DNA of 64,000 nt from Dehalococcoidia bacterium (GTDB lineage: Bacteria; Chloroflexota; Dehalococcoidia; Plut-88900): contig CBDFLQ010000007.1 of assembly GCA_965249275.1 (NCBI GenBank), positions 1 to 64,000 on the forward strand, given 5' to 3'. The position numbers were made by a program, and so were the translations under genes. Shown here one piece after another: positions 1 to 64,000 of the stretch; position 1 is the first letter of the stretch, and each line of letters begins with the position of its first letter. The notes below the pieces were generated by a model, which worked only from the letters and a program-made list of their open reading frames with translations, ran no database searches and had not been told where the DNA came from.

Positions 1-645
1 CGACTGATCCGTCACCCACCCAACCCAAGGAGGTAACAAAACCCAGGGGGAAACCCAGCCCCGACCACGTAACGGAGGACTCAACGTCTAAGCCCTCCCA
101 AAGGGCGGCCCACAAGCCGTCCCGCGGCTCAAGCGAACGCCGCCATCTCCTCTACCAAGGGCCCCGGCTATCCCTTACCCTGATCCCCGCGATGGAAGAC
201 GCCCTGGACCGTACTTAAAAGTCTCCTCACGGAGCAACCCGACCCATGGAGCGGAACGGGGCGGCCTGTAGCCGAGGTCCGCTCGGCTCTCCGTCCGCTT
301 CCTTAAATAAAACTGGGCTGCCGCCGTCTCCCGGCTCCTGGCTTCAGGCGGCGAACCGGATACCCCGTACTCCTGCGAGGGGAACTGACCCTGGACTTTC
401 CCCTTCCTGCACCCGCCCCCGGCGGACAGCGCAGCCAACCCTTATTGGAGCCTATGACGGATGACGGACCCGTACGTCCGACCATACTTCCAGGTCTAGG
501 CGGCGGCGGAGCCCCGTCCCCACGTTCCCGGGACGCCTCCATGCCCGCATTATCTAAATATAGGGAGCCGAATCCATAAGGCGTCTTCCATCACCGACCC
601 CCCAACAAACAAAACAGACAGAACTAAACCCGAACTGAATAAACA
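1..645 (+). ncRNA. Candidate large structured ncRNA / repeated non-coding element, copy 1 (5' end at or beyond window edge)
   Basis: Homologous to 40165-40800. GATGGAAGACGCC (191-203) is complementary to GGCGTCTTCCATC (580-592). Many local hairpins, e.g. AGCCGAG-gtccg-CTCGGCT, AGGGGAA..TTCCCCT, CCGCC-ccc-GGCGG, CGGAC-ccgtac-GTCCG. No reading frame conserved between copies. The repeat is certain; RNA function is inferred. Confidence 0.6.
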
Positions 646-651
646 TTCCCC

Positions 652-676
652 GCAGGAGCGACCCGCCGGTCGCCCT
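652..676. repeat. REP-like palindrome (RAYT-associated GTAG-type look-alike)
   Basis: gcaggaGCGACC-cgcc-GGTCGCcct resembles the GTAGGGGCGACC..GGTCGCCC REP type. Confidence 0.45.
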
Positions 677-711
677 GGGATGGAGGTTCTCGAAAAGTCG
701 AGCAAGGCCAG

Positions 712-1944
712 TTATTGCAGAAACCGCCAGTCGTAGGCGGCGGTGGAGATGATTTCAGGGCCGTCGGCGGTGATGATCATCTGCTCACCGAGCTTGGCCG
801 CCTCCCGTGCCCCGACCTCGCCCACATAGCATTCCAGGGTCACGACCATATTCTCTTCCAGTGCCCCCGGCTCGTGACCGAAACCGTGGGGTCGCCAGTC
901 GGGGTAGGAGATGGCGGGCCATTCGTCGGACATGCCTGCGCCGTGGGACATGACCGGGTAGCGCTGGGCCTTGTATTTCTCCGGGAACTGGTAGGACTTT
1001 TCGGAGATCTCCTGGTAGGTCATGCCCGGCCGGAACAGGTCCATCGACTGTTGGATGAACTCGTATCCAGTCTTGTAAACGTCCATCTGCTCGGGCGTGG
1101 GGTTGCCGTCGCCGCAGAGGTAGGTCCGGGATACGCAGAGGAAGTAGCCCATCGGCCCGGCCATGTCGATGTCGAAGCCGACAAGTTCCCCGGGCCTGAC
1201 GAGCCTGCCGGAAGAGTCCTTGAACCACGGGTTCATGTTGCCCCCGGCAGCCAGCAGCTTACCGTCGGTGTGCTCACCGCCGTACTTGAGGTTCGTGCCC
1301 GCAAGTATCGACCAAAGCTCGTCCTCCGTGACGCCGGGCTTTATGGCCCGGCGGGTGTTGTCGATGGCAACGTCAGCGATGGCTGCGGCCTGGCGCATCA
1401 AGGTTAGCTCGTCGGGGGTCTTGATGGCGCGGGCTCTCTCGATTGCTTCCCAGCCATCGGCGAGGCGGATGCCGTGGCGTTTGGCGGCTTCGAAACCCGT
1501 GGTGTCCAGCTTGTCCAGTCCGATGCGCTCGGAGGCGATGCCCAGCTCTTCCAGGACGCTCTTCACGCCCGCTGCCCAGAGCTCGACGGCCTCATCCATG
1601 TAGACGCCGCAGGGGAAGAAGTCCCAGACCTGTCCGGGCCTGACCCGCAGTTCGTCGGTGTCCTGGGCACTGGACATGTCGCCGAAGAGGACTGGTGCAC
1701 CCTCCCGGGGGATGAGGGCGTAGCGCTGGAAGCGGCGCAGGTTGTAGGCTCCGGAGGAGCGGGAGCCGGTGGCGTAGCGCACGTTGACGGGGTCGAACAT
1801 GAGAATGCCGCCGAGGTCCAGCCGGGCCATTTCGCCCTGGAGCCGGGCGAGGCGGTCTCTTTTGAGCCTTGCGATGTCGACCCGCTCCTCGAAATCGACC
1901 ATCTGCTGCCCTACGAGGTCCTTTTGATGCGCTTGCTTGGGCAT
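712..1944 (-). CDS. M24/Xaa-Pro peptidase-fold protein, DddP-like
   Basis: ORF 712..2067; likely start ATG 1944 (MPKQAH) after AGGAGG. Motifs FDPVNVRYATG, ARAIKTPDEL, HGAGMSDEWP, ECYVGE. Confidence 0.8.
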   Translation of the reverse strand: MPKQAHQKDLVGQQMVDFEERVDIARLKRDRLARLQGEMARLDLGGILMFDPVNVRYATGSRSSGAYNLRRFQRYALIPREGAPVLFGDMSSAQDTDELRVRPGQVWDFFPCGVYMDEAVELWAAGVKSVLEELGIASERIGLDKLDTTGFEAAKRHGIRLADGWEAIERARAIKTPDELTLMRQAAAIADVAIDNTRRAIKPGVTEDELWSILAGTNLKYGGEHTDGKLLAAGGNMNPWFKDSSGRLVRPGELVGFDIDMAGPMGYFLCVSRTYLCGDGNPTPEQMDVYKTGYEFIQQSMDLFRPGMTYQEISEKSYQFPEKYKAQRYPVMSHGAGMSDEWPAISYPDWRPHGFGHEPGALEENMVVTLECYVGEVGAREAAKLGEQMIITADGPEIISTAAYDWRFLQ

Positions 1945-1966
1945 GAGATACCTCCTTGGCTCGGGG

Positions 1967-3133
1967 CTAGGTGTTGTATGCGCCTGCTTGCCAGGACCAG
2001 GTCTTTCTCCAGTCCCGAGGCACGTGGCGTAATCGATCAAAGCGGAAGGCTGATATATCCACGGCACATTCTCCGTCGATTATTAGCTCCTTGACGGCGA
2101 GGCCCGTGGCGGGAGAGAGGCCGAACCCGTTGCCCGACGCCGATACGATGACGAAACCTTCCGGGTTACTGAGCTTGTCGATAATGGGGATGCTGTCTGG
2201 GGTCTGCTCCACTACGCCTGCCCAGGAGCGAAGGACTCGGGTGTCCTCCAGTGCGGGGAAGAGCTCGGCGAGACGGCGAGAGATGTTGCGGACAAGGGGC
2301 GTGTTGGGCTTGGGAGGAGACTCCTGGAGGGCCACGTCTATCCACTCGTGGGGGCCGCCGCCGAATACCAGGTTGCCCCGGAGCGTCTGCCGTCCGTAGA
2401 GGCCGTTACCGGCTATATATGTGCTGAATCTCGGTTCCAGGGGCACGGTAGCGATGATCTCCACGCGGCCGGGAGCGACAGGAATGTGAACCCCAACCAT
2501 GTCCCCAATGAGCCCCGACTGAGGCCCGGCGGCACTGACCACCATGTCGGCGGAGACGGCGCCCTGGGTGGTCTGTACACCCTGCACACGCCCCCCCGAC
2601 ACGTCGATACCGGTGACCGCAGTGTCCTGGTATATGCGACCGCCCCGGTCCTGGCAAGCCCAGGCGTAGGCTTGCACGGCCCGCTGGGGGTTAGCGTGTC
2701 CGGCGTTGGGAAAATACATGCCCCCGAGAGCCTTGTCTGTAAGCTCGGGGACCAAGGACCTCATTTCCTCTGGGTCCACGGCCCGGGCCTCGACGCCGTA
2801 TTTGGGGGCGTTGATAGACATCGCCCTGACCAGGTCCATCTCCTCCTCCCACATGGCGACCTGGAGCCGGCCCTCGTGGATGAACTCGGTGGGGTAGCCA
2901 AGCTCCTCGTGAAGGGTGAGCCAGGTCTCTCGGGCTCGGGTGGCCATGGGGATGGCAAAGGGCTCATCGGCGCGGGGACTCATGCTCCCGCCGTTGCGCG
3001 CCGAGGCTTCCTCGCCTATCAGACCCTTCTCAAGGACCACAACATTGACTCCCGTATTAGCGAGAAAGTAGGCGGAACTGAGCCCTGAGACCCCACCCCC
3101 GATAATCACGACCTCGGCGTTGTCCAGGTTCAC
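1967..3133 (-). CDS. FAD-dependent oxidoreductase, D-amino-acid oxidase / sarcosine oxidase beta / OoxB-like
   Basis: GGGVSG Rossmann motif, ASARNGG, RSWAG..TPD.IPII, GNGFGLSPA. Confidence 0.85.
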   Translation of the reverse strand: MNLDNAEVVIIGGGVSGLSSAYFLANTGVNVVVLEKGLIGEEASARNGGSMSPRADEPFAIPMATRARETWLTLHEELGYPTEFIHEGRLQVAMWEEEMDLVRAMSINAPKYGVEARAVDPEEMRSLVPELTDKALGGMYFPNAGHANPQRAVQAYAWACQDRGGRIYQDTAVTGIDVSGGRVQGVQTTQGAVSADMVVSAAGPQSGLIGDMVGVHIPVAPGRVEIIATVPLEPRFSTYIAGNGLYGRQTLRGNLVFGGGPHEWIDVALQESPPKPNTPLVRNISRRLAELFPALEDTRVLRSWAGVVEQTPDSIPIIDKLSNPEGFVIVSASGNGFGLSPATGLAVKELIIDGECAVDISAFRFDRLRHVPRDWRKTWSWQAGAYNT

Positions 3134-4627
3134 CTAGCCACCCCCATTCGGGGATTCTAGCTTGATGGTGGACCGTTTGAACCACTTGGGCCAGTCGGCA
3201 CGGGTCTCTTCGGTCTCATCGGTGTCCCACATTGATCGGAGGGGGAGGGGACGGGCGGGGGTGCGGTAAGTTGCTATCGGCACATCCGAGGGGTCAACAC
3301 CCGCGGCTTGGGCCGAAATTAGAGCGACCTCCTCGCGGCAGCGTCGGCCTTGGCAGTAGCCCATACCGGCCCTCGTAAGACGCTTCAGCCTGTCGAGGTT
3401 TACGGGGGCTTCTTCGAATAGGGTGGCCAGCCCTCTGTCCCCCATGCTTCTCGAAGGCCAGCCGAGATATCGTGGCGGTGACACAGCCTGGAGGTCGGCC
3501 CTGCTCACTTCTTCGCAGAGGCAGACGGCCACTTCGCCGACCTCACTGTTGGACAGGGAGGAGCACCAGGACTGCCAGTATTGGACGGCGGGTTGTGCGT
3601 CGGCCCGGGGCCCGTGGACCAAGATGTCGGAAAAGCCATCGTGTATACCTGCTGCCGACCTCCCGGCTCGCGCACCTTGTCTTTCGGTGAGATTGGCGGC
3701 GCCATTCGCATCGGGGACGCCGCAGACGTCCCCCGCCACGAAAACTCCCTCTAGGCTGGTCTCCATGTTGGAGTCGAAGGCGGGTATGTATCCACCGAGG
3801 CGGGTGTCGAATCGGAGGTCGCAGCCAGTGAGAAAGGGAAGCTCGGCAGATGGCACTAGGCCGATTGCGAGGCAGACAGTGTCGCAGGGAATTTCACGGG
3901 TCCCGGTCGGTGAGGATAAGACCAGGGCCTCGACCTCCCGAGAACCGCGGGCCTCGACTACGGAGTGGGAAGTATAGAAGGGGACACCGCGTGCCTTAAG
4001 GTCATCGGCGAGGGTACCGGGCGAGCGGACCTCGGGGCCCGATTCTACGATGGCCGCCACCTCAATGCCGTGGTCGAGCGCGAGGGCCGCGGCGGCAAGA
4101 GCGAGGTCCCCAGACCCGAGAATCGCCACCCTAGTTCCGCTGAAAGCCTGGTACTTCTCAATAAGGGCGCACATGCCTTGCGCGCCAACCACGCCTACGA
4201 GATCGCGGCCGAGAAAGCTGAGGGACAGGTCTCGGGCGCCGGTTGCGAGTACCAGCCGGTCATATTCGAGCATCCACGTTTCACGGTCATTGCCAAGGCC
4301 CAGGACGGGCCTAGTTACGTGTCGACTGTTCTGCCGCTCCCTGAAGCTGCCCCACACGTAGACGCCGGGCTGGACGTCGACTCCCGCCTCCTGGGCGCAG
4401 GCGATACCGGGGTTGGCAGCGACGGCACGCTGCAGCATGAGACCCTGGTCCCTGACTGTGGCGGTCATACGCTGGCCGAAGAGGTAGGGGATGTCGAGCC
4501 CCATCATCGAGGAGTCGATGGGGTGCTCGTCAATGAGAGTAACTCGGGCCCCGGCCTCCGAGGCTGCAAGGGCCGCAGCAATGCCCGCGGGCCCCGCACC
4601 AACCACGACCACGTGGGGATCAGTCAT
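3134..4627 (-). CDS. FAD/NAD(P)-dependent oxidoreductase with C-terminal BFD-like [2Fe-2S] domain (OoxA/HcnB-like)
   Basis: GAGPAG, ATGA, VAGD, CLCEEV and KRLTRAGMGYCQGRRC motifs; abuts the DAO-family gene. Confidence 0.85.
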   Translation of the reverse strand: MTDPHVVVVGAGPAGIAAALAASEAGARVTLIDEHPIDSSMMGLDIPYLFGQRMTATVRDQGLMLQRAVAANPGIACAQEAGVDVQPGVYVWGSFRERQNSRHVTRPVLGLGNDRETWMLEYDRLVLATGARDLSLSFLGRDLVGVVGAQGMCALIEKYQAFSGTRVAILGSGDLALAAAALALDHGIEVAAIVESGPEVRSPGTLADDLKARGVPFYTSHSVVEARGSREVEALVLSSPTGTREIPCDTVCLAIGLVPSAELPFLTGCDLRFDTRLGGYIPAFDSNMETSLEGVFVAGDVCGVPDANGAANLTERQGARAGRSAAGIHDGFSDILVHGPRADAQPAVQYWQSWCSSLSNSEVGEVAVCLCEEVSRADLQAVSPPRYLGWPSRSMGDRGLATLFEEAPVNLDRLKRLTRAGMGYCQGRRCREEVALISAQAAGVDPSDVPIATYRTPARPLPLRSMWDTDETEETRADWPKWFKRSTIKLESPNGGG

Positions 4628-4666
4628 ATTGCATCCTGCTAGACCTGAGATAGGAAACGCCGGGTA

Positions 4667-4695
4667 ATCGTATGGCGGGGGTGGGGTGGGGTCAA
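4667..4695 (-). promoter_or_regulatory. sigma70-like promoter for the ooxA-like operon
   Basis: Minus strand TTGACC-17 nt (C-rich)-TACGAT, 40 nt upstream of ATG 4627. Confidence 0.6.
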
Positions 4696-4706
4696 GGGGG
4701 AGGGAA

Positions 4707-7169
4707 TTAGGTTAGCACACCGGCAGCAGCGACTTCGGCTATCTCTTCGTCGGTCATTTCCAGGATGTTCTTGAGGACGTATTCGTTGTGCTGCCCCAGC
4801 TGCGGCGAAGGGCTTTTGTAGAGCGCAGGAGTGTCTGAAGCAATGAACTCGGTTCCGTCGAAGGGGTAGAGGCCCATTTCAGGGTGGTCCATGTAGATGT
4901 AGTGGCCTCTGTGGGCGAGCTGTTTGTCGGAGAAGAGGTTCTCGCAGCTGTTAACTGCGCCCGCCGGTACACCAGCCTCCTGGAGAGTTTCCATAAGGGG
5001 TACGGGTTCGAAATTACGGGTCCAGCCTGAGATGTGCCGGTCAAGCTCTTCTTCACTTGTCTTACGACCTGCAAGGGTGTCGAGCCTGGACTCCACTGCC
5101 CACGCCGGACTGCCCATCACCGAGACAAGCGCCTTCCACTGTTCATCTGTCTCCACGGCGATGGCGCACCAGGTGTCGGGTTCGCGGCAAGGGTAGACGG
5201 CGTGGGGGGCGGCGGTGGGGGAGCGGTTCCCATCCCGTTGCTGCTCTCGCCCGTTTGCCGAGTAGTCGAGGAGGGCCGGGGCCAGGATCTGAAGTGCGCC
5301 CTCAAGCTGCGAGAGATCCAGGTATTGCCCCTGCCCTGTGCGCTCCCGGTAGTCCAGGGCTGCAATGAGAGCGGAAGCGCCGAACCTGGCAAGAAAAAAG
5401 TCGGTGTAAGCCCCGTAGGGTGGCACAGGGGTGCGGTCGGGCCAGCCGCAGTGATGTACGAACCCGGCCAGGGAACCAAGCATCGGGCCGAAGCCTGCCT
5501 GGCTGTCGTATGGCCCCCCTCTCCCGAGCATGGAGGCGCTGTACATGACAATGCCGGGGTTTATCTTTTTCAGGTCTTGGTAGCCCAGCCCGTAGCGTTC
5601 CAGGGTGCCTGGGGAGAAGTTTTCGGTGACGACGTCGGCCCAGCGGACCAGGCGATGGATGACATCCTTGGCTTCCGGATTCGAGAAGTCTACGCTTATG
5701 CCGAATTTGTTGGAGTTGTAGTTGGCGAAGTAACCGCTGCGGTTGATTCCCCACTCCCCATCTGCGAAGGGAGATGCCGTTCGAAGCACTTCGACTCTGC
5801 GGAGCGACTCCACCCTGACCACTGTTGCGCCGTGGTCGGCGAGATAGCGGGTGGTGAGTGGGCCCACAGCGACCCAGCAGAAATCCAGCACCTTCAGTCC
5901 TTCGAAAGGGCTGGTCTTGTTTGCCTGCTGGAAGCGCCGTTCCCTTCTTGGGTGGGTGTCATTACCAAGGATTTCTTTATTGTGCTCACCGAGATAGGGG
6001 GCGCGGCCTCTTGGGCCCAGGGAGGAGGTGGAGGACTTTATGAAGGAGCCAGGGTAGCGGAAGGAGCGCCCTTCTTTTGGGTGGTATATATCGGTGAAGA
6101 AATTGCGGGCGGCTAGCTGAAGGTCGGAGAACGCGTCGTCGGCGTTGCCGACGGGGAACATGAGGATGCCGCGATCTGCTGCACCCTGGTAAAGTTCCCG
6201 CTTGGTGTGAGTAAGAAAGAATGCAGCCATTGCGCCCTCGACGCTCTCGAGGACCTCTTCCGACAGCTTTCCCGCGTCGACTTCCCGCCAGTCTGCCGGG
6301 GCTTCGGGGATGGGACTAAACCCCTCGCTAGCCATCCACCGGAAGAGAGAATTCGTGCGCTCTCCGAGTACGCCGCCCATTACGAAATAGGATACGAAGC
6401 CGTCCTTGGCGGGCCAGGTGGTCCGCAGCTGTCGCTCACCCCCCATGCCCCGATAGCTGCCCCGTCGGACCACATTAATGTGGTTGAGGCCCCAGGTTGC
6501 GGGAGCCTCCGAGAGGACGCGGGCCACGGCTTGCTGACCTGAAACGTCGACGTGCTGCCCCTTGCCGGTGGCGAGCCTGTGGTAGTGAGCGACCATTGCA
6601 CCGATCGCCCCTGATGCCCCAGTCAATGGGCCAAACTGGGGCTGGGTCACCCGCAGAGGCGGCCTGTCGGGGTCTCCGGTGAGGAAGGTGAGGCCGCCGA
6701 GGGACACGCCGACCAGGTCGGGGCCCAGGAAACGGGAATAGGGGCCGGTCTGCCCGAAAGGAGTCATGGAGACCATGACGAGGGACGGGTTTATTTGCCG
6801 CAGGGTCTCGTAGCCGAGACCGAGACTGTCCATACAGCCCGGGGCAAAGCCTTCGAGCAGAAAGTCGGAGCCTGCGGCGAGGTCTTTCAGCTTTGCTGCG
6901 CCTAACTCGGAGGTAATGTCCAAGGTGACGCTGCGCTTTCCGGCGGCGAAGGCCCACCAGACGAGGCTGCGCTCGGGGTTGGGGTCGTCTTTGTAGAATG
7001 GGCCGAGCCTGCGAACAGGGTTGCCGTCCGGGGGCTCGATTGCGATGACCTCGGCGCCGAGATCGGAGAGGATTTTGCCGGCAAGGATGCCATTTTCGCC
7101 GGCGAGGTCCAGGACTCGGTAGGGGGATAAAAGGCCGGGGCCTTGGTTTTCGGCTGGGGGTGTGGACAC
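4707..7169 (-). CDS. Family III (CaiB/BaiF) CoA transferase, two fused domains
   Basis: Two CaiB repeats (RVLDLAG..LSDLGAEVIAIEPP; KVLDFCWVAVGP..LADHGATVVRVES). Likely GTG start 7169 after AGGAGG (ORF track 4707..7241). Confidence 0.88.
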   Translation of the reverse strand: MSTPPAENQGPGLLSPYRVLDLAGENGILAGKILSDLGAEVIAIEPPDGNPVRRLGPFYKDDPNPERSLVWWAFAAGKRSVTLDITSELGAAKLKDLAAGSDFLLEGFAPGCMDSLGLGYETLRQINPSLVMVSMTPFGQTGPYSRFLGPDLVGVSLGGLTFLTGDPDRPPLRVTQPQFGPLTGASGAIGAMVAHYHRLATGKGQHVDVSGQQAVARVLSEAPATWGLNHINVVRRGSYRGMGGERQLRTTWPAKDGFVSYFVMGGVLGERTNSLFRWMASEGFSPIPEAPADWREVDAGKLSEEVLESVEGAMAAFFLTHTKRELYQGAADRGILMFPVGNADDAFSDLQLAARNFFTDIYHPKEGRSFRYPGSFIKSSTSSLGPRGRAPYLGEHNKEILGNDTHPRRERRFQQANKTSPFEGLKVLDFCWVAVGPLTTRYLADHGATVVRVESLRRVEVLRTASPFADGEWGINRSGYFANYNSNKFGISVDFSNPEAKDVIHRLVRWADVVTENFSPGTLERYGLGYQDLKKINPGIVMYSASMLGRGGPYDSQAGFGPMLGSLAGFVHHCGWPDRTPVPPYGAYTDFFLARFGASALIAALDYRERTGQGQYLDLSQLEGALQILAPALLDYSANGREQQRDGNRSPTAAPHAVYPCREPDTWCAIAVETDEQWKALVSVMGSPAWAVESRLDTLAGRKTSEEELDRHISGWTRNFEPVPLMETLQEAGVPAGAVNSCENLFSDKQLAHRGHYIYMDHPEMGLYPFDGTEFIASDTPALYKSPSPQLGQHNEYVLKNILEMTDEEIAEVAAAGVLT

Positions 7170-7191
7170 GGTTGCCGCGGCCTCCTGCCGG

Positions 7192-8295
7192 TTAGAGGCC
7201 CAGGGCGTCGCCGAGCTTGTGCTTGTGGTCCTTCGGGTCACCGAGGTAGCTGTAGAGGGTCCGGGACATCTGGGAGTGCAGCGTTAGTCCATAGCCCTTG
7301 TCGATGCCTATGCCAGCCAAAACCTCGTGGGTAGCATCGCAGGCTTTTACATAAGCCTCAGATGTAACGGCCTTGGCCATGTGTATCGAGGTCTCGGCGT
7401 CCCGGCCCGTGTCCAGTTTCCAGAGGGCCTCGTATGTGGTCCAACGGGCAGCGTCCAGATGGTTGACCAAGCGAACTATGTGGTCCTGCACCCTCTGAAA
7501 TCTGCCAATGGGCCTGCCGAACTGCACCCGGGTGCGGCTGTGGTCTACTGCCATGTCAAATACTGTCTGCATTCCGCCAACCTGGTAGGCGCACAGGATG
7601 GGAAGGGCCTTCAATACAGCCCGCTCGAAGGCAGGCCAGCCTTCGCCCAGCAACGCCGACGCGGGGATTTCTACATTGTAGAAGGTGACCTCGTTCATGG
7701 AGGTCATGAAACCGTCCAATGCCCGAACGGCGACGCCCGGGGCCTGGGCATCTATGAATGCGAGGGACACATCTCCGCCATTTCGTACGGTACAGAGAAG
7801 GTGTGTGGCAGACTGTGCGTCCTGCACAAATAGCTTGGTCCCGTAGAGGTTGTGCGAACCGTTATTCGAAGTGAGCGACATACCGACGGACTCGGGGGTC
7901 CAGCCGTAGTCGGGTTCGGTGACGGCGAGGCCAACGGCATAGTCCCCGGCAGCGATCTTGGGGAGAATCTCGCTCTTCTGCTCTTCCGTTCCTGCCTCGG
8001 CGATAGTTAGAGCGGCTAGGACGCCGGACGAGAAGAAGGGCCCGGTCACGGGCCCGCGGCCAAGCTCTTCGAAGACGACGGCGGCGTCGGTGAAAGAATT
8101 GCCTGAGCCGCCGTATTCGACGGGGATGAGCATGCCGAGCCAGCCCATGTCTCGGGCGCGGGCCCAGAGCTCGGGGGTGATTTCTCGGTGGGTGTCTTCA
8201 AGCTCGATGAGGGTCTCTTTGGGAAACTCCCGCTGTACGAAGTCCCGGGTAACCCTTCGGAGAAGTTCCTGCTCTTCGGTGAGGGATAGGTCCAT
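7192..8295 (-). CDS. Acyl-CoA dehydrogenase family protein (partner subunit of a heteromeric ACAD)
   Basis: MDLSLTEEQ, EYGG, RVQFGRPIGRFQRVQ motifs. Confidence 0.88.
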   Translation of the reverse strand: MDLSLTEEQELLRRVTRDFVQREFPKETLIELEDTHREITPELWARARDMGWLGMLIPVEYGGSGNSFTDAAVVFEELGRGPVTGPFFSSGVLAALTIAEAGTEEQKSEILPKIAAGDYAVGLAVTEPDYGWTPESVGMSLTSNNGSHNLYGTKLFVQDAQSATHLLCTVRNGGDVSLAFIDAQAPGVAVRALDGFMTSMNEVTFYNVEIPASALLGEGWPAFERAVLKALPILCAYQVGGMQTVFDMAVDHSRTRVQFGRPIGRFQRVQDHIVRLVNHLDAARWTTYEALWKLDTGRDAETSIHMAKAVTSEAYVKACDATHEVLAGIGIDKGYGLTLHSQMSRTLYSYLGDPKDHKHKLGDALGL

Positions 8296-8325
8296 CTGGA
8301 ATCCAGGCGCTAGGAGTCCGGCCCG

Positions 8326-9558
8326 TTAGGCCAGGGCCCCGGCCTTCTCCTTGACGGACCTGCCGATGCCGATTCGGCGTGACATAATGACGCGCTGGAT
8401 GTCGGCGGTTCCGGCGGGGTGCAGATTCGCGATAGAGTTACGCTGGTCGAGCTCTATGGCGGTCTTCAGAACGGTCCAGCTGTCATCCTTGACGAGGGCG
8501 TAAGGTCCAAGGACATCAAGGATAGTTTCGGCGTTTTCCAGACCTGCGATCTTATCGTAATAGGAAAGCTGGGAGCCTTCGTAAGAGCGAGGTTGTTTGG
8601 CGTTGGCAAGCCAGAAGTTGCGGACTCCGAACAGACGAACGATCTCTGAGCGGATGTAGATGTCAGCGATACGGAGGCGTATTTCGGGGTCGGCGCTCAG
8701 GGGTTTGCCGCCGCGTCGAGTCTCCTTGCAATACTCGATGAACCGGTCGACCAGGGTATTGCGCTGGACTGCGCCTCCACCCCCATGTTCCAGCTCAAGA
8801 TGAGTGGTTGCGACCTGCCAGCCGTTGTTCTCTCCGCCAACGAGGTTGAAGGCCGGGACCCGTACGTCCTCGAAGTGTATGGTGTTCTTCCTGCCGGTGC
8901 CTGCCCCGCCTTCGTTTCCGGTGCCCAGCAGGTCCATGGGCAGAATTGAAACGCCGGGAGCATCCATGGGGATGATGAACCAGGAGAGGTTTTCGTGGCG
9001 CGGGGCTTCGGGATTGGTCTCGCAGAGGACCCAGGCCTGCTCTGCCCCGTGGTCGCTGCCGACGAAAATCTTCCCGCCGTTGATGACGTACTCATCGCCG
9101 ACTCGGGTGGCGTTGGTCTTGACCCCAGCGAGGTCGGATCCGGCCTCGGGCTCGGTGAGGAGCTGCCAGGTACGGACCTCGCCCTTGAAGATGGGTGGCA
9201 GGAAGTGGGCCTTCTGCTCCTCGCTGCCCCAGACAAGGATGGATGCGCCCCCGAGCTGCCCGCCGCTGTCGTAATAGGGTGGAAGAGTTAGACCGGCACT
9301 CCCCAGTTCCTCTTCGATGATAATGGCGTGGTCGATGCTCAGGCCGCCGCCGCCGTACTGGGTCGGGGAGGTGGGCCAGAGCCAACCCTTCTCCCCGAGG
9401 GCCCGGCCTATCCTGCGTCGCTTCTGGTACTGGTCGTAGGAGAGGTCATGGGAGTCGACGGGGAACTCCAACTCGTCGAGCCCGGAACTCTCCAGAAGAG
9501 AGCGGACTTCCTTGCGGAAGGCTTCCTGCTCGGGGGTATATTCAAGCTCGAAGTTCAT
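8326..9558 (-). CDS. Acyl-CoA dehydrogenase family protein
   Basis: TEPEAGSDLA, NGGKIF, FEDVRVPAFNLVG.ENNGW, GTADIQR. Confidence 0.9.
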   Translation of the reverse strand: MNFELEYTPEQEAFRKEVRSLLESSGLDELEFPVDSHDLSYDQYQKRRRIGRALGEKGWLWPTSPTQYGGGGLSIDHAIIIEEELGSAGLTLPPYYDSGGQLGGASILVWGSEEQKAHFLPPIFKGEVRTWQLLTEPEAGSDLAGVKTNATRVGDEYVINGGKIFVGSDHGAEQAWVLCETNPEAPRHENLSWFIIPMDAPGVSILPMDLLGTGNEGGAGTGRKNTIHFEDVRVPAFNLVGGENNGWQVATTHLELEHGGGGAVQRNTLVDRFIEYCKETRRGGKPLSADPEIRLRIADIYIRSEIVRLFGVRNFWLANAKQPRSYEGSQLSYYDKIAGLENAETILDVLGPYALVKDDSWTVLKTAIELDQRNSIANLHPAGTADIQRVIMSRRIGIGRSVKEKAGALA

Positions 9559-9574
9559 AGCCGGAGTGGTAGGT

Positions 9575-9604
9575 ATTATTAGGGGAGTGGGGTGGGGGTG
9601 TCAA
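9575..9604 (-). promoter_or_regulatory. sigma70-like promoter for the ACAD operon
   Basis: Minus strand TTGACA-18 nt C-rich spacer-AATAAT upstream of ATG 9558. Confidence 0.5.
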
Positions 9605-9723
9605 TTGGGGGGTACGTCGACGATCAAGTGTGGGTAGCTCCGCGGACAAATTGGAAAGAAAGTCAGCTCGCTAGTGTTTTGATGAAGTTGGAACTTCGGA
9701 GGCTTCTGGTGAATGAGTAGGCG

Positions 9724-9755
9724 TGATAACATATTGATAGCAATTGGAATATGCT
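9724..9755. promoter_or_regulatory. Putative FitA-type autoregulatory operator
   Basis: TGATAGCA (9735-9742) matches the FitA half-site; TGATAACA variant at 9724; CATATT..AATATG inverted repeat just upstream of the antitoxin. Confidence 0.45.
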
Positions 9756-9777
9756 TAACAGGTGAGGAACAGATAGA

Positions 9778-10038
9778 ATGGCCACTCTGAACGTCCGAAA
9801 GCTGGATGAGGATGTCGTGGTTAAGCTCAAGCGGAGGGCCGCTGAAAACAACCGTTCTTTGGAGAGTGAGGCCAGACACATCCTGGAAATAGCCGCCGTG
9901 GATAACGTGGCGGAAAAGATGAGAGCGTTCCGGGCCAAGGCCAAGGCACTGCGCAAGCTGACCCGCGGTACAAACCAGGTGCCTTCAGAGGTGATTATCA
10001 GGGAAGACCGTGACTTCGGCCACGGGCCTGGCTCATGA
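9778..10038 (+). CDS. FitA-like ribbon-helix-helix antitoxin
   Basis: MATLNVRKLDEDVVVKLKRRAAENNRSLESEARHIL and S..IIREDRD; overlaps PIN gene by 4 nt. Confidence 0.85.
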   Translation: MATLNVRKLDEDVVVKLKRRAAENNRSLESEARHILEIAAVDNVAEKMRAFRAKAKALRKLTRGTNQVPSEVIIREDRDFGHGPGS

Positions 10039-10460
10039 AGGTGGTCGTCGACGCCAGTGTCGCTGCGAAGTGGCTCGTTGATGAGGAAGGCTCAGATGCG
10101 GCCGACACTCTGCTCGACGGTAGCTTCGAACTTTTCGCACCCAGGCTTATGGCATCGGAAGTGGGAAGCGCGCTAAGACATAAGGTCCGTATGGGAAAGC
10201 TGGAAGTGAGCACAGCGGGCGAATTAGCCTCTCAGATAAACGACTTGACGGTTATCTGGGCTGAAGATCAAGAAGTCGCTGCGGATGCTACGCGACTCGC
10301 CCTTGCCTTGAATTGTTCGGTATTTGACTGCATCTATCTCGCCCTGGCGCATCGCGTAGGGGCTAAGCTCATAACCGAAGACAAACGATTCGTCAATGCG
10401 GTGGCGCACACGGAGCATGGTGGAATAGTGACCACCTTGGCAGAATTTGTAATTGCTTAA
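10035..10460 (+). CDS. vapC: VapC family PIN-domain toxin
   Basis: VVDASVAAKW..E, D..YLALA, LITED. Confidence 0.9.
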   Translation: MKVVVDASVAAKWLVDEEGSDAADTLLDGSFELFAPRLMASEVGSALRHKVRMGKLEVSTAGELASQINDLTVIWAEDQEVAADATRLALALNCSVFDCIYLALAHRVGAKLITEDKRFVNAVAHTEHGGIVTTLAEFVIA

Positions 10461-10540
10461 GGGAATGCACCCGAATCTCTGATAGAATTGCCAACCACAG
10501 CCTTGTAGACTAACCCTTAGATTATTCAGGAAACCCACAC

Positions 10541-11695
10541 ATGCGTTTTGCGGCTATAAGCACCATGATCGATCCGAAGAAGCGGTATTCCCAGGCTGAG
10601 CTTCTCGACACGCTGCGTGAGCAGGTGGTTGTGGCGGAGGATATGGGGTTCGAGGCGTACTGGCTCGGGGAGCACCACTTCGGGCCGCACGGGATGGGGA
10701 ACGTTCCTAACCCGATACTGGTCGGGGCCGACCTGGCAGCGCGGACAAAACGGATCAGGATTGGACAGCTGGCGAACATCGCCGTCTGGTGGCACCCGCT
10801 AAGACTTGCCGAGGACCTGGCCGTTCTCGATAACCTTACCAAGGGTCGGATAGAGGTCGGGTTTGGGCGGGGGATCTGGCCTTACGAAGGTCCGCAATTC
10901 CACCCCAACGCCGACCCCCGCAAGGGTGACGAGAATCGGGAGCTCTTCGAAGAGGTAATCGACGTCGTCAAGAAGGCCTGGACTGAGGATTTCTTCTCCC
11001 ACAAGGGCCCGAACTTCCAGTTTCCGGCGGACGACACTAGCTTCTCTCACCCGAAATTTGCGCCAAACCCCGAATGGCAGGATGGAAACCGGGTACTCAA
11101 GCTCAACGTGACGCCGAAGCCGTACCAGAAACCACACCCGCCTCTCTGGATGACCGTATCGACTGACAGGTCCGTAGCCTTTGCAGCGAAGCTGGGGCTA
11201 AAGCCCTGCTACTGGCAGCCGCCGGCACTGCGTTTGCGGGAGAGGTTCAAGCTGTATGCGAAGACCCGGTCGGAGATTGAGAGTAGGCCGTTCAGGATGG
11301 GAGAAGACCAGGCGGTGATGAGGCACACCTTCGTGGCCAAGGATGCGGAAGAGGCTCGACGCGTCGCCGGAGAAGGAATCATGTTCAGCTTCACCTACAA
11401 CGACCCGTTCCGCGGGCTGCAGGTGTTTATGAACCCCGGCGAAGAGGTCACCCCGGACATGAAGATGGACTGGGACTTCCTGAGCAGCCGACACCTGCTT
11501 GTCGGGAGCCCGGACGAGGTAGCCGAGAAGATCCACGAACTCCAGGAGGTTTGCGGACTGGAATACCTGGTTGTCAACTACGGTCACGGCTGGCTTCCCA
11601 AAGAGGATGCAATGCGAAGTCTTGAGAACTTTGCGGCTAAGGTGATGCCCCAGTTCCAGAAGACACCGGACCCAGTGCCGGTCGCCGCGTCCTAA
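10541..11695 (+). CDS. LLM-class flavin-dependent oxidoreductase
   Basis: WLGEHHF, HPLRLAEDLA.LD.LT.GR, PKPYQKPHPPLW. Confidence 0.9.
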   Translation: MRFAAISTMIDPKKRYSQAELLDTLREQVVVAEDMGFEAYWLGEHHFGPHGMGNVPNPILVGADLAARTKRIRIGQLANIAVWWHPLRLAEDLAVLDNLTKGRIEVGFGRGIWPYEGPQFHPNADPRKGDENRELFEEVIDVVKKAWTEDFFSHKGPNFQFPADDTSFSHPKFAPNPEWQDGNRVLKLNVTPKPYQKPHPPLWMTVSTDRSVAFAAKLGLKPCYWQPPALRLRERFKLYAKTRSEIESRPFRMGEDQAVMRHTFVAKDAEEARRVAGEGIMFSFTYNDPFRGLQVFMNPGEEVTPDMKMDWDFLSSRHLLVGSPDEVAEKIHELQEVCGLEYLVVNYGHGWLPKEDAMRSLENFAAKVMPQFQKTPDPVPVAAS

Positions 11696-11711
11696 AGAGC
11701 GAAGAATAACC

Positions 11712-12899
<1,188 letters not shown>

Positions 12900-12917
12900 C
12901 GGGAAGGAGACAGGAAC

Positions 12918-14075
12918 ATGAGGTTTGCGGCATTTACTACCGTGGCGGACGCAGCAGGAGAAGCCACAACTGCAGCGGACTTGCTGGACAACCTGAGGGA
13001 ACAGACCATCTTGGCGGAACAGATGGGTTTCGAAGCGATGTGGCTGGGCGAGCACCACTTCGGACCCTACGAAACTGGCGACATTCCCAACCCCATCCTG
13101 CTCGGTGCGGACCTGGCGGCACGGACGTCGAAGATTCGAATCGGGCAGATGGCGAACATCGCTCCCTGGTGGCACCCGATACGCCTCGCCGAGGATGTAG
13201 CGATCCTGGACAACCTGACCCGGGGCAGGGTGGATGTGGGGTTTGGTCGGGGAATATGGCCGTATGAGGGCCCTCAGTTCCACCCGAACGCCGACCCCAG
13301 GAAGGACAAGGAGAACCGCACGCTGTTCCGGGAGATCATTGAAATCGCCAAGGAGATATGGACAAACGAGTACTTCTCCTACGAGGGTGAGAACTTCACT
13401 TTCCCGGCGGCGGAGACACAGTTCAAGCATCCCCTTTACCCGCCAAACGACGTGTGGCTGGATGGGGACAAGGTCACGAAGCTCCGGGTTACCCCCAGGC
13501 CTTACCAGAAGCCACACCCACCGCTTTGGATGACCGTATCCACGGACAGATCTGTGACTACCGCGGCTGAACTGGGCTTGAAAGCCTGCTACTGGCAGCC
13601 GCCTGCACTCAGAATCAAGCAGCGCATGGAGCGATATGCAGAAGTAAGATCAGAGAAGGAAGGACGACAATTCACATTCGGTGAGCATCAGGCGGTGATG
13701 CGCACTACCTACGTGTCGACATCCATGGAGCAGGCTCGACGCGAGGGAGAAGCCGGGGTGATGTCCGGGTTCATCTACAACGACCCCTTCCGCGGCCGGG
13801 AAGTGTTCGCGAATCCTGATGAGGAACTGGAACCCGGCACCAAGATGGACTGGGACTTCCTCGAGCCCCGGTCCTTACTGGTAGGCTCACCGGACGACGT
13901 CATAGAGAAACTGCACGAGTTACAGGAAGTGTGCAAACTGGACTATCTCCTCGTCTCCTATTCCCACTTCGGCATTCCGACTAACAAGGTGCTCAAGAGC
14001 CTGGAGCTCTTTGCCACGAAAGTAATGCCGTGGTTCTCGAAGAAGGAAGCCGAGACCCCGATGGCCGCATCCTGA
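12918..14075 (+). CDS. LLM-class flavin-dependent oxidoreductase (paralog of 10541..11695)
   Basis: Shares long identical peptides with the upstream LLM, e.g. GFGRGIWPYEGPQFHPNADPRK. Confidence 0.9.
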   Translation: MRFAAFTTVADAAGEATTAADLLDNLREQTILAEQMGFEAMWLGEHHFGPYETGDIPNPILLGADLAARTSKIRIGQMANIAPWWHPIRLAEDVAILDNLTRGRVDVGFGRGIWPYEGPQFHPNADPRKDKENRTLFREIIEIAKEIWTNEYFSYEGENFTFPAAETQFKHPLYPPNDVWLDGDKVTKLRVTPRPYQKPHPPLWMTVSTDRSVTTAAELGLKACYWQPPALRIKQRMERYAEVRSEKEGRQFTFGEHQAVMRTTYVSTSMEQARREGEAGVMSGFIYNDPFRGREVFANPDEELEPGTKMDWDFLEPRSLLVGSPDDVIEKLHELQEVCKLDYLLVSYSHFGIPTNKVLKSLELFATKVMPWFSKKEAETPMAAS

Positions 14076-14106
14076 CCGTCGGGACTGAAGTCCCGGGAGC
14101 CTAAAA

Positions 14107-14955
14107 ATGACATCACAACCCCAACTGATAGACTGGCACACCCATACGTGGAAGCCGGAGCACATGACGGCCCAGGCCCGATCCGACATGAAGGTCCACG
14201 GCGTCATCGGTGGGGAAGCAACGCCGGATGATCACAAGAAGTCGGTGGTGGATGGTGGGGCAGAGAAGTTCGTCGTGATCAACGCGCCCGTTCGCGCCTA
14301 CAAGAAGATACCCAACGATTTCATTGCAGACTACGTGGCGCAGTTCCCGGGCCGAGCCGTAGGTTTCGCCTCCGTAGACCCGAACGACCCCACTGCTGCA
14401 GAGGAGTTTGAGCGCAGCGTCACGGACCTTGGATTGCAAGGACTGAAGGTATCGCCAGTGTACCAGGGCTTCGATCCCTGGAGCCCTGAAGCGTGGGAGC
14501 TTTACTACCTGGCCAACAAGTACGACGTTCCCGTGATGTTCCACATGGGCGGCATGTACGACCCCAACGGGACCCTGGAATGGGGCCATGTCTTCAGGCT
14601 GGACAAGGTCGGTAGGGCGTTTCCCGACCTGCGAATAATAGTGGCCCACTTCGGGCAGCCGAATATGCAGGAAACCGCGATGCTGATGCGGAAGAACACG
14701 AACGTTTTCACTGACCTCTCGGCGAGGTTCCACCGGAAGTGGCAGCTGTACAACGGGCTGCTGGTGGCAATCGAATACAAAGTCACCGACCGAATCCTCT
14801 TCGGCTCCGACTTTCCCGTGATGACCACCATGGACGCGGTCAACGCCTTCAAGAACATCAACGACTGGGGCGAAGGCATAAACCTGCCCAAGATCCCTCC
14901 CGACCTGATCGATGAGATCATCTACAACCGCCCCTTCGACCTGCTGCGATTCTAA
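14107..14955 (+). CDS. Amidohydrolase_2 family protein
   Basis: IDWHTH, FHMG, AHFG, FGSDFP. Confidence 0.85.
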   Translation: MTSQPQLIDWHTHTWKPEHMTAQARSDMKVHGVIGGEATPDDHKKSVVDGGAEKFVVINAPVRAYKKIPNDFIADYVAQFPGRAVGFASVDPNDPTAAEEFERSVTDLGLQGLKVSPVYQGFDPWSPEAWELYYLANKYDVPVMFHMGGMYDPNGTLEWGHVFRLDKVGRAFPDLRIIVAHFGQPNMQETAMLMRKNTNVFTDLSARFHRKWQLYNGLLVAIEYKVTDRILFGSDFPVMTTMDAVNAFKNINDWGEGINLPKIPPDLIDEIIYNRPFDLLRF

Positions 14956-14967
14956 AGGAGACACCGG

Positions 14968-16137
14968 ATGACAAGCGGTAACCTGGAAGCGAAAGACTGG
15001 GCCTTTTCCGAAAGCGAGTACCGAGGCCGCGTGGACCGGGCCAAGGAAGCCCTTAAAGAAGCGGGGCTGGACTGCGCGGTGTGCGTCGGACCGGAGCTAA
15101 TTAACTACTACGCAGGCTACGACGCCCATACCTTCTTCCAGTTCCAGGGCCTGGTCTTCGGGCCAGGCGACGACGAGCCTACTTTCGTAATGCGGGACGT
15201 GGACATTGGGCGGGCGGAGGTCACGTCTTGGGTATCGGATGTGCGGCTGTACCGGCACGGCGCTGAGGACCCGGTGGAAATGGTGGCCAAGGCGGTCAAA
15301 GAGCGCCTGGGCAGCGGTACGAGGGTCGGGGCGGACCTGCAGGCCTACGCCTTCACTGGGATCCACGCACTTCGCCTAAAGGACGCGCTCGGTTCTGCCA
15401 GCCTGGAAAACTTTACCAATGGGCTCGATGGTGTGCGGCTTTCCAAGTCCGACGAGGAGATGAACTACGTCCGAAAGGCGGCGGCAATCGCGACGGCAGG
15501 GCTCGAACGGGCCAACGCCACAGCGCGCCCAGGCATCACCGAGATAGACCTGGCAGCGGAGATAGAAGCCGCCATGCGGCAGGCGGGCAGCGAATATCCG
15601 GGCATGCCGACGTGGATATCCTCTGGTGCGAGGAGAATCGGCCATAAGACGGCGGACAGGAGAGTGATTGAGCCGGGCGACCTGATATCGATGGAGTTTC
15701 CCGGCGTATACCGACGCTATCACGCTGCCACGATGCAGACCATTTCTGTGGGAGAGCCGACGCCTGGGTGCCGAGATGCCTATGGCATCGCGTTGAGGGC
15801 CTTGCGGGCCGGATGCAAGGAGATCGCTATCGGGAGGCAGGTGTCGGATGCGGAGCAGGGTGCGGTGCAATCGCTTATCGCAGACGGATTCGACGCCACG
15901 GTAAGGGCGAGGTTTGGGTACGGCGTAGGCATCGCATATCCGCCGACCTGGCTAGAGACTCTCGACATAACACTGGAGTCGGACCAGGTCTTCGAGCGCA
16001 ACATGACCTTCGTGCTGCACACGAGCTCAAGCGACTTGGACACGGGCCAGCAGGTCCTGGTCGGCGGGGCGTACGCCGTCACAGACAATGGGCTTGAAGT
16101 CCTCAGCGGGGGAGACCTGGAGCTAAAGGTCGTCTAA
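14968..16137 (+). CDS. M24/creatinase-fold hydrolase, ectoine hydrolase DoeA-like
   Basis: FSESEYRGR, EFPGVYRRYHA, GYGVGIAYPPTWLE; canonical dimetal ligands absent. Confidence 0.75.
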   Translation: MTSGNLEAKDWAFSESEYRGRVDRAKEALKEAGLDCAVCVGPELINYYAGYDAHTFFQFQGLVFGPGDDEPTFVMRDVDIGRAEVTSWVSDVRLYRHGAEDPVEMVAKAVKERLGSGTRVGADLQAYAFTGIHALRLKDALGSASLENFTNGLDGVRLSKSDEEMNYVRKAAAIATAGLERANATARPGITEIDLAAEIEAAMRQAGSEYPGMPTWISSGARRIGHKTADRRVIEPGDLISMEFPGVYRRYHAATMQTISVGEPTPGCRDAYGIALRALRAGCKEIAIGRQVSDAEQGAVQSLIADGFDATVRARFGYGVGIAYPPTWLETLDITLESDQVFERNMTFVLHTSSSDLDTGQQVLVGGAYAVTDNGLEVLSGGDLELKVV

Positions 16138-16227
16138 GGCCCGTAGCCAGCGGGGCTAATCCCCGCACCCTCAACCGTGGGTTCCTCTGCTAAAGCGGGA
16201 TTTACGGGAGAGAAAAGGAGCGGGAGG

Positions 16228-16599
16228 CTAGTTTTCCCACCGTTTGATTCCCGTGGAATCGGCAATTACCTGCCTGGCGGAGGTCAGCTTGGCCTCATCC
16301 GCACTGACGTCTGTCAGCCGATAGACGAACAATGGCTTGCCGGGCATTCGGCATTGCATCTCAATGCATCTGTGGGCTTCTGTGCCAAACGCGGACATCC
16401 GGAACACAATGTGCTCGAAGAGATGGCTTCTCTTGGAACCCATGATGAAAAATTTCTTGTCGGCGATGGTTACGGTCTCACGGGCGCGGTCAAAGACATA
16501 TTCGCGCCGGGACAATATGCCGTGAGGAGGTGTAACAGTGAGCTTGTCACCACTGGCGACGATAGTGCCGAAGGCCTCCTGAATGTGAGCATCAGCCAT
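16228..16599 (-). CDS. Hypothetical protein
   Basis: 123-aa ORF filling the gap, with AAAGG upstream and a TTGCCC-17-TAAAAT promoter at 16647-16675. Confidence 0.55.
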   Translation of the reverse strand: MADAHIQEAFGTIVASGDKLTVTPPHGILSRREYVFDRARETVTIADKKFFIMGSKRSHLFEHIVFRMSAFGTEAHRCIEMQCRMPGKPLFVYRLTDVSADEAKLTSARQVIADSTGIKRWEN

Positions 16600-16730
16600 G
16601 TTCTGTTTGCCTTTCGCGAAAAAAATGGTGTAGTCGGTGCGCGGGGATTTTATAGTAAGCAGGGGCGGTGGGCAAGGGTGGGGTAGAATAACTGCGCTGA
16701 AGCGACTTAAGGCAGGAAAAGAAGTAGTCG

Positions 16731-17210
16731 ATGAGCAAGTCGGAACCCGGTGGCGTTGAGAAAGTTAGGGAGGCCCTTGTGGGGTTGGGGTATGGGTACT
16801 GCCCCGTTGTACTTCCTAAGTCGGCGCGGACGTCTGTGGAGGCGGCTGAGGCCCTTGGCTGCGACGTGGCGCAGATCGCCAAGTCCCTGGTGTTTCGTGG
16901 CCGAGACTCGGGGCGGGCAGTCCTGGTGGTTGCCAGCGGAGTAAACCGGGTGGACGAAAAGCGGTTGGGTCGGACAATCGGGGAGAAGGTTCAGAAGCCG
17001 GACGCCGATTTCGTGAGGGAGGTTACCGGGTTCACCATAGGCGGGGTGCCGCCGTTGGGGCACGCCAACCCACTGGAGACGCTCATCGACGAAGACCTGC
17101 TCCAATACGAAGTGGTCTGGGCTGCCGCGGGCAATCCGAAGGCCGTGTTCTCGCTCGACCCGAAAGACCTGGAGTCAATGACTGGGGGTCGGGTGACCCA
17201 GGTAAAGTAG
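16731..17210 (+). CDS. YbaK/EbsC family aminoacyl-tRNA deacylase-like protein
   Basis: QIAKSLVF, SGVNRVD, TGFTIGGVPPLGH, WAAAG. Confidence 0.9.
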   Translation: MSKSEPGGVEKVREALVGLGYGYCPVVLPKSARTSVEAAEALGCDVAQIAKSLVFRGRDSGRAVLVVASGVNRVDEKRLGRTIGEKVQKPDADFVREVTGFTIGGVPPLGHANPLETLIDEDLLQYEVVWAAAGNPKAVFSLDPKDLESMTGGRVTQVK

Positions 17211-17256
17211 GGACTCGGACTTCCGGGCCTTGCCGCATGCAGCAGGGAGGCAACTG

Positions 17257-18237
17257 GTGAAAAGGCTAAAGGTATTAGCGACCGGCGGCACAATAGCATA
17301 CAGATGGGACGAGGCCAGTGGCGGAGCGATTCCCGCAGTGACCGGCGCCGACCTCATCGAGGCCGTTCCTCAACTTGCCGAATTAGCCCGGATAGACGTG
17401 CTCGAGGTGTCCAACGTCGCCAGCCAAGTCCTCGGGCCATCGGACTTTCTGGCCTTTGCCAGGGAATGCGAAAGAATCGCCGCTGCCGACGAAGCAGACG
17501 GGATAGTCGTGACCATGGGCACTGCGACATTGGCGGAGTGTGCCTACACGTTGCACCTGCTCCTGAATCAGGACATCCCGGTTGTAGTAACGGGCGCTAT
17601 GCGGACCCATTCCCACCCCAGCCCCGACGGGCCGGGGAACCTCCTTGATTCCGGGATAGCGGCGATTTCGGACGAGACTCGGGGGTGGGGTGTGTTGGTC
17701 TGTGCCAACGGTGAACTCCACGACCCACGAGAGGTGGTAAAGAGCAATTCTACAGACTTGGCAACGTTCAAATCGCCGGAGTTCGGGCCGGTGGGAATGA
17801 TCAGGAATGGCATGGCAGTCCTCTTTCGGAGGCCAACCATACGAGAGCACATTCCAGTGGAGGCTATCAATGCCAGGGTGTCGATAGTCCCAGCGATAGA
17901 GGGTGACGACGGCAAATTGGTAGATGCGGCAGCCGAGTTCTCGGACGGCATGGTTATCGTGGGATTTGCGCCCGGCTGCGTGCCTCCGGGGATGACCACG
18001 GCCATTGAGCGGGCGGCGGCAAGGGGCAGGGCTATGGTCTTGGTCACCCGTTCTTACGGCGGGTCCCTGGGGATTGGGGTTTATGCGAGGAGTGTTGGAG
18101 GCATAGAGCACCTGATGGAGATGGGTGTCCTGCCGGGCGGAAGCCTTCGTGCATCGAAAGCGCAGATCAAGCTGACGCTTGCCCTCAGCGCCACCCGAGA
18201 CCCCGAGCAGATTAAAGAGTTGTTCCCGAACATATAG
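17257..18237 (+). CDS. Asparaginase/glutaminase family protein
   Basis: ATGGTIA, VVTMGT, VVVTGAMR, DGPGNL; GTG start after GGAGG. Confidence 0.85.
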   Translation: MKRLKVLATGGTIAYRWDEASGGAIPAVTGADLIEAVPQLAELARIDVLEVSNVASQVLGPSDFLAFARECERIAAADEADGIVVTMGTATLAECAYTLHLLLNQDIPVVVTGAMRTHSHPSPDGPGNLLDSGIAAISDETRGWGVLVCANGELHDPREVVKSNSTDLATFKSPEFGPVGMIRNGMAVLFRRPTIREHIPVEAINARVSIVPAIEGDDGKLVDAAAEFSDGMVIVGFAPGCVPPGMTTAIERAAARGRAMVLVTRSYGGSLGIGVYARSVGGIEHLMEMGVLPGGSLRASKAQIKLTLALSATRDPEQIKELFPNI

Positions 18238-18261
18238 AGGCTTGAAACTCGGACACAGGAG

Positions 18262-19662
18262 ATGAGCATGGACCTGGTAATCAGAGGCGGGAACGTAATC
18301 ACGGCTGAATCCAACTACACGGCGGACATCGGGGTGCGGGGTGGCGTTATTGCACAGATCGGCGGGACTATGGACGCGCCAAGGGAGATCGACGCGTCAG
18401 GGAAGCTTGTGATACCGGGAGGCGTGGACGTGCACGTTCACTTTGAGCCGGACGAGGGCCTGGGCCCCGATTGGGGAGGGATGGTGGACGGGTACTACTC
18501 GGGGTCGGCGGGTGCGGCTATCGGGGGCATTACCACCTTTGGAAACATGGTCGCGCCGCTTGGTGACGAGGGAGAGGGGGATGGAGGGGAGGGGTTGATG
18601 GAGATGCTGGAGCGCGCTGAAAATTGCGCTCTGACCAACTCGGTGCTGGACTTCACTTTACACCCGATCATCTATCACCCCACCCCAGACATCATTGCGG
18701 AGATGCCCAGGATGGCCGAGGCCGGCTACTACAGCATCAAGATTTTCACCCTGTTCCAGTTCGACAAGAGGATCAAGGACTTTATCCAGGCAATAGACGC
18801 TGCCCGCCAGCACGGCATGATCACCATGATGCACTGCGAGGACCAGCCAATCAACGGCTACTTGGCCAGAAGGCTGATCGGCGAGGGGAAGTCAGGCATT
18901 CAATACTACAACGACAGCAGGCCCGACTACGCAGAGGCCATCGCTACTGCCAGGGCCGTCGCCATCGGCCGGGCAACGGGTGCGAGCATCTACGTGGTGC
19001 ATCTATCGTCGAAGGCGGCACTGGAAGTCACCCGACGTAATCCCGTTGAGGGACAACGCGTGTACGTCGAGACTCGGCCCCTCTATCTCCACCTGGACGT
19101 CCGAAATTACGACGAGCCTAATGCTGAGAAGTACACGGGGTGGCCACCCTTGAGAGACCCGGAGGACGTCGAGGCCCTGTGGCACGGTGTCAATGCGGGG
19201 AACATCCACACGGTCTGCAGCGATCACGCTCCCTGGACATGGGACCAGAAGCTTAACCCCAAGCTGAACGTCGGCAACTTCCTGCCGGGCATGGCGAACT
19301 TGGAAACCATGCTGCCAATGCTCTACGACGATGGTGTACGGACGGGTCGGATAACTGCTAACAAGTGGGTGGACCTGGTCGCTACCACGCCGGCCAAGCT
19401 TTTCGGAATGTTCCCACAGAAGGGGACGATAGCCGTGGGGTCGGATGCAGACATTGCGGTGTGGGACCCGGATCGGAAGCGGACGATCAGGGGCGAAGAG
19501 ATGGCATCCAACGCGGGCTTCGACATCTACGAAGGAAAGGAAGTCCGCGGTTGGCCCGAGTACACGATTTCACGGGGCGAGATTATCGTGGACAAGGGAG
19601 AGCTGGTCGGGAGCCGGGGCCGAGGGTTAAGGGTGAAGCGTGGGCCGCACCAGCCGCTATGA
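18262..19662 (+). CDS. Dihydropyrimidinase/hydantoinase-like cyclic amidohydrolase
   Basis: PGGVDVHVH, HCED, YVVHLS, SDHAP, PAKLFG..PQKG.IAVGSDAD. Confidence 0.85.
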   Translation: MSMDLVIRGGNVITAESNYTADIGVRGGVIAQIGGTMDAPREIDASGKLVIPGGVDVHVHFEPDEGLGPDWGGMVDGYYSGSAGAAIGGITTFGNMVAPLGDEGEGDGGEGLMEMLERAENCALTNSVLDFTLHPIIYHPTPDIIAEMPRMAEAGYYSIKIFTLFQFDKRIKDFIQAIDAARQHGMITMMHCEDQPINGYLARRLIGEGKSGIQYYNDSRPDYAEAIATARAVAIGRATGASIYVVHLSSKAALEVTRRNPVEGQRVYVETRPLYLHLDVRNYDEPNAEKYTGWPPLRDPEDVEALWHGVNAGNIHTVCSDHAPWTWDQKLNPKLNVGNFLPGMANLETMLPMLYDDGVRTGRITANKWVDLVATTPAKLFGMFPQKGTIAVGSDADIAVWDPDRKRTIRGEEMASNAGFDIYEGKEVRGWPEYTISRGEIIVDKGELVGSRGRGLRVKRGPHQPL

Positions 19663-20538
19663 GACCAGGATTTCCAGTCGGCAATGATCGCTGGGGCCCC
19701 ACTCATCGGGGGAGTTGAGAGCGCGTACAGAGACGGTGTCTGAAAACCCCTTGGACGCGAAAACGTAGTCGTCCTGGAATGAAGCGGTGGCCGGGGTTTG
19801 ACCGATGCCGTAATAAGTGGCAACTCTTCTTCGCGGATCCAACTCCTCGGGGCTTTGCGATGCTAGTTCATCGGGAGAGTTGTGGGCCTGCCTTCCAAGG
19901 GGTCCTACGAGGGCAAGGCCGATTGTGTCCATTCTGTCAAACACGGTCTTATCACGTGCGACCCAATACTTATTCTCGCTCCCTCCCCGACCGTAGAAAA
20001 TGTTGAGGTCTCCAGCGGCAAGGATGCGGTGCCTGCCCGGAGATATGTGGGCGATAAAAGCAGAAATGTCAGAGATGATGCGGTGGACTGAAGCGTCCCA
20101 ATAACCCTGGTCCCTGTTGGTAGAGGGATGGGAGATCAGCCGGCGTCCGTACATGGAAACGGCGATGAACGGTTCAATTGATCTGTCGGTGGCACTAACC
20201 CGTGCAGCCGTTATAGTCCCGATTCCGCTAACGGCGATCTCATTAGACTGCGTCCAAGCTGTTGGGCCGACCTGTTTGAACCACTCGACCTCCACCCGGT
20301 CGGAAAGACGAACGACCATGGGCCATCGGTCATATAGTGCGGAGATGTTCCCGCGCCACCAGTCCGAGTTCCAGGAATGTGAGTCCCAGGACCGTTGCGG
20401 ACCTATGTCCAGGAGCCTGTCGACTTTGTCTGGTGGCGGCTTAGCCTCCTGAAGAAGGGCAACATCAGCGTTCATTCCCAGGAGCTGCTCCCAGGGCTCT
20501 TGCCCCGTGCCGATGTTCCAGCTGATGACCTTTATCAT
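19657..20538 (-). CDS. Endonuclease/exonuclease/phosphatase (EEP) family protein
   Basis: SWNI, ALLQE, AGDLN, DYVF, SDH motifs. Confidence 0.8.
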   Translation of the reverse strand: MIKVISWNIGTGQEPWEQLLGMNADVALLQEAKPPPDKVDRLLDIGPQRSWDSHSWNSDWWRGNISALYDRWPMVVRLSDRVEVEWFKQVGPTAWTQSNEIAVSGIGTITAARVSATDRSIEPFIAVSMYGRRLISHPSTNRDQGYWDASVHRIISDISAFIAHISPGRHRILAAGDLNIFYGRGGSENKYWVARDKTVFDRMDTIGLALVGPLGRQAHNSPDELASQSPEELDPRRRVATYYGIGQTPATASFQDDYVFASKGFSDTVSVRALNSPDEWGPSDHCRLEILVS

Positions 20539-20557
20539 TGAAGGGGGTCGGTCAAGA

Positions 20558-21175
20558 TCAGCTTTCGGAGATGTCTATGCTCTCGATGACGACTGGGTCG
20601 GCGGGTTTGTCCCGGGGCCCGGTGTTCACCTTGGAGATCATTTCCACCACGTCATATCCGTCTGTGACCTTGCCGAAGATGGTGTGCTTGCCGGTGAGGT
20701 GTGGAGTCGGGGTGACGGTGATGAAGAACTGGCTGCCGTTGGTCCCGGGGCCCGAGTTGGCCATGGCCAGCAGGCCCGGCTCGGCGAAGGTGATGGAAGG
20801 GACGAATTCGTCCTGGAACCTGTAGCCCGGGCCTCCGGTCCCCGTGCCGGTGGGGTCGCCGCCCTGGATCATGAAACCGTCTATCACCCGATGGAATATG
20901 ACGCCATCGTAGAAGTTTTCTTTGGCGAGAAAGATGAAGTTGTTGACGGTAACTGGGGCATCGGAGGCGAAGAGCTCAATTGTGACCTCGCCGTGATTGG
21001 TGTTGAGCTTGGCCCTATAAGACTTTCCGGCGTCTATGGACATTGCTGGGGGACTGCTGTATTGCGTGATGACTACTTCTCCTACTGTCGGGGTTGGGGG
21101 CTCGGAACCCGAGCACGAGGAGAGGACGAGCGCGGTCAAGGCCAGGGCAACAAAGATTAAGGCCTTGATATTCAC
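20558..21175 (-). CDS. Cyclophilin-type peptidyl-prolyl cis-trans isomerase, probable lipoprotein
   Basis: FHRVIDGFMIQGGDPTGTG, AMAN.GP.TNGSQFF; LSSC lipobox-like signal. Confidence 0.93.
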   Translation of the reverse strand: MNIKALIFVALALTALVLSSCSGSEPPTPTVGEVVITQYSSPPAMSIDAGKSYRAKLNTNHGEVTIELFASDAPVTVNNFIFLAKENFYDGVIFHRVIDGFMIQGGDPTGTGTGGPGYRFQDEFVPSITFAEPGLLAMANSGPGTNGSQFFITVTPTPHLTGKHTIFGKVTDGYDVVEMISKVNTGPRDKPADPVVIESIDISES

Positions 21176-21232
21176 GTTACGACTCCTCCCTCGTATGGGG
21201 TGCGAGCTAAAGGCTGAAGGTATTTTCCGGGC

Positions 21233-21592
21233 TTAATCCAGAATTTTATTCTCGCCGGGGATGAGAACGGAGATTTGCGAGAAAGACGAGTCCTTGGTAG
21301 CGCCGTGCCAGTGAATCTCGCCCTGGGGGACGTGGACTACGTCGCCCAGAGAGACCTCATTCTCCTCCTCGTCAGTGGCGAGGATTCCGCGGCCGCCGGT
21401 GACCACGATCACCTGGTCGGACTCATGGGTGTGACGCTTGGTGCGGGCGCCGGGGCTGAAGACTACGTTGCCGATGAGCAGGTGGTCGGACAATTCCTTG
21501 GTGACCATCCTCTGGGTCTCGACCGAGCCGACGAACATGGGGTTGCTCCCCTCGAGCTTCTTGTCCATCTTGTTCATGTTGAATACTTGCAC
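21233..21592 (-). CDS. Cupin domain protein
   Basis: FSPGART..HTH..DQ, GEIHWHGA; GTG start after AAGGAGG. Confidence 0.85.
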   Translation of the reverse strand: MQVFNMNKMDKKLEGSNPMFVGSVETQRMVTKELSDHLLIGNVVFSPGARTKRHTHESDQVIVVTGGRGILATDEEENEVSLGDVVHVPQGEIHWHGATKDSSFSQISVLIPGENKILD

Positions 21593-21756
21593 GATTCCTC
21601 CTTCTTGGCGGGGCCTCGGCGATATGGATTCCGAGCGCCGGGGGTAATGTATTGGCCTTTGCACCGGAATGCAATACCCGCAACCCAAAAAACCGAGCCG
21701 CGCTGGTCTCCATTCCGCGGCGGTCACTGCTGATACAATAGCCCGTGGAGGGCCCA

Positions 21757-23235
21757 ATGGAACCGGAATTAACAACATATGACGTGATAGTTGTCGGGGC
21801 GGGGAATGCGGCACTGACAGCGGCCCTTTCGGCCAAGGAGCCCGGAGCCCGTGTCCTGGTACTTGAGAAAGCGCCCCACGCAGAAAGGGGAGGAAACAGC
21901 CGATTCAGCGGCGGCCTTTTCCGCTTCGCCTATTCATCCGTCGAGGCGGTGAAGGGTCTATTGCCCGAAGGGGAGCGCAGGGCGAGGGTGGAAGTCGGCG
22001 AATACGGTGAAGACCGATTTTACGACGACCTGATGAAGGTGACCGAGGGAAAGGCTAACCCGGAACTGTCCAGGAAGCTGGTGGAGGAGTCCTTGGGGAC
22101 GATGAAATGGATGGCGAGACAGGGGATTGAGTGGGACTGGACTCACCTTTGGTCGGTAGAGGCGTCTGGAGGGGGTAGAAAATACAACCCCGGTAGTATT
22201 TTGGAGGCGAAGAACAAGGGTGTTGGGCTGGTGGCGGGGTTGTTCAAGGCGGTCGAGCGGGCGGGCATCGAGGTGCGATACGGAACGGCGGTGAGGGGGC
22301 TGAAGGTTGGGCAACCGGGAGGAACGATCGCGCTCTTGGTGGAGGGAGAAAAGGGACAGGATGAGATAGCCGCCAAGGGCGTCGTATTAGGGAGTGGGGG
22401 CTTCGAGGCCAACGGAGCGATGCGGGCCCGACACCTGGGCAGCAAGTGGGAGAACGTGAAGGTACGTGGCACGAGGCACAATACCGGAGAAGTGCTCACA
22501 TTGGCTTTGGAAGCGGGGGCCTCGGAGGCGGGACAGTGGGACGGATGTCATGCCACCCCCATCGACGCCTTCGCTCCTGACGTGGGAGACCTGCGGCTCA
22601 CGGACAGGACCAACCGGCTCTCTTACCCGTTTGGGATCATGGTCAACCGACGCGGGCGTCGGTTCTTCGACGAAGGAGAAGACCTGGGGGCCTACACCTA
22701 TGCCAAGGCCGGGGGTCTGATCCTGGAGCAGCCGGGCGGAATAGCCTTCCAGATTTTCGATAGGAAAACCCTTCACCTGCTGGAGGCCCGCTACGAGACT
22801 GCTGAGCCCATCATGTCCAAGACCATCGACGAGCTGGCCATAGATTTGGGGCTCGCGCCCCAGGGGCTTCTCAAGACAGTCCGGGAATTCAACCTGGCCG
22901 TGGCCCGGGGCCCCTTCGACCCCTCGATCAAGGACGGCAACGGTACAAAGGGCATAGAGCCGCGCAAGTCCAACTGGGCCCTCCCCATCGACTCCCAACC
23001 CTTCGCAGCATATCCCGTGACCGGGGGCATAACCTTCACCTTCGGTGGGTTGAAGATCGATACGGACGCGAGGGTATTGGACACCGGCGGCAGCCCTATG
23101 CCGGGGCTGTACGCTACCGGTGAGATAACCGGGGAATTCTTCTATCACAACTATCCCGGCGGGTCGGGGTTGATGAGGGGGGCGGTGTTCGGGCGGATAG
23201 CGGGCAGCAACGCCGCCGACTACGCTCGCAGTTGA
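21757..23235 (+). CDS. tcuA: FAD-dependent tricarballylate dehydrogenase TcuA-like flavoprotein
   Basis: VVGAGNAA, RGGNSRFSGG, GGFEAN, GITFTFGG, FYHNYPGGSGL..GAVFGR. Confidence 0.75.
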   Translation: MEPELTTYDVIVVGAGNAALTAALSAKEPGARVLVLEKAPHAERGGNSRFSGGLFRFAYSSVEAVKGLLPEGERRARVEVGEYGEDRFYDDLMKVTEGKANPELSRKLVEESLGTMKWMARQGIEWDWTHLWSVEASGGGRKYNPGSILEAKNKGVGLVAGLFKAVERAGIEVRYGTAVRGLKVGQPGGTIALLVEGEKGQDEIAAKGVVLGSGGFEANGAMRARHLGSKWENVKVRGTRHNTGEVLTLALEAGASEAGQWDGCHATPIDAFAPDVGDLRLTDRTNRLSYPFGIMVNRRGRRFFDEGEDLGAYTYAKAGGLILEQPGGIAFQIFDRKTLHLLEARYETAEPIMSKTIDELAIDLGLAPQGLLKTVREFNLAVARGPFDPSIKDGNGTKGIEPRKSNWALPIDSQPFAAYPVTGGITFTFGGLKIDTDARVLDTGGSPMPGLYATGEITGEFFYHNYPGGSGLMRGAVFGRIAGSNAADYARS

Positions 23236-23248
23236 GGCCAAAGAGACC

Positions 23249-24610
23249 ATGAACGAGACCCGCCAACTGGCCGAATTCGTGCACGACACCGGTTACGATG
23301 ACTTGCCCGAGGATGTAGTAGACGCCTGCAGAGTTTTCCTGTTGGACAATCTGGCGAGCGCGTTGGTCGGGGCCCGGACCCCGTGGGCCGGGATGGTGAG
23401 AGATCTGGCGGGGGAGAATGGCGGAGCCGGGTCGTGTTCGATACTCGGGACAGGAGAGACGGCCTCGGCCTCCTATGCGGCTTTGGCCAACGGCACGGCA
23501 ATCGCCGGCTTCGAGACTGATCAGGCATTCTATCCGGGGTCGTGCCATCCGGGGGCGGTAGTCCTTCCGGCGCTCCTCGCCGTTGCTCAAAGCCAGGTTC
23601 TTGACGGCAGGCGGTTCATGGAAGCGTTTGCCCTGGGATATGAGGCGGTTTGCCGGATAGGACTGGCGGCGGGTCGGGCGGTGGAGGATAAGGCGGGCTT
23701 TCACGGGCCGGGGACCAATGGCCCCTTCGGCGGGGCGATGGGCGCCGGTAAAGCGATGGGGTTGGGGGTGGAGGGGCTGGTGAACGCGCTTGGGATAGCG
23801 GGATCACATGGTGCAGGCTTGATGGAGTTCGCCAAGGAAGGGGCGATGACCAAGAGGCTGCACCTCGGTAGGGCGGCACAGACGGGGCTCGAGAGCGCGC
23901 TGCTGGCCGAGAAGGGGTTCACGGGCCCGAGCACCGTCCTTGAAGGGGAACGGGGATTCCTAAACGTCTACTCACCGACCCCGGACCCGGCGCTTTTGAC
24001 CAAAGACTTAGGCAAAGAGTGGCTGCTATTCGACATAAGCTGCAAGAGCTACGCCTGCCACATGTCCTTTCACCCCATTATCGATAGCGCGGTGGAATTC
24101 AAAGGACAGTCGGGAGTCGGGGCAGGGGAGATAGAAGGGGTGAAGGTGGTCACTAACCCGACGGTGGTGAGGAAGCACGGACAAAATGCCCCGACGACGA
24201 TTCTCGGGGCGCAGTACAGCCTACCCTTCTCTCTTGCCATAGCCCTTGTTCGAGACATCAAAGACCCCGCGACCTTCAACGAGTCGATCCTCTGGGACGA
24301 AGAAGTCAGGGCCTTGGCGGGGCGAGTGGAGTTGGAAGCGAAGGAGATGGGCGTCGGGCCAATGGCGGAAGTCACGATTAACTCGGTGAGAGGGAAGCGC
24401 AGGCTTGAGGCGAGAGACTGGAAGGGCGCCCCGAGCAATCCCTACACACTAGGCGAGATGAGCGAGAAGTTCAGGACCTATGCGTCGGGGTCGCTTTCAG
24501 AAGAGAGAATCGAAGAGGTGATTGGCACGGTGGATAAACTGGAGGATGAGAAGGACGCGGGGAGACTGGCCCTACTGCTGACGCCCGACGCTCCGGGTGA
24601 GACTTGCTGA
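23249..24610 (+). CDS. MmgE/PrpD family protein
   Basis: AALANG, HPG.VVLP, GYE, KRLH.G, K.YAC, QYSLPF. Confidence 0.88.
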   Translation: MNETRQLAEFVHDTGYDDLPEDVVDACRVFLLDNLASALVGARTPWAGMVRDLAGENGGAGSCSILGTGETASASYAALANGTAIAGFETDQAFYPGSCHPGAVVLPALLAVAQSQVLDGRRFMEAFALGYEAVCRIGLAAGRAVEDKAGFHGPGTNGPFGGAMGAGKAMGLGVEGLVNALGIAGSHGAGLMEFAKEGAMTKRLHLGRAAQTGLESALLAEKGFTGPSTVLEGERGFLNVYSPTPDPALLTKDLGKEWLLFDISCKSYACHMSFHPIIDSAVEFKGQSGVGAGEIEGVKVVTNPTVVRKHGQNAPTTILGAQYSLPFSLAIALVRDIKDPATFNESILWDEEVRALAGRVELEAKEMGVGPMAEVTINSVRGKRRLEARDWKGAPSNPYTLGEMSEKFRTYASGSLSEERIEEVIGTVDKLEDEKDAGRLALLLTPDAPGETC

Positions 24611-24619
24611 GGACGAGAC

Positions 24620-25534
24620 ATGAGTAAAGGCGGAGAGTTCCGGGGTCTGCTTGAAGAGAACGACTATGTGTACAGCGCGGGGGTGACCGGTGCGCTGGAC
24701 GCGTCGATTGCCGAGAGGGTCGGGCTCAAGTTTGTCTACATGAGCGGCTACTCGACCTCCCTGGCCCTTCTGGCGAAGGCCGATCTCGGCTTCCTGTCCT
24801 CCACGGAGATGGTCTCCCACGCGGCGCAGATCGCAAATGCGACGAAGCTGCCGGTGATCGCTGACGCGGACGACGGCTTTGGTAATGCCCTGACAGTTAT
24901 GAGGACCGTGGAGAGTTACGAAATGGCCGGGGTGGCGGGAATCCACATCGAGGACCAGGTTGCGCCGAAGAGATGTGGTCACCTGGCGGGGAAGAGAGTG
25001 CTGCCGCTGGACGAGGCTGTCGGCAAGTTCAAGGCGGCGCTGGCGGCCCGCCAAGACCCCGACTTCGTGATAATAGCCAGGACCGACGCCCGTGACGCAG
25101 ACGGTGGAACCTTCGAAGAGGCCGTGCGTCGAGGCCGGACCTATGCATCCCTTGGCGCGGACATGGTGTGGTCGGAGTTCGGGAACCCGGATGCACTTGG
25201 TGAGTTTGAGAAATTCGCCAGTGAAGTGCAAAAGGAACGGCCCGGAATTCCCCTGGTCTTCAACTACTCGTCATCGCTCAAGTGGGGGAGGAGTAAAAAC
25301 CGGGTGTCGTTCAGCCAGCTGTCGGACATGGGCTACAAGGTGATACTGGTGAGCATGGGCTGCGTCCACGCGGCCATGCACGCGGTATGGGACTTCATGG
25401 CCGACCTGAAGGACAACGGCCAAGAAGCGCAGTTCCGCCTCGAAGATACGGTTCGCGGCCATCCCACCGAGGACCACCACGCAATGGGTAACATCGCCCT
25501 CTACGAGAAGCTGACACAGGACTACGTTCGATAG
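24620..25534 (+). CDS. Isocitrate lyase/PEP mutase family (methylisocitrate lyase / oxaloacetate decarboxylase-like)
   Basis: DADDGFG, HIEDQVAPKRCGH, IIARTDA. Confidence 0.88.
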   Translation: MSKGGEFRGLLEENDYVYSAGVTGALDASIAERVGLKFVYMSGYSTSLALLAKADLGFLSSTEMVSHAAQIANATKLPVIADADDGFGNALTVMRTVESYEMAGVAGIHIEDQVAPKRCGHLAGKRVLPLDEAVGKFKAALAARQDPDFVIIARTDARDADGGTFEEAVRRGRTYASLGADMVWSEFGNPDALGEFEKFASEVQKERPGIPLVFNYSSSLKWGRSKNRVSFSQLSDMGYKVILVSMGCVHAAMHAVWDFMADLKDNGQEAQFRLEDTVRGHPTEDHHAMGNIALYEKLTQDYVR

Positions 25535-25537
25535 TCT

Positions 25538-26350
25538 TCAGGCGGGTCTGGGGACGATTATGAAGTCGTCGTGGACTTCCCGCCGGGGCTCGGAGCCCAT
25601 GCCTTTAACCCCTTCCCACAGCTCCCGCAGATGCTCTATACCCAGCTCAAGTCGGCGCTCGTCCGGGTGTGTGGGTGCAGACTGTTCGTAGTCGACGCCG
25701 GGTGTAGTGGTCAACTCTATGTGGCAACCCAAGACCCATGACACGGGCCGGGTGTCGGTGAACTCGATCATCCGCTGGAGGCTGGCCCCGTAGGCCGGAA
25801 AGTCTCTGACGTAAAGCCTGCCGGGGTAAAGGAAGTCGTTGGTAATTAGGATTGCGGTGTCCCTGTCGTAGGTTGCGATACCGGCAACGTCGTGGCCGGG
25901 GATGGGAATTAAGTCGATGACGCGGTTGCCCAAGTCCACCGTGGCGGAAGTGACGGGCCAGGACGTCATGCCGAAGAAGTCTGCGACCTCCTCAGGCGTG
26001 TGCCCGACTATCTTGGTGTTCTCCCGACCCTCGAACAGCCAGTCTCCTGCAATATGGTCGAAATGGGAATGGGTGTGGGCGACGATGAGGGGAAAATCCT
26101 TGCCTACCAGGTCGTCGACGGTCTCACGCAGTGGGAACTTGCCGGGTGCGCCGGTGTCGAAGAGGATGGCCCGCTCTTCTCCGGCGAAGAGATACATGAA
26201 CGGGCCCTCCCAGTGGTCAAGCAACGACTGGCGCATTATCCACGTGCCCTCGGCGTGACGGTGGACCTGTAGGGCAGGCTCGTTGGGATCCAGGCCGTCA
26301 ACCCAGTGATTGGGGAAGGGGGATTCTGGGGACGAGTGTTCGGCAGGCAT
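25538..26350 (-). CDS. MBL-fold metallo-hydrolase
   Basis: HTHSHFDH, PGH, GCHIE; likely ATG start at 26350. Confidence 0.85.
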   Translation of the reverse strand: MPAEHSSPESPFPNHWVDGLDPNEPALQVHRHAEGTWIMRQSLLDHWEGPFMYLFAGEERAILFDTGAPGKFPLRETVDDLVGKDFPLIVAHTHSHFDHIAGDWLFEGRENTKIVGHTPEEVADFFGMTSWPVTSATVDLGNRVIDLIPIPGHDVAGIATYDRDTAILITNDFLYPGRLYVRDFPAYGASLQRMIEFTDTRPVSWVLGCHIELTTTPGVDYEQSAPTHPDERRLELGIEHLRELWEGVKGMGSEPRREVHDDFIIVPRPA

Positions 26351-26384
26351 TGCTCGGCTCCTTTTTCTAGCCAGGGAATCTTGG

Positions 26385-27725
26385 CTACGGTCGGAGGGCC
26401 TCCAGGGACGCTTCCAGTGCCTCAATGTACAGGTCCAACTCTTCCCGGCCCATAGGAGTCGAAAGACATCCGAAGTCCCGGTTGATGCAGACTATGCCCC
26501 GGTCGAGCATGTGGTGGGCGAAGAAGTCGGAGCCTGGCCAGTCGTGCTGAGAGGCAATGAAGGACCTGTAGTCGGTCAACTCTTTATCGGTGAGATGGAC
26601 CCAGAAGAGGGACCCCTTGCCTGAGACCTGAGCGGGGAACTCCCTGCGGTCGATAACCCCCTGAATGCGGCTGCGAAGCTCGTCACCCATGCGGTCCAAC
26701 CGCTCGAATACCGATGGTGTCAGCTGTTTCATGGTGGCCAGCCCTGCGGTCATGGTTACCGGGTTGGCGTTGAAGGTGCCTGCGTGTAGCAGCCATTCTC
26801 CCCCGGCTCGGGTATGGTCGAACACGTCCATCACCTCGTCGGTGCCCCCGATTGCGCCCACCGGAAACCCGCCGCCGATTATCTTGGCCAGAGTAACCAG
26901 GTCGGGTTTGATGCCGAACTCGGCGCAGCCGCCGCGATAGGAGAGGCGGAAGCTCACCACCTCATCGGCGATGAGCAGTACGCCGTTGGCCCGAGTCACG
27001 TCCCGGAGGGTCTCGATGAAACCGGGTTTGGGAGCGACCAAGCCAAGGGAGGCGGGCAGGGGGTCGAATATCAGGGCGGCCAGTGTCTCCCTGTTGGCTT
27101 CTATCAAGTCGACGCAAGCTTGGACGTCGTTCCAGGGCAGGACTACGACATCATCGGTGGACTGGGGCGTCGAGCCTAAAGCCCCGATGCCGCGGGGAGA
27201 GCGTGGGTCGCCCCAGGTCTCCGGATCGGGGGTGAGGCTTACCTGGGCGTAGTCATAGGTCCCGTGGTAGGCCCCTTCGAACTTGGCGATCTTCGGCCTG
27301 CCGGTGAAGACCCGAGCGGCTTTTATGGCGTTCATAACAGCCTCGGTGCCCGAGTTGCAGAAGCGCACTTTGTCAATGTAATCGACCCTGTCCACTAGCA
27401 GGGAGGCAAGTTCAACCTCAGGTTCCGTCGGCATGGCGAAGGATGTGCCTAGTTCCAGTTGCCGGGCCACGGCCTCCATGACCTGTGGATTAGCGTGGCC
27501 TAGAATGGCCACAGTGGCGTTGCTTATGAAATCTACGCGCTCCTGGCCTTCAACGTCGGTAACCCGGCAGCCTTTACCGCTCCGAACGTATATGGGGTAT
27601 GGGGAGAAGGCTATGGAATGTCGGGTGTTGCCGCCGGGCATCACCCGCCGGGCACTATCGTAGAGGCGCTTGGACCGGGAGGATGGTGATTTGTAGGCAA
27701 TGGTTTGAATGGGTTTACGGGTCAT
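26385..27725 (-). CDS. Class III aminotransferase, glutamate-1-semialdehyde aminomutase-like
   Basis: NSGTEA, FEGAYHG, DEV, AKIIGGGFPVGA, GTFNANP. Confidence 0.88.
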   Translation of the reverse strand: MTRKPIQTIAYKSPSSRSKRLYDSARRVMPGGNTRHSIAFSPYPIYVRSGKGCRVTDVEGQERVDFISNATVAILGHANPQVMEAVARQLELGTSFAMPTEPEVELASLLVDRVDYIDKVRFCNSGTEAVMNAIKAARVFTGRPKIAKFEGAYHGTYDYAQVSLTPDPETWGDPRSPRGIGALGSTPQSTDDVVVLPWNDVQACVDLIEANRETLAALIFDPLPASLGLVAPKPGFIETLRDVTRANGVLLIADEVVSFRLSYRGGCAEFGIKPDLVTLAKIIGGGFPVGAIGGTDEVMDVFDHTRAGGEWLLHAGTFNANPVTMTAGLATMKQLTPSVFERLDRMGDELRSRIQGVIDRREFPAQVSGKGSLFWVHLTDKELTDYRSFIASQHDWPGSDFFAHHMLDRGIVCINRDFGCLSTPMGREELDLYIEALEASLEALRP

Positions 27726-27855
27726 AGGGCTATCTTATCGGGGTGGGGGGCGGGGCGCCATAGGAGTGCCGACTAAAGTCGGGACAGAGAGGCGGGTTTA
27801 GTGATAAAGTCGGGAAGCGAGGCCAGAGACGGGACTGCACGTTTAGGAGCGTTAC

Positions 27856-29040
27856 ATGCGTTTCGACAGTACGCCTTATTACCACGTTGGGGAACCCTAC
27901 TACGCCATTGGCTGGGACGCGCTGATGTCGGAGGTTCGGAAGGAGGCCCAACTCCTGGAAGATGCGGGTTTTACGACCATGTGGTTCGCCGAGCACCACT
28001 TCGCCTGGGACGGCTACTACAACGCCGCCCCGAACCCCCTCCTGGTGGCAGCGGACTTAATCCCGCGCACCAAGACTCTACGACTCGGGGCCCTGGGCAC
28101 GGCCCTCCCCGACCGGCACCCGATACACGTGGCGGAAGACGTAGCCATGCTGGACCGGATGAGCCAGGGCCGTATGGAGTTCGGGATCATGCGAGGCGCA
28201 AACAACCGGGCCGGCGTCCAGTTCCACCCGGCCGCCGACCGACGGAACAAAGAGGTGAACTATCGACTCTTCGCCGAATGCCTGGAGATCATCGTTAAGG
28301 CGTGGACTCAAGAGGCCTTCACCCACGAGGGAGAGTTTTACAAGTTCCCAGTGCGCGGGTGGCGGGAGTCGGTTAAGGAGATAACGGACGCCAGCCCTCT
28401 CCATTTCTCGGAAGACGGGGAAATGGTGGCGCTGGGCCTGCACCCGAAACCCTTTCAGAAGCCCCACCCGCCCATATGGCAAATGGCGGATGCGATGGAC
28501 TCCCATATTTTCGCCGGTGAACAGGGCATCAACGCGATGTGCTACTCGCCCCCCGTGGCCTCGATCAAGGAGCGGTGGCAGGCATATCGGGAAGCGGCCA
28601 GGGCGTCAGGGCGAGAGTTGGAGTACGGGGAGAATCTGGCAGTGATGAAGCCTTGCTTCGTGGTGAGAAGCATGGACGACGAGGCACTGTCCGCGGTGCG
28701 AATCGGTACCAACTTCCTGTTCGACCGTTCGCCGCTGGCCAAGGTTGGCCGGCACATATACATCGGCGAAGGCGAGACGTTGACCGCGGACGACAAATCT
28801 GACGACTGGTTCGATTTCCTTCGCCGGCACGGTCACCTGTGGGTCGGGACGCCTGATTTCGTCGAGGAGAAGCTCGCTGAGCTGGAGTCGGAGTTGAACT
28901 GCGGACACGTTGGTCTGTTCCTGAACATACCGGGACTCAGCTTCCGGCAAGTGATGGACAGCCTGACCCTGTTCGGCGAGCAGGTTATGCCCAGGTTCGA
29001 CAGGACGGCCCCGGCCATCGGGGCTGGGGTGGCGGGGTAG
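27856..29040 (+). CDS. LLM-class flavin-dependent oxidoreductase
   Basis: WFAEHHF, AEDVAMLD.MS.GR, PKPFQKPHPPIW. Confidence 0.9.
   Translation: MRFDSTPYYHVGEPYYAIGWDALMSEVRKEAQLLEDAGFTTMWFAEHHFAWDGYYNAAPNPLLVAADLIPRTKTLRLGALGTALPDRHPIHVAEDVAMLDRMSQGRMEFGIMRGANNRAGVQFHPAADRRNKEVNYRLFAECLEIIVKAWTQEAFTHEGEFYKFPVRGWRESVKEITDASPLHFSEDGEMVALGLHPKPFQKPHPPIWQMADAMDSHIFAGEQGINAMCYSPPVASIKERWQAYREAARASGRELEYGENLAVMKPCFVVRSMDDEALSAVRIGTNFLFDRSPLAKVGRHIYIGEGETLTADDKSDDWFDFLRRHGHLWVGTPDFVEEKLAELESELNCGHVGLFLNIPGLSFRQVMDSLTLFGEQVMPRFDRTAPAIGAGVAG
28945..29040 (+). repeat. Direct repeat A1 (LLM gene 3' end), left flank of R-M cassette
   Basis: 28951-29024 is identical to 31465-31538 (74 bp); homology extends to the stop codon. 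Confidence 0.95.
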
Positions 29041-29240
29041 AACCACGGCATCTGTATCCCATGTATGGTGGTCGCGATCATACGGAGACTTTAGGAGGAT
29101 TGAGGCGCTGTTCGGCAGTACGGAATACCTCCTGGGAGGTCGATGGTGGGTCTTGGAGGGCCATGTTGGTTTATGTACAGAGGGCGATATTGATTAGCGG
29201 GTCTATAGACCAGAGTGACGTCATTATTAGGGAATAGATA

Positions 29241-29894
29241 ATGAAATCGAAGCTGACAATCGCTGCGCTCAAGGCCCAAGCTCAGATATTCGCCACCATC
29301 CAATCTTCGCATCATGAACCCGCCTTATTTGGAGTGACTGATGGCAAAGCTGTAGGAACATACCTTGAGCACAAATTCAGGGAACACCTTCTGAGCCAAT
29401 TCGATTTCCAAGAGGGTTCATCTGCCAGGGGTATCGACTTTCCCGATCTCGGTGTGGACATGAAGGTGACAAGTATTAAACAACCACAATCATCATGCCC
29501 ATACAAGTCGGCCAGACAGAAGATCTTTGGACTCGGTTATGCACTGCTTATTTTCGTGTACGAGAAAACCGACGATCTGGCAACATCTACGGGACATCTC
29601 GACATTCAACACGTCATCTTTGTTGAGGAGGAGTGTACGGCCGATTTTCAAACTACGTCAGGTATCCGAAGTATTCTTGACAACGAAGGGAATAGGGACG
29701 ATCTCATTGCTTTCATGCACGATCGTATGTTACCTGTGGATGATATTGAAGCAGGAAACATCGCCGAGGATCTTCTCAGTACGCCTCCCAAAATCGGTTA
29801 TTTGACCATCTCCAATGCGCTTCAGTGGAGGCTTCAGTACCGTCGTGTAATCGATAGAGCAGGCAGCGTACCTGGGGTAATAAGGCTGAAATAA
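29241..29894 (+). CDS. Type II restriction endonuclease, NspV-like
   Basis: GVTDGKAVGTYLE, GIDFP..VDMKVTS.KQPQSSCP, SNALQWRLQY; adjacent to a methyltransferase; lower GC. Confidence 0.75.
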   Translation: MKSKLTIAALKAQAQIFATIQSSHHEPALFGVTDGKAVGTYLEHKFREHLLSQFDFQEGSSARGIDFPDLGVDMKVTSIKQPQSSCPYKSARQKIFGLGYALLIFVYEKTDDLATSTGHLDIQHVIFVEEECTADFQTTSGIRSILDNEGNRDDLIAFMHDRMLPVDDIEAGNIAEDLLSTPPKIGYLTISNALQWRLQYRRVIDRAGSVPGVIRLK

Positions 29895-29896
29895 AA

Positions 29897-31468
29897 ATGA
29901 CACTAGACAAGATATCAAAGGCCGAATTTGGCGACTTTCAAACCCCACGGAATCTTGCCCGCGACGCATGTTTGGTTGTTAAGCGCACCGGTTTCTCTCC
30001 AGCATCAGTCATTGAGCCAACTTGTGGTAGTGGTTCCTTCCTCCAGGCCGCTCTTGAGGTGTTCCCTACAGTAAACCATCTTCTCGGGGTAGACCGAGAC
30101 CCCGGTTACGTTCAAGAAGCCAAGGTGGTTCTGAGTCGGATCAGAAAGGACCAGCATGCCCAGGTTATCCAGAGGGAATTCTTCAACACTGATTGGTCGT
30201 CCCTTGTCTCAAATCTGCCAAGCCCGCTTCTGATTTTGGGCAACCCGCCTTGGGTAACAAATGCGGCTCTAGGTGCTATGGGAAGTGTGAATCTTCCTAA
30301 GAAAACAAACTGTGACAATCTACGAGGGTTAGATGCTCTGACCGGAAAGTCTAACTTCGACATATCTGAATGGATGCTACGCCAAAACCTTGCCTGGATT
30401 GCCGAAAAAGCAGGGATGCTGGCCGTCCTTTGTAAGACGACAGTTGCAAGAAAAGTCCTGTCATATGCATGGTCCCGCAAGTTGCCAATCAACTCTGCGG
30501 CAATTTACCGTATAGACGCGAAGGCACACTTCAATGCATCAGTAGATGCGTGTCTGCTTGTCGTGAGTTGCCAACCGGGCTCTACGTCAAAAGACTGCCG
30601 TGACTACCCATCCCTTCAGGCTACCAACTCTAATGTAATTTTTGGTATGCGTGACGGCACTCTTGTCGCAAACGTTGGTAATTATGAGCGCTGGCATGGG
30701 CTCTTGCGCCGTGGCCTTTCTGGTTGGCGTTCAGGAATCAAACATGACTGCAGCAAGGTCTTCGAGCTTGTTTTGCGCAATGCCAAGTACGAGAACGGAC
30801 TGGGCATGAAGGTCGATGTTGAAGCTGAGGTATTATTTCCACTACTGAAGAGTTCAGACCTTGCCATGAAAAGGCGGCCACACAGGTGGTTGTTCGTACC
30901 GCAAAAAACGATGACAGCATCACCAGATAACCTCAAGAAGGATGCCCCCAAGGCATGGACATACCTCCTTGCGAACGCCGATCTTTTGGCGAGGCGAGGC
31001 AGTTCGATATATAACGGTCGTCCGCCCTTTTCGATCTTTGGCGTAGGCGACTACTCCTTCTCACCTTGGAAGGTCGCAATTGCAGGCTTATACAAGAATC
31101 TCGCGTTTTCCGAGGTTGCTCCATTTCAAAATCGCCCGGTCGTCTTTGATGATACATGTTACTTTTTCTCTTGTAAGTCGGAAGAAGAGAGCAAAGCGCT
31201 GCACGAGATTGTGGAGTCAGAGGTCGCGCAAGAATTCTGGTCAGCCTTTGTTTTTTGGGACGCAAAACGCCCAATCACCGCCAAGATTCTTAACCTACTC
31301 GATTTTGCGGCACTCGCCCGTGAGACAGGCAGGGAATCTGATGTAGTTCGCATTCTCGCTGAAAGGCAGATAGTTCACTACACTGAGGAAGCACATCAGC
31401 AATTGATGTTCAGAGAAGACTCTGAGGAATATTGTGTTCATCTAAACAAAGACCACCACGGCAGGTGA
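29897..31468 (+). CDS. Amino-DNA methyltransferase, M.NspV-like
   Basis: EFGDFQTP, IEPTCGSG, GNPPW, TGKSNFDISE. Confidence 0.85.
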   Translation: MTLDKISKAEFGDFQTPRNLARDACLVVKRTGFSPASVIEPTCGSGSFLQAALEVFPTVNHLLGVDRDPGYVQEAKVVLSRIRKDQHAQVIQREFFNTDWSSLVSNLPSPLLILGNPPWVTNAALGAMGSVNLPKKTNCDNLRGLDALTGKSNFDISEWMLRQNLAWIAEKAGMLAVLCKTTVARKVLSYAWSRKLPINSAAIYRIDAKAHFNASVDACLLVVSCQPGSTSKDCRDYPSLQATNSNVIFGMRDGTLVANVGNYERWHGLLRRGLSGWRSGIKHDCSKVFELVLRNAKYENGLGMKVDVEAEVLFPLLKSSDLAMKRRPHRWLFVPQKTMTASPDNLKKDAPKAWTYLLANADLLARRGSSIYNGRPPFSIFGVGDYSFSPWKVAIAGLYKNLAFSEVAPFQNRPVVFDDTCYFFSCKSEEESKALHEIVESEVAQEFWSAFVFWDAKRPITAKILNLLDFAALARETGRESDVVRILAERQIVHYTEEAHQQLMFREDSEEYCVHLNKDHHGR

Positions 31469-31554
31469 TGGACAGCCTGACCCTGTTCGGCGAGCAGGTT
31501 ATGCCCAGGTTCGACAGGACGGCCCCGGCCATCGGGGCGCCGGTGGTAGGTTAG
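31459..31554 (+). repeat. Direct repeat A2 (duplicated LLM 3' end), right flank of R-M cassette
   Basis: Encodes RQVMDSLTLFGEQVMPRFDRTAPAIGAPVVG* versus ...AIGAGVAG* in A1. Confidence 0.95.
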
Positions 31555-31586
31555 GCAAACTATTCGTTCACGGAGGACTCACACCA

Positions 31587-32033
31587 GTGCAGAGCACAGC
31601 CCAGACCGTAGAAGAGTATCTGGCCGAACTACCCCCCGACCGTCGACTCGCGTTGAGTGAGGTCCGCAAGGCCATCCTAGAAAACCTGCCCATGGGCTTC
31701 GAGGAAACAATGGACTTTGGGATGATAGGATACGTGGTCCCTCTTGAGACCTACCCGAAAACGTACAACGGCCATCCCCTGTTGTATGCGGCGTTGGCGT
31801 CGCAGAAAAACCACATGTCGCTGTATCTGATGTGCAGCTACTCGCATGAAGGGTCGAGAGCGTGGTTCATGGACGAGCTAGAGAAGCGGGGCAAAAAGCT
31901 CAGCATCGGGAAGGCGTGCATACGGTTTAAGCGGCTGGAAGACCTGCCCCTTGACCTCGTTGGAGAGGCGATAGCCTGCAGCTCGGTGGAGGGGTACATA
32001 GAGATATACGAGACGGCCCGCAAGTGCCGGTAG
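31587..32033 (+). CDS. DUF1801 domain protein
   Basis: TVEEYLAELP, ALASQKNHMSLY, GKACIRFKRLEDLPL. Confidence 0.85.
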   Translation: MQSTAQTVEEYLAELPPDRRLALSEVRKAILENLPMGFEETMDFGMIGYVVPLETYPKTYNGHPLLYAALASQKNHMSLYLMCSYSHEGSRAWFMDELEKRGKKLSIGKACIRFKRLEDLPLDLVGEAIACSSVEGYIEIYETARKCR

Positions 32034-32068
32034 TAGACGCCCGCACTCCACAACTCAGGAGACCCGAC

Positions 32069-33523
32069 ATGGCAGACATGCTCATAACTGGCGCCACCGT
32101 CATCACCATGGACCGCGAGAGGCGGGTGATAGAGGACGGGGCTGTGGCCATAAATGGCGACCGGATCACCGCAGTCGGGAGCCGTGCCGAGATCGAAGCT
32201 GCCCACTCAGCTCCCACGGTAATCGACGCCAGCAGGATGGTCTGCCTGCCAGGTCTGGTCGACGTGCACGGCCATGCGGGCCACGCCCTGGTCAAGACCA
32301 TGGACCACGACTCCTTTACCCGCTGGCGGGAAACCGTCGAGCTCATCTACGCCGAGGGTGTCGACGAAGAATTCTGGTACGCCGAGGCCTCTCTAGCCGC
32401 GCTGGAAAGGCTGAAGTTTGGGACCACCACGGGTCTCAGCTACTTCGGCGGTGGTCGGATGCTCATCCGCACCGACGACCCGGTCTACGCCGAGCAGCAC
32501 TGCGAGGCCGTGGCCGCGGTCGGGATCCGGGAGTTTCTGGCCGTGGGCCCATGCTCTCCCCCCTTCCCCCGGCGCTTTGTCCGCTGGGACGGGGACAGCA
32601 AGAACGAATATCTTGCTGACTTCGATCGTCAAATGGCTACGACTGAGGACATCGTCAACAGGTGGAACGGCGGGGCCGACGGCCGGATAAGCGTATGCCT
32701 GACCTCATCGACGATGAACATGTCGCGCCCGCCGTACGCCGGGTTGCCGATGAATGAGCTGAAAGCCGAGGCCCGCACAGTGAGAAACTTGGTGGACCGG
32801 CTCGGGGTGCTGCTTACCCAGGACGGCCACACCACCGGGACTATAGCCTTTGCCCACAAGGAGCTCGGCATCCTCGGGCCGAACGTGATTTTGTCGCACA
32901 GCGTGGGGCTCACGGATGAAGAGATCGCAATATGCGCCGAGACCGACACCAAGATTGCCCACAATCCCAGCTCCCCCAACTCGTACCCGGCACGCTGCCC
33001 AGTACCCCAGCTCCTCGACGCCGGGGTCACCGTGGCCCTTGGTTCAGACGCGGCCTCCCCGGACATGAACTACGACATGTTCCGCCACATGTACTCGTGC
33101 ATGAGGCAGCACAGGGCGCAGTTCGGCGAAGGAGCCTACATCCCACCCGGAAAGGCCCTGGAGATGGCGACCATAGACGGGGCGCGGGCCTTGGGCATGG
33201 AGGCGGAAATCGGGTCTCTGGAGCCGGGCAAGAAGGCAGACCTGATCCTGGTGGACATGGACAAGCCTCACCTATACCCACTCAACATGCCCGTCCACAG
33301 GATAACCAACTTCGCCGGTGGGCAGGACGTAGACACCGTAATAGTGGACGGCAAGGTACTAATGCAAGGCCGAGTCGTGAGCACGGTGGACGAGTCGGAG
33401 GTGCTGGCTCGTGCGCAACAGGCAACCGAGACCATGCTGGAACGCACGGGCTTGCAGTCGAGCCTGGGTATGGGAGAGGGGTTCTGGGGCAAGAGCCGAT
33501 ATCCGGGGGCCTGGGACGGGTAG
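32069..33523 (+). CDS. Metal-dependent amidohydrolase (MTA/SAH deaminase / AtzA-like)
   Basis: PGLVDVHGH, HNP, LGSD, ATIDGARALG, GSLEPGKKAD. Confidence 0.85.
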   Translation: MADMLITGATVITMDRERRVIEDGAVAINGDRITAVGSRAEIEAAHSAPTVIDASRMVCLPGLVDVHGHAGHALVKTMDHDSFTRWRETVELIYAEGVDEEFWYAEASLAALERLKFGTTTGLSYFGGGRMLIRTDDPVYAEQHCEAVAAVGIREFLAVGPCSPPFPRRFVRWDGDSKNEYLADFDRQMATTEDIVNRWNGGADGRISVCLTSSTMNMSRPPYAGLPMNELKAEARTVRNLVDRLGVLLTQDGHTTGTIAFAHKELGILGPNVILSHSVGLTDEEIAICAETDTKIAHNPSSPNSYPARCPVPQLLDAGVTVALGSDAASPDMNYDMFRHMYSCMRQHRAQFGEGAYIPPGKALEMATIDGARALGMEAEIGSLEPGKKADLILVDMDKPHLYPLNMPVHRITNFAGGQDVDTVIVDGKVLMQGRVVSTVDESEVLARAQQATETMLERTGLQSSLGMGEGFWGKSRYPGAWDG

Positions 33524-33648
33524 TAACCAAGTTGTTTTTATTGCCGCTATAATGCAAGCCACCCTCGTCGCTTTGCGCTAGAGGGGCAGACATGGTGGCA
33601 AGGTAACGAAAGTGTCTTTAGTTCGCGATTATTCCAGGAGGTGTAGGG

Positions 33649-34830
33649 ATGATAGAAAGATTCAGTATTCTGTATGCCGGCCACGTCAACGTCGATAATA
33701 TGGGATATGCCGGAACGCCGGCCAACGAGCGGTTTCTTTCGGATGAGGACCTGGCCTCGGCCCTCACCATTACCGACGAAATAGCCCAGACCGCCGACCG
33801 GCTCGGGTATCACACCCTGTGGATGGCGGAACACCACTTCCAGCGGGAAGGGTACGAGTGCCTTCCCAACCTCCTGATGCAGAGTGTGCACCTGGCCCAC
33901 ATCACCAAGAACCTGAAATTCGGGTGCGCGTTCAACGTGCCGCCCATGTGGAATCCACTGCGTCTCGCCGAAGACTACGCCCTTGCCGACCACCTGACGG
34001 ACGGCAGGGTTATCTTCGGGGTCGGGCGCGGATATCACACCCGGGAAGTGGAGTCCTTTGGAGCGCCCATGGTGGACAGAGACGCGAACAGGGACTATTT
34101 CGAAGAGCAGGTGGAGGTCATTTTCAAGGCCTTTAACAACCGCTCCTTCTCCCACCACGGCAAATACTTCGATATCCCTCCCAAAGTGCCTTACCGGGGC
34201 TACGAGCTGGAGGAGATAACCCTGGTCCCCAGGCCCAAGCACCTGCCCGTTGAGTGCTGGCAGCCGATAGTGAGCTCCAACCCGCGAGGCATTGATTTCA
34301 TGATCAAGCACGGGATCAAGGCCATCTCGGGTGGGGGCGCAGCCCCCGGCGGCGCCTCCCGGAGGGTTGTGGAGCTTTGGAGAGATTCTTTAGTCAAGTC
34401 AGGCCGAAACGCGGAACTCGGAGAAGACTTGATTATCGGCGAGAAATTCCACATGGCCGACAGCCGAGAGAAAGCCATAGAAGAGGCTCGGCCCTATTTC
34501 GAGGAGAACACGAAGATGTTCGGGCCCTTGGGGTTCGTCGGGGGTCTGAGCGAGGAGCAGAAGAAGGGCTTGGAAAATCCGACACAGGAGCTTTGGGCCA
34601 GCCTGCCCACCATCGAAGACGACGTCCGGTCGGGGAACTTCCTGTGCGGCACTCCTGCGCAGGTAATCGAGCCTCTGATGCTGCTTCAAGACCTATATCC
34701 GGGTCTGCGGGAAATCAACATCCAACCCATGATATCGACACCCTCGAAGGTCATCCTCGAGCAGATCGAATGGTTTGCCAAAGAAGTGATGCCGGCTTTT
34801 CAGGTGAAACAACCCAGTGCGGCCAGCTGA
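33649..34830 (+). CDS. LLM-class flavin-dependent oxidoreductase
   Basis: WMAEHHFQREGYE, PLRLAEDYA, GVGRGYHTRE. Confidence 0.9.
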   Translation: MIERFSILYAGHVNVDNMGYAGTPANERFLSDEDLASALTITDEIAQTADRLGYHTLWMAEHHFQREGYECLPNLLMQSVHLAHITKNLKFGCAFNVPPMWNPLRLAEDYALADHLTDGRVIFGVGRGYHTREVESFGAPMVDRDANRDYFEEQVEVIFKAFNNRSFSHHGKYFDIPPKVPYRGYELEEITLVPRPKHLPVECWQPIVSSNPRGIDFMIKHGIKAISGGGAAPGGASRRVVELWRDSLVKSGRNAELGEDLIIGEKFHMADSREKAIEEARPYFEENTKMFGPLGFVGGLSEEQKKGLENPTQELWASLPTIEDDVRSGNFLCGTPAQVIEPLMLLQDLYPGLREINIQPMISTPSKVILEQIEWFAKEVMPAFQVKQPSAAS

Positions 34831-34893
34831 ATGGACGTGGAGAGCAATGGGCCTAGATTCCATCTCGACTCAGACTCGTAGGAGCAAGCGAAC

Positions 34894-36117
34894 ATGAAGG
34901 TTTCCTATTTCCATTTGATGCCATACCAGGACCTGCCCCGGGACTTCGAGTCCCAGTACCACAGCGCGTGGGTCGACCTGCCCAACGAGCACTTCGACTC
35001 GGCGAAAGGTGGACAGTACTACAGAGAATACCTGGCCCAGCTCCAGCACGCAGACCAACTGGGCTTCGACGGCATCTGCGTCAACGAGCACCACGGCAAT
35101 GCCTATGGCCTGATGCCCTCTCCGAACCTGATGGCGAGCATCCTGACCCAGACCACATCCGACGCGGCGCTCATAGTGCTGGGCAACAGCCTTGCTCTCT
35201 ATCAGCCACCGCTCAGGGTGGCGGAGGAGATGGCTATGCTCGACATAATGAGTGGCGGCAGGCTCGTAGCTGGGTTCCCGGTCGGGACTTCCATGGACAC
35301 GACATTCTCCTATGGACAAGTCCCGTTGCAACTGCGGGAACGCCACGCCGAAGCACACGACCTGATTATGAAGTCGTGGTCGGAGAGGAAACCATTCGCC
35401 TTCAATGGGAAGTACACCAAGCTGCGGTACGTGAACGTCTGGCCCCGACCCCTACAGAAGCCTCACCCACCGGTCTGGATACCGGGAAGCGGGAGTTTGG
35501 AGACGTGGGACTGGGTGCTTAACCACAACTACGTCTACTGCTACCTGAGCTACTTCGGGTACCAGAGGGCCGAGAAAGTGGTGCAGGGCTACTGGAACAC
35601 CGTCGCCGAGCGGGGTATCGACGATAACCCACACAGGTTTGGGTTCCTTCAGTTGGTGTGCGTCTCGGAGACGGATGAGCAGGCGGAGAAGGACTACGCG
35701 GAGCACGTGAAGTACTTCTACCAGAAGATGCTCTGGATACACCCGCCCTTTGCGGAGGCGCCCGGGTACCGTTCGATAAACTCGATGCGGAATTCGGCAA
35801 GAGCGCAGACGGGAAAGGAAGCGGCGAAAGCAGCGCTGGAGATGGGCTGGAAGGACTACGTGGAGAAGGGGCACATCATCGCCGGGAGCCCGAGCACCGT
35901 GCGTGAGCAGCTTACCGACGCGGTCAAGAGGCTGAGGATCGGCCACCTGATGTGCCTGCTGCACATTGGCAGTATGCCCGACGAGATAGCCCGCAAGAAC
36001 ACGGAGCTCTTTGCCAAGGAAGTTATGCCGGGCCTCCAGGGATTATTCAGCGAGTACGACGACCCGTGGTGGCCGCAAGCTGTGTCGAGACCCGTGGCGG
36101 CTCCTACGGTAGGCTAG
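34894..36117 (+). CDS. LLM-class flavin-dependent oxidoreductase
   Basis: NEHH..AYGLMPSPN, RVAEEMAMLD, PRPLQKPHPPVW. Confidence 0.9.
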   Translation: MKVSYFHLMPYQDLPRDFESQYHSAWVDLPNEHFDSAKGGQYYREYLAQLQHADQLGFDGICVNEHHGNAYGLMPSPNLMASILTQTTSDAALIVLGNSLALYQPPLRVAEEMAMLDIMSGGRLVAGFPVGTSMDTTFSYGQVPLQLRERHAEAHDLIMKSWSERKPFAFNGKYTKLRYVNVWPRPLQKPHPPVWIPGSGSLETWDWVLNHNYVYCYLSYFGYQRAEKVVQGYWNTVAERGIDDNPHRFGFLQLVCVSETDEQAEKDYAEHVKYFYQKMLWIHPPFAEAPGYRSINSMRNSARAQTGKEAAKAALEMGWKDYVEKGHIIAGSPSTVREQLTDAVKRLRIGHLMCLLHIGSMPDEIARKNTELFAKEVMPGLQGLFSEYDDPWWPQAVSRPVAAPTVG

Positions 36118-36136
36118 AAGATTTCGGAGAAAACAC

Positions 36137-36931
36137 TTGGTCGAATTCAGAGAAACAACGCTCTCCCTGCGGGGAGGCAAGTTCGAGATTCAGCTCGTGG
36201 AAGGGGGCTCGGGGCCCGACTTGCTCTACCTCCACGGAGAGCATGGGTTCTCGGGGTGGGCCCCATTCATCGACGCCCTCGCCGAAAACTTCCACATATA
36301 TGCTCCAGCCCACCCAGGCGTCGCCGACTCCATTGGCCTGGAGGAACTGGATGATTGCTGGGACCTGGTCCTCTTCTACGAAGAGCTAATGACGGGGCTG
36401 GGGATCGAGGGCGCGGGAGTCGTGGGCCATTCCTACGGCGGCATGGTGGCCGCCGAGCTGGCAGCGCATAGGAAGGACCTCGTGTCCAGGTTGGCATTGG
36501 TGGCATCCCTCGGTCTTTGGCGGGATGAAGTTCCCACCCTGGACTTCTTCACACTGACACCATCAGAGGAGGCGAAGGCCTTTTGCTTTGACCCTGAAAG
36601 TGAAGCGGCAAAGTCGGCCTTCGCTATGCCATCGGACCCAGAGGCCAGGAAGGAAGCGATGATCGAGCGGGCCAAGACCCTCTCGTCTATCGGCAAGTTC
36701 ATCTGGCCCATCCCCGACCGCGGGCTGCCTAAGAGAGCGCACCGTATCGGCGCGCCGACGCTGCTGGTGTGGGGCGATTCCGACAAGATAGTGCCGCCGG
36801 AATACGGGAATGCGTTTCAGGACCTGATTGCCGGTTCAGAGTTGCAGGTGATCGAGAACTGTGGTCACCTGCCCCAATACGAGCAACCCGAGGCATTCGT
36901 GTCGGCAGTGTCGGCATTCATGGCCCGATAA
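36137..36931 (+). CDS. Alpha/beta fold hydrolase
   Basis: YLHG, GHSYGG nucleophile elbow, WGDSD, GHLP. Confidence 0.88.
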   Translation: MVEFRETTLSLRGGKFEIQLVEGGSGPDLLYLHGEHGFSGWAPFIDALAENFHIYAPAHPGVADSIGLEELDDCWDLVLFYEELMTGLGIEGAGVVGHSYGGMVAAELAAHRKDLVSRLALVASLGLWRDEVPTLDFFTLTPSEEAKAFCFDPESEAAKSAFAMPSDPEARKEAMIERAKTLSSIGKFIWPIPDRGLPKRAHRIGAPTLLVWGDSDKIVPPEYGNAFQDLIAGSELQVIENCGHLPQYEQPEAFVSAVSAFMAR

Positions 36932-36949
36932 GGACAAAAGAGAAATAGC

Positions 36950-37034
36950 ATGGGTGCGTACAGGGTGATCTCCTCCGACTCCCACATAATCGAACCGCCG
37001 GACCTGTGGACGGCGAGGGTCTAGGGTCGGTTCA
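36950..37034 (+). pseudogene. Duplicated 5' fragment of the 38796 amidohydrolase (direct repeat B1)
   Basis: MGAYRVISSDSHIIEPPDLWTARV*GRF versus MAGYKIISSDSHIIEPPDLWTARVEGRF at 38796-38880; GAG->TAG. Confidence 0.9.
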
Positions 37035-37083
37035 TTACTGACCCCAAAGAGCTAGGCATACGACTTTGAGGAATGTTTGTTAA

Positions 37084-38514
37084 ATGGCTGAAACCTTAGC
37101 CCATATGTTGGGAGGTTTCGGGTTATTCCTCTTCGGGGTCTGGCAGCTGAGTGAGAGTCTCAAATCCCTGACGAGTTGGCGCCTTAGAGCTCTTGCGGCA
37201 AACTGGCTCCCCAATCGATTTGCCGCCTTTGGCTGGGGTTTTCTTGCTGGGGCCGTTGCCCAGACGATGTCGGGGATTACCTTCATAGTCGTGAGTATGC
37301 AAAGGGCGAAGTTGGTTCCTTCCCGACAGGCCTACGCTATCATCCTTGGCGCCAACTTTGGCGCGCACCTACTAGTATTAGTGGTTACATTGGACGTCAA
37401 CCTCGTTGCCCTCTACACGATCGGCGTTTCTAGCGTGTTGATCATAAGCCAGCGAGTGTTCAGATTTCGCTCGGCTGCATTGGCCGTGTTTGGGGCGGCG
37501 CTTCTATTCGTAGGGCTGATATTGATCAAGGAATCAGGTGAACTACTAGTCTTTCAGCCTTGGTTTGAAACGCTCATCGCGTGGACCAGCCGTTCCATTT
37601 GGTTCTCGTTTGCGGTAGCAGCCATACTCACACTCGTTGTCCAGTCGGCAGCGGTTGTGGCTGTGTTCGGTATTAGTATGGCGTCGGTAGGCGCGCTGAC
37701 CATTGATGAGACCATGATCTTCATTTATGGCAGCGCTGTAGGTTCGGGCCTAATCGTATTGCTGTTGTCGGTAAATCTGTCTGGAACATCGAGACAGCTT
37801 CCTATGTACCAGGCGCTGATTTGTTTTATTGATGGCGGAGTGCCCCTGGCGCTTCTTTTGATCGAATTGAATCTCGGAATCCCGATGGTAAAGGCATTCC
37901 TTTTGTCGATTGACGTGGACTTGAGTATGCAAATGGCCATATTGTTTCTCTTGCTGAACCTTCCGGCAGCGCCACTGTTTCTTATTCTTGGGCGGATTGA
38001 CCGACTATTTGGGCGCCTGTGGTCTGCTACAAAAGAAGAGGAGATGTCCCAACCTTTATACATAAACGATCACTCCTTTGGGGACGTGGCCATAGCCTTC
38101 TCCCTGGTGGACCTTGAGCAAAAGCGCGTACTATCGAGGTTTTCTCAATATCTGGACTTTGTTCGTCGTGATCGTGGAATCCAAAGTTTAATGACATCTA
38201 CCAGAGAGCTAAACTCTCACGTAGATATCTTCCTAAGAGACCTCAGTGCGCACCAATCGGACTTCGATACGGAATATATGATCTCAATACAAGGGCGACA
38301 GAAGCTCATCACCTGGTTAGAAGAGCAATTTTCGGAACTTTGCATCGGACTGAACTCGCTGGATGACACCCGTGCTCTGAGAGACTTCAAACATAGTTTT
38401 GTCGAAGGGATAGATGCAGTAATGCTGGTCCTCAACGATGACACAATGGCTGGCGATGTGGATTCGCAATATTTCTCAACGGAACTAACCAGTGACCGCA
38501 GCGGCTTGATGTGA
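37084..38514 (+). CDS. Na/Pi cotransporter family protein, probably truncated by a premature TGA (frame stays open to 38682)
   Basis: LGGFGLFLFG, ILGANFG, VVQSAA; after the TGA the frame reads EIRSTYLEGD...SAP* for 55 codons. Confidence 0.8.
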   Translation: MAETLAHMLGGFGLFLFGVWQLSESLKSLTSWRLRALAANWLPNRFAAFGWGFLAGAVAQTMSGITFIVVSMQRAKLVPSRQAYAIILGANFGAHLLVLVVTLDVNLVALYTIGVSSVLIISQRVFRFRSAALAVFGAALLFVGLILIKESGELLVFQPWFETLIAWTSRSIWFSFAVAAILTLVVQSAAVVAVFGISMASVGALTIDETMIFIYGSAVGSGLIVLLLSVNLSGTSRQLPMYQALICFIDGGVPLALLLIELNLGIPMVKAFLLSIDVDLSMQMAILFLLLNLPAAPLFLILGRIDRLFGRLWSATKEEEMSQPLYINDHSFGDVAIAFSLVDLEQKRVLSRFSQYLDFVRRDRGIQSLMTSTRELNSHVDIFLRDLSAHQSDFDTEYMISIQGRQKLITWLEEQFSELCIGLNSLDDTRALRDFKHSFVEGIDAVMLVLNDDTMAGDVDSQYFSTELTSDRSGLM

Positions 38515-38795
38515 GAAATACGGTCCACGTACCTTGAGGGTGACTTGAAGCTATCCAAAGAAAACAGGGCTCGGATCATGAATATAACCGATACGGCTGA
38601 ACGCATATTTTTCCTTCTTTCGAAGCTTACTGATGGAATTGAGGGCTTCAAAAGACCGAAAGTCAGCATGTCTGCACCTTAAGAATAGAACCTTGATTTG
38701 CCTCCTTGGGGAAATCTGTTACAACACGGATAGTGATATAGTGGATGCGCAACAATCCTAAGGTTCCAGTAACTTTGACCCACGGCAGGTGCCTT

Positions 38796-39917
38796 ATGGC
38801 TGGATACAAGATCATCTCCTCCGACTCCCACATAATCGAACCGCCGGACCTGTGGACGGCCAGGGTCGAGGGCCGGTTCAAGGAAAAGGCCCCGAGAGTC
38901 GTCTCGGAAGAGAATGGGGACTGGTGGTACATAGACGGCCATCGCACCAACTCATTTCAGAGCGGCGCCTTCGCAGGCGTGCGTTTCGAAAACCCCGAAG
39001 ACCTGCGTATGAGCGCCAAGTGGGAGAACGTTAGGCCCGGCGGCTTCATGATCGACGACAGGATTAAGGACCTGGACGCCGATGGCGTGGACGGCGAGGT
39101 CATCTACCCGACAGAAGGGTTGCTGGCCTACAACACCGGAGACCCGGAGCTGCTAACAGCGATATGCGCCACCTATAACGAAGCGATGTCCGAGTTCTGT
39201 AGCGCCGCTCCCGACAGGCTCAAAGGCATCGCCATGATCAACGTCGACGATGTCGCGAGTGCGGTGAAGGAGATGCACAGGAGCCGGCAGTTGGGACTCG
39301 TTGGTGCGATGATTACAGTCTATCCGACCGAAGACAAGTCCTACGATCGGCCCGTATACGAACCGTTCTGGGAGGCCGCCGAGGAACTGGGAATGCCGCT
39401 GAGTCTCCACGTCGCTACAGGCCGACCGGGGCCCGGACAGGAGTTCCAGGACCCTACCAACGTGCGGCCTGCGTTCTTCGCCACCGCCGACTACTGGGTG
39501 CGGGTCTCGTTGGCTCACATGATCTTCTCAGGGGTTTTTGAACGGCACCCGGGACTGAAAGTGATATCGGTGGAGCATGAGGTGGCGTGGGCGCCCTTCT
39601 TCATCGAACTGCTGGACTACACTTACACCCAACGCGCTCACCGAGGCCCCGGATGGCGCCGTTTCAAGCCGGGCGTATTGCCCAGTCACTTCTTCCGGTC
39701 CAACATCCTGATCAGTTTCCAGGAGGACGGACGAGGTATCAATGACCGCGCTGCGATAGGTGTCGACAACCTGATGTGGGGATCAGACTACCCGCACACG
39801 GAGTCGACGTTCCCCAGGTCGCGGCAGATCCTGGACGAGATCCTTGCCGGGGTCCCCGAGTACGAGAAGGCCAAGATAGTCGGCGGCAACGCCGCTCGGC
39901 TGTACAACTTCAACTAG
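38796..39917 (+). CDS. Amidohydrolase_2 family protein
   Basis: ISSDSHIIEP, EVIYPT, SLHV, WGSDYPH.E; ATG start at 38796. Confidence 0.88.
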   Translation: MAGYKIISSDSHIIEPPDLWTARVEGRFKEKAPRVVSEENGDWWYIDGHRTNSFQSGAFAGVRFENPEDLRMSAKWENVRPGGFMIDDRIKDLDADGVDGEVIYPTEGLLAYNTGDPELLTAICATYNEAMSEFCSAAPDRLKGIAMINVDDVASAVKEMHRSRQLGLVGAMITVYPTEDKSYDRPVYEPFWEAAEELGMPLSLHVATGRPGPGQEFQDPTNVRPAFFATADYWVRVSLAHMIFSGVFERHPGLKVISVEHEVAWAPFFIELLDYTYTQRAHRGPGWRRFKPGVLPSHFFRSNILISFQEDGRGINDRAAIGVDNLMWGSDYPHTESTFPRSRQILDEILAGVPEYEKAKIVGGNAARLYNFN

Positions 39918-39936
39918 TCTTCCCCGCCTCCCGCCT

Positions 39937-40073
39937 TCATTCCTGCGGAGGCAGGTCGCAGATGCGCCAAGGCGTGAAACCATCCCTCCTGAAGGCGCAC
40001 CCCCCGCCGAGCCGGAATCCATCCCTGGGGCCGAGGGGCCGCTCACCCTGAGCTCCGTCGAAGGGTCGAGCGG
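39937..40073. repeat. Cluster of REP-like palindromes
   Basis: TCATTCCTGCGGAGGCAGG...GGAATCCA (dRS3/RPE-like, interrupted) and CCGCTCACCCTGAGCTCCGTCGAAGGGTCGAGCGG (CCCTTCGAC..GCTCAGGG type on minus strand). Confidence 0.55.
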
Positions 40074-40128
40074 GGGGGCCGCACTTGCCGACCCGTCGCG
40101 CCCGCCCCCCAAAAGTGACACGAACCCC

Positions 40129-40158
40129 TTGACCAAACTTGTACACATGTACTATATT
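40129..40158 (+). promoter_or_regulatory. sigma70-like promoter with overlapping LexA-like box
   Basis: TTGACC (40129)-18 nt-TATATT (40153); GTAC-acat-GTAC at 40141-40152. Confidence 0.5.
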
Positions 40159-40164
40159 CACCCT

Positions 40165-40800
40165 TGAATGGCCAATCACTCACCCTAACCCCAAAGGAGG
40201 AACCACAACCCAGGGGGAAGCCCACCCGACCCCACCCGAGGACTCAACGCCTAAGCCCATCCCAACGGCCCTCGCGCAGACCCGCGGCACAAGCAAACGA
40301 CGCCATCTCCTCTTACCGGGCCCCGTGCCCCCTTCCCTGACCACTAGGCGATGGAAGACGCCCTGGACCGTACTTGAAAGTCTCCTTACGGAGCAACCTT
40401 GTCCTATGGAGCGGAACGGGGCAGCCCGTAGCCGAGGCCCGCTCGGCTCTCCGTCCGCTTCCTCAAATAAACTGGGCTGCCGCCGTCTCCCGGCTCCGGG
40501 ACATCGTCGGCTAACTGGATACCCCGTACTCCTGCGAGGGGAACTGACCCTGGACTTTCCCCTTCCTGCACCCGCCTACGGCGGACAGCGCAGCCAACCC
40601 TGCATCGGAGCCTATGACGGATGACGGACCCGTACGTCCGACCATACTTCCAGGTCTAGGCGGCGGCGGAGCCCCGTCCCCACGTTCCCGGGACGCCTCC
40701 TAGCCCGCATTATCTAAATGTAGGGAGCCTAATCCAGCAAGCGTCTTCCATCGTCAACCCTCCAACAAACCAAACCCCAACACCCAACCGAATAACCCAC
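40165..40800 (+). ncRNA. Candidate large structured ncRNA / repeated non-coding element, copy 2
   Basis: CGATGGAAGACGC (40349-40361) pairs with GCGTCTTCCATCG (40741-40753); 40607-40700 is identical to 447-540; begins just downstream of the promoter. Confidence 0.6.
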
Positions 40801-40808
40801 CCCCATCC

Positions 40809-40836
40809 GTCATTTCCGACCCCGATCGGGAATCCA
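40809..40836. repeat. dRS3/RPE-like REP palindrome
   Basis: GTCATTTCCGACCCCGATCGGGAATCCA. Confidence 0.55.
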
Positions 40837-40931
40837 TTCCCAAGCGGCAAGACCGGTCTCCCTCCCCCTAACCCCCGTCCTTCCCGGGAAGTCGTGACTC
40901 CCTGTGTGGGAAGACGCTTGGGACCTGGAGG

Positions 40932-41189
40932 CTACACCCCCTCTGGGCGGCGGGCCAGGGCCGACTCTATGGCGGTGACCAGGGCCATCGCCGACTCCGG
41001 CGTGAGTTCCACGGCGACCCTCGCGCTGAGACCCCTGTCCTCGTTCACAAAGCTGATGTTCAGTGAATGGTCCAAGGGGGCGTGGTAGGGGTGGTCATAG
41101 GTGACGTTGGCCTGCTTTAGCGGGAACCACCCCTGGTGCCCCTTCCCACTCCCCGAGACTTCAACCTTTTCGACAATCATGGTGCACAT
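40932..41189 (-). CDS. Small conserved protein, DUF6295-like
   Basis: MCTMIVEK..SGSGKG..GW..YDHPYHAPLDHSLNI.F..ARVAVEL; ATG 41189 after GGAG. Confidence 0.7.
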   Translation of the reverse strand: MCTMIVEKVEVSGSGKGHQGWFPLKQANVTYDHPYHAPLDHSLNISFVNEDRGLSARVAVELTPESAMALVTAIESALARRPEGV

Positions 41190-41235
41190 GTTTTTCTCCA
41201 GCGTGATTGGACTCAACTCCCAGTAGCCTAAAACG

Positions 41236-41991
41236 CTAGCTGAGGTGCCTCTCGAAGAAGTCCCAGATCCTGGCCCAGCCGTCGACAGCATGCTCTACGC
41301 GGTAGGCGGGGCGATGGTAGTAAAAGAAGCCGTGTCCCGCGTTGGGATACCTGTGGAACTCGTAGTCCTTCCCGTGCTTTTTCAGCTCGGCTTCGTGAAT
41401 ATCGACCTGCTCGGGCGTGGGAGATTGGTCATCCAAGCCGAAGAGCCCGAGGATGGGGCACGAGACGTTAGCAGTGTAGTCGATGGGAGCCACGGGGTTC
41501 TTGTCGTTTAGCTGGTCCTTGGACATGACGACTCCCCCGCCCCAGCAGTCCACCCCGGCATCGAATCCCGACTCCCGGCCTACAGTTAACATGACGTGCC
41601 GGCCGCCGGAGCATGTGCCGAACACGCCGACCTTGCGGTTGTGGAACGGCAGGGCCCGGACATATCTCATAGCCCCTACGATGTCACCGACTGCCTGGTC
41701 ATCGGGGACACCACCGTCGGCCCAGACCCTGGCGCCAACGTCTTCCGGGTCTCCGTGACCTTCGCGGTGATAGAGATTGGGCGAGATGGCCGCGAAACCG
41801 TGGTGCGCGAACCGGCGGGCGGCCTCCCTGTACCACTCGTCCCAGCCGGGCAGGTGATGGATTAGGACGACGCCCGGGAATGGTCCGCTGCCCAAGGGAC
41901 GGGCGAAATAGGCGTTAATAGCGTCTCCGTTGTGTCCATGCATGGTTATGGTCTCGGCCAGCATGCCTTCGTACATATTCGTCTGGTACAT
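41236..41991 (-). CDS. Dienelactone hydrolase family protein
   Basis: GTCSGG nucleophile motif, D.SP, YPNAGHGF. Confidence 0.9.
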   Translation of the reverse strand: MYQTNMYEGMLAETITMHGHNGDAINAYFARPLGSGPFPGVVLIHHLPGWDEWYREAARRFAHHGFAAISPNLYHREGHGDPEDVGARVWADGGVPDDQAVGDIVGAMRYVRALPFHNRKVGVFGTCSGGRHVMLTVGRESGFDAGVDCWGGGVVMSKDQLNDKNPVAPIDYTANVSCPILGLFGLDDQSPTPEQVDIHEAELKKHGKDYEFHRYPNAGHGFFYYHRPAYRVEHAVDGWARIWDFFERHLS

Positions 41992-42043
41992 AGATCGCCT
42001 CCTTGAGTTCTGGGAGCTTTACTTGGTCTGTGGCCGGGGTACG

Positions 42044-43033
42044 TTATGCCTTCTCGACGGCTGGAATGATCTCCTTGGCGAAAATCTCGGACTGGTCCAG
42101 CATGTCCTGGAAATCGTCGGTAGCGGTGTGCATCACGATGAAGTGGGCGACTCCCATCTTCTTTAGCCCTACCAGCCTCTCGATGATCTCGTCGGGGGTG
42201 CCGATCCAGTGACCGCTCACCAGGTCCTCGGTGGGGATGTTCCTACGGAAGTAGCCGAGCGTGCTGTCCTGGTAGCGCTTGACCGCCAGATCATGGTCCT
42301 TTTCGACGCGGAGGTCGGCCCATACGCAGAAGTCGATGTCGGAAATGGTCCTTCCATTCTCTTCGAGCATGGGGGTAAGAGATTTGAGGACTGTCGGGGT
42401 CTCGGGGTCACGGACCATGGGCCCGAGACCGTACTTGGCGGTCCTCCTGAGAGAAGCTTCGCCGTGGGCTGCCAGGTACATGGGCAGGGGCCGCTGCACG
42501 GGTTTGGGGCTAAGCTCCATGCTCCCGAACTCCACGTATTTGCCGGAATAGGAGGCCGGGCCATCGCCGTTGAGGAGCAGTTCCAGTGCGTCTAGCTTCT
42601 CGTCGAGCATGTTTCCCCGATGAGCGCCTCGGCTCCGCGGCCTTACGGTGACGAACTCCTCCCGTGATCCGCCGAGGCCCAAACCCAACAGGAACCGCCC
42701 ATTGCTGAACTGGTCCAGTGTCGCTGACTGCTTGGCCAGGATGACGGGGTCCCGTAGAGGGATGATCACCACACCGGCGCCCAGTTTTATAGTCTTCGTG
42801 ACGCCGGAAAGGCTGGCGAGACTGATCATAAGCTCGTACCAGTTGGGCTCAGCGTCGTCGGAGGGGCGGCCTCTGAGGTCGGAGACCGGGGCGGTGAAGT
42901 CGAAACCCCAAAGGGCGTAGCAGCCGAGCCGCTCGGCGTCCTGGGCGAAGCGCACTAGCTCCGCAGGCCCGGCAAAGTTGGCCGGCACCAGGAAACCCTC
43001 CATGCAATTAGGCAGGGCGATGTCGAACTTCAT
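42044..43033 (-). CDS. LLM-class (probably F420-dependent) oxidoreductase
   Basis: RDPVILAKQSATLDQFSNGRF.LGLG, PKPVQRP. Confidence 0.85.
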   Translation of the reverse strand: MKFDIALPNCMEGFLVPANFAGPAELVRFAQDAERLGCYALWGFDFTAPVSDLRGRPSDDAEPNWYELMISLASLSGVTKTIKLGAGVVIIPLRDPVILAKQSATLDQFSNGRFLLGLGLGGSREEFVTVRPRSRGAHRGNMLDEKLDALELLLNGDGPASYSGKYVEFGSMELSPKPVQRPLPMYLAAHGEASLRRTAKYGLGPMVRDPETPTVLKSLTPMLEENGRTISDIDFCVWADLRVEKDHDLAVKRYQDSTLGYFRRNIPTEDLVSGHWIGTPDEIIERLVGLKKMGVAHFIVMHTATDDFQDMLDQSEIFAKEIIPAVEKA

Positions 43034-43072
43034 TGTTGTCCTCCGTGTGAGGGGTGGGGGCGGGATGGGGTT

Positions 43073-43101
43073 ATTCTAATGGGAGGGGGGTGGGTGAGCA
43101 A
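43073..43101 (-). promoter_or_regulatory. sigma70-like promoter
   Basis: Minus strand TTGCTC-17 nt C-rich-TAGAAT upstream of ATG 43033. Confidence 0.5.
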
Positions 43102-43122
43102 TGGAGTCGATTATGGGTGCGG

Positions 43123-43152
43123 GAGTTCCGTGTCGGGGCACGGGGATGATGG
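43123..43152. repeat. REP-like hairpin
   Basis: Minus strand CCATCATCCCCGTG-ccccga-CACGGAACTC, a GTCATCCC-type palindrome. Confidence 0.35.
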
Positions 43153-43184
43153 AGGAAGGAAACTGTGGAGCGTTAATCGGCAGG

Positions 43185-43526
43185 CTATTCTTCTTGCAAC
43201 AAGGCATCGACTTCTTTGGATAGTGTTGGGAGATTGGCCTCTACAACGCCCCAGACCAAACGATTGTCGACGTCCGCGTATCCATGAATCAAGACGTTGC
43301 GGAAGGCTATGATGCGCCTGTACTGGGTAATCCTGCCGACCAACTCTTCGTCCACTCCGGCAAGGCGGGTCATGGCCTCGCCTATGATCTCGAACTCCCT
43401 CTCCACCGCGGCGCACAACATTGGGTCACTTTCGTAGTCCGCAAAAGTCTTGTCTCTCGTGAACTCTTTGAGTAAGGCGACGGCACGCTTAATGTCGTGC
43501 AGGTATTTCTTCGCCTGGAGCGCCAT
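43185..43526 (-). CDS. HepT-like HEPN ribonuclease toxin (DUF86)
   Basis: AVEREFEIIGEA and RNVLIHGY (RX4HXY) motifs. Confidence 0.9.
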   Translation of the reverse strand: MALQAKKYLHDIKRAVALLKEFTRDKTFADYESDPMLCAAVEREFEIIGEAMTRLAGVDEELVGRITQYRRIIAFRNVLIHGYADVDNRLVWGVVEANLPTLSKEVDALLQEE

Positions 43527-43824
43527 ATACGGACATCCTTGTCTTCTGTACCGCTTCGAGGAAGTACGGATTCCTGATAGCTGATCCGATCACCAAGTCC
43601 ACCGGCTTTCCGAATAGGCTCTCCAAGGATTCCCAGAGACCGAAATAGGCGTCCGCATAGGCCCCAAAGCCCGTGGGGCGGAATTCGACCACAAAATCCA
43701 AGTCGCTGTCCTCTGAATAGCCCTCACCGGTTGCAGCGGAGCCGAACAGACTGAGATATAGCACGTTATGCTGGCGACAAAGCCGTTCTATGTCCGCGTA
43801 ACTTTCTGCCACTGCTTCGATCAT
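43489..43824 (-). CDS. Minimal nucleotidyltransferase (MntA-type antitoxin)
   Basis: LFGSAA....SDLDF, VDLV, NPYF; overlaps the HEPN gene. Confidence 0.88.
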   Translation of the reverse strand: MIEAVAESYADIERLCRQHNVLYLSLFGSAATGEGYSEDSDLDFVVEFRPTGFGAYADAYFGLWESLESLFGKPVDLVIGSAIRNPYFLEAVQKTRMSVYGAPGEEIPARH

Positions 43825-44040
43825 TGAGGGCTCCCGGTCTCCGGCCCCAGCCTTTGTGCTCGTCGTCAAAATGTGCTTTGGCCTCTATGTGCGGTTCCGA
43901 TATCCTGCCGCCCTCCCCCTAGAAGCCATTCTAACATGCACCCAGAGTCGTCCTGTGCCAACGCAGAATGGTGGCGATTGATGTAGTAACGGGATAAGAT
44001 TGGGGGCCGAGTCCAACACTGACAGTAGAAAGGGACCGAT

Positions 44041-44958
44041 TTGAAATTAGGCATGGCGGGCCTCGGGCGGATGGGCGCAAACATGGCACTGCGTCTGATG
44101 AGGGGCGGCCACGAAGTCGTGGCCTATGACCCGCAGCCCGATGCGGTACGCTCCATCGAGAGTGAAGGTGCTCTGGGTGCACACTCCCTTGAGGAGATGG
44201 TTGAAAGGCTGACCTCTCCCAAAGCAGTATGGGTGATGGCCCCCGCAGGAGACCCTACCGAGACCACGATTCTCGCCCTTAGTAATCTCCTATCTACCGG
44301 CAACGTGGTAGTGGATGGAGGCAATGCGTTCTACAAGGACAGCATGCGCCGAGCCGCGATGCTTAAGGAGAAGGGCATAGGGTTTCTGGACGCCGGTACC
44401 AGTGGAGGCATTTGGGGTCTGGAGGAGGGCTATTGCCTGATGGTCGGTGGGGATGAGTGGGCCTATGAATTCATGCTGCCCGCGCTTGAGACCCTGGCCC
44501 CGAGCGGAGGAGTGGGTCTCGGAAGAGTAGGAGCGGCGGGCGCAGGTCACTTCGTGAAGATGGTCCACAACGCGGTCGAATACGGACTAATGCAGGCCTA
44601 CGCCGAAGGCTTCGAATTGATGTCGGCAAGCGATAAATTTGACATAGACCTAGAGCAGGTGGCCGAGATTTGGCGTCACGGCAGTGTCGTTCGCTCATGG
44701 CTGCTGGACCTGACGGCCAGAGCTTTGAGGGATGACCCCGGACTAGAGGGCATACGGGCGTACGTGGAAGACACGGGAGAGGGGAGATGGGCGGTTCAGG
44801 AGTCAGTTGATCTGTCGGTGCCTGTGCCGGTCATCGCGGCATCGTTGCAGGCCCGGTTCCGGTCTCGGCAGGAAGAACCCCTGGGCGCGAGACTGCTGGC
44901 AGCGCTTCGAAAGGAGTTCGGGGGACACAAGGTTATGAAATCGGACGACGGAAGATAA
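44041..44958 (+). CDS. gnd: Decarboxylating 6-phosphogluconate dehydrogenase (short form)
   Basis: GLGRMG, DGGN, GTSGG, GHFVKMVHNAVEYG, SWLL, FGGH. Confidence 0.92.
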   Translation: MKLGMAGLGRMGANMALRLMRGGHEVVAYDPQPDAVRSIESEGALGAHSLEEMVERLTSPKAVWVMAPAGDPTETTILALSNLLSTGNVVVDGGNAFYKDSMRRAAMLKEKGIGFLDAGTSGGIWGLEEGYCLMVGGDEWAYEFMLPALETLAPSGGVGLGRVGAAGAGHFVKMVHNAVEYGLMQAYAEGFELMSASDKFDIDLEQVAEIWRHGSVVRSWLLDLTARALRDDPGLEGIRAYVEDTGEGRWAVQESVDLSVPVPVIAASLQARFRSRQEEPLGARLLAALRKEFGGHKVMKSDDGR

Positions 44959-44962
44959 AACC

Positions 44963-46381
44963 ATGAAAGAGTTGTATAAGCAGACGGCCTGGCAGATGGT
45001 AGAGCTTCTGCGGTCGCGGCAGGTCAGTCCCCTGGAGGCGATTGACGCTTCCGTGGCCCGTATCGAGGAAACGGACGGCCATCTGAACGCCCTCCCGACC
45101 CTCTGCGTGGAGCGGGCGAGGGAACATGCGAAGAGGCTGATGGCGGCGCCGCCTCGGGAGCCGGGGCGTGGGTACCTCTACGGTTTGCCCATAGCCGTGA
45201 AGGACCTGGTAGACGTGGCCGGGGTGCGATCCACCAAGGGTTCGCCCATCTACGCTAACCGGGTTCCGAGGGAGTCTTCTTACTCGGTGGAAATTCTGGA
45301 GGCCAACGGGGCGGTGGTGATAGGCAAATCCAATACACCGGAATTTGGGGCGGGTGCCAACACGTTCAACGAGGTGTTTGGGAAGACCCGGAACCCGTGG
45401 GACACCCGCACCACTTGCGGGGGCTCTTCGGGTGGGTCGGCGACTGCTTTGGCCTCGGGACAGGTCTGGCTGGCCACGGGGAGCGACCTTGGCGGCAGCC
45501 TGAGGATTCCTGCGAGCTTCTGCTCGGTGGTGGGCCTGCGCCCGAGCCCCGGCCGCGTGCCGGAGGGACCCAAGGCTCTGCCCTTCGAGACGTTGTCGGT
45601 GGATGGGCCCATGGGAAGGACAGTCGGGGATACGGCTCTTATGCTCGACGCGGAGGCAGGGCATCACCCCGGTGACCCATTGAGCTATCCCGCCCCCGAG
45701 ACCCCCTACGTGGAAGCCGTGGACAACCCCAAGCCGCCTACCCGGATCGCCTACACTCCCGACCTGGGCATCGCTCCCGTGGCGTCAGAGGTAAAGGAGA
45801 TCTGCGCCGAGGCAGTAAAGCTCTTCGATGGGATCGCCGAGGTGGAAGAGGACACCATCGACCTGCATGACGCCCGGGAGACCTTTCAGACCCTGCGCGC
45901 GTCCCAGTTCGCCGCGAATATGAAACCGCTGCTCGGAACGCATAGAGACCAGCTGAAGCCGGAAGTCATCTGGAACATCGAAAAGGGGTTGGCTTTAAGT
46001 CGGCGGGATGTAGAGAAGGCACAGGCGGCTCGCGGTGCGTTGTTTCACCGAGTCACAGCCTTCTTCCAGAAGTACGACTTGCTGGTCTGTCCAACAGTCT
46101 CGGTCCCTCCATTCGACGTGGATATCCGCTACCTCACTGAAATCGAGGGTGTGGAGCTGGAGAACTACGTCGATTGGCTGCTGCTGACCTTCGCCTTGAC
46201 CCTGACGGCTTGCCCGGCGATATCCGTGCCGTGCGGCTTTACGGAGTCGGGGTTGCCGGTCGGGCTGCAGATCGTAGGTCCGCCGAGGGGCGAAGCCCCG
46301 ATGCTCTCGGCGGCGGCCCTGTTTGAGCAGGCGGCGGGTTTGGCGTCGAAGGTGCCGATTGATCCGGTCGTAAGGCACTAG
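44963..46381 (+). CDS. Amidase signature family protein
   Basis: GLPIAVKD, GGSSGGS, GSDLGGSLRIPA. Confidence 0.92.
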   Translation: MKELYKQTAWQMVELLRSRQVSPLEAIDASVARIEETDGHLNALPTLCVERAREHAKRLMAAPPREPGRGYLYGLPIAVKDLVDVAGVRSTKGSPIYANRVPRESSYSVEILEANGAVVIGKSNTPEFGAGANTFNEVFGKTRNPWDTRTTCGGSSGGSATALASGQVWLATGSDLGGSLRIPASFCSVVGLRPSPGRVPEGPKALPFETLSVDGPMGRTVGDTALMLDAEAGHHPGDPLSYPAPETPYVEAVDNPKPPTRIAYTPDLGIAPVASEVKEICAEAVKLFDGIAEVEEDTIDLHDARETFQTLRASQFAANMKPLLGTHRDQLKPEVIWNIEKGLALSRRDVEKAQAARGALFHRVTAFFQKYDLLVCPTVSVPPFDVDIRYLTEIEGVELENYVDWLLLTFALTLTACPAISVPCGFTESGLPVGLQIVGPPRGEAPMLSAAALFEQAAGLASKVPIDPVVRH

Positions 46382-46488
46382 ACGGCTGGGCGAGTGGAAG
46401 ACCTGCTCAAAGAGGTGGAGGAATTTCCTGCCTATGATGGCCTCGACTTGGATTGCGATCCCGGTCTTGCATAGACCCTTGGCCACTG

Positions 46489-47640
46489 CTAGGCAATAAC
46501 CGCCAATTCCTCACTGCCGGGAGTGAGCTGTTCCAACCCCTCGTCGGTGAGCAGATAGCTGGCCCCGACCAACGCGCCGATACCCTCATCTGGAATCTGG
46601 ATGGACGTGTGGAGATAGAAGGACATTCCGGCCCGGAAGACCTCCTTGGACTCCTTTATGATGCTCATGGTGTCAACCCAGCTGGGTGGGTACGCGGCGG
46701 AGATACCAATTCCGAAGCGCATGTTGGAGAACTGGGAGAACCCCCTGCGCTCCATCGGCCCAATGGAAGCCTCCTCCGCAGCTGCAACCCTCTCGCCGAC
46801 GGCGATGGCCCGGGCCCCGGTCAGCAGCGAGTCTCGACCTGCCTCGTGCATGGAGCGGACCCGAGGACTCGGCTCTCCGAGGGAAAAGGTCTTCATGGTG
46901 ACGCACTGGTAGCGCCGGGCGATACCGGCAAACTCGATGCACACGACATCGCCATTTTCCATGATGCGGTTTGTGGCCTGGCTGTGGGCGTTGGGGGAAC
47001 GAGGCCCGCTTCTCACCCACGTGGGCATTGCGGCGTAGTCGCAGCCACGGGACCGCATGGCGTACTCGATCTCGGCGGCCAGCTGTATCTCGGAGATTCC
47101 GGGCCGGATCGCGGCCACGGCCGCTTCCATACCGACGTTGGCATATGATGCGGCTTCTCGAATATACGCAATCTCATTGGGAGACTTGACGAGCCTCAGG
47201 CTGTTGATGGCCTCGGTAGCATCAACTATCTGGGAGGGCGCAAGGGCGTCTCTGAGGCGCTGGACATAGCCCGCGGATGCTGAGAATGAGCCTAGGTCCG
47301 CGGCAATCTTCTTGCCTACCAATCCCTTCTCCCTGACCGCCTCCCCGACCAGGTCTGCCGGATTATCCTTGCCGTAGTGGAAGGTGCGGAAGTCGGTGAT
47401 CCAGGCCGTCTCTCGGGACACGGGCTCGTCCACCTCACGAATGACTAGGCTTGGATCATCGTTTCCTGTGGTGAAGATCAAGGCTTGGTCGCTGAAGAAC
47501 GTGTAGGCCTCGTGGCCGGCGAAATAGTAGAGGAGCTCGGGTGCGATGCAAATGCACCCGTCCAGGCCCTGGTCTTGGAGGAGGTGTCGGGCTCGGGCGA
47601 GGCGGTCTCGGTATTCGGTTTTCGGGAAGGCGGGTGGCAT
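46489..47640 (-). CDS. M24/creatinase-fold hydrolase (paralog of 14968..16137)
   Basis: FPKTEYRDR, RLVKSPNE, GIGISAAYPPSW. Confidence 0.78.
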   Translation of the reverse strand: MPPAFPKTEYRDRLARARHLLQDQGLDGCICIAPELLYYFAGHEAYTFFSDQALIFTTGNDDPSLVIREVDEPVSRETAWITDFRTFHYGKDNPADLVGEAVREKGLVGKKIAADLGSFSASAGYVQRLRDALAPSQIVDATEAINSLRLVKSPNEIAYIREAASYANVGMEAAVAAIRPGISEIQLAAEIEYAMRSRGCDYAAMPTWVRSGPRSPNAHSQATNRIMENGDVVCIEFAGIARRYQCVTMKTFSLGEPSPRVRSMHEAGRDSLLTGARAIAVGERVAAAEEASIGPMERRGFSQFSNMRFGIGISAAYPPSWVDTMSIIKESKEVFRAGMSFYLHTSIQIPDEGIGALVGASYLLTDEGLEQLTPGSEELAVIA

Positions 47641-47708
47641 GATTCGTCTCCATTAAAGGGGATTGGGGTTGAGGCATGGTACTGAATCGGCAATGAAGAT
47701 TCAATGAA

Positions 47709-47744
47709 GCATCTTGACATCAACTTGTCGTGACACTAAGATGC
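47709..47744 (+). promoter_or_regulatory. TA promoter/operator, probably giving a leaderless mRNA
   Basis: TTGACA (47714)-17-TAAGAT (47737) ending 6 nt before the ATG; GCATCTT/AAGATGC inverted repeat overlaps both boxes. Confidence 0.6.
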
Positions 47745-47748
47745 CTGC

Positions 47749-48006
47749 ATGAGAACTACCTTGACATTGGACAATGATCTGGCCGAGGCGCTCAAAGAGC
47801 GCGCCCGTCTCCTCGACATACCCTTCAAACAAGTCGTGAACGACGTACTGCGTCGAGGGCTTTCACCCGCAATCCGCGAAGAAAAGACGGTCTATCGGGT
47901 TAAACCACTCTCAGGCGAATTTCGTCCGGGAGTAGACCTTCTCAAGCTCAACCAGTTGAACGACGAACTGGAGGCCCAGGAATTCAAGCTCCATGACGTT
48001 GAATGA
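47749..48006 (+). CDS. vapB: VapB family antitoxin (RHH/CopG-like)
   Basis: MRTTLTLDNDL..LKE...FKQVVN..LRRGL. Confidence 0.85.
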   Translation: MRTTLTLDNDLAEALKERARLLDIPFKQVVNDVLRRGLSPAIREEKTVYRVKPLSGEFRPGVDLLKLNQLNDELEAQEFKLHDVE

Positions 48007-48428
48007 TCATCCCTGACTTGAACCTGCTGGTCTATGCCTACAACAACAGTGCACCCTTGCATAACCCGGCTCGCGAGTGGTGGGAAGGCTTGGTTAATGG
48101 GAGTGAGCGGGTCGGTATTCCGTGGGTTGTCGTGGCGGGTTTTGTGCGGCTTCTGACGCACGGGAATATACGTGAGGCCCCTGCGACGACTACCCAGGCA
48201 ATCGACTACATTCGTGAGTGGTTCCGGTTCCCGCACGTCGTGCCGATCAATCCTGGGGTCGGTCATCTAGACCACTTTCAGAGTAACCTGAAGGCTGCCG
48301 GAGTGGGCGGAAACCTTGTTACCGACGCCCATATCGCTGCTCTCGCTATGGAATACCAGGCTGAAGTACATTCCAACGACACTGATTTCAGCCGCTTCCC
48401 CGGCCTCCGTTGGCGTAATCCCCTTTAG
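48003..48428 (+). CDS. vapC: VapC family PIN toxin (mycobacterial-like)
   Basis: MIIPDLNLLVYA, NLVTDAHIAALA.E, SNDTDFSRFPGL.W.NP. Confidence 0.9.
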   Translation: MIIPDLNLLVYAYNNSAPLHNPAREWWEGLVNGSERVGIPWVVVAGFVRLLTHGNIREAPATTTQAIDYIREWFRFPHVVPINPGVGHLDHFQSNLKAAGVGGNLVTDAHIAALAMEYQAEVHSNDTDFSRFPGLRWRNPL

Positions 48429-48446
48429 TCCCAATAGGAGAAGGCA

Positions 48447-49664
48447 ATGTCTCAGGTGCTTAAAGGGATAAAGGTCTTGGAACTGGGCAGCTTTGTGGCG
48501 GTGCCCGCGGCAGGGACGATTCTGTCCGACCTCGGGGCTGAGGTGGTGAAGGTCGAGCACCCTGTGACGGGAGACCCGGGCCGGGGGTTCGACGTGAACA
48601 CGAAGGGTGTGATCACTCATGAGGGAGGACTCAACGTCTCCTTCGAATTGTTGAACCGAGGCAAGAAGAGCATCGCCCTGGACCTGGCAAGCCCGGCTGG
48701 GCAGGAAGTCGTCCACCGGCTGGCCGCGCATTTCGACGTTGTTGTCACTAACCTGACGCCTCACCGGCAGGAGCGCTACCGCATGCGGTACGAAGACCTG
48801 TCGGCGGTCAACGAGAGACTGATTTACGTCGTGCTCACGGGTTACGGGATGGAGGGGCCGGAGCGGAATCGTTCGGGCTTCGACTATGCAGCTTTCTGGG
48901 CCCGGTCGGGGCTGATGGGTATGTTGGGGCAGCGGGGCGGGCCCCCTGTGCAGGAACGCCCTGCCATGGGCGACCTCACGACGGCTCTGGGTTTGACGAC
49001 CGCTGTCGGGATGGCCCTGTTTGAGCGTGAGAGGTCGGGCAAGGGGCAGCGGATCGACACCTCGCTTCTGCACACGGGGATGTGGGTCATGGGTACCGAC
49101 CTGATAGTGGCGCTCAAGGACCGGGTCCCGGTGCAGCGTAACCTCCGAACCGACGTTATAAACCCGATCTTCAACTTCTACGAGGCCAAGGACGGGAAGT
49201 GGATGCAGCTGGTGATGGTGCACGGAGACAAGTATTGGCCCAACTTTTGCCGCGCCCTGGAGATCGAGGAGCTCATTGATGATCCGAGGTTCGATTCATT
49301 GGACAAACGCTATGAGAACAACAACGAACTAATCAAAATTCTCGATGACAGGTTCGCTGAGAGGACTCGGGACGAGTGGGCCGAGCGGCTGGAGGCCGAG
49401 GGTTGTATGTGGGGCCCGGTGCAGAGCCTGGATGATGTGATAGCCGACCCCCAGGCCGAGGCCAACGGCTACTTCCTGGGCATGACCCATCCGTCAGAAG
49501 GCGATTTCACCCTGGTCTCGCCACCGCTGAAATTCACCCGTACCCCTGCCCAAATACCCGACGTGGCCCCCGAGTTCGGCCAGCACACCGAAGAGCAGCT
49601 CCTCTCCGTGGGCTACACCTGGGACGAGATATCCCGGCTCAGGGACGAAGGGGCAATAGTCTAA
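48447..49664 (+). CDS. Family III (CaiB/BaiF) CoA transferase
   Basis: LSDLGAEVVKVE, NRGKKS, GFDY, MGD, APEFGQHT. Confidence 0.9.
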   Translation: MSQVLKGIKVLELGSFVAVPAAGTILSDLGAEVVKVEHPVTGDPGRGFDVNTKGVITHEGGLNVSFELLNRGKKSIALDLASPAGQEVVHRLAAHFDVVVTNLTPHRQERYRMRYEDLSAVNERLIYVVLTGYGMEGPERNRSGFDYAAFWARSGLMGMLGQRGGPPVQERPAMGDLTTALGLTTAVGMALFERERSGKGQRIDTSLLHTGMWVMGTDLIVALKDRVPVQRNLRTDVINPIFNFYEAKDGKWMQLVMVHGDKYWPNFCRALEIEELIDDPRFDSLDKRYENNNELIKILDDRFAERTRDEWAERLEAEGCMWGPVQSLDDVIADPQAEANGYFLGMTHPSEGDFTLVSPPLKFTRTPAQIPDVAPEFGQHTEEQLLSVGYTWDEISRLRDEGAIV

Positions 49665-49668
49665 CCGC

Positions 49669-49711
49669 AAAAAGAAAGGGGAGGACGCCTGAGCGTCCTC
49701 CCCTTTTACTT
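49669..49711. terminator. Bidirectional intrinsic terminator
   Basis: AAAAAG-AAAGGGGAGGACGC-ctga-GCGTCCTCCCCTTT-TACTTT between convergent genes. Confidence 0.85.
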
Positions 49712-49760
49712 TCCTCTTGTGCTATAGGGCGGCTACTTCAGCCCCCAATAGTACGGTTTC

Positions 49761-52055
49761 TTAGGAACTGCCGTTCCCATCGTTCTTCTTCTGCAGGGCA
49801 TCCGTGATCGCCCCCGGGTTCATGGGTGTCGAATTGAATCGTATCCCTGTGGCCTTGTGGATTGCGTTGGCAATTACCGCAATCGGAGGAACGATGCTTG
49901 CCTCGCCGACTCCCCTGACTCCGAAAGGATGCCCAGGGTTGGGGCACTCCACAATGACCGTGTCGATCATCGGGAGGTCCAGGGAGGTGGGCATCCTGTA
50001 GTCCAGGAAGCTGCTGTTGGTGAAGTCTCCGTTGTCGTTGTAGAAGTACTCTTCGTTGAGGGTCCAGCCGATACCCTGGACTGCCCCGCCCTGCATCTGT
50101 CCTTCGACATAGCTGGGGTGTACAGCCTTTCCGGCGTCCTGGAATGCGGTGTATCGGAGCAGTTCAACCTTGCCCGTCTCGGGGTCCACTTCCACGTCGG
50201 CAATGGCCCCGGCATAGGAGCCGCCGATACCGGAGGGATTAACCGTGGCGCTGCCCACTACGGCTCCACCCACTTCCCGGGCTCGACCGGCCAGCTCTTT
50301 GAAGGTCAGCTTCAGTTCGGAGTCAGACGTAGAGCTGATGACGCCGTTTTCGTACTGTACGCTGCTCTCATCGGCTTCCCATATGCGGGCTGCCCGCGCG
50401 ATCATCTGCTTTTTCACGCTCTCGGCGGCCTCGCAGGCGGCCAGTCCGGTGGCGAAGGTGGTCCGACTGCCGTCCGATTGGGCGGTATAGCCTATGGAGT
50501 CTGTGTCCACTACGGCTGGGTTCACGTCTTCCGCCTGGATACCGAGGACCTCGGCGGCCTGCATGGCGATGGAGGCCCTGGTCCCACCGATGTCAGCGGA
50601 GCCTTCCAGGAGGTTTACGGTGCCATCGTCGTTGACGCTGATCGTGCAGGCCGAGGGCTCACCAATGTTGAACCAGAAGCCAAGTCCCACCCCGCGGCCC
50701 CGGTTGGGTCCTTCCAGGGGAGCCGAGTAATGGGGGTGGCTCTTTATGGCCTCCATGATTTCCATAGAACCGATTTGCGGGTTGATGGGACCGTCTATCC
50801 GACGGGTACCCTCTTTTGCGGCGTTGGCCAGGCGCAACTCGATGGGCTCCATGCCAAGCTTTTCGGCCAGCTGGTCCACAAGCTGCTCGCTGGCGAAAGT
50901 GGCGTTGGGCGCCCCCGGGGCCCGGTAGGCCGCCGACTTGGGCTTGTTTACCACAACGTCGTAACCTTCGGACATCTGGTTGGGGATGTCGTAAGCGGCG
51001 AAAATGCACATGGTGCCGCAGATAACCAGGGCGCCGGGGTAGGCGCCTGCATCGTAGGCCAGGTAGGACTCGCAGGCGACCATCTTTCCGTCTTTGGTTG
51101 CGCCGAGCCTGGCCTTTACATAAGAGGCGCAAGTCGGGCCGGTGGCTTCGAATACCTCTCGGCGAGACATCACTATCTTGACCGACTGGCCAGATTTCTT
51201 CGAAAGCAGGGCGGCTACCGGCTCTATGTAAATCTCCGTCTTTCCACCGAAACCGCCACCGATCTCCTGGGTCATTACTTTGACCTGGGATACGGGAATG
51301 CCAAGGATGTCTGCGGTGCGGTCTCTTACCAGGAATCCGCCCTGGGTGCTGCACCATACATGGACACGTCCGTCTTCGTTCCAGAGGGCAGTGCAGGGGT
51401 GGGGTTCGATGTAGCCCTGGTGGACGGTCTGGCACGAGAACTCGCCTTCGACAATGACGTCGGCTTCGGCGAAGCCCGTCTCTATGTCGCCCTGATCCAG
51501 CTTGTAGTAGCTGGCGATGTTCCCCGGTTTTTCCGCCTGTGTACCACCGATGTCAGCGTACATGTCCTCGTGGAGAAGAGGTGCGCCCTCTTTCATAGCC
51601 TCGCGGGCGCTGAACACAGCCGGCAGGACCTCGTAGTCGATTTCTATGAGCTCAACCGCCTCCTCGGCGACATGGGCGCTGGTGGCGGCCACGGCTGCTA
51701 TGGCGTGGCCCTGGTAGAAGACCTTGTCCCCGGCAAGGATGTTGTTCCTTCGCCACCGCAGGCCCCGGTCGTCTCCCGAATCGGGAAAGTCTTTTCCGGT
51801 CACGACGGCCTGCACCCCTTCCAGGGCTTCGGCTTTACTGGTATCGATAGACTTGATCCGGGCATGGGCGTGGGGGCTGCGCAGGATCTTCCCTTGCAAC
51901 GGCGAGGTCTTCGGGAAGTCGGCGCCGTAATTGGCCCTTCCAGTCACCTTGTCGGCCCCGTCGTGTCGAATAGGCCTTGAGCCTATCACGTCGAATTGCG
52001 TGTTCGACAATACGACGTTAGGTTCATAGTCCTGCTGCGGTTTCGTTGTGGTCAT
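49761..52055 (-). CDS. Xanthine dehydrogenase family molybdopterin-binding subunit
   Basis: KVTGRA.Y, RSPHAHARI, GGGFGGK, YRAPG, EGQMQGG, RGVGE. Confidence 0.92.
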   Translation of the reverse strand: MTTTKPQQDYEPNVVLSNTQFDVIGSRPIRHDGADKVTGRANYGADFPKTSPLQGKILRSPHAHARIKSIDTSKAEALEGVQAVVTGKDFPDSGDDRGLRWRRNNILAGDKVFYQGHAIAAVAATSAHVAEEAVELIEIDYEVLPAVFSAREAMKEGAPLLHEDMYADIGGTQAEKPGNIASYYKLDQGDIETGFAEADVIVEGEFSCQTVHQGYIEPHPCTALWNEDGRVHVWCSTQGGFLVRDRTADILGIPVSQVKVMTQEIGGGFGGKTEIYIEPVAALLSKKSGQSVKIVMSRREVFEATGPTCASYVKARLGATKDGKMVACESYLAYDAGAYPGALVICGTMCIFAAYDIPNQMSEGYDVVVNKPKSAAYRAPGAPNATFASEQLVDQLAEKLGMEPIELRLANAAKEGTRRIDGPINPQIGSMEIMEAIKSHPHYSAPLEGPNRGRGVGLGFWFNIGEPSACTISVNDDGTVNLLEGSADIGGTRASIAMQAAEVLGIQAEDVNPAVVDTDSIGYTAQSDGSRTTFATGLAACEAAESVKKQMIARAARIWEADESSVQYENGVISSTSDSELKLTFKELAGRAREVGGAVVGSATVNPSGIGGSYAGAIADVEVDPETGKVELLRYTAFQDAGKAVHPSYVEGQMQGGAVQGIGWTLNEEYFYNDNGDFTNSSFLDYRMPTSLDLPMIDTVIVECPNPGHPFGVRGVGEASIVPPIAVIANAIHKATGIRFNSTPMNPGAITDALQKKNDGNGSS

Positions 52056-52081
52056 AGGTCCAACTCCTTATCAGTGTGGGA

Positions 52082-53770
52082 TCAGGATACCATGTCACAA
52101 CTGCGGAGGAGCTTACCCGGAAGGGCGCCCGTGCAGTCGTTTCCTTCGAATGTAACTGCGCCGTTCACTAATGTGTAACGCAGACCCGTCGGTTTCTGGA
52201 TGATGCGGCGTTCGCCGCCTGGGAAGTCGTGAGCGTAAATCATCTTGTCGTGCTGGAACCCGAGTTCGTCCAGATTATAGACCATCACGTCAGCCCAGTC
52301 CCCGACCCTGAGGGTGCCCCTGTCCTTGAAGTCGGCAAACCAGCCGGGAAGAGCGCTCATCTTGTAGTGGCCCTGCTCCAGGCTCATGATCTGTCTGTCC
52401 CTGATCCAGTAGGTCAGGAACTCTACAGGCCATGTGCTCGTGGTGAGGTATCGGGTGTGGGCGCCGCCGTCGGACACAGAGACGTGACCGTAGGGGCTCA
52501 GGATGTTCTCGTCGAGAGGCCGGGGGTCGACGGGGTGAGCGAAGACGGTTTCAAGACCTTCGTCCAGGGCGAGGTCCAGGAAGGCGTCGACCGGGTGCTT
52601 GCCCTGGGCGGCGGCAATCTCGGCTATGGTGCTGCCGTCGTACTTGTAGTTACGCTCGTGCATGGTCTCCAAGACGGTGACCCGGGACCAGTCTGTGCGA
52701 AGGAGCTGCCGGGCGTCGGCGTCCCTCTTCATTTCGTCACGAATGTCGGGGTCCTTCAGCTTTAGGGTGCGCTCCTCTATGGAGCCGACAAGCGGGTTGA
52801 CCCAGCCGGGCAGCGAGTCGAAGAGGTTGTACTCGGAGAGCTGGAACTCGGCGTTGACTTCCATCACCAGTTCCTGGGTGAAGAGGGGAAGGCCCTCAGC
52901 CCGCATCTGGGCGACCCACTCATCCCGAGCAGACTCCTGCTCGAGGAGGACGTGGAGGGGTCTGCCACTGGTCCGCATCATCTGGGCCAGTAGTTCACGC
53001 TGTTTGGCCGGGCTCTTTTCGGGGGGAAGGCCGCCGGACTGGGCTATGGTCCAGCCGATGTGGCCCACACCGAACTCGCTGAGCACCTCGGACAGGCCGA
53101 GGTATTCCTCGTTGGAGGCTACGTGGCTGGGGAGCCAGGAGCCGTCCTCCGGGCGGTCGCCGGTGTTCATGTCGGCGGAAAAGCCGAAGGCGCCGGCCTG
53201 CATGGCTTCGTAGAAGATACGCTTCATCTCGTTCAGTTCGACGTCGGTGACGGAGGTCCGCTCCCTGGAGGCCATCATACCGATGACGTAGGCCCTCAGC
53301 GGCGAGAAGGGAAATACGGAGCCGACGTTAACGCCGAGCCCCTGGTTGTCCAGGCTGTCCAGGTACTCGGGAAAAGTCTCCCAATCCCAGCGCATCCCGA
53401 GCCGCATGGATTCGAGGGGAATAGCCTCGATGCGATTCATCATGCGCATGTTGAGTTCCCGGTCCTCGGGGCGGGTGGGTGCGAACCCGAAGCCGCACTG
53501 CCCGATGGTCAGGGAAGTGACCCCGAACCAGCCGGAAAGAGTGGCGTAGGGGTCCCAGTTAAGTTGGGCGTCGTAGTGGGTGTGGAGGTCGATGGCCCCT
53601 GGAGCGACGATACACCCCGAAGCGTCGATCTCCTTGGCAGCGCCTGCAGGGATACGCCCGCTTATGCGGGCCACGCGCCCTTCCTTGATGGCAAGGTCTC
53701 CCCGGTACCGTGGGATGCCCGTCCCGTCCACGATGGTCCCGCCCCTGATGACAACGTCGAACTCTTTCAT
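52082..53770 (-). CDS. N-acyl-D-amino-acid deacylase family amidohydrolase
   Basis: GGTIVDGTG, PGAIDLHTHYD, GQCGFGFAP, SDGGAH. Confidence 0.85.
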   Translation of the reverse strand: MKEFDVVIRGGTIVDGTGIPRYRGDLAIKEGRVARISGRIPAGAAKEIDASGCIVAPGAIDLHTHYDAQLNWDPYATLSGWFGVTSLTIGQCGFGFAPTRPEDRELNMRMMNRIEAIPLESMRLGMRWDWETFPEYLDSLDNQGLGVNVGSVFPFSPLRAYVIGMMASRERTSVTDVELNEMKRIFYEAMQAGAFGFSADMNTGDRPEDGSWLPSHVASNEEYLGLSEVLSEFGVGHIGWTIAQSGGLPPEKSPAKQRELLAQMMRTSGRPLHVLLEQESARDEWVAQMRAEGLPLFTQELVMEVNAEFQLSEYNLFDSLPGWVNPLVGSIEERTLKLKDPDIRDEMKRDADARQLLRTDWSRVTVLETMHERNYKYDGSTIAEIAAAQGKHPVDAFLDLALDEGLETVFAHPVDPRPLDENILSPYGHVSVSDGGAHTRYLTTSTWPVEFLTYWIRDRQIMSLEQGHYKMSALPGWFADFKDRGTLRVGDWADVMVYNLDELGFQHDKMIYAHDFPGGERRIIQKPTGLRYTLVNGAVTFEGNDCTGALPGKLLRSCDMVS

Positions 53771-53966
53771 ATCCAATCCTCCGCTACATACACTACGGCC
53801 AAGCTGGGGACTTGTCGGTATTATACAGAGGAGTTGAGTGGGGGGATAGAGTGAATTACAGTCTTGGCCGAGAGGCCTAAACTAGAGGGATTTTCAGAAG
53901 ACTTGAAACGAAAACGGGCTGGGCGTAGATTATGAGACATACTGACAGTTCCTGGGAGATAACAAA

Positions 53967-55775
53967 GTGACAGTCCAACGCTACTCGGTAAACCAGCAGT
54001 CTATCCAGACTTTTTTAACTTGGGTTGAGGCCAACCAAATCGCAATCCCTGAGATTCAGCGTCCCTTCGTATGGAGTGCAACTAAAGTCCGCGATTTCAT
54101 TGATTCGCTTTATCGAGGATATCCAGTGGGATATCTCATCGCTTGGCAAAACCCTAACGTCAGGCTGAAGGACGGTTCACAATCGGCGGGTAAGCGCATT
54201 TTGATTGACGGCCAGCAGCGTATTACGGCCCTCGTCGCGGCTTTGAAGGGAAAGCCCGTGCTGGACAAGAACTTCAGGGAAAAGCGCATCACAATAGCCT
54301 TTCACCCCAATGAGGAACGATTCGAAGTCACTAATCCCGCCATCCAAAGGGACAAGGGATGGATACCTGACATCACTAGCGTCTTTGCTCCAGGAGCGAA
54401 GATGCGAGGGATAGTTGACAAGTACTGCGCAGACAATCAGGGCGAGGACAATAGCGGGCCTGACATAAGCGTAATCGATGATCGCTTGGAACGTTTAAAG
54501 GGCATCCTAAACAACCTCCTCGGCATCATAGACCTCAATGCTGAACTCGATGTGGAGACGGTTGCTGAGATTTTCGTACGTGTCAATTCGGAGGGCGTGC
54601 CGCTTAATGAAGCTGACTTCGCCATGTCTAAAATGGCTGCGAACGAGCAATACGATGGCCATCAGTTGCGAAAGTGCATCGACTATTTCTGCCACCTGGC
54701 AGTAGCACCCGAGGCATACAGCGAACTCTCCCAGGACGTTGATTTTGCGGCAACGGACTATTTCAGGCGAATGGAATGGTTGAAGAACGAGAAAGAGGAT
54801 CTGTATGACCCTACATACACCGATATGCTGCGGGTCGCGTTTACGACGAAATTCAAGCGTGGACGACTAAATGACCTTGTAGCCCTCCTTTCGGGCAGAA
54901 ATTTTGAAACACGCAGTTACGAAGAGAGTATTGCCGAAGAATCGTTCAGCAGTTTAAAAGACGGCTTGTTGAGTTTCATGAACGAGACCAATTTCAAGCG
55001 GTTCCTCATGATCTTGCGCTCAGCTGGATTTATGGATTCATCGCAAATAAGGTCACAGAACACCGTCAACTTTGCCTACATACTCTATCTAACGTTGCGT
55101 GAGAAGGGAGTCACCTAGGTTCTCATCGAGAAACTGGTCCGTCGGTGGTTTGTAATGTCAATGCTGACGGGGAGATATACCAGTCAGCTGGAAGGCAACT
55201 TTGGCCTCGACATCGCAAACATTGATACACAAGGAGCCGAGCAGAGTCTGAACGTTATCGAGTGGGCGGAGCTTAGCGAGTCGTTTTGGGAATTCGGTCT
55301 GCCACAGCGAATGATCACTTCGGCTGCAAGCAGCCGTTACTTCAATGTTTTTCTGGCAAGTCAAATCCACAGCAATGATAAAGGATTTCTTTCAAAAGAT
55401 ATAACTATTCCTACCCTGATAGATGGTCTGTCCGACGTTCATCATGTTTTCCCGCGCAACTATTTGAAGAAATTCGAGTTCAAGGCTTCTCGCTACAATC
55501 AAATTGCCAATTACGTGGTGATGCAGAGCGAAATAAACATAGCAATTAGCGATGATCCTCCAGCAACTTACTTCTCTGCGCTGTGGGATCAATGCAACGG
55601 CGGCGAGGCGCGCTACGGCGCTATAACCGACGCCAATGAACTACAGGAAAACCTTGCCGCTCACTGTATCCCCGACGGTATGGAACAAAGCAGCGCTGAT
55701 TGCTATGATACGTTCCTGGAAAAACGCCGTGCTCTCATGGCTCTAAAAATTAGGGACTACTACAGAAGACTGTAG
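53967..55775 (+). pseudogene. DUF262 (GmrSD-like) protein interrupted by one in-frame TAG at 55116-55118
   Basis: [21 protein letters not shown] in the first ORF; the same frame continues VLIEKLVRRWFVMSMLTGRY...DVHHVFP..YNQIANY (HNH-like). Confidence 0.8.
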
Positions 55776-55797
55776 TTAATCCTCTCCTAGCCCGAGG

Positions 55798-56970
55798 CTA
55801 CGCCCCCTTCACGTTGACGAACTGACTGAAGCGATGGATTACCGACACCAGCTCGGCTGATTGCTCCATTACTAGGTCGATGTCCTTGTAGGCGCCGGGA
55901 AGCTCATCCAGGAATGCCTCCGAACGCTTCACTTCGATTCCCTCCATCAGCCGGTCAAAGTCATCCATACTGAATAACTCTCGGGCCCGCCTCCGGCTGA
56001 ACCGGCGCCCCGCTCCGTGTGGAGACGTGGACATCGCCGGAACACAGCCCTTGCCCTTCACAACGTACGACGCCGTTCCCATCGACCCGGGTATCAGGCC
56101 CATCTGCCCCTCCTTCGCCATGATGGCGCCCTTCCGGCTAACCCACAGGTCTCGCCCAAAGTGCTGCTCTTTCTGGGTGAAGTTGTGATGGCACTGAATC
56201 GTATCGACGACCTGCATCTGCGGAATCCGGTGAGTCAACAGCCCGATGAGCCGGTCCATCATTTCTTGCCGGTTGAGCAATGCAAAATGCTGTGCCCACA
56301 TCAAGTCCTGATGGTACGCGTCGAACTGCGGCGTCCCTTCCGTCAGATAGGCCAGATCGGGGTCTTCAAGCTCAATGTGGGATCGCTCCATCAGGTTGCG
56401 CGCCACTCGGATGTGGAACATCGCCAACTTGTTGCCGATCCCCCGAGACCCGCTATGCAGGAACAGCCACACGCTTTCGTGCTCGTCCGTGACCAGCTCG
56501 ATGAAGTGGTTGCCCGAGCCGAGAGACCCTAGCTGGAGACGCCATTTGGGCGTTATCTTTGCGTAATCATCCAGGCGGTCACCGGCCAGATTTTCCAGTT
56601 CCGCTACCTTCGAGACGGCCGTCCGTTTGATGGACCGATTGTACTTCCCGGCGCTCAACGGAATCTGATGTTCGATTGCCTCACGGATTTCGACCAGGTC
56701 GTCAGGTATGTCGTCGCGAACCAGCGACGTCTTGACGGCAATCATCCCGCATCCGATGTCTACGCCTATCGCCGCCGGAATCAGCGCCCGTTCGGTCGGG
56801 ATGCAGCTTCCAACCGCCGCGCCCTTACCCAGATGGCAGTCGGGCATCACGGCAACATGCGGCTGAACGAACGTCAGTCTGCTGATGCGCTTCACCTGCT
56901 CGACGACATCGGGCTCCAGCTGGGCTTCCGGCACCCAACTCAATACTTTGTCCGCTATCTTTTCCGGCAC
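55798..56970 (-). CDS. rtcB: RtcB family RNA ligase
   Basis: MPDCH.GKG, GVDIGCG, GSLGSGNHF.E, HSGSRG, HHN, PGSMG, HGAGR, DE.P.AYK. Confidence 0.93.
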   Translation of the reverse strand: MPEKIADKVLSWVPEAQLEPDVVEQVKRISRLTFVQPHVAVMPDCHLGKGAAVGSCIPTERALIPAAIGVDIGCGMIAVKTSLVRDDIPDDLVEIREAIEHQIPLSAGKYNRSIKRTAVSKVAELENLAGDRLDDYAKITPKWRLQLGSLGSGNHFIELVTDEHESVWLFLHSGSRGIGNKLAMFHIRVARNLMERSHIELEDPDLAYLTEGTPQFDAYHQDLMWAQHFALLNRQEMMDRLIGLLTHRIPQMQVVDTIQCHHNFTQKEQHFGRDLWVSRKGAIMAKEGQMGLIPGSMGTASYVVKGKGCVPAMSTSPHGAGRRFSRRRARELFSMDDFDRLMEGIEVKRSEAFLDELPGAYKDIDLVMEQSAELVSVIHRFSQFVNVKGA

Positions 56971-56999
56971 CTATTCCTCTTCATGGGTGGCATAAACCT

Positions 57000-57737
57000 C
57001 TAAGGCAAGGCCGCGGGACCCGACAATAGTCCCCCGAAACCTTCAATGGGATTGGTTAGTCCGAGCTTGCCGAATATGGCCCAGATGTTGGCCTGGTTAG
57101 ACGTGACTGCAGATTTGCCCGTCTTCCGCTCCAGCCGGTCGACCATCTCCAGGGCTCGCCACGCGGTACAGGAGCAAAAGATGCCGTCGGCCCTGGGGTT
57201 GAGGGACTGGGCGGCGAACTCCAGGATGTCTTCGGGGTCCCGGTCGTTGATCATCCGGTCGGGGCCTTCCCGTGTCCAGTTGTCGGCTTCCAGGTTCAAC
57301 ACCTCGAACCCCGACTTCTCCATGTAGTCCCATAGCCTGTCGTTGTTCCATTTCGGGTACGGCGTGGCGATGGACAACTTCCGAATGCCCAGCGAACGAA
57401 GGGCCATGGCCACCGAGTGTGTGGTCACAGCCGCCGGCAGCCCCGACTCCCCCTCGATCATGCGAATCAACTCTTCATCCCAGCCCGGGCCTTTGTAGAA
57501 GCTGGACGTTGTGCCTCCGTAGGCAATGGCATCCATACCGGCGGTACAGAGATATCGGACGGCATTTAGGACTTCCGAGTTCATGCGGTCCATCTGGTCC
57601 TGCCCGAGATCATTTTCCGGAAGCCACATGCGGTGACTGTGGAGCGTGACGTTGGATGGTACAGCCATGTAAAAGTCCGGCTCGTATGTCGCGTCGGATG
57701 ACGGGACAATCAGGCCTATTCTAATTCGTCGCGCCAT
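57000..57737 (-). CDS. Maleate cis-trans isomerase / Asp-Glu racemase family (EutA-like)
   Basis: IGLIVPSSD, ATPY, SCT, VTSNQA. Confidence 0.85.
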   Translation of the reverse strand: MARRIRIGLIVPSSDATYEPDFYMAVPSNVTLHSHRMWLPENDLGQDQMDRMNSEVLNAVRYLCTAGMDAIAYGGTTSSFYKGPGWDEELIRMIEGESGLPAAVTTHSVAMALRSLGIRKLSIATPYPKWNNDRLWDYMEKSGFEVLNLEADNWTREGPDRMINDRDPEDILEFAAQSLNPRADGIFCSCTAWRALEMVDRLERKTGKSAVTSNQANIWAIFGKLGLTNPIEGFGGLLSGPAALP

Positions 57738-57775
57738 GACAACCTCCACTCGAGACAGTCCCTCGAATCCTGGAT

Positions 57776-58807
57776 TTACACCCCCGACGGCAGCCTATAC
57801 ACCTTTGCTGCTGTGTCGTAGAACATGGCTTGCCTCTCCGTCGGAGAGTAGTCCTTCGATAGCCGTTTGAAAGCGTTGAAGACAACGTTGTAAGAAAATG
57901 ACCATTTGTCCACGGGGAAGTTACTTTCGAACATGCAGCGCTCGGGTCCAAACTTCTCGATGCAGTAGTGCATGAACGGGGCCATCTCCTTGGCAGCCTC
58001 CTCGGACCCGACCGGTTTGTCGCGGGTGTGCCAGTCGAAACCGTTGTTGATCATACCCATCCCCCCAAGTTTCATGTAGACGTTCGGACACTCGGCCACG
58101 GCGGCGATGTCACGCTTCCACGTCGAAACTACCTCTTCGGACCGGGCAGCATATGGCCCAATTCGCATGAGTCCTCCTATATGGTCCGAAATTATCGTTA
58201 GGTCCGGTACGGCCCGAGCCAGTGAGGCGAGTTCCGGCAGCTGGGTTGAATACATCCAGGACTCCATGGTTAGCCCGCGACTGGCCAGCACCCGGGCCCC
58301 GGCCCTATAGCTGTCGCTCATCATCTGATGGGGAATCTTATAGAGCGCGGAGTTGGGTACGCTGGGATCGTCGTCCCACGTCACTGAGTGCCGGATACCC
58401 CGAAATCGATTTGGACTGGCCGCTTCCAGCCTGTCCAGCACCCTTCCTACGTCTTCTCCGAGGTTTAGGTTGGCATGCCCGACTATTCCGTCGGCCACGC
58501 GGCAAGGGCCGTATAGCCCGCTCGCGCTAGCCGCTGCGAGACCCTGGGCAAACTCAATCTCTCCGACGGGCCGCATCTCTTCCGGTGCGTTGGCCCGGTA
58601 CATGGCCCGGGCCTCGACGAAGACTGTTGCCACTATGTTGTGCCCAGAGCTTATATCGTCCAATAGCTCGGGGAGTAGATAGCGCTGGTAGGGCATCCTT
58701 TCTATCTTGTAGTCCCAGAAGTGATGGTGGGGGTCGATGATTGGGAGGTCGGGTTCCAGGGTCGGTTCCGGGGTAAGGGCGAGCCAGTCGTTGCTTCCGA
58801 AGGGCAT
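57776..58807 (-). CDS. Amidohydrolase_2 family protein (lactonase-like)
   Basis: IIDPHHHFWD, FRGIRH, DHIG, MFESNFPVD. Confidence 0.87.
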   Translation of the reverse strand: MPFGSNDWLALTPEPTLEPDLPIIDPHHHFWDYKIERMPYQRYLLPELLDDISSGHNIVATVFVEARAMYRANAPEEMRPVGEIEFAQGLAAASASGLYGPCRVADGIVGHANLNLGEDVGRVLDRLEAASPNRFRGIRHSVTWDDDPSVPNSALYKIPHQMMSDSYRAGARVLASRGLTMESWMYSTQLPELASLARAVPDLTIISDHIGGLMRIGPYAARSEEVVSTWKRDIAAVAECPNVYMKLGGMGMINNGFDWHTRDKPVGSEEAAKEMAPFMHYCIEKFGPERCMFESNFPVDKWSFSYNVVFNAFKRLSKDYSPTERQAMFYDTAAKVYRLPSGV

Positions 58808-58870
58808 GGGTTATCCTCCGAGGTGGGGTGCGGTCGGGACTCATGATACCAGACCTGACGAAGGTCTCGG

Positions 58871-60118
58871 TCAGGTGTCTCGAGTCTCTCTGACCATGAG
58901 AACGATGGGTACCAGGAGAGCGGCGACGGCTGCCGTCATCAGGAAGCCGGGCCCGAGGGATGAGTAGGAATCTCGCAGCTCACCCATGATGTAGGGTCCG
59001 AAGAATCCGCCTACCTCCGCCGCGGCGAAGAACATTCCCGCCGCCACTCCCATCTTCGCCGCCCCGACACCCCGCGTCTCCATCAGCAACAGCGAGCACA
59101 TCGGCAGCATCGGTTGTGCGGCAAAGGTAAGCGCCATCAACGCAGCCACGGCTCCGGCGCCGGGAAGGAATACCATTGACGTGGCTGCGACCGCGCAGAC
59201 CACGAGCTGTAGACTCGTCATCGGGACTCGGTATCCTCGCTTTACGAAACCCGGTATGGCCAGCAGTCCGGTGAGCCCTACCCCAGTCGCGAGCGCAGCC
59301 CACAACCCTCCCGCATCCAGCGACATCCCTTTCTCCTCCAGGAAAGCGGGAGCCCAGCTTGAGTTGCCAACGTGCACAACGAAAGTTCCCATAGCGAGAA
59401 TCAGGATGATTTTTACATTCCTCAATCGGAGCAGGGACGTGAACTCCTTCAGAGCTAGAGAGCGGGTGGCCAGATGCGTGCTGGTGGCGCGGGTCTCTGG
59501 TTCCCTCGCAAATAGGACCCAGGCCACGAGGATGAGTGCGACTAGAATGCCGTAGACCAGGGAGATGCCTCGCCAGGACCCTGTCAGGGGCTCGACCACC
59601 GTGTTGGCGGTGGCGAAAGCCAGGCTGATACCCGATGCCGGACCCGTTGAGTAGATTCCCGTGGCAATGCCGCGCTCTCGGCCTTCGAACCAGACGGATA
59701 CCAGTTTCGGGGAGCCCACCGAGATCAGCGGCCCGCCGAACCCGAACAGGCCCACGGTGAAGAACAGCTGGAGGAAGTTCTGGGAGAGGCCGCGCGCGAT
59801 CAGTGAAAGCAGAATTATCAGGATCCCCAATCCCAGCGACTTACGCAGCCCCAGCCTGTCTACTAACAGGCCCACAACGGGCGCAAAGAAGATGTATACG
59901 ACATGCCAGCTCCCGTGCACCAGCCCCATCTGTGCCGAGTTCATGTTGAGCTCTTCCTGGATCGGCGTGACGAGAGGTGAGATAGTCCCGAAGGTCAGGC
60001 CGAAGGAGAAGTAGAGAGACCAGCACAGGCCGACCATAAGCCAACGGGCTCGGGGCTTGGACGCGGGCACGGGATAGGGGGAAACTGCCGCAGCGGGGAC
60101 GGGGGGAGATGGAGGCAT
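58871..60118 (-). CDS. MFS transporter
   Basis: About 12 hydrophobic segments; GLLVDRLGLRK (MFS motif A). Confidence 0.88.
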   Translation of the reverse strand: MPPSPPVPAAAVSPYPVPASKPRARWLMVGLCWSLYFSFGLTFGTISPLVTPIQEELNMNSAQMGLVHGSWHVVYIFFAPVVGLLVDRLGLRKSLGLGILIILLSLIARGLSQNFLQLFFTVGLFGFGGPLISVGSPKLVSVWFEGRERGIATGIYSTGPASGISLAFATANTVVEPLTGSWRGISLVYGILVALILVAWVLFAREPETRATSTHLATRSLALKEFTSLLRLRNVKIILILAMGTFVVHVGNSSWAPAFLEEKGMSLDAGGLWAALATGVGLTGLLAIPGFVKRGYRVPMTSLQLVVCAVAATSMVFLPGAGAVAALMALTFAAQPMLPMCSLLLMETRGVGAAKMGVAAGMFFAAAEVGGFFGPYIMGELRDSYSSLGPGFLMTAAVAALLVPIVLMVRETRDT

Positions 60119-60275
60119 GGGAATAAGATAGTAACAGGGGTGGAATAGGTAGTCTATGAGGCGGTTGGGGTGGAGGATTGGGCGGAGCTATATCTGATAT
60201 GATGCTCGCTGTTCACTTGAAAACGTGTGAATTCGCACAAGGTTCCACGCTGGTCATGCCTGAGGAGGTTACATA

Positions 60276-60956
60276 ATGCTAACGTACAAGAATCGGGACA
60301 TCCCCGAGACCTTCGCCGAGATAGTCGACCCGAAACACACTGCCCTAATCGTCCACGAGATGCTCAACGATTTCCTGAACCCCAACGGGGAGTTCGCAAG
60401 GACCATCCCCGACAACCCCCTGGTGAAATGCATGCCCGATCAGGTCGGGCCCCTGATCAACCTGGTCAACGAGGCCCGGGCAGCCGGTGTGAAGGTCATA
60501 TACGTCGGCTGGACGAACTACCCCGACAACAGCACCCGTGCGGACCCCGAGATCCGGCTCGCCTACGATCAGATCATGGACGGGACCTACGTCATGCAGC
60601 GGTGCCTGATGGAAAACACCTGGGGCCACGACGTGATAGACGAACTCAAGCCCGCGCCCGGAGACCTTGTGATCAACAAGTACAAGCGTGACGCCTTCGC
60701 CGGGACCAGCCTTGAGGCCATCCTCCAGTGGAACCGGATAAAGACCTTCATCATCGTTGGGATTGGGGTCCACGTCGGGATCATCCCGACGGTCAGCAAC
60801 GGGATGAACAAAGGTTACTTCACGGTTACTCCCGAGGACTGCATGGTCTCCCACGAGCGTGACTGGGTGGAGACTTCCATGAAGTTCTTCAGGATGTGGG
60901 GCTTCACCAACCCGTCCTCCGACATCATCGCCGCCTGGAAGGGTGAGGGGAACTAG
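60276..60956 (+). CDS. Isochorismatase / cysteine hydrolase family protein
   Basis: TALIVHEMLNDF, TWG..VIDELKP, K...DAF.GT.L. Confidence 0.82.
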   Translation: MLTYKNRDIPETFAEIVDPKHTALIVHEMLNDFLNPNGEFARTIPDNPLVKCMPDQVGPLINLVNEARAAGVKVIYVGWTNYPDNSTRADPEIRLAYDQIMDGTYVMQRCLMENTWGHDVIDELKPAPGDLVINKYKRDAFAGTSLEAILQWNRIKTFIIVGIGVHVGIIPTVSNGMNKGYFTVTPEDCMVSHERDWVETSMKFFRMWGFTNPSSDIIAAWKGEGN

Positions 60957-62560
60957 GCGGAATGTGACGCCTCTCCCTCGAGCATAGTCTTCAGGACGTC
61001 GTTCGTGCCGACGGAGCCGAGAAGCGCTCCGGACTCGCGGTCGACCACCGGGAAGACCGTGACGGCGTGCTCCGCCATCTGCTCCAGGAAGTCGTCGAGG
61101 GGTTCGTCGGGGTAAGTGACGACGGGCCTGCGATTCACCAGGCTTCCGATGCGGATGTTCGGCCAGGTATTTTGCGGCAAGCGGCGTACCCTGCGAAGTG
61201 AAAGAGTGCCGGCCAACTTCCCTTGGTCCTCGGTTACTACGTAGTCCTGTCGCTCATGTCCTGCCCACAGCTCCATGAACTGCTGCACCGTCAGGTTGGC
61301 ATTTGCGAAGCGCCGTCCCTTCTCCAGAATGTTGTTGACGGTGAGACCCTGGAGAGAGAATCGGGCGAAGGAAGGCACGATTGAGGTCGGGAGGGTTGCC
61401 TGCCGGGTTTCGTCGGTTCTCCTGATAGCCAGTCCCATGATTGGAGGCACCGCGAATATAAAACCGATCATGAGGAGCGTTAGCAGGGAGAACATCTCCC
61501 GCGAAATCACTTCGTTTTCCAGGAGAATGTGAAGGAAAGCTATTTCGATCACTCCTTTACCCATGATGCCGGAAGCCACCGCGAATCGACGCGACAATCG
61601 GGCCACCGTGACTCCCATCAAAGACCCTGCGGCTTTGGCAAATATCACCACTGGGATGACGGTTGCGAGGGTCGAGGCGGGCAAATTCGTGAAGGAAAGG
61701 TCCACTTGAGTCCCGGCGGAAGCGAAGAACAAGGGGATGAATACGCCTTGGGACAGGCCGCGAATCGAGGGCAGGATTTCGTTACGGAGTCGGCGGGGAA
61801 GGCCCGAGTTGACCATGCCGAATACCAGGGCGGCCAGTGCCTCGTCCATCCCGATCTCATGGGCGCCCCATACCACTATGAACAGGCTGCCTACCATAAG
61901 TGCAGAGGCAAGCTGGGGCGCTCCGATAATCCTTCTCAAGGAGACAAGGACCCGCGGTACAACCTTCGCTGAGAGCACCCATGACGCAACTACAAACAGA
62001 ATGATCTCTCCGAGCAAGACCACTATTTTCCAGCCCCCCAGCCCGCCGGGATGCGACGATTCCTCTAGCGCGAAACCCGCAACCAGCAGGCCGACAATCT
62101 CGACAATTACCACGGTAGTGAAGATTTCCAGGCCAACTGAGTCTTTCAACTTGCCGAGGTCTCCCAGCACGCGGGCGGCTATGCCCAGGCTCGAGAGTCC
62201 CATCAGGGAGGCCAAAGTGACGGCGTTGGGTACGGATAGGTCTATCACGTAGAGAAAGACCACCAGGTTGGCGGTAAATGGGACGGCGAAGCTGATGAGA
62301 GCGGCGACGAAGAAGCGGCCACGCAGGGTCCCGATGAAGCCGGATATGTCTATCTCATCGATTCCGATGAGGAAGAAAAGAAAGAGAACCCCGACTTCGA
62401 AGAAGAGCTTGGCTTCCTCGCCGGGCTCAAACCAGATGCCCAATATGATGCCCACGACGAGGTAGGCCAGGAGGGAGCTCTGTTTGAAGCGGACAGCCGC
62501 GCCCTCCAGCAGTTTGGCGCATACGAGGACGAGGCCAATGATCAGGAAATCGCTGGTCAT
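60953..62560 (-). CDS. Cation:proton antiporter (CPA2-like) with C-terminal CBS pair
   Basis: Hydrophobic N-terminal ~380 aa with FIPLFF; CBS-like segments YVVT..GKLAG and FPVVD...LLG. Confidence 0.82.
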   Translation of the reverse strand: MTSDFLIIGLVLVCAKLLEGAAVRFKQSSLLAYLVVGIILGIWFEPGEEAKLFFEVGVLFLFFLIGIDEIDISGFIGTLRGRFFVAALISFAVPFTANLVVFLYVIDLSVPNAVTLASLMGLSSLGIAARVLGDLGKLKDSVGLEIFTTVVIVEIVGLLVAGFALEESSHPGGLGGWKIVVLLGEIILFVVASWVLSAKVVPRVLVSLRRIIGAPQLASALMVGSLFIVVWGAHEIGMDEALAALVFGMVNSGLPRRLRNEILPSIRGLSQGVFIPLFFASAGTQVDLSFTNLPASTLATVIPVVIFAKAAGSLMGVTVARLSRRFAVASGIMGKGVIEIAFLHILLENEVISREMFSLLTLLMIGFIFAVPPIMGLAIRRTDETRQATLPTSIVPSFARFSLQGLTVNNILEKGRRFANANLTVQQFMELWAGHERQDYVVTEDQGKLAGTLSLRRVRRLPQNTWPNIRIGSLVNRRPVVTYPDEPLDDFLEQMAEHAVTVFPVVDRESGALLGSVGTNDVLKTMLEGEASHSA

Positions 62561-63471
62561 GCTGTGAGGCGGGGCAATGCAGCAGCGAGCGCCTTAATGT
62601 GGTCGGGCGTTGTGCCGCAGCACCCACCTATGGCCCGCGCTCCGAGCCCACTCCACTCCTTGGCGTAATCCAGGTATTCCTCGGGGGACATAGACTCTTC
62701 AAAGTCCCATCCCACGCCTTGATACACGGCGCCCTGTGCGTAGGCGCCTATTGGCATATTGTGATGTCCGGCCAGCTCCCTGAGGGCAGCCGTGACGTAC
62801 GGGGCCTGGCAGCAGTTGAGGAATAGCACCGAGGCGCTCGCATCTCTAACGGCGGCCTGAGCGTCCAGGATGCTTTCCCCTGACTTGACTCTGCCTTCCT
62901 CGTCGACCACGAATCCGGCCCAGGCAGGCATCCCGGCCTCAACGGCGGCCTTAACCCCCGCGACGGCCTCGTGGATTTTGGTGCATGTCTCGACGAGGAT
63001 TACGTCGACACCCGCTTGAGCCAGGACACGGACCTGCTCCCGATAGGCGGACAAGCATTCGTCGTATGGGAGGACGGCATCTGGGTTGTAGGACTGGCTG
63101 AGGGGGCCCAGGGAGCCAGCGACGATCACTTCACGGTCGGGCGCTGCAGCCCGAGCCTCAAGGGCGGCCTTTGCGGCCAGCTCGTTGAGTCGTACCACCT
63201 CGGCCTCGGCCTTCGCCTTGGAGATCCAGCCGATGTGGGTCAGCTTACCGACGTTGCAGTTATAAGTGTTGGTAATTGTTACTTCGGCCCCGGCACGGAT
63301 GAAGTCTTCGTGGATCTCCCGGATGCCTTCCGGGGACTCCAGCATCGCCGCTACCGAGAGCTCCGACGACCCTGCGGCGATGCCATGCCTTTTGATCTCG
63401 GTGCCCATTCCGCCGTCGAGGATGACGGCGTCGCCCCGGGCCAGTTTGGCGGTCAACGCAGCGAGGCTCAT
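62557..63471 (-). CDS. Homocysteine S-methyltransferase family protein
   Basis: LDGGMGTE, GSLGP, NCC, IGGCCGTTPDHI. Confidence 0.9.
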   Translation of the reverse strand: MSLAALTAKLARGDAVILDGGMGTEIKRHGIAAGSSELSVAAMLESPEGIREIHEDFIRAGAEVTITNTYNCNVGKLTHIGWISKAKAEAEVVRLNELAAKAALEARAAAPDREVIVAGSLGPLSQSYNPDAVLPYDECLSAYREQVRVLAQAGVDVILVETCTKIHEAVAGVKAAVEAGMPAWAGFVVDEEGRVKSGESILDAQAAVRDASASVLFLNCCQAPYVTAALRELAGHHNMPIGAYAQGAVYQGVGWDFEESMSPEEYLDYAKEWSGLGARAIGGCCGTTPDHIKALAAALPRLTA

Positions 63472-63489
63472 TCCGGCACCCCCTATGTG

Positions 63490-64000
63490 CTACTCTCTCA
63501 TCCCTTCCAGTACGGTCGCGACACCCTTCTGCAGGTCCTCGAACACCTCGCGGACGCTGCGTCGCGCGTCAATCGTCTCAAACTCGTACTGTTTGGAGAG
63601 GCTGCGAAATTCCTCGATGAGCGACTCCTGGTAGCGGACGAAGCTGGCGTAACGATCGGGCTCCCGAAGGAAGTCGTGCCCCGACTCCCAGTGATCGAGC
63701 TCACGGTTTGCCATGACGCGGGGAATCAGGTGTTCCAAGTCCACGTCCAAGAAATAGATTTTATCCGGTACCATTGCGAACTCCATCACGTCGTCGAGCC
63801 ATTGGGGGGGGACGCCTCGAACCCTGGCACGCGCCATAATTGAGAAGATGTAGCGGTCGCCCAGGATGACCATGCCGGCCTCAAGCGCCGGCAATATGCT
63901 CCTCTCCATTCGGTCCCAGAAATCGGTAGCGTAGAAGAGGTTGAGGGTAAGGTAGTCAAGGATATGCCCCCGCTTGGCGCGGTCTATCCCGCTGCCCGTG
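63490..64000 (-). CDS. Thymidylate kinase-like protein (5' part beyond window edge)
   Basis: Frame open to the window edge: ..LFYATDFWDR.E..ILPAL..G..ILGDRY, PD..YFLDV. Confidence 0.75.
   Translation of the reverse strand, partial: TGSGIDRAKRGHILDYLTLNLFYATDFWDRMERSILPALEAGMVILGDRYIFSIMARARVRGVPPQWLDDVMEFAMVPDKIYFLDVDLEHLIPRVMANRELDHWESGHDFLREPDRYASFVRYQESLIEEFRSLSKQYEFETIDARRSVREVFEDLQKGVATVLEGMRE

What the first reader, a model, noticed from the sequence alone, without database searches (positions are those of the whole stretch)
40165..40800. Duplicated ~630-nt highly structured non-coding element: candidate new large ncRNA (second copy at 1-645)
Seen: two copies 40 kb apart in the same orientation and in unrelated gene contexts. 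The ~400-nt core (191-592 / 40349-40753) is about 90% identical by eye, including an identical 94-nt block (447-540 = 40607-40700), and the flanks are more diverged and A/C-rich. The core ends form a 13-bp long-range helix enclosing at least 7 stem-loops. Many substitutions fall in loops (CCGCC-ccc/tac-GGCGG; AGCCGAG-gtccg/gcccg-CTCGGCT; CTCC-tcac/ttac-GGAG) or linkers. The only shared ORF (MERNGAA...IGAYDG, 72 aa in both) reads in different frames over ~45 codons because of a -1 and a compensating +1 indel, so the conservation is not at protein level. No transposase or RT is nearby. Inference: a multicopy large structured RNA in the size class of OLE/ROOL/GOLLD that I do not recognise, or the RNA/ssDNA part of a non-autonomous mobile element.
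Basis: partly seen in the sequence, partly recalled or inferred. Interest (0 to 1): 0.88.

Follow-up and report, generated by a model that had tools for sequence, protein, structure and literature searches.

The report
Transposon-borne structured RNA gene family
The duplicated 630-base stretch is one of at least 54 copies of a non-coding, promoter-carrying unit that encodes a highly folded RNA and has spread through one genus of sponge-associated bacteria, apparently as the cargo of a small transposon lacking its own transposase.

Summary
Copy A (1-~650) and copy B (~40105-40845) are 87-88% identical and share the 94-nt identical block, the long-range helix and the frame-breaking 1-nt indels.

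The scale was underestimated. The genome holds 54 units with the same ~250-nt 5' module, in at least 8 core subfamilies; the finding's subfamily has 11 copies plus one split copy.

Each unit has these parts:
- a GTGACAY box with a near-consensus sigma-70 promoter
- an invariant AAGGAGG with no start codon
- a conserved A/C-rich leader domain
- a long closing helix around a variable ~400-nt core
- a C-rich, G-poor tail

Evidence on what it is:
- No Rfam or Pfam match.
- Indels ignore the reading frame.
- Helices tolerate G:U but not A:C, and helices co-vary between subfamilies.
- Orthologous copies are better conserved than the neighbouring genes.

Evidence on mobility:
- About 30 units in this genome carry ~27-bp imperfect terminal inverted repeats.
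- Of 25 units with both ends, 19 have 5-bp target duplications.
- Some orthologous sites are empty in sister species.
- The 3' repeat resembles that of a resident IS481-like element.
- Insertions sit 5 bp upstream of -35-like hexamers.

The leader was found only in this genus. Best reading: a non-autonomous transposon family whose cargo is a structured-RNA gene. What the RNA does is unknown.

The parts
40115..40134 (+). Upstream box GTGACAC, then GAACCCC, then the -35 hexamer TTGACC. The box plus CCCCTTGAC is kept in 53 of 53 aligned copies, and the box also precedes a tRNA gene.
40129..40158 (+). Sigma-70-type promoter: TTGACC, 18 nt, TATATT (10 of 12 matches). The transcription start near 40165 is inferred, not shown.
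   Evidence: conserved across copies
40194..40200 (+). Invariant Shine-Dalgarno-like AAGGAGG with no start codon behind it. Inferred to be a 5' stabiliser of the STAB-SD type.
   Evidence: invariant in 63 of 63 aligned leaders; 1-2-nt indels directly downstream
40215..40337 (+). Leader domain closed by GGGAAG (40215-40220) pairing with CTTCCC (40332-40337). It contains the module GAGGACTCAACG...AGCCCATCCCAA, a variable hairpin, then GCGGCACAAGC...CGCCATCTCCTC (40238-40312).
   Evidence: the module is tandemly duplicated 2-3 times in related genomes
40347..40367 (+). 5' strand of the long closing helix, GGCGATGGAAGACGCC, plus the CUGGA extension.
40368..40732 (+). Variable, highly paired core of subfamily G2, including the 94-nt block identical to copy A.
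40733..40755 (+). 3' strand of the closing helix: TCCAG, CAA, GCGTCTTCCATCGTC.
40756..40805 (+). C/A-rich, G-poor tail. Only 52.7% identical between orthologues. Inferred to be a Rho-utilisation-like region; no intrinsic terminator was found.
40806..40841 (+). Short REP-like hairpin repeat (CCGTCATTTCCGACCCCGATCGGGAATCC) that also occurs about 15 times elsewhere in the genome. A possible 3' end of the RNA.
   Evidence: separate hits to 40796-40842
1..650 (+). Copy A, same subfamily, with its promoter cut off by the contig start. AAGGAGG at 27-33, closing helix at 189-203 and 580-592, C/A-rich tail at 593-650.

Best explanation
The two copies belong to a genus-specific superfamily of non-autonomous DNA transposons of the MITE or 'mobile insertion cassette' type, 0.65-0.9 kb long. 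Their passenger is a self-contained gene for a ~600-nt structured non-coding RNA.

Shown:
- Each unit carries a strong promoter with the organism's own GTGACAC upstream box.
- The conserved leader and the closing helix around a variable core are under RNA-level, plus-strand constraint.
- Many units are bounded by ~27-bp imperfect inverted repeats and 5-bp target duplications.
- Some orthologous sites are empty in sister species.
- Insertions lie 5 bp upstream of -35-like hexamers, pointing the same way as the downstream gene.

Inferred:
- Units are moved in trans by a resident IS481-like DDE transposase whose terminal repeat resembles the element's 3' repeat.
- Cores are exchanged between copies by recombination through the conserved leader and tail.
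- The RNA is made stable by the start-less AAGGAGG (as in STAB-SD leaders), the closing helix and a 3' hairpin, and transcription ends by Rho in the C-rich tail.
- The two window copies, which keep only the GTGACAC box and lack both repeat blocks, are old immobilised members kept by selection or gene conversion.

What the RNA does, for the element or for the host, is not known.
For: Copy number and modules:
- There are 54 leader-bearing units in G000, in subfamilies of 13, 11, 10, 6, 4, 3, 2 and 2 copies plus singletons.
- The promoter box is kept in 53 of 53 aligned copies and also stands before a tRNA gene.

Non-coding:
- Indel lengths are multiples of 3 in only 4 of 31 core events and 8 of 54 leader events.
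- There is no Pfam match and no Rfam match.

RNA structure:
- In 48 G2 copies from 7 genomes, 159 predicted pairs are 96.2% canonical, with 448 G:U cells against 86 A:C cells. Shifted controls give about 1:1.
- The plus strand folds with z = -2.36; the minus strand with z = -0.14.
- The closing helix comes in two co-varying forms: GAUGGAAGACGCC/GGCGUCUUCCAUC and GAUGGAAGGUCC/GGACCUUCCAUC.
- Its extension appears as CUGGA:UCCAG, UUGGA:UCCAA and CUGGC:GCCA.
- The leader hairpin keeps pairing with at least 6 different stems among 68 distinct segments.
- The alpha-class cores are 87.4% canonical against 83.4 +/- 0.26% when columns are permuted; 0 of 300 permutations reach the observed value.

Constraint on orthologues (G000 against G002):
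- Promoter 98.2%, leader 96.8% and core 97.3% identical, against 94.2-94.6% for the flanking ORFs.

Mobility:
- One site is empty in G001 (a 29-bp gap where G000 has 803 bp). Another is empty in G003 and G005 (1-2 bp where G000 has 776 bp).
- G000 has 30 5' and 29 3' repeat-like ends.
- Of 25 units with both ends, the 5-bp flanking repeats match 5/5 in 11 and 4/5 in 8. Permuted partners give 1.4% and 3%.
- TTG follows the duplication directly in 16 of 25 units.
- The downstream gene is co-oriented in 38 of 54 units.
- The 3' repeat matches the IS481-like left repeat at 18 of 28 ungapped positions; 0 of 20,000 shuffles reach this. That IS also makes a 5-bp duplication.

Distribution:
- The leader covariance model hit 5 of 151 genomes of the class. 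All 5 are in the one genus, and 0 of 146 genomes in 110 other genera matched. By blastn, 8 of 8 same-genus genomes and 0 of 32 others matched.

Expression:
- Contigs from 4 metatranscriptome studies cover about 40242-40760. This is weak evidence.
Against: - The two window copies, and by rough count about half of the 54 units, lack the outer repeat blocks, so for them transposition is inferred from family membership only.
- 6 of 25 two-ended units show 3 or fewer of 5 matching flank bases.
- The element's 5' repeat is not significantly like the IS repeat without gaps (7 of 28), and 5' against 3' needs a gap.
- The IS481-like protein scores below NCBIfam's curated cut-off (187 against 224 bits). 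No test shows that it moves these units.
- The 'empty' alleles at one site keep a sequence like the 3' repeat, so they may be deletions rather than pre-insertion sites.
- Compensatory-pair counts do not exceed column-permuted controls (25 against 24.4). At the column level, the C-to-U over G-to-A excess in pairs is modest (0.345 against 0.221 per site, compared with 0.487 against 0.423 in unpaired sites).
- High identity between orthologues could come from gene conversion among copies rather than selection.
- Transcription is supported only by assembled contigs of a multicopy family. No start, end or strand was seen.
Confidence: 0.62

Rival explanations
1. A host-encoded multicopy family of trans-acting large structured RNAs, in the size class of OLE, ROOL or GOLLD. 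On this reading, copies spread by ordinary duplication and recombination, and the inverted repeats and flanking repeats come from unrelated small repeats.
For: - Own promoter, RNA-level constraint and covariation.
- Orthologous copies are better conserved than neighbouring genes.
- Copy B has stayed at the same site in 3 species, and another core type sits at that same site in 2 more.
- Both window copies converge on their downstream genes, so they cannot be leaders.
Against: - 5-bp flanking repeats occur in 19 of 25 two-ended units, against 4.4% expected.
- The ends resemble an IS terminal repeat.
- Some orthologous sites are empty.
- There are tens of paralogues with presence/absence differences between close species.
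- The family was not found outside one genus.
Confidence: 0.15
2. A cis-acting regulatory cassette. The unit would be a portable promoter plus a long structured leader, acting as a Rho-dependent attenuator or giant riboswitch that controls read-through into the gene downstream. Alternatively, its 3' repeat would supply an upstream element to the native promoter.
For: - The downstream gene is co-oriented in 38 of 54 units, mostly 60-400 nt away.
- Insertions lie exactly 5 bp upstream of a -35-like hexamer in 16 of 25 units.
- The tail behind the closed fold is C-rich and G-poor.
- 4 of 13 G1 units precede paralogous amidohydrolase genes.
Against: - 16 of 54 units, including both window copies, face a convergent gene.
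- The downstream genes are functionally diverse.
- The native promoter is kept between the unit and the gene.
- No ligand-pocket-like invariant core exists: the cores differ between subfamilies.
Confidence: 0.15
3. A guide or template RNA of an RNA-dependent mobile system: an omega-RNA of IscB/TnpB, an IS110 bridge RNA, an ORF-less group II intron, or a retron.
For: It is multicopy, structured and ORF-less, like orphan HEARO copies (recalled from knowledge, not from any call).
Against: - No RVT_1, TnpB zinc-ribbon, Y1 transposase or IS110 DEDD domain was found in the 87%-complete genome, and each search rang in control genomes.
- There is no Rfam hit to HEARO, the IS605-orfB motifs or group II intron models.
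- The promoter lies inside the repeated unit.
Confidence: 0.03
4. A small-protein gene family, using the 72-aa or 161-aa ORF.
For: Open frames exist on the plus strand and AAGGAGG lies upstream.
Against: - No start codon follows AAGGAGG.
- Frame-breaking indels dominate: 27 of 31 core events and 46 of 54 leader events are not multiples of 3.
- No Pfam family matches.
- Open frames are expected in T-poor sequence.
Confidence: 0.01

Closest known systems
MITEs and mobile insertion cassettes (non-autonomous, repeat-bounded elements moved in trans), for example Correia elements of Neisseria. This comparison is recalled from knowledge; of the MITE review PMC10969869 I saw only the search listing and abstract.
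   Same: No transposase gene, terminal inverted repeats, short target duplications, tens of copies, intergenic location, internal promoter activity, and transcripts that fold.
   Different: It is 5-8 times longer than Correia-type MITEs. The interior is not a palindrome made by the repeats. It is a 600-nt asymmetric RNA with its own promoter, strand-specific G:U tolerance, co-varying helices and swappable cores. Insertion is aimed at the base just upstream of -35 hexamers.
Large 'ornate' bacterial ncRNAs (OLE, ROOL, GOLLD, HEARO)
   Same: Size class of about 600 nt, many helices, no coding capacity. Like HEARO, it is multicopy and tied to mobile DNA.
   Different: No Rfam model matches at gathering or at permissive thresholds. 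There are tens of copies per genome with variable cores. It was found in a single genus only. No IscB or TnpB partner exists.
IS481-family insertion sequences
   Same: The 3' terminal repeat begins TGTA and shares 18 of 28 positions with the resident IS481-like repeat. Both make 5-bp duplications.
   Different: There is no transposase ORF. The 5' repeat is diverged. The target differs: the IS copy examined sits in a REP-like hairpin, whereas the units sit upstream of -35 hexamers.
Putative mobile promoters ('promoter reuse in prokaryotes', PMC3575422; abstract seen)
   Same: Near-identical promoter-bearing sequence upstream of unrelated genes within a genome.
   Different: Here the promoter drives its own long structured RNA, and the native promoter of the downstream gene is retained.
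STAB-SD 5' mRNA stabiliser of Bacillus thuringiensis cryIIIA (recalled from knowledge; no paper read)
   Same: A perfect Shine-Dalgarno sequence near the 5' end with no start codon.
   Different: Only the sequence feature was seen. Stabilisation was not tested, and the RNA is non-coding throughout.

Membership tests
Rfam large ncRNA families (OLE, ROOL, GOLLD, HEARO, raiA, group I/II introns, IS605-orfB) | A covariance-model match at or near the family's gathering score | tested here: not met
   There were 0 matches at gathering over the 64-kb window. In evalue mode there were only chance microRNA hits with E >= 0.5 on copy B. Nothing relevant appeared in 11 loci covering the other subfamilies.
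Non-autonomous DDE transposon (MITE / mobile insertion cassette) | Terminal inverted repeats | tested here: met
   G000 has 30 5' ends (TGATCCCGTTCACATAGAGGGGTGACAT) and 29 3' ends (reverse complement TGTACTCGTTCGGTAGATTAGTGACAC). These align with one gap. Copies A and B in the window keep only the GTGACAC box, so the feature is not met for those two.
Non-autonomous DDE transposon (MITE / mobile insertion cassette) | Target-site duplication of fixed length | tested here: met
   Of 25 units with both ends, the 5-bp flanks match 5/5 in 11, 4/5 in 8 and 3 or fewer in 6. Permuted partners give 1.4% at 5/5 and 3% at 4/5. Offset controls give at most one 4/5 match each.
Non-autonomous DDE transposon (MITE / mobile insertion cassette) | Presence/absence at orthologous sites | tested here: met
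   Two of the three sites examined have an allele lacking the unit in a sister genome. One of these may be a deletion. The third site (copy B) holds different core types in G003 and G007, and none in G001 and G006.
Non-autonomous DDE transposon (MITE / mobile insertion cassette) | An autonomous partner with matching ends in the same genome | tested here: inconclusive
   There is an IS481-like IS of 1056 bp in about 12 copies. Its left repeat matches the element's 3' repeat at 18 of 28 positions, and 0 of 20,000 shuffles reach this. It matches the 5' repeat at only 7 of 28 positions ungapped.
OMEGA / IS200-IS605 guide RNA, IS110 bridge RNA, retroelement RNA | A cognate TnpB/IscB, Y1 transposase, IS110 recombinase or reverse transcriptase in the genome | tested here: not met
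   PF07282, PF01797, PF01548 and PF00078 each gave 0 hits in G000 (87% complete), and each rang in control genomes.
Riboswitch / cis-regulatory leader | Constant position upstream of functionally related, co-oriented genes | tested here: not met
   38 of 54 units are co-oriented with the downstream gene and 16 of 54 are not. The downstream proteins are diverse; the largest homologous group has 6 members.
CsrB-type protein-sponge RNA | A CsrA partner in the genome | tested here: not met
   PF02599 gave 0 hits in G000.

The most novel reading that the evidence does not exclude
The RNA is not passive cargo. It is a new class of large structured RNA whose fold is needed for the element's own spread or retention. 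For example, it could scaffold or direct the transposase to promoter-proximal DNA, or protect the host promoter after insertion. On this reading, the conserved leader is a protein-binding handle and the exchangeable cores carry specificity. That would make this the first DDE-type transposon family with an obligatory large RNA component, and a natural promoter-seeking insertion system.
Probability: 0.15. Interest if true: 0.9.

Novelty: new variant of a known kind. Interest (0 to 1): 0.66.

Why it matters
Non-autonomous bacterial transposons are usually short palindromic relics whose interior is not under selection. This family is different in three ways:
- Its interior is a complete transcription unit for a ~600-nt RNA that shows strand-specific structural constraint.
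- The RNA is modular, with a conserved leader and swappable cores.
- The DNA inserts precisely upstream of promoter -35 hexamers.

The family makes up roughly 1.3% of a 2.9-Mb symbiont genome (54 units of about 0.7 kb) and occurs in all 8 genomes of the genus that were examined.

If the RNA acts for the element or for the host, this is a new way for a large structured RNA to arise and multiply. It would also be a natural system for promoter-targeted insertion. If the RNA does nothing, the family is still a clear case for studying how selection-like signals, such as covariation and G:U bias, can arise in selfish multicopy DNA through gene conversion.

Tried and rejected
Searches and tests that found nothing or were rejected:
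- Rfam at gathering and at permissive thresholds, on the window, on copy B, on 11 loci of other subfamilies and on 5 loci of two other repeat families: nothing relevant.
- Protein-coding reading: rejected on indel lengths and the absence of any Pfam match.
- Guide-RNA and retroelement readings: no RVT_1, TnpB, Y1_Tnp or IS110 DEDD domain in G000.
- CsrB-like sponge, suggested by many GGA triplets seen by eye: no CsrA. The triplet excess was not tested.

Structure analyses that gave little:
- RNAalifold on the MAFFT alignment of 63 leaders gave only 17 pairs and little covariation, because the variable hairpins are misaligned. I therefore folded the hairpin segments one by one.
- MAFFT Q-INS-i was not installed, so no structure-aware alignment was made and no R-scape was run.
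- Counts of compensatory pairs in the alpha-core alignment did not exceed permuted controls.

Expression:
- Laying metatranscriptome contigs gave cover of about 40242-40760 in 4 runs, and little or none in the bins 40110-40190 and 40839-40919.
- Because these are contigs of a multicopy family, the uncovered bins are not evidence of transcript ends.

Literature:
- Four searches turned up nothing on such elements in Dehalococcoidia or sponge symbionts. Only listings and abstracts were seen, and no paper was read in full.
- Supplements were closed and were not needed.

Not attempted:
- I did not resolve how the units without outer repeats spread.
- I did not resolve why the 'empty' alleles at the L002 site keep a sequence like the 3' repeat.

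Full report
**Observation**

The two stretches exist as described. Copy A (window 1 to about 650) and copy B (about 40105-40845) lie in the same orientation. They align at 88% mean column identity and 87.3% by blastn.
- The 94-nt identical block is present (447-540 = 40607-40700).
- The long-range helix GATGGAAGACGCC/GGCGTCTTCCATC is present.
- Two compensating 1-nt indels cross the only shared ORF.
- Rfam finds nothing at gathering thresholds in the whole window. On copy B at permissive thresholds it finds only chance microRNA hits.

**Scale and anatomy**

A search of the organism's own genome (2.9 Mb, 7 contigs, 87% complete) shows that the pair is a small part of a large family.
- 54 places share the first ~250 nt.
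- Clustering the sequence downstream gives subfamilies of 13, 11 (the finding's, plus one split copy), 10, 6, 4, 3, 2 and 2, and three singletons.
- Every unit is about 650-870 nt long.

Alignments give a common plan, in this order:
1. A box, GTGACAY-N3/4-CCCCTTGAC, followed 17-18 nt later by a TAnnnT hexamer. It is kept in 53 of 53 aligned copies. In copy B it reads TTGACC-18-TATATT.
2. About 30 variable bases.
3. An invariant AAGGAGG with no start codon behind it.
4. A conserved A/C-rich leader.
5. GGCGATGGAAG, which is one strand of a long helix.
6. A variable core of about 380-500 nt.
7. The other helix strand, CTTCCATCGCC.
8. A C/A-rich, G-poor tail.

The same GTGACAC box precedes a tRNA gene and two other repeat families. 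The promoter therefore follows the organism's own pattern for strongly expressed genes.

**Not coding**
- Among 48 copies of the finding's subfamily from 7 genomes, only 4 of 31 distinct indel events in the core have lengths that are multiples of three. In the leader it is 8 of 54.
- The ORFs have no Pfam match.
- The minus strand has no ORF of 60 aa or more inside the element.

**RNA-level constraint**
- The plus strand of copy B folds better than shuffles (z = -2.36). The minus strand does not (z = -0.14).
- On the 48-copy alignment, RNAalifold predicts 159 pairs that are 96.2% canonical. They hold 448 G:U cells against 86 A:C cells. With partners shifted by 1-3 columns the two counts are about equal.
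- Part of this bias comes from fixed G:U pairs. At the level of variable columns the excess is modest.
- Between subfamilies the closing helix exists in two mutually compensating forms, AGACGCC/GGCGUCU and AGGUCC/GGACCU.
- Its extension changes as CUGGA:UCCAG, UUGGA:UCCAA and CUGGC:GCCA.
- Several core helices switch between G-C and A-U with few or no mismatches, for example 17 A-U and 19 G-C at one pair.
- The leader's variable hairpin keeps pairing with stems GGCC/GGCC, GGCCC/GGGCC, GGGCGGC/GCCGCCC, GGGCAGC/GCUGCCC, GGUCGC/GCGACC and GAGCG/CGCUC. It also tolerates a 40-nt insertion at its tip.
- In two species the leader module is tandemly duplicated two or three times.
- The statistics are not overwhelming. 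The percentage of paired cells exceeds all 300 column permutations, but the count of compensatory pairs does not.
- Between orthologous copies in G000 and G002, the promoter, leader and core are 96.8-98.2% identical. The flanking genes are 94.2-94.6% identical and the tail only 52.7%.

**Mobility**

The family is present in all 8 other genomes of the genus and in none of 32 genomes of other genera by blastn. A covariance model of the leader hit 5 of 151 genomes of the class, all in this genus. Record titles name these genomes 'MAG: Dehalococcoidia bacterium', and the runs holding the sequence are sponge metagenomes and metatranscriptomes.

Three orthologous sites were compared across species:
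- At one site a sister species has 29 bp where G000 has 803 bp.
- At a second site two species have 1-2 bp where G000 has 776 bp.
- At the site of copy B, two species carry the same subfamily, two carry a unit with a different core, and two carry none. This points to exchange of cores through the conserved flanks.

About 30 units in G000 carry an extra outer block at each end. The 5' block is TGATCCCGTTCACATAGAGGGGTGACAT. The reverse complement of the 3' block is TGTACTCGTTCGGTAGATTAGTGACAC. The two are imperfect inverted repeats.

Of 25 units with both blocks (17 in G000, 8 from other genomes):
- The five bases outside the two ends are identical in 11 and differ at one position in 8.
- Permuted partners give 1.4% and 3% for these two classes.
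- In 16 of 25, the duplication is followed at once by TTG, and in 8 of those by TTGAC. This is the -35 hexamer of what one empty allele shows to be the native promoter.

This target preference explains why 38 of 54 units point the same way as the gene downstream.

The genome has no reverse transcriptase, TnpB, Y1 or IS110 enzyme. It does have several DDE insertion sequences. One is a 1056-bp element with a 320-aa ORF whose best match is the IS481 family (E = 5e-55, below the curated cut-off).
- It makes 5-bp duplications.
- Its terminal repeat shares 18 of 28 ungapped positions with the units' 3' repeat; 0 of 20,000 shuffles reach this.

**Interpretation**

The simplest account is a family of transposase-less DDE transposons whose passenger is a gene for a stable structured RNA.
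- Shown: the anatomy, the non-coding nature, the strand-specific structural constraint, the repeats, the duplications, the polymorphic sites, the promoter-proximal target and the restriction to the genus among the genomes searched.
- Inferred: mobilisation by the IS481-like transposase, Rho-dependent termination in the C-rich tail, stabilisation by the start-less Shine-Dalgarno sequence (by analogy with STAB-SD, which I recall from knowledge), and core exchange by recombination.

The two window copies lack the outer repeat blocks, and both converge on their downstream genes. I take them to be old, immobile members. Copy B has stayed in place in three species and is better conserved than its neighbours.

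What the RNA does is open. The rivals that matter are a host-serving trans-acting RNA and a cis-acting promoter or leader cassette. Neither is excluded for part of the family.

**Expression**

Assembled contigs from four independent metatranscriptome studies cover most of 40242-40760. Contigs of a multicopy family cannot show strand, ends or level, and the neighbouring genes are covered too. This counts only as weak support for transcription.

**Novelty**

MITEs with promoters and MITE-derived small RNAs are known. I know of no described repeat-bounded element whose interior is a ~600-nt RNA gene with a conserved leader and exchangeable structured cores, aimed at promoter -35 regions. Four full-text searches found none (listings and abstracts only). 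I class it as a new variant of a known kind.

Noticed in passing
G000:C5:156945, C5:477201, C5:735580(-), C6:946494, C7:453337, C7:724391 and 7 more (not in the window): A second repeat family of about 730 nt, with 13 copies. It has the same GTGACAC promoter box but a different leader (...GGAGTCCCATGAGTCGCA...). It reads as an open, arginine-rich frame of 216-409 aa that keeps its frame over 100 aa or more between copies. No Rfam match. One unit with the finding's leader (C7:250573) carries a core 72% like this family's.
   Followed up: partly
G000:C5:502434(-), C5:329503(-), C6:91444, C6:216931, C6:287397, C6:913811 and others: A third group shares GTGACAY...TTGCCCC(A/C)CCCC...TATAAT, followed about 100 nt later by CAATCAAA motifs. 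Its nature is unknown, and Rfam found nothing in two examples.
   Followed up: partly
window 40796-40842 and about 15 other places in G000; window 39937-40100: Short REP-like hairpin repeats flank many units on both sides: CCGTCATTYCCGAGGCTCCGCGAGGAATC, GGGGCGACCGGCTGGTCGCCCC and GGGAGAGGGCTAGGGTGAGGGTGA. The last of these forms the ends of a 1344-bp rve-type IS present in about 8 copies.
   Followed up: partly
G000:C7:521098-522153 and other copies (C6:525070, C7:452670, C7:460031, C7:901915): IS copies of three families sit within a few hundred bases upstream of several units. The IS481-like copy at C7:521098 has inserted into a REP-like hairpin 65 nt before a unit's GTGACAC box.
   Followed up: partly
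window 1: Contig C7 begins inside copy A, just after where its promoter would lie. The assembly probably broke on this repeat family, so the genome's copy number may be undercounted.
   Followed up: no
G000:C5:615142-615890: One unit of the finding's subfamily ends 5 bp upstream of the TTGGAC-17-TATAAT promoter of a tRNA gene. Its 5-bp duplication, GCATT, overlaps the -35 hexamer.
   Followed up: partly
L002 site: G003:C7:655100-655500, G005:C1:1372200-1372600: The alleles lacking the unit still carry a sequence 21 of 27 identical to the unit's 3' terminal repeat, next to the single copy of the duplicated TCAGC. This could be a solo end, a deletion product or a footprint. It remains unexplained.
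   Followed up: partly
G000 downstream genes of the units: Six units precede paralogous amidohydrolase-like genes and three precede luciferase-like monooxygenase-like genes. I did not test whether this reflects the expansion of these gene families in the genome or a real association.
   Followed up: no
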